DNA from: an uncultured archaeon
Lineage (GTDB): Archaea > Iainarchaeota > Iainarchaeia > Iainarchaeales > 0-14-0-20-30-16
Direction: 5' to 3'
NCBI GenBank assembly: GCA_964565725.1
Contig: CAZMGA010000018.1
Span: 2,887 to 11,761 of the forward strand
Length of the DNA stretch: 8,875 nucleotides
The notes beneath the pieces were generated by a model. That model was not told the DNA's origin. It did no database searches and saw only the letters and a program-made list of their open reading frames with translations. Below are positions 1 to 8,875 of the stretch, piece after piece (positions within the stretch are counted from its first letter, which is position 1; every line of letters starts with the position of its first letter). The translations under genes were made by a program, and so were the position numbers.

Positions 1-896
1 ATTATCAAAATTATAATAATTATCAAAGTTATAATAATTATCAATCTTATAATGCAAATGATTTTGATTTTGAAAGCATATTTAAACAATTTGGTTTTGG
101 TTTTGATGATTCAGATAATCTATTTAGTAATAGAAGGCAAAGAAAAAACACATCTTCAGATTTGCAATATAATTTAGAAATTGATTTGGAAGATTCTTAT
201 TATGGTAATACTAAAAAAATAAAAATACCTACTCAAAAAACTTGTAAACATTGTAATGGTAATGGATCCGAACCAGGGCATTTAAAAATTTGCCCAAAAT
301 GTGATGGTTCTGGTAAATTAAAAAAAGTAGTTTCTAGTTTATTTGGACAAATGGTTACTATAGTACAATGTGATGCTTGTCATGGATTAGGAAAAATTTC
401 AGATAAAAAATGTGAAGAATGTAAAGGTAAAGGTATTATATCTGGTGAAAAAATATTAGATGTGAAAATTCCTAAAGGTGTAGTTACAAATACAGTTTTA
501 AGGCTATCTAAAGAAGGTTTTAATGAAGGTAATTTGTATATTAATATAATTGTAAAAAAACATCCTTATTTTTCAGTTCAACAAGATGATATTTATGTTA
601 ATGAAAACATAAATTTGTTAACTGCTTTAAATGGAGGAGAAATTAAAGTTAAAACTATTAAAGGTTTTGCAGATTTAAAAATTCCTGCCGGTACTCAAAA
701 TAATACTACTTTTAAAATGAAAGGTCTAGGTATGCCAAATTTAAATTCTTCAAATTATGGCAATCAATATGTTAAAGTAAATATTGAAATTCCTAATTTA
801 ACTAAGGAACAAAAAGAACAAATAGAAGAAATATTATCCAATACTAAAAAACAAGAAAAATCCAAAAAAAAGAAAAGTTTTTTTAGTAAAAATTAA
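1..896 (+). CDS. dnaJ: Chaperone DnaJ (class A / type I), 5'-truncated by the window edge. Codons are in phase with position 3 and the stop is TAA at 894-896.
   Basis: The reading frame is open from position 3. Four zinc-finger motifs are present (CKHCNGNG, CPKCDGSG, CDACHGLG, CEECKGKG; nt 243-434). They are followed by the typical DnaJ C-terminal beta-domains (ILDVKIPKGV..., IKVKTIKG.ADLKIPAGTQNNTTFKMKGLGMP). Upstream lie an FGFGFDD remnant of the G/F region and a Y/Q/N-rich linker. The TTG at 162 in the ORF track is only an internal codon. Confidence 0.9.
   Translation, partial: YQNYNNYQSYNNYQSYNANDFDFESIFKQFGFGFDDSDNLFSNRRQRKNTSSDLQYNLEIDLEDSYYGNTKKIKIPTQKTCKHCNGNGSEPGHLKICPKCDGSGKLKKVVSSLFGQMVTIVQCDACHGLGKISDKKCEECKGKGIISGEKILDVKIPKGVVTNTVLRLSKEGFNEGNLYINIIVKKHPYFSVQQDDIYVNENINLLTALNGGEIKVKTIKGFADLKIPAGTQNNTTFKMKGLGMPNLNSSNYGNQYVKVNIEIPNLTKEQKEQIEEILSNTKKQEKSKKKKSFFSKN
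2..55 (+). repeat. 18-bp tandem repeat x3 inside dnaJ, encoding the hexapeptide YQ(N/S)YN(N/A). It may continue upstream of the window.
   Basis: Units are 2-19 ttatcaaaattataataa, 20-37 ttatcaaagttataataa and 38-55 ttatcaatcttataatgc. They are in frame with dnaJ. Confidence 0.8.
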
Positions 897-925
897 TTAT
901 ATATTTTTAATTTAAAAATAAAAAA

Positions 926-948
926 AATTAAAGCCAAAGGCTTTAATT
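926..948. terminator. Hairpin between the convergent dnaJ and the minus-strand operon. It is a likely terminator, especially for the minus-strand transcript.
   Basis: Perfect inverted repeat TTAAAGCC (928-935), loop AAA, GGCTTTAA (939-946), extendable by two A:T pairs. On the minus strand it is followed immediately by a T-rich run (complement of 911-925). On the plus strand a T5 run at 905-909 follows the dnaJ stop. The stem overlaps the stop codon of the 943-1203 gene. Confidence 0.5.
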
Positions 949-1203
949 CATATCTAATGAAGGTTCTTCTAACAAATTATCTAATTCTTTTAAAGTATTA
1001 TCTATCTCTAAAATATCTTTGTTTATTTGATCTTCTAAAGATAAATTTTTCAAATCATCTGATATTTGTTTTTCTTCATTAGTTATATTTTGCAAGTCAT
1101 CTACTTCATCGAAATTATCTACGTTTTTGTTTGAAACACAACCTGCTAAAAATATTGTTGCCATTAATGCAAAAATTAATACCACAAAAATATATTTTCG
1201 CAT
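943..1203 (-). CDS. Small (86 aa) acidic putative lipoprotein of unknown function.
   Basis: The N-terminus MRKYIFVVLIFALMATIFLAGC has a basic n-region, a hydrophobic core and a lipobox-like L-A-G-C. The remainder is D/E/N-rich and predicted helical. A GGTGA SD (complement of 1208-1212) lies 4 nt before the ATG. The start abuts the stop of the upstream gene (1204-1206). Confidence 0.7.
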   Translation of the reverse strand: MRKYIFVVLIFALMATIFLAGCVSNKNVDNFDEVDDLQNITNEEKQISDDLKNLSLEDQINKDILEIDNTLKELDNLLEEPSLDMN

Positions 1204-2085
1204 CTATTCACCTTTTTCATTATTATATGCAACTAATAATTTTACTAAATCTGTTCTTACTTCGTGGATTTTATCTTTTACTTCTTTTAAAATAACATTA
1301 ATTTCAGAAACATTTACATTTTCAATAGATTTTAATTCTACTTGTTTTTCTGTAATGTATATTTTTAGATTTGCTAATTTTTCAGAAACTGTTTTTAATT
1401 GAGAATTTAATTCTTCATTATTTAAATCTGAAATTTTTTCTTCTAAGTTATTTAAAGTAGTATCCATTTTTTCCAAAACATTTTTAGTGCCTTCTAAATA
1501 CATACTTGAAACAAATATTTTTCTTTTATGTTCTGAATTTTTCCAAACATTTTGAATATTTTCAATAGTTGTTGTAATTTCTTCCTTTGTAGAATTTTCA
1601 TCAATTAATGCAGCAAATTCTTGAACTTTAGTTATTTGTTCATTTATAAAATTTTCATCAACATTTTTTGCATTTTTCAAACTTTCTAAATGTTTTATCA
1701 TTTTATCTGCAACAACTTGTACGTATTCTAATGTTAATTTTTTTCCCATATTTGAATCTAACATTTCATTTAAATCTTTATGTTCTTGTCTTTTTTCTTC
1801 CCATGTTAATTTTTTATCATTATATTTTTTTAATCTTTCTTCCATTTGATCTTTAAACTCATTAATTTTATTTTGTATTTTTTCTTTAGACATGTTTAAT
1901 CTATTTTCCAAATATTTGTATCCATTAGCATCTATACAAACATTATTTTGAAAATTGCCATCGTTCATACAAGTTTCTTTATTCATAAACTTGTTTTTTA
2001 TTTGATCTTCATTTGGAAATGCAAATATTAATGAACTTAATAATATCATTCCAAATAAAACTGAAAATATATTGCTTATTCTCAT
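1204..2085 (-). CDS. Secreted or membrane-tethered alpha-helical (coiled-coil-like) protein of 293 aa, unknown function.
   Basis: N-terminal signal peptide MRISNIFSVLFGMILLSSLIFAFP. A short 2-Cys segment (ETCMND...NNVCID) is followed by about 230 aa of K/E/N/L-rich helical sequence. A strong SD GGAGGG (complement of 2092-2097) lies 6 nt upstream of the ATG. Confidence 0.75.
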   Translation of the reverse strand: MRISNIFSVLFGMILLSSLIFAFPNEDQIKNKFMNKETCMNDGNFQNNVCIDANGYKYLENRLNMSKEKIQNKINEFKDQMEERLKKYNDKKLTWEEKRQEHKDLNEMLDSNMGKKLTLEYVQVVADKMIKHLESLKNAKNVDENFINEQITKVQEFAALIDENSTKEEITTTIENIQNVWKNSEHKRKIFVSSMYLEGTKNVLEKMDTTLNNLEEKISDLNNEELNSQLKTVSEKLANLKIYITEKQVELKSIENVNVSEINVILKEVKDKIHEVRTDLVKLLVAYNNEKGE

Positions 2086-2126
2086 ATTTTTCCCTCCTTG
2101 AATTATATAAATTCAATTAATAAAGA

Positions 2127-2168
2127 TTGGAAACCATATATAAATTTATTTGGAAACTGTAGGAAACT
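2127..2168 (-). promoter_or_regulatory. Candidate promoter and operator for the 2085->943 operon: a TATA-like box flanked by GGAAAC direct repeats.
   Basis: The minus-strand TTTATATAT (complement of 2136-2144) is centred about 55 nt upstream of the ATG at 2085. That would give a leader of about 29 nt containing the GGAGGG SD. TTGGAAAC occurs at 2127-2134 and 2150-2157, and GGAAACT at 2162-2168. A second TATA-like string at 2102-2112 makes the assignment ambiguous in this AT-rich DNA. Confidence 0.35.
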
Positions 2169-2195
2169 ATGTTGATTTTTGCCCATTTTTCAAAT

Positions 2196-2972
2196 TTAAT
2201 TAGTACTCTTATTTTTCAAAATAATTTTATTTACTTTCCCTACTCTTTTTCTTTCTATTAAATCTTGCCTTTCTAATTTATTTAATATCTTAGATAAATG
2301 GCTTTTTTTGAGGTTTAATAAATTAGCAATTTCTTGTTGTGTTAAATTTTTGTTTTTAATTAAATTTAATATGTTTTTTTGTGTGTTATCTAAAAATTTT
2401 AAATTTTTGTTTTTAGCAATATTTTGTTTTTTATAATAAAAATATATACCTAAAATAATTATTAATAATACAATGGAAATAATTAATCCAAAAAGAAAAT
2501 TTAAATATTTTGTTTTATTTTCATAAACTAGATATAAAATAAAATTTTCTTTTGTATTATAAATATATTTATCATTATCTATTGAATAATCTGAATTTAT
2601 TTTCAAAACTTTAATATCTGATTTTATACTTATTTTTGTTTCATCCAATATTTCAAAATCCAAAGTTTTTTCTAAGGTATTTTTATTTTCTAAAAACTTT
2701 GTACCTTTATATTTTAAAATTAAAGTACCTTTATTGGAATAAACATAAAGTTTTGAATCATTAATTTTATAATTCAAGTCAGGTAATCCTTTAATATAAA
2801 TTAATTCTTGAAAATCAGGCAAATACATTTCAAAATTAGAATTATAATAAATAGTATAATCTATATAAGGAGTAAAATTATGGACGTCTACAAATATTTC
2901 ATTATTTGCAAATATTAGTGGTAAATTAAATAATAAAAATATAAATAATAAAAACTTTAAATTATTACTCAT
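2196..2972 (-). CDS. Membrane-anchored winged-helix (MarR/ArsR/TrmB-like) DNA-binding protein, 258 aa. Layout: signal peptide, extracytoplasmic domain, TM helix, cytoplasmic wHTH.
   Basis: The preferred start is the ATG at 2972 (MSNNLKFLLFIFLLFNLPLIFA|NN, a classical signal peptide). The extracytoplasmic region is about 155 aa. The TM helix NFLFGLIISIVLLIIILGIYFYY (nt 2433-2501) is followed by a basic KKQNIAKNKN flank, consistent with positive-inside. The C-terminal sequence LDNTQKNILNLIKNKNLTQQEIANLLNLKKSHLSKILNKLERQDLIERKRVGKVNKIIL (nt 2214-2399) fits helix-turn-helix plus wing. Confidence 0.8.
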   Translation of the reverse strand: MSNNLKFLLFIFLLFNLPLIFANNEIFVDVHNFTPYIDYTIYYNSNFEMYLPDFQELIYIKGLPDLNYKINDSKLYVYSNKGTLILKYKGTKFLENKNTLEKTLDFEILDETKISIKSDIKVLKINSDYSIDNDKYIYNTKENFILYLVYENKTKYLNFLFGLIISIVLLIIILGIYFYYKKQNIAKNKNLKFLDNTQKNILNLIKNKNLTQQEIANLLNLKKSHLSKILNKLERQDLIERKRVGKVNKIILKNKSTN

Positions 2973-3072
2973 AATTATATAAAAATAATTACATTTAAAA
3001 ATAGTAATTGTGGGCTTAACTTTATGAGTTAAAAAATAACTATTTATAAACATTTCTATATTTATATTATAT
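2973..3072. promoter_or_regulatory. Divergent promoter region with TATA-like boxes about 26 nt from each start codon. No SD is present on either side, suggesting leaderless mRNAs.
   Basis: On the plus strand, TTTATAAA at 3043-3050 is centred about 26 nt before the ATG at 3073. On the minus strand, TATTTTTAAA (complement of 2994-3003) is centred about 26 nt before the ATG at 2972. AT-richness makes chance matches likely. Confidence 0.35.
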
Positions 3073-4263
3073 ATGATTGAGAGAAATTATTTAGATTATT
3101 TAATTAAAGGATTATTTTTATTTTTTTCTGTATTTCTAATTCTTTCTATAGTAAATGCCTATAATTTGAATTATGAAATTTATCCAGAATCTAATAATTT
3201 AACCTTACAAAGTAATTCTAACTATAGTTTAAATGTTTTTTATAAATTAAATACTACAACTCCATTAAACTTTAGTTTTGATGTAATTTGTCCAGAAGGG
3301 ATTGAAGTAAATAATATTACTAATATAAAATCCTATTTAGCTTTTAAAATAAAATTAAATTTTAGAGTAAAAGATATAAAGGAAGGAAGTTACCCTATAA
3401 TTTTAAGAACTAAAGTTTTATATAATGGAAAATTAAATGTAAGAGATACAATTTTAAATTTGAATGTTGAAAAAAATTCTGGACAAATATTCTTTTCATC
3501 TGATTTTAGAAATGATTTACCAGAATTAGAATTGATAAATATATCTCAAACAAATTTTATAATAGATTCTAATTCAAGTACTTTTTTTCAATTTAATTTA
3601 AAAAACTTAGGTTCTGCTAGTTCATATATTTTGGAATCTGAAATTAATTCTTTAGACAAAAATAAAATTAATATAATTTACAGTGAAAAAATATTTGATT
3701 TACAAAATAACGAAAGCAAAACTGTTTTAATAAATGTTGATTTTAATAATTATAATTTAGAATACACATCTATTGATTTTTTTGCTATAGAAAATAGTAC
3801 TAATAAAAAATATTTTTTAGGTAGAGTGAATTTTGTTTTAAATATTCCTAAAATAGATGTTTTTTATAACAAAGATTTAAATTTAATTTTAATTACAAAT
3901 AATGGTTTAGATAAAGTAAATTTAGATTTAAATAATAATATATATTCTGAAAATGTAAACTTGATTCCTGGGCAAATATTAACAATAAATTTAGACGAAA
4001 ATATTATTGACTACAATGTTTCTATGAATAATAAATTAATTTCTAGTTTTGTATTTGAAAAAGAAGATAAATTTTTAGATGCTAAAAAAAATAAAGATTT
4101 AAACTTTTCAGGCGTTGCTGGATTTTTTTCTTTAAGTGAAGGTTCAATATATTTTGGAATTACAATATTAATTTTAATAATATTTATTTTAATAATTAGA
4201 AAATTATTTTTTACAAATAGTATTTTTGGGAAATCAATATCAGTTAAAAATATTAAATTGTAA
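3073..4263 (+). CDS. Cell-surface protein of 396 aa: signal peptide, about three beta-sandwich-like (CARDB/NEW3-like by pattern) modules, and a C-terminal TM anchor.
   Basis: The N-terminal hydrophobic segment LFLFFSVFLILSIVNA|YN is followed by repeated beta-strand-pattern modules (e.g. FIIDSNSSTFFQFNLKNLGSASSYILESE). There are 11 N-x-S/T sequons. The C-terminal TM helix IYFGITILILIIFILII (nt about 4144-4206) is followed by a basic tail RK...K..K. Confidence 0.8.
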   Translation: MIERNYLDYLIKGLFLFFSVFLILSIVNAYNLNYEIYPESNNLTLQSNSNYSLNVFYKLNTTTPLNFSFDVICPEGIEVNNITNIKSYLAFKIKLNFRVKDIKEGSYPIILRTKVLYNGKLNVRDTILNLNVEKNSGQIFFSSDFRNDLPELELINISQTNFIIDSNSSTFFQFNLKNLGSASSYILESEINSLDKNKINIIYSEKIFDLQNNESKTVLINVDFNNYNLEYTSIDFFAIENSTNKKYFLGRVNFVLNIPKIDVFYNKDLNLILITNNGLDKVNLDLNNNIYSENVNLIPGQILTINLDENIIDYNVSMNNKLISSFVFEKEDKFLDAKKNKDLNFSGVAGFFSLSEGSIYFGITILILIIFILIIRKLFFTNSIFGKSISVKNIKL

Positions 4264-4279
4264 TTTTTGATTTTTTTTT
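4264..4279 (+). terminator. Oligo-T tract (T5 then T9) directly after the stop of the surface-protein gene. This is an archaeal-style termination signal.
   Basis: The sequence taa-TTTTTgaTTTTTTTTT occupies 4261-4279. It lies in the 19-nt gap between convergent genes. Confidence 0.35.
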
Positions 4280-4282
4280 AAA

Positions 4283-6778
4283 TTAAACTATTTTTTTACC
4301 TGTAAAACAATCAAACATAATTGTTTCTTTTGTATCTAAATTGGTAATTAAAAACTCTGGTTTTAATATAGTTTCTATTTCATCTATTTTTATAGTATCC
4401 CACAAAGTACCTAAAATATTTCTAACGGTTTCAAATGTTGCTTTACTATCTAAAATATCTTCTTTATTTATTGGTTCTTCAATTAATTCTATTTTTTCAA
4501 AAGAACTTAATAATTTGTGAATTGGATTAGTAGTAATTTCTAAATTTTTTATTAAAAAGTATACGTTTTTTATACCTCTTTTTTCTTTTCTTAACAATCC
4601 CAAACTAATAAATCTTTCCATAGTATTTTTTAATTTTACATCTCCAAATGAAAATTTATCTTTTAAATAATCATTATCAAAGCCTTTTTTTTCTGGCAAG
4701 TGCAATAATATTCTTATATCATCCGCTTCCAAAGTTCTTAATATATTTAATCCTTCTGAATAAGCAAAATTTTCTCCAACAAAATGAATAAATTCTAATT
4801 TTACAGTATCTATATAACAAGAGTTCTTTACAAAGCTTCCATCTTTTTTATGTGATCTATAATTTACTTTAAATATTGGTCTATATACGTGATTTATATT
4901 AAAATTCATCCAACCCAAACTTCTTTTTACCAGTCCTGTAATTTCTTCTTCGTCTACTTGTGGTTCTACAATTTTATATGATATTTTTTCTTCAACAAAT
5001 TCTGCATCATCTTCATCATTTTTAGGCATGAAAAATTTACCTTTGTTTTCTGTAATTCCATTGTTTAATAAATTTTTAATAAATATTTCATATGTAATAT
5101 CTGTTTTATATTTCATATTCATGATTTTTAATAATGTTTTTAATGAATGTTCATCTAATTCTTCAAATTGTTTTAATTTATGTTTTGTAATACTCATCAT
5201 TAATTCTATTACTTCTTCTTTTGTAAATTCTTTTTGAGTTTCATTTGTTTGTATTGCTCTACCTTCATGTTGACTCATTCTTGGTCTTACAGTCATCACA
5301 AAAGCTCTAGAAGTTGTTTCAACTCTATCTGCTAAAATTGGAATTCCTACACTTAATTGTTTTATAAAAGAAGGATCTTTGAAATTTTTAGGAACTACTG
5401 TTGGCATTCTTTTAAATACTGCTTTAATATCATCATCAAATACTAATTTATAAGTTATTAAAGTACCTACTTGTGATAAAACTCTTGAATCTATTGCTGA
5501 AGGTTGTTGTGTTGCTATTACTAAAGAACAACCTGGTTTTCTTCCTTGTTTTACATATTCTATAATTGCTTTAGATGCTGGTGTTGCTAAAGACCCCGAA
5601 GGTATTAATGTGTGCGCTTCATCTAAAAATAACCATGTTGGTGGAATATCATTTTCTAAATCAATTTTTAAATTCGATGAAAATTCTTTTGTAGATTCTT
5701 TTCTTGAATTTACTTTTCTTGCATTTAAAACTCTTCTTGCTAATATTCCTACTAATAAAGCAGAAACATTTTCATCTAAAAAACTAGTATCTATAATTGT
5801 TAATTGTCCAGGTACAGATAATTCCATTAATGGAGTTCCTCTTTTAGAAAAAATTCCCCATGTTTTTGCAGCCTCAAATCTAGAAACTAAAGCCCTTATA
5901 GATTCTTTTCTATAACCTTTTTCTTTAGAGTTTAATTCAGCATCATTTTCTAAACAAAAAATTATATCATTTATATCAAAATTATCTTCTTTTGGTTTAA
6001 ATAACAACCCTTTAGTAGTTCTAAAACCATCTCTTACTTTTTTAATTACTTTTTCTAATAACAAACCAGATGGAGAAAATCTATCTATTGTAAAAGTTAA
6101 GGCCCAATCTTCAGATGTTAAAAATGCGGGTTGTATAGTAATAACAGAATCATAAGTTTCTTTAGGTATTTTTTCTGTGGCTCCTTCAGGTACAAAAACC
6201 ATAACATTATTCAAGCCTTTAGGTTTTAAATTATAATTTTCTAACATTTCAATTTCTTTTTCTTCTTTATTAGGGTATTTCATAGACCAAAATACACCTA
6301 TAGGATCAATCACTATTTGCCCTACATTTTTATTTTTTAATGCTAATTCTTCAGCAATAACTCCTAATATGTATGATTTACCCGAACCTCTTGATCCACA
6401 TACAAAAAAAACTTGTGGGTCTAAAGAATCAAAATAAATATCTTTTTGAGGGTAATCATCATTAACTTTACCTAAATATAATGTTCCTTCTTCACCATAT
6501 TTTTTTAAAACTGATTTTTTTCTACCCACTATTACATGATTAGTTTCTGGATTTTCTAAAAAAGTTAATTCTGCTTTTTCTACAATTTTATTTTTATTTA
6601 TTTTTTCTTCTTCATTTTCAACATCATCAGAAGCTTCGCTTTCATTTTCTTTTAAAGAATTTTCTTCTTCATTTAAATTATTGTTTTCTTCTAATTCTTC
6701 TTCTTTTTCAACAATATGTTTAGAATCTTCATTTTTTTCATTATTATCTGTATTTAAAGTGTCAAATATATCAAACAT
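4283..6778 (-). CDS. HerA/FtsK-superfamily P-loop ATPase (DUF87 / COG0433-like), 831 aa, with an acidic N-terminal tail and a long C-terminal extension carrying a winged helix.
   Basis: The Walker A motif is VCGSRGSGKSY (nt 6374-6397), followed by the HerA-like IVIDPIGVF. The Walker B motif is WLFLDEAHTLIP (nt 5612-5635). The HerA-type motif GRKPGCSLVIATQQPSAIDSRVLSQVGTLITYKL and the downstream VRPRMSQHEGR are also present. Residues about 10-66 are E/N/D-rich and low complexity. Residues about 515-831 have no motif I recognise except a wHTH-like segment (nt 4544-4729). Confidence 0.88.
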   Translation of the reverse strand: MFDIFDTLNTDNNEKNEDSKHIVEKEEELEENNNLNEEENSLKENESEASDDVENEEEKINKNKIVEKAELTFLENPETNHVIVGRKKSVLKKYGEEGTLYLGKVNDDYPQKDIYFDSLDPQVFFVCGSRGSGKSYILGVIAEELALKNKNVGQIVIDPIGVFWSMKYPNKEEKEIEMLENYNLKPKGLNNVMVFVPEGATEKIPKETYDSVITIQPAFLTSEDWALTFTIDRFSPSGLLLEKVIKKVRDGFRTTKGLLFKPKEDNFDINDIIFCLENDAELNSKEKGYRKESIRALVSRFEAAKTWGIFSKRGTPLMELSVPGQLTIIDTSFLDENVSALLVGILARRVLNARKVNSRKESTKEFSSNLKIDLENDIPPTWLFLDEAHTLIPSGSLATPASKAIIEYVKQGRKPGCSLVIATQQPSAIDSRVLSQVGTLITYKLVFDDDIKAVFKRMPTVVPKNFKDPSFIKQLSVGIPILADRVETTSRAFVMTVRPRMSQHEGRAIQTNETQKEFTKEEVIELMMSITKHKLKQFEELDEHSLKTLLKIMNMKYKTDITYEIFIKNLLNNGITENKGKFFMPKNDEDDAEFVEEKISYKIVEPQVDEEEITGLVKRSLGWMNFNINHVYRPIFKVNYRSHKKDGSFVKNSCYIDTVKLEFIHFVGENFAYSEGLNILRTLEADDIRILLHLPEKKGFDNDYLKDKFSFGDVKLKNTMERFISLGLLRKEKRGIKNVYFLIKNLEITTNPIHKLLSSFEKIELIEEPINKEDILDSKATFETVRNILGTLWDTIKIDEIETILKPEFLITNLDTKETIMFDCFTGKKIV

Positions 6779-6829
6779 AATTTATAAACAATGCAAAAAT
6801 TTATATTTAATTCTCTTTTATTTATATTA
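6779..6829. promoter_or_regulatory. 51-bp divergent control region between the ATPase and the pilin-like operon, with a central near-palindromic TATA element equidistant from both ATGs.
   Basis: AAAAATTTATATTT spans 6795-6808. Its TATA core at 6800-6808 is centred at about 6804, which is 26 nt from the ATG at 6830 (plus) and 26 nt from the ATG at 6778 (minus). No SD is present on either side. A second TTTATAAA at 6781-6788 is an alternative. Confidence 0.4.
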
Positions 6830-7369
6830 ATGAATAGATATTTTAATAATAAAGGTCAAGCAGATACTGTTTTTGAAGTTTTAATTGCAGTAATACTATT
6901 AGGTTTTGTTTTAACTATGGGTATTTATGCAATGAATACATTGTCTAATAATAAATGTTCTAAAACTATTGATTTAAAATTAAATGAATTAGTATCAAAT
7001 ATTGAAATATCTGCATCTGGTACATTAGTGTCTAAAGATTTCTTTTTTAGAATGGATAATTGTTTTGGAACTCAATATTCTGTTCAAATGCAAAAACAAA
7101 GTGGAGGTATGTGTAGTTCTTATTGTTTAGGCTCTACAGATTCATGTTATCTTTTGAAATATGAAAATCCCAAAGATAAAGTTTCACAAGTTAGATTTAG
7201 TTGTATTAATATATCTCCATCTTTACAAATAAATCCTACGAGTTGTGGAGAGACTATAGGTAATAATAATAATGTTGATTTTAATAATGGTGAATATAAT
7301 ATTACTAATAGTGCTTTTTCTACAGGTAGTACATTACCATATATTTGTATTAAAAAGGTAGATTCATAA
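6830..7369 (+). CDS. Archaeal type IV pilin-like protein with a class III signal peptide, 179 aa, and a cysteine-rich globular domain.
   Basis: MNRYFNNKG|QADTVFEVLIAVILLGFVLTMGIYAM has a short basic leader, the KG|Q prepilin-peptidase-type site and a hydrophobic helix of about 22 aa. The mature part has 8 Cys. The start at 6830 is preferred over the track's 6791 because class III leaders are short and the TATA spacing fits. Confidence 0.8.
   Translation: MNRYFNNKGQADTVFEVLIAVILLGFVLTMGIYAMNTLSNNKCSKTIDLKLNELVSNIEISASGTLVSKDFFFRMDNCFGTQYSVQMQKQSGGMCSSYCLGSTDSCYLLKYENPKDKVSQVRFSCINISPSLQINPTSCGETIGNNNNVDFNNGEYNITNSAFSTGSTLPYICIKKVDS
6842..6863 (+). repeat. One copy of a 22-nt exact direct repeat (tttaataataaaggtcaagcag). 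The second copy is at 8610-8631.
   Basis: The identical 22-mer encodes FNNKGQA at the processing site of both canonical pilin-like genes. The flanks diverge immediately. Confidence 0.85.
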
Positions 7370-8016
7370 TGATTGATTTTATTTTATCTAAAATGGGTAT
7401 ATTAATGTTCGCAGTTGCTTTTGCAAGCACTTTATTAATATTTTCCGCTTCAATTAAAGAAGTTTTTTTATCTGATGAATCAATTCAAATAAGTAATTTA
7501 GTTGCAAAACAAATAAAATATATGTCCGAATCTGAAAATTTATGCTCTTCTAAAAGAGTTTTATTGCCAAAATATATTGATATATTTGGATTATCTTCAG
7601 GTTCAAATTCAATTTATTACATTATGAATATTAGTAAATTAGAAACTGATGATGGATCTAATTTTGTTGTTTTTAATATGAGAGATAAAAGAAAAAATAA
7701 AATGATTGCATTAGAGAGTTTTAGAACAAACGCAAATGTTTGGTTTTATAATAATGATGCAATAATAGAATCCGATGTAAATATAGATCCCACAGAATAT
7801 AGGGCAATTTATTTATTGAAATATGTTGCTTCCGAAGATAGTATATTAAAAGACAATTTAGTTTTTGTGCCTTGTAAATTTGAACAAGGTAAACCAGATG
7901 GGGGGTATAAAGATTGTTATGATAAATTAGCTAAAATTAAAACTGACCCCGAATACGCTAATAAGTTTTATTGTGTGCCTACATCTGCATCTAATGATGG
8001 TGATGTTGATGAATAA
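7369..8016 (+). CDS. Pilin-operon protein of 215 aa with an N-terminal hydrophobic helix. It may be a minor pilin or an assembly factor, but its processing site is non-canonical.
   Basis: The ATG overlaps the upstream stop (TAATG at 7367-7371). The N-terminus is MIDFILSKMGILMFAVAFASTLLIF, with only a weak K-M-G motif. The rest is soluble with 4 Cys and an acidic C-terminal end. Confidence 0.7.
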   Translation: MIDFILSKMGILMFAVAFASTLLIFSASIKEVFLSDESIQISNLVAKQIKYMSESENLCSSKRVLLPKYIDIFGLSSGSNSIYYIMNISKLETDDGSNFVVFNMRDKRKNKMIALESFRTNANVWFYNNDAIIESDVNIDPTEYRAIYLLKYVASEDSILKDNLVFVPCKFEQGKPDGGYKDCYDKLAKIKTDPEYANKFYCVPTSASNDGDVDE

Positions 8017-8605
8017 AAAAGGTTTTATTGGTTCTATAGGAGATGATTTACCAAGTTTAATTCCTACCTTTTTTGCAATATTAATTTTTTTTACAGGTGT
8101 TGCTTTTGCATTTAACGCTATTAATGATAAAAATGATTATTTAAGTACTTATTTAGATTCTTTAACAATAGCAAAATCAGCATTAGGTGATGGTTCATTT
8201 TCAAGTTATGATGATTTTATAAACACCTCTAAAGATTTAACAGTAATGTCAAATTATATTTTTGGAGTTGTTTATCCTTTGACTACAATAAATTTGGATG
8301 ATATTTTTGAAGATAAAAGAAAATTTTTTATTACTGAATTTGATGAAGGTTTGGCTTTGTATTTTAATGATGGAATATATAAAGGAATAAAAAAATCTAA
8401 TAATCAATTTTCAGATATAAATGATTCTTCTGATTATAATGTTTATTTAGTTACCAGTGAAAATTTAAAACAAGATGTAGATAATGATTTTACTGAAGTG
8501 TTAGAAAATTTAAAAAATAAGGAATTTTTTCAATATGTTTATCCTGTAGAAATTTATACTACTAAAGGATTTTTAACTGCGTATTTAGTTATATTTGTGT
8601 GGTAA
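8009..8605 (+). CDS. Pilin-like protein of 198 aa with a putative class III signal peptide (MNKKG|F...).
   Basis: The ATG at 8009 overlaps the upstream stop (ATGAATAA). A GGTGAT SD at 7998-8003 precedes it. The N-terminus is MNKKGFIGSIGDDLPSLIPTFFAILIFFTGVAFAF, and the protein has no Cys. The track's start at 7973 would add a non-signal-like MCLHLHLMMVML extension overlapping the previous gene by 44 nt. Confidence 0.7.
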   Translation: MNKKGFIGSIGDDLPSLIPTFFAILIFFTGVAFAFNAINDKNDYLSTYLDSLTIAKSALGDGSFSSYDDFINTSKDLTVMSNYIFGVVYPLTTINLDDIFEDKRKFFITEFDEGLALYFNDGIYKGIKKSNNQFSDINDSSDYNVYLVTSENLKQDVDNDFTEVLENLKNKEFFQYVYPVEIYTTKGFLTAYLVIFVW

Positions 8606-8606
8606 T

Positions 8607-8875
8607 ATGTTTAATAATAAAGGTCAAGCAGCATCAACAGATGCATTATTTTTTTTAACAATAGTTTCTGCAATATTTACTCTAATTGTTGGATATTCTT
8701 TAACTTATGGTAATGATATTACTTCCCAAGCCGATAATTTATATAAAAAAATTTATCATCAAACTGCATTAAAATCATTTTATATTGCGGCACAAGGAAG
8801 AGATGGAAATAATTTTTTAGATGCAAATATTTCTGATTCTATAGCTACAATGTTAAAAGAAGATTATGGTTTAAA
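8607..8875 (+). CDS. Archaeal type IV pilin-like protein with a class III signal peptide, 3'-truncated by the window edge. It is not in the supplied ORF track.
   Basis: The ATG at 8607 lies 1 nt after the upstream stop. My translation is MFNNKG|QAASTDALFFLTIVSAIFTLIVGYSLTYGNDITSQADNLYKKIYHQTALKSFYIAAQGRDGNNFLDANISDSIATMLKEDYGL..., which stays open to the window end. It carries the same FNNKGQA motif as the gene at 6830. Confidence 0.75.
   Translation, partial: MFNNKGQAASTDALFFLTIVSAIFTLIVGYSLTYGNDITSQADNLYKKIYHQTALKSFYIAAQGRDGNNFLDANISDSIATMLKEDYGL

Follow-up and report, generated by a model that had tools for sequence, protein, structure and literature searches.

The closest described relatives of the protein reported here are the HerA motors of the HerA-NurA, Sir2-HerA, DUF4297-HerA and TdpAB systems, which share its ATPase core fold and motifs and which depend on a separate partner (NurA, Sir2, DUF4297 or TdpB). 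FtsK/SpoIIIE belongs to the same superfamily of ring-shaped DNA pumps but forms a different clade; its gamma winged helix, which reads KOPS/SRS sequences, lies at the C-terminus of the protein and is joined to the motor by a flexible linker. The conjugative TraB of Streptomyces likewise combines an FtsK-like motor with a wHTH at its C-terminus, through which it binds 8-bp clt repeats. Most archaea lack FtsK, and the clearance and orientation of the chromosome at division are poorly understood there. On comparative grounds HerA has been proposed as a possible FtsK substitute in archaea. Our literature search (HerA with PepSY, wHTH, FtsK and Diapherotrites) returned no description of the extended HerA-clade family analyzed below.

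The window, that is the whole stretch of 8,875 nucleotides analyzed here, comes from an uncultured archaeon of the Iainarchaeota. It encodes an 831-aa protein belonging to an archaeal family of HerA-clade P-loop ATPases that is conserved, chromosomally encoded and uncharacterized. The gene and the parts of its product are as follows.
4283..6778, minus strand: ATPase gene, a complete ORF of 831 aa with an ATG start and its stop codon at 4283-4285 (ORF list)
6584..6778, minus strand: acidic, disordered N-terminal tail, residues 1-65 (pLDDT 32-52, charge -17)
6755..6772, minus strand: short linear motif DIFDTL, residues 3-8, conserved in homologues
6419..6583, minus strand: small beta-rich N-domain, residues 66-120, at the HAS-barrel position and only about 55 aa long
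5258..6418, minus strand: HerA/DUF87 P-loop ATPase core, residues 121-507 (Pfam, Foldseek)
6374..6397, minus strand: Walker A GSRGSGKS, residues 128-135 (alignment of 99 sequences)
5612..5635, minus strand: Walker B WLFLDEAH, residues 382-389 (W382, D386, E387 and H389 invariant in 99 sequences)
5021..5230, minus strand: wH-A, three helices and a beta-hairpin of winged-helix-like topology, residues 517-586 (AF2)
4985..5020, minus strand: acidic flexible linker, residues 587-598 (pLDDT < 50)
4751..4984, minus strand: PepSY-like module 1, residues 599-676, a strand, a helix, then four or five strands
4544..4750, minus strand: wH-B, predicted winged helix-turn-helix of the MarR/TrmB/BlaI/ArsR type, residues 677-745 (AF2, Foldseek, family profiles)
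4286..4516, minus strand: PepSY-like module 2 at the C-terminus, residues 755-831 (Pfam in homologues, AF2)

A total of 771 homologues of the 831-aa protein were found, and 276 GTDB species representatives possess a relative of it. The best 80 of these 276 are nearly all Iainarchaeota, with the complete chromosomes CP064981 and CP010424 among them. The entire domain architecture is kept in hundreds of homologues and is well supported; it is present in Iainarchaeota/Diapherotrites, Hadarchaeales, MSBL1, Theionarchaea, Methanofastidiosa and Thermoplasmatota, occurring at 35-41% identity in the homologues from Hadarchaeales and other phyla. AF2 modelled the full-length protein with a mean pLDDT of 84.9 and with disorder limited to residues 1-65, 508-516 and 587-597. 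An earlier, sequence-only reading had placed the end of the ATPase core at VRPRMSQHEGR, followed by an extension of about 310 aa that might have been unique to this contig. The boundary was borne out (residues 497-507) and 324 residues follow it. Because contigs of two independent runs (SRR27197504 and SRR16642441) both encode the identical protein, and because the extension can be aligned over its full length, end to end, across 99 homologues, it is neither a chance feature nor an assembly artefact: the C-terminal extension of this HerA-clade ATPase is real.

The same reading had recognized a HerA-type motor, and the searches agree. Pfam DUF87 (PF01935), the HerA central domain, matched residues 126-350 (4.3e-14, 53.6 bits vs a cut-off of 23.2) as well as all 35 family members scanned, and HerA_C gave a weak match on the 831-aa protein. 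The best 50 Foldseek matches in the PDB were all HerA-type chains, headed by the solved HerA subunits of T. kodakarensis (9x1m, 7.2e-19) and S. solfataricus (4d2i, 2e-17), and HerA hexamer subunits spanned 7e-19 to 1e-12. Walker A, Walker B and the HerA motifs GRK-G/TQQPS are intact in the core, and an alignment with the PDB sequence of HerA 8xau takes in the conserved GRK-G...SQRPS region. The Walker A motif shows no variation at G128, G131, G133, K134 and S135 across 99 sequences. Several homologues carry inteins in the Walker A loop, in two cases (P0007 and P0012) directly after GSGK; elements of this kind tend to reside in essential proteins of replication and repair.

These matches bear on a first alternative, according to which the protein is the DNA-repair HerA of its lineage, an end-resection translocase working with a nuclease encoded elsewhere and using its head to recognize DNA ends or to recruit that nuclease. 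The nearest solved structures are indeed HerA subunits of HerA-NurA complexes, and the HerA repair models headed the NCBIfam matches. Yet these models scored far below their equivalog cut-offs: the canonical DSB-repair HerA equivalogs NF040819 and NF040937 were not reached (46.5 vs 970 bits and 37.8 vs 800 bits), and at about 5% of the cut-off the 831-aa protein is no orthologue of canonical HerA. It also differs from HerA in an N-domain of only about 55 aa, perhaps a reduced HAS-barrel, in the lack of a linked partner nuclease or effector, and in its 324-aa C-terminal extension and acidic N-terminal tail, both missing from the solved HerAs. NurA, Mre11 and Rad50 were not found among the Pfam-annotated genes of seven loci (L001-L004 and L085-L087) and of the window itself, nor among the seven Pfam-scanned cluster representatives (six recurrent neighbour clusters and a short paralogue); genes next to the ATPase in all other loci entered the clustering only. 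We regard the repair interpretation as rather unlikely.

Upstream of the core, the acidic N-terminal tail that had been singled out as atypical for HerA proved to be a feature of the whole family, with a median charge of -18 and a length of 9 to 298 aa. The peptide near its start takes the form D-phi-F-[DE]-E-phi-(F/L)-G in homologues (consensus DIFDEVFG), and this motif is present within the first 70 residues of 85 out of 99 homologues vs 4 out of 99 for a control window. The N-terminus is acidic and disordered and shows no hydrophobic segment that could serve as a membrane anchor (sequence inspection and AF2). In the N-domain that follows, AF2 placed strands 82-84, 99-105 and 113-117 with pLDDT > 90. 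Residues L71, G85, R86, L100 and G103 are invariant in a 35-sequence alignment, G85 and G103 remaining so in 99 sequences. Pfam returned no HAS-barrel match on the 831-aa protein.

Pfam found nothing in the window protein's own extension or its sub-segments; searches at the level of the family were needed. AF2 folded the extension alone with confidence (pLDDT 92.1, pTM 0.70) and, together with the profile searches, divided it into five parts: a three-helix and hairpin domain, an acidic linker, and PepSY-like modules 1 and 2 with a winged helix between them. The arrangement proposed from sequence, a wHTH between two beta-rich modules, was thus recovered in the model, which adds a further domain (517-586) and the acidic linker upstream. 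This further domain, wH-A, comprises helices 520-538, 543-557 and 563-572 and strands 576-578 and 581-583 (AF2 DSSP, pLDDT 82-92), and its residues N554, K556 and Y557 are almost invariant in the 99-sequence alignment. Its profile matched no known domain, and since hhalign gave no significant similarity between wH-A (517-586) and wH-B (677-745) (10%), wH-A is termed winged-helix-like by topology only. It is missing from a shorter relative (P0183). The linker has a median charge of -6 and is anywhere between 10 and 61 aa long across the family, a variability that supports tethering.

The helix-turn-helix with a beta-wing had been assigned to a segment inside wH-B. The peptide is present there with its coordinates off by 3-6 nt, 4544-4729 encoding EADD...FLIKN and the leading L lying at 4730-4732. 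The AF2 model shows helix 685-692, strand 700-701, helices 702-708 and 713-725 and the hairpin 729-734/737-742 (pLDDT > 90), in the order H1-S1-H2-H3-S2-wing-S3 (AF2 DSSP). Foldseek superposed the model on winged-helix regulators with probability 1.0 and an rmsd of 1.9-2.9 A over 63-74 residues, the partners ST1889, SqrR, HlyU, CzrA, MarR and TubR giving about 2.2 A over 66-70 residues. The window protein's own wH-B segment had no Pfam wHTH match, so that its assignment draws on the AF2 model together with profiles of the family. In homologues, the aligned segment matched HTH_27 (1.3e-7), TrmB (2.3e-7), IclR (3.4e-6) and also MarR above gathering. The family profile matched MecI (8.9e-5), an Lrs14-like protein (1.6e-4) and ST1889 (4.4e-4) in the PDB, as well as HlyU and ArsR structures, over a whole range of 9e-5 to 1e-2. 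Modelled in this way, the segment is a true winged helix. It has a net positive charge, with basic residues enriched at 715, 717, 718, 722 and 726; helix 3 and the wing both carry conserved basic positions. We consider it probable that wH-B, as modelled, binds DNA.

Both peptides quoted by the sequence-only reading for its beta-rich modules are present in the protein; the modules themselves are not anonymous but are duplicated PepSY-like domains. Module 1 consists in the AF2 model of strand 599-604, helix 610-621 and strands 626-643, 649-657, 662-667 and 670-674, with E662, S674 and G676 unchanged throughout the 99-sequence alignment. Module 2 consists of helix 755-762, strand 765-770, helix 782-792 and strands 796-813 and 819-823. 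The window protein's own sequence had no Pfam PepSY match; out of 35 homologues, 7 matched PepSY (PF03413) above gathering at module 2, the best with 2.7e-8 and 34 bits vs a cut-off of 24 (P0033, followed by P0059 with 7.8e-8 and P0079 with 1.2e-6). Hhalign related module 1 to module 2 with 96% probability (E 4e-9). On these profile comparisons, the two modules are homologous duplicates of a PepSY-like domain. With the PepSY domains of M4 peptidase propeptides, YpeB and PepSY_TM proteins, the C-terminal module has in common a topology in which an antiparallel sheet comes after a helix, as well as a terminal 'IDA-TGK' motif. The classical domains are secreted or membrane-associated peptidase regulators, in contrast to the modules described here, which are of cytoplasmic type, duplicated, fused to an ATPase and placed around a winged helix. 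No signal peptide or membrane segment of an extracytoplasmic or propeptide context was evident by eye, as opposed to formal prediction. PepSY domains usually lie outside the cytoplasm and are not known to act on DNA, which speaks against the translocase interpretation favoured below.

The extension had been likened to the FtsK gamma domain, and the architectural analogy stands: in both FtsK and the 831-aa protein the winged helix is C-terminal to the motor and joined by a flexible linker, which suggests a comparable logic of a motor with a tethered DNA reader. It does not extend to specific similarity. The family profile matched FtsK gamma (2j5p) with an E-value of 0.27, weaker than about 35 other winged-helix proteins and far from the values near 1e-4 of the MarR/BlaI/ArsR type, and Ftsk_gamma had no Pfam match on the window protein, its segments or the homologues scanned. 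FtsK_SpoIIIE (PF01580) did not match the 831-aa protein and gave weak matches below gathering in 7 out of 35 homologues (best 0.0024). In addition, wH-B is of MarR/TrmB/BlaI type and embedded between PepSY-like modules, whereas FtsK gamma is terminal, and FtsK has an N-terminal membrane anchor that the 831-aa protein lacks. TraB is similar in being a ring translocase whose appended C-terminal wHTH targets the motor to specific DNA, a likeness in architecture; it is plasmid-borne, bacterial and of the FtsK clade, whereas the present family is chromosomal, of housekeeping type, archaeal and of the HerA clade.

Winged helices also mediate protein-protein contacts, and many bind proteins, as in ESCRT-II and cullins. 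In a second alternative, the winged helix and the PepSY-like modules would not read DNA but would have a role in regulation or protein interaction, controlling ATPase activity or oligomerization or engaging a protein or RNA substrate, and the motor might act on something other than chromosomal dsDNA. The Pfam description of PepSY as a regulatory or inhibitory protein-binding domain favours this, as does the compact C-terminal-only AF2 model (pTM 0.70), in which the winged-helix surface could be partly buried. Against it, bona fide DNA-binding repressors make up all of the best profile matches, both the wing and the recognition helix show conservation and a basic character, and to our knowledge every characterized HerA-clade motor acts on DNA. 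We regard this alternative, too, as rather unlikely.

In annotated loci the ATPase gene is adjoined by ordinary housekeeping genes. The recurrent neighbours in Iainarchaeota encode a 275-aa protein without a Pfam match, L44e, a membrane protein, SMC, a Lon-like protein and GlmS/GlmM/GlmU; no such conservation is seen in the loci of other phyla. In 19 of the 39 Iainarchaeota loci with at least 8 kb of downstream sequence, SMC lies downstream on the same strand at a median distance of about 4.8 kb, and a MinD-like gene lies downstream in locus L009, two observations that support a link to the chromosome. The SMC linkage is absent from the window's own clade and from the Hadarchaeales, Theionarchaea and Methanofastidiosa loci examined. 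As the recurrent neighbours are not kept in other phyla, we treat it as weak evidence only, and a linkage seen in one phylum may be inherited synteny. Reading a function from the neighbours was otherwise rejected, the pilin-like genes of the window being kept in its nearest relatives only and the Iainarchaeota neighbours not elsewhere.

The 276 species representatives, the housekeeping neighbours, the Walker A inteins and the lack of any match to the family in phage sequences support a housekeeping, chromosomal character. PHROGs matches stayed within the generic ATPase core and fell mostly in its Walker B region, and plasmid relatives are core-only, no plasmid copy having the extension. Short core-only relatives measure 390-430 aa. 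A mobile-element origin was discarded on these grounds, with no phage match and with plasmids carrying core-only relatives alone. A role in defence or conjugation is unlikely. The proposal that the protein is an anti-phage HerA (of the Sir2-HerA, DUF4297-HerA or MADS type) or a mobile-element ATPase can draw on PADLOC, whose HerA models matched at 1e-20 and mad8 at 9e-18, and on a core-only relative of 29% identity within a BREX/PD-(D/E)XK island of a Haloplanus plasmid. All PADLOC HerA matches but mad8, which covers 102-445, lie within residues 306-483, the C-terminal part of the core. No neighbouring gene matched a defence effector model, one giving weak wHTH-region matches to Csa3, CARF3 and CasR, and in none of the loci does an effector gene adjoin the ATPase gene. 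Together with the distribution over species, neighbours, phages and plasmids given above, this makes the proposal highly improbable. A pilus, secretion or DNA-uptake ATPase (VirB4/CedB-like) working with the divergent genes directly upstream, where at least 3 ORFs with class-III-signal-peptide-like N-termini lie at 6791-8605 on the plus strand, is similarly remote: this cluster is conserved in L005 and L007, the closest relatives (69-74% identity), and absent from all other Iainarchaeota loci and other phyla, the VirB4 NCBIfam match is negligible (16.7 bits vs 643), no membrane segment is evident by eye and no PilC/FlaJ-like partner lies nearby.

The interpretation we favour, tentatively and at somewhat less than an even chance, is that the 831-aa protein is a housekeeping chromosomal DNA translocase with its own DNA-targeting head. 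As inferred from solved HerA proteins, a HerA-like hexameric ring would pump double-stranded DNA through its pore, and each subunit would carry a tethered DNA-binding head in place of a separate partner protein. The basic recognition helix and the wing of wH-B would bind DNA, and wH-B would either deliver the ring to the chromosome or bias the site and direction of its action. The duplicated PepSY-like modules would be the scaffold presenting the winged helix, and the N-terminal peptide would dock the motor onto a cellular partner. The cellular role would be chromosome maintenance, most likely DNA segregation or clearance at division, an FtsK-like job. A more specific version is speculative and, in our view, improbable as it stands: the family would be the long-sought functional counterpart of FtsK in archaea on a HerA chassis, a hexameric chromosomal DNA pump of Iainarchaeota, Hadarchaeota, MSBL1, Theionarchaea, Methanofastidiosa and some Thermoplasmatota, its PepSY-winged helix-PepSY head of a new type reading polar chromosomal motifs and orienting pumping, and its N-terminal D-phi-F-[DE]-E-phi-F-G peptide anchoring the motor to the apparatus for division or segregation. 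Such anchoring would explain the recurrent proximity of SMC.

The compact head (residues 599-831) and the short N-terminal peptide are now defined, and both can be expressed and directly assayed. Should the head bind no DNA, the family would still be a widespread uncharacterized ATPase, of ordinary interest. If the favoured interpretation is true, it would provide the first case of duplicated PepSY-like modules used in the cytoplasm and in association with DNA. For chromosome clearance and orientation in archaea, the family offers a concrete and testable candidate, found almost throughout one DPANN phylum as well as in several euryarchaeal lineages, that combines a HerA-clade motor with no linked partner nuclease and a tethered winged-helix head.

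The gene under study is the longest open reading frame of the window (G+C about 22%), and its ATG start is backed by an N-terminal MFDIFD peptide conserved among close homologues. Because exactly the same protein is encoded on contigs of two independent sequencing runs, an assembly chimera is ruled out.

Features of the window ATPase
4283-6778, reverse strand: ORF of 831 aa, ATG start
Residues 1-65: acidic disordered tail (AlphaFold2 disorder and charge)
Residues 3-8 (6755-6772, reverse strand): short linear motif D-phi-F-[DE]-E-phi-F-G, at the beginning of the tail
Residues 66-120: domain ahead of the ATPase core, merely about 55 residues
Residues 128-135: Walker A GSRGSGKS, invariant in 99 sequences
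Residues 382-389: Walker B WLFLDEAH, invariant in 99 sequences
Residues 517-586: (a) three helices and a hairpin, topology winged-helix-like
Residues 587-598: (b) acidic linker, pLDDT <50, 10-61 aa across the family
Residues 599-676: (c) module 1; strand, helix, four or five strands
Residues 677-745: (d) winged helix; H1, short strand, H2, H3, hairpin wing
Residues 755-831: (e) module 2, topology as in module 1

The HerA-type motor proposed by the sequence-only reading was confirmed by Pfam, where DUF87 (the HerA central domain) covers residues 126-350 (4.3e-14) and the HerA_C, FtsK-like and AAA models stay at or below threshold, and by an AlphaFold2 model built with 99 homologues as input (mean pLDDT 84.9), for which all of the top 50 Foldseek matches in the PDB are HerA-type chains. 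These include T. kodakarensis HerA-NurA (7e-19), S. solfataricus HerA (2e-17) and the Sir2-HerA, DUF4297-HerA and TdpA complexes; with phmmer against the PDB, the conserved KQGRKPG...ATQQPS region aligns with anti-phage and archaeal HerA. The NCBIfam HerA equivalogs score some 45 bits, with cut-offs at 800-970, and the protein is therefore HerA-like without being orthologous to repair or defence HerA; a repair HerA served by a nuclease encoded elsewhere is a less likely reading. The N-terminus had correctly been called atypical for HerA: residues 66-120 have no HAS-barrel match in Pfam and follow the acidic tail, which across the family has a median charge of -18 and a length of 9-298. The motif that opens the tail was found in 85 of 99 homologues versus 4 of 99 in a control window and is probably a docking peptide for some partner.

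Folded separately, residues 508-831 gave a pLDDT of 92.1 and a pTM of 0.70 and open with a short disordered stretch followed by parts (a) to (e), an architecture that is established. The winged helix lies at the segment named from sequence, where all of the quoted peptides are present and only the coordinates were off by a few bases; it has the expected topology in the AlphaFold2 model, and winged-helix regulators superpose on it at about 2.2 A over 66-70 residues (Foldseek). Its own sequence alone has no Pfam match; the aligned segment in homologues matches HTH_27 (1.3e-7), TrmB (2.3e-7) and IclR (3.4e-6), all above gathering, and MarR more weakly. A 30-sequence extension profile run against the PDB matches MecI/BlaI (8.9e-5), an Lrs14-like regulator (1.6e-4), ST1889 (4.4e-4) and many ArsR/SmtB and MarR proteins, always at profile positions 201-270, which are the winged helix. 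At the extreme C-terminus, Pfam PepSY is matched above gathering in 7 of 35 homologues (best 2.7e-8), and hhalign pairs module 1 with module 2 at 96% probability (E 4e-9, 58 columns) versus 1-2% for module against winged helix. Residues 599-831 therefore form a head of PepSY-like module, winged helix and PepSY-like module, derived by internal duplication. Conserved basic residues lie where helix 3 begins and in the wing. That the head is a protein-interaction module instead of a DNA binder seems to us less likely.

The extension is kept among homologues. A full-length search returned 771 homologues, of which about 100 show 42-46% identity at 90-100% coverage and are mostly labelled Diapherotrites or Iainarchaeum; scanning a single genome for each GTDB species gave 276 relatives, and the best 80 of these are nearly all from Iainarchaeota, two complete chromosomes included. 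An extension-only profile run against 1.84 billion representatives matched 409 clusters (190 at <=1e-10), and seven of nine weaker matches sampled were DUF87 ATPases, all bearing the module C-terminally. An inserted DUF835 is present in some of those sampled, and three Thermoplasmatota proteins of about 1,200 aa (P0178, P0179 and P0269) carry DUF835 between ATPase and head. Named members are from Hadarchaeales and Thermoplasmatota. By BLASTP a Hadarchaeales protein aligns end-to-end with the window protein (35% over 812 columns), and a 667-aa relative without part (a) and without the tail gives 41%; starting a search from the Hadarchaeales protein brought in MSBL1, Theionarchaea and Methanofastidiosa. 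All these relatives are annotated just as ATP-binding or DUF87 proteins. Several homologues contain inteins: in P0007 and P0012 these are 432 aa long and interrupt the Walker A loop following GSGK (after window residue 134). The inteins show a C...HN|S junction and a LAGLIDADG homing endonuclease. Further intein entries are P0088, P0110, P0117, P0190, P0372 and locus L010 (15733-18153).

Around the gene, in the window as in its nearest relatives (loci L005-L007), lie pilin-like ORFs, an unknown protein of 396 aa, a membrane-MarR protein and DnaJ.

Features of the neighbourhood and of other loci
162-896, forward: DnaJ ORF, cut at the window edge
2196-3053, reverse: 285-aa protein with N-terminal signal or anchor, second membrane segment and C-terminal MarR/Crp-type wHTH (3e-9)
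3073-4263, forward: 396-aa ORF without Pfam match, adjoining the 285-aa gene
6791-7369, 7369-8016, 7973-8605 and another from 8607, forward: pilin-like ORFs, small proteins with hydrophobic N-termini
L003 11167-11463 (18 loci), same strand as the ATPase gene: cluster 7 protein, about 100 aa, YKGRLCDSNLSYEFIP...
L088, Haloplanus sp. HW8-1 plasmid NZ_CP098519.1, 116089-117258: 389-aa core-only relative, 29% identity

The 285-aa protein looks like a membrane-tethered transcription regulator, and its gene and the 396-aa gene are both kept in L005-L007. A chaperone cluster (DnaJ, DnaK, GrpE, small HSP; window 162-896, L001 7728-11356) adjoins the locus, an ordinary housekeeping context. Elsewhere in Iainarchaeota the gene order that recurs runs from the ATPase through a 275-aa protein without Pfam match, L44e, a membrane protein and SMC to a Lon-like protein, often with an inserted GlmU/GlmM/GlmS block; SMC is present in 19 of the 39 loci whose downstream sequence extends for 8 kb or more. 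The cluster 7 protein, which has no Pfam match, often lies 3' of the ATPase gene in Iainarchaeota, directly so in some loci. In Candidatus ainarchaeum sp. (L009 12469-16402 and L010) the long-form gene is followed by a 152-aa ORF that by eye resembles NYN/LabA and by two unknown ORFs of some 160 aa each. Then come an ORF whose N-terminal P-loop is MinD-like, an LSm-like one and a 432-aa core-only paralogue without tail and extension, whose P-loop in L010 is likewise interrupted by an intein. The neighbours in Hadarchaeales, Methanofastidiosa and Theionarchaea are unrelated housekeeping genes.

An anti-phage defence HerA is poorly supported: the PADLOC and PHROGs matches lie solely in the ATPase core, chiefly in its C-terminal half, the annotated neighbours of the gene include no nuclease, Sir2 or other effector, and phages gave no match to the family. 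Plasmids carry core-only relatives alone, one of them (L088) within a BREX-like island, between a BREX ATP-binding protein gene and PD-(D/E)XK nuclease and helicase genes, and short forms of the core may serve defence islands. The N-termini of the pilin-like ORFs resemble archaeal class III (type IV pilin-like) signal peptides, e.g. NNKG|QADTVFEVLIAV and KKG|FIGS. A pilus or secretion ATPase is poorly supported too, since these ORFs, which have no Pfam matches, are kept solely in L005 and L007. The window holds neither a pilus ATPase nor a platform gene.

For the family we infer a role in DNA translocation. As it is widely conserved, chromosomal, without a partner, an intein target and equipped with a basic, flexibly tethered winged helix, it is most economically read as a housekeeping DNA translocase bringing its own DNA-targeting head. 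The comparison with FtsK gamma drawn from sequence holds for the layout of a motor with a tethered winged helix but not for kinship, the winged helix being of MarR/BlaI type and the motor of the HerA clade; the likeness to FtsK gamma and Streptomyces TraB is one of design, not descent. Unlike FtsK, the window protein has its winged helix between two PepSY-like modules and lacks a membrane anchor and a known target motif. These ATPases form an uncharacterised family of the HerA clade whose distinctive head had not been described before, and through them a possible archaeal FtsK analogue can be approached directly by experiment.
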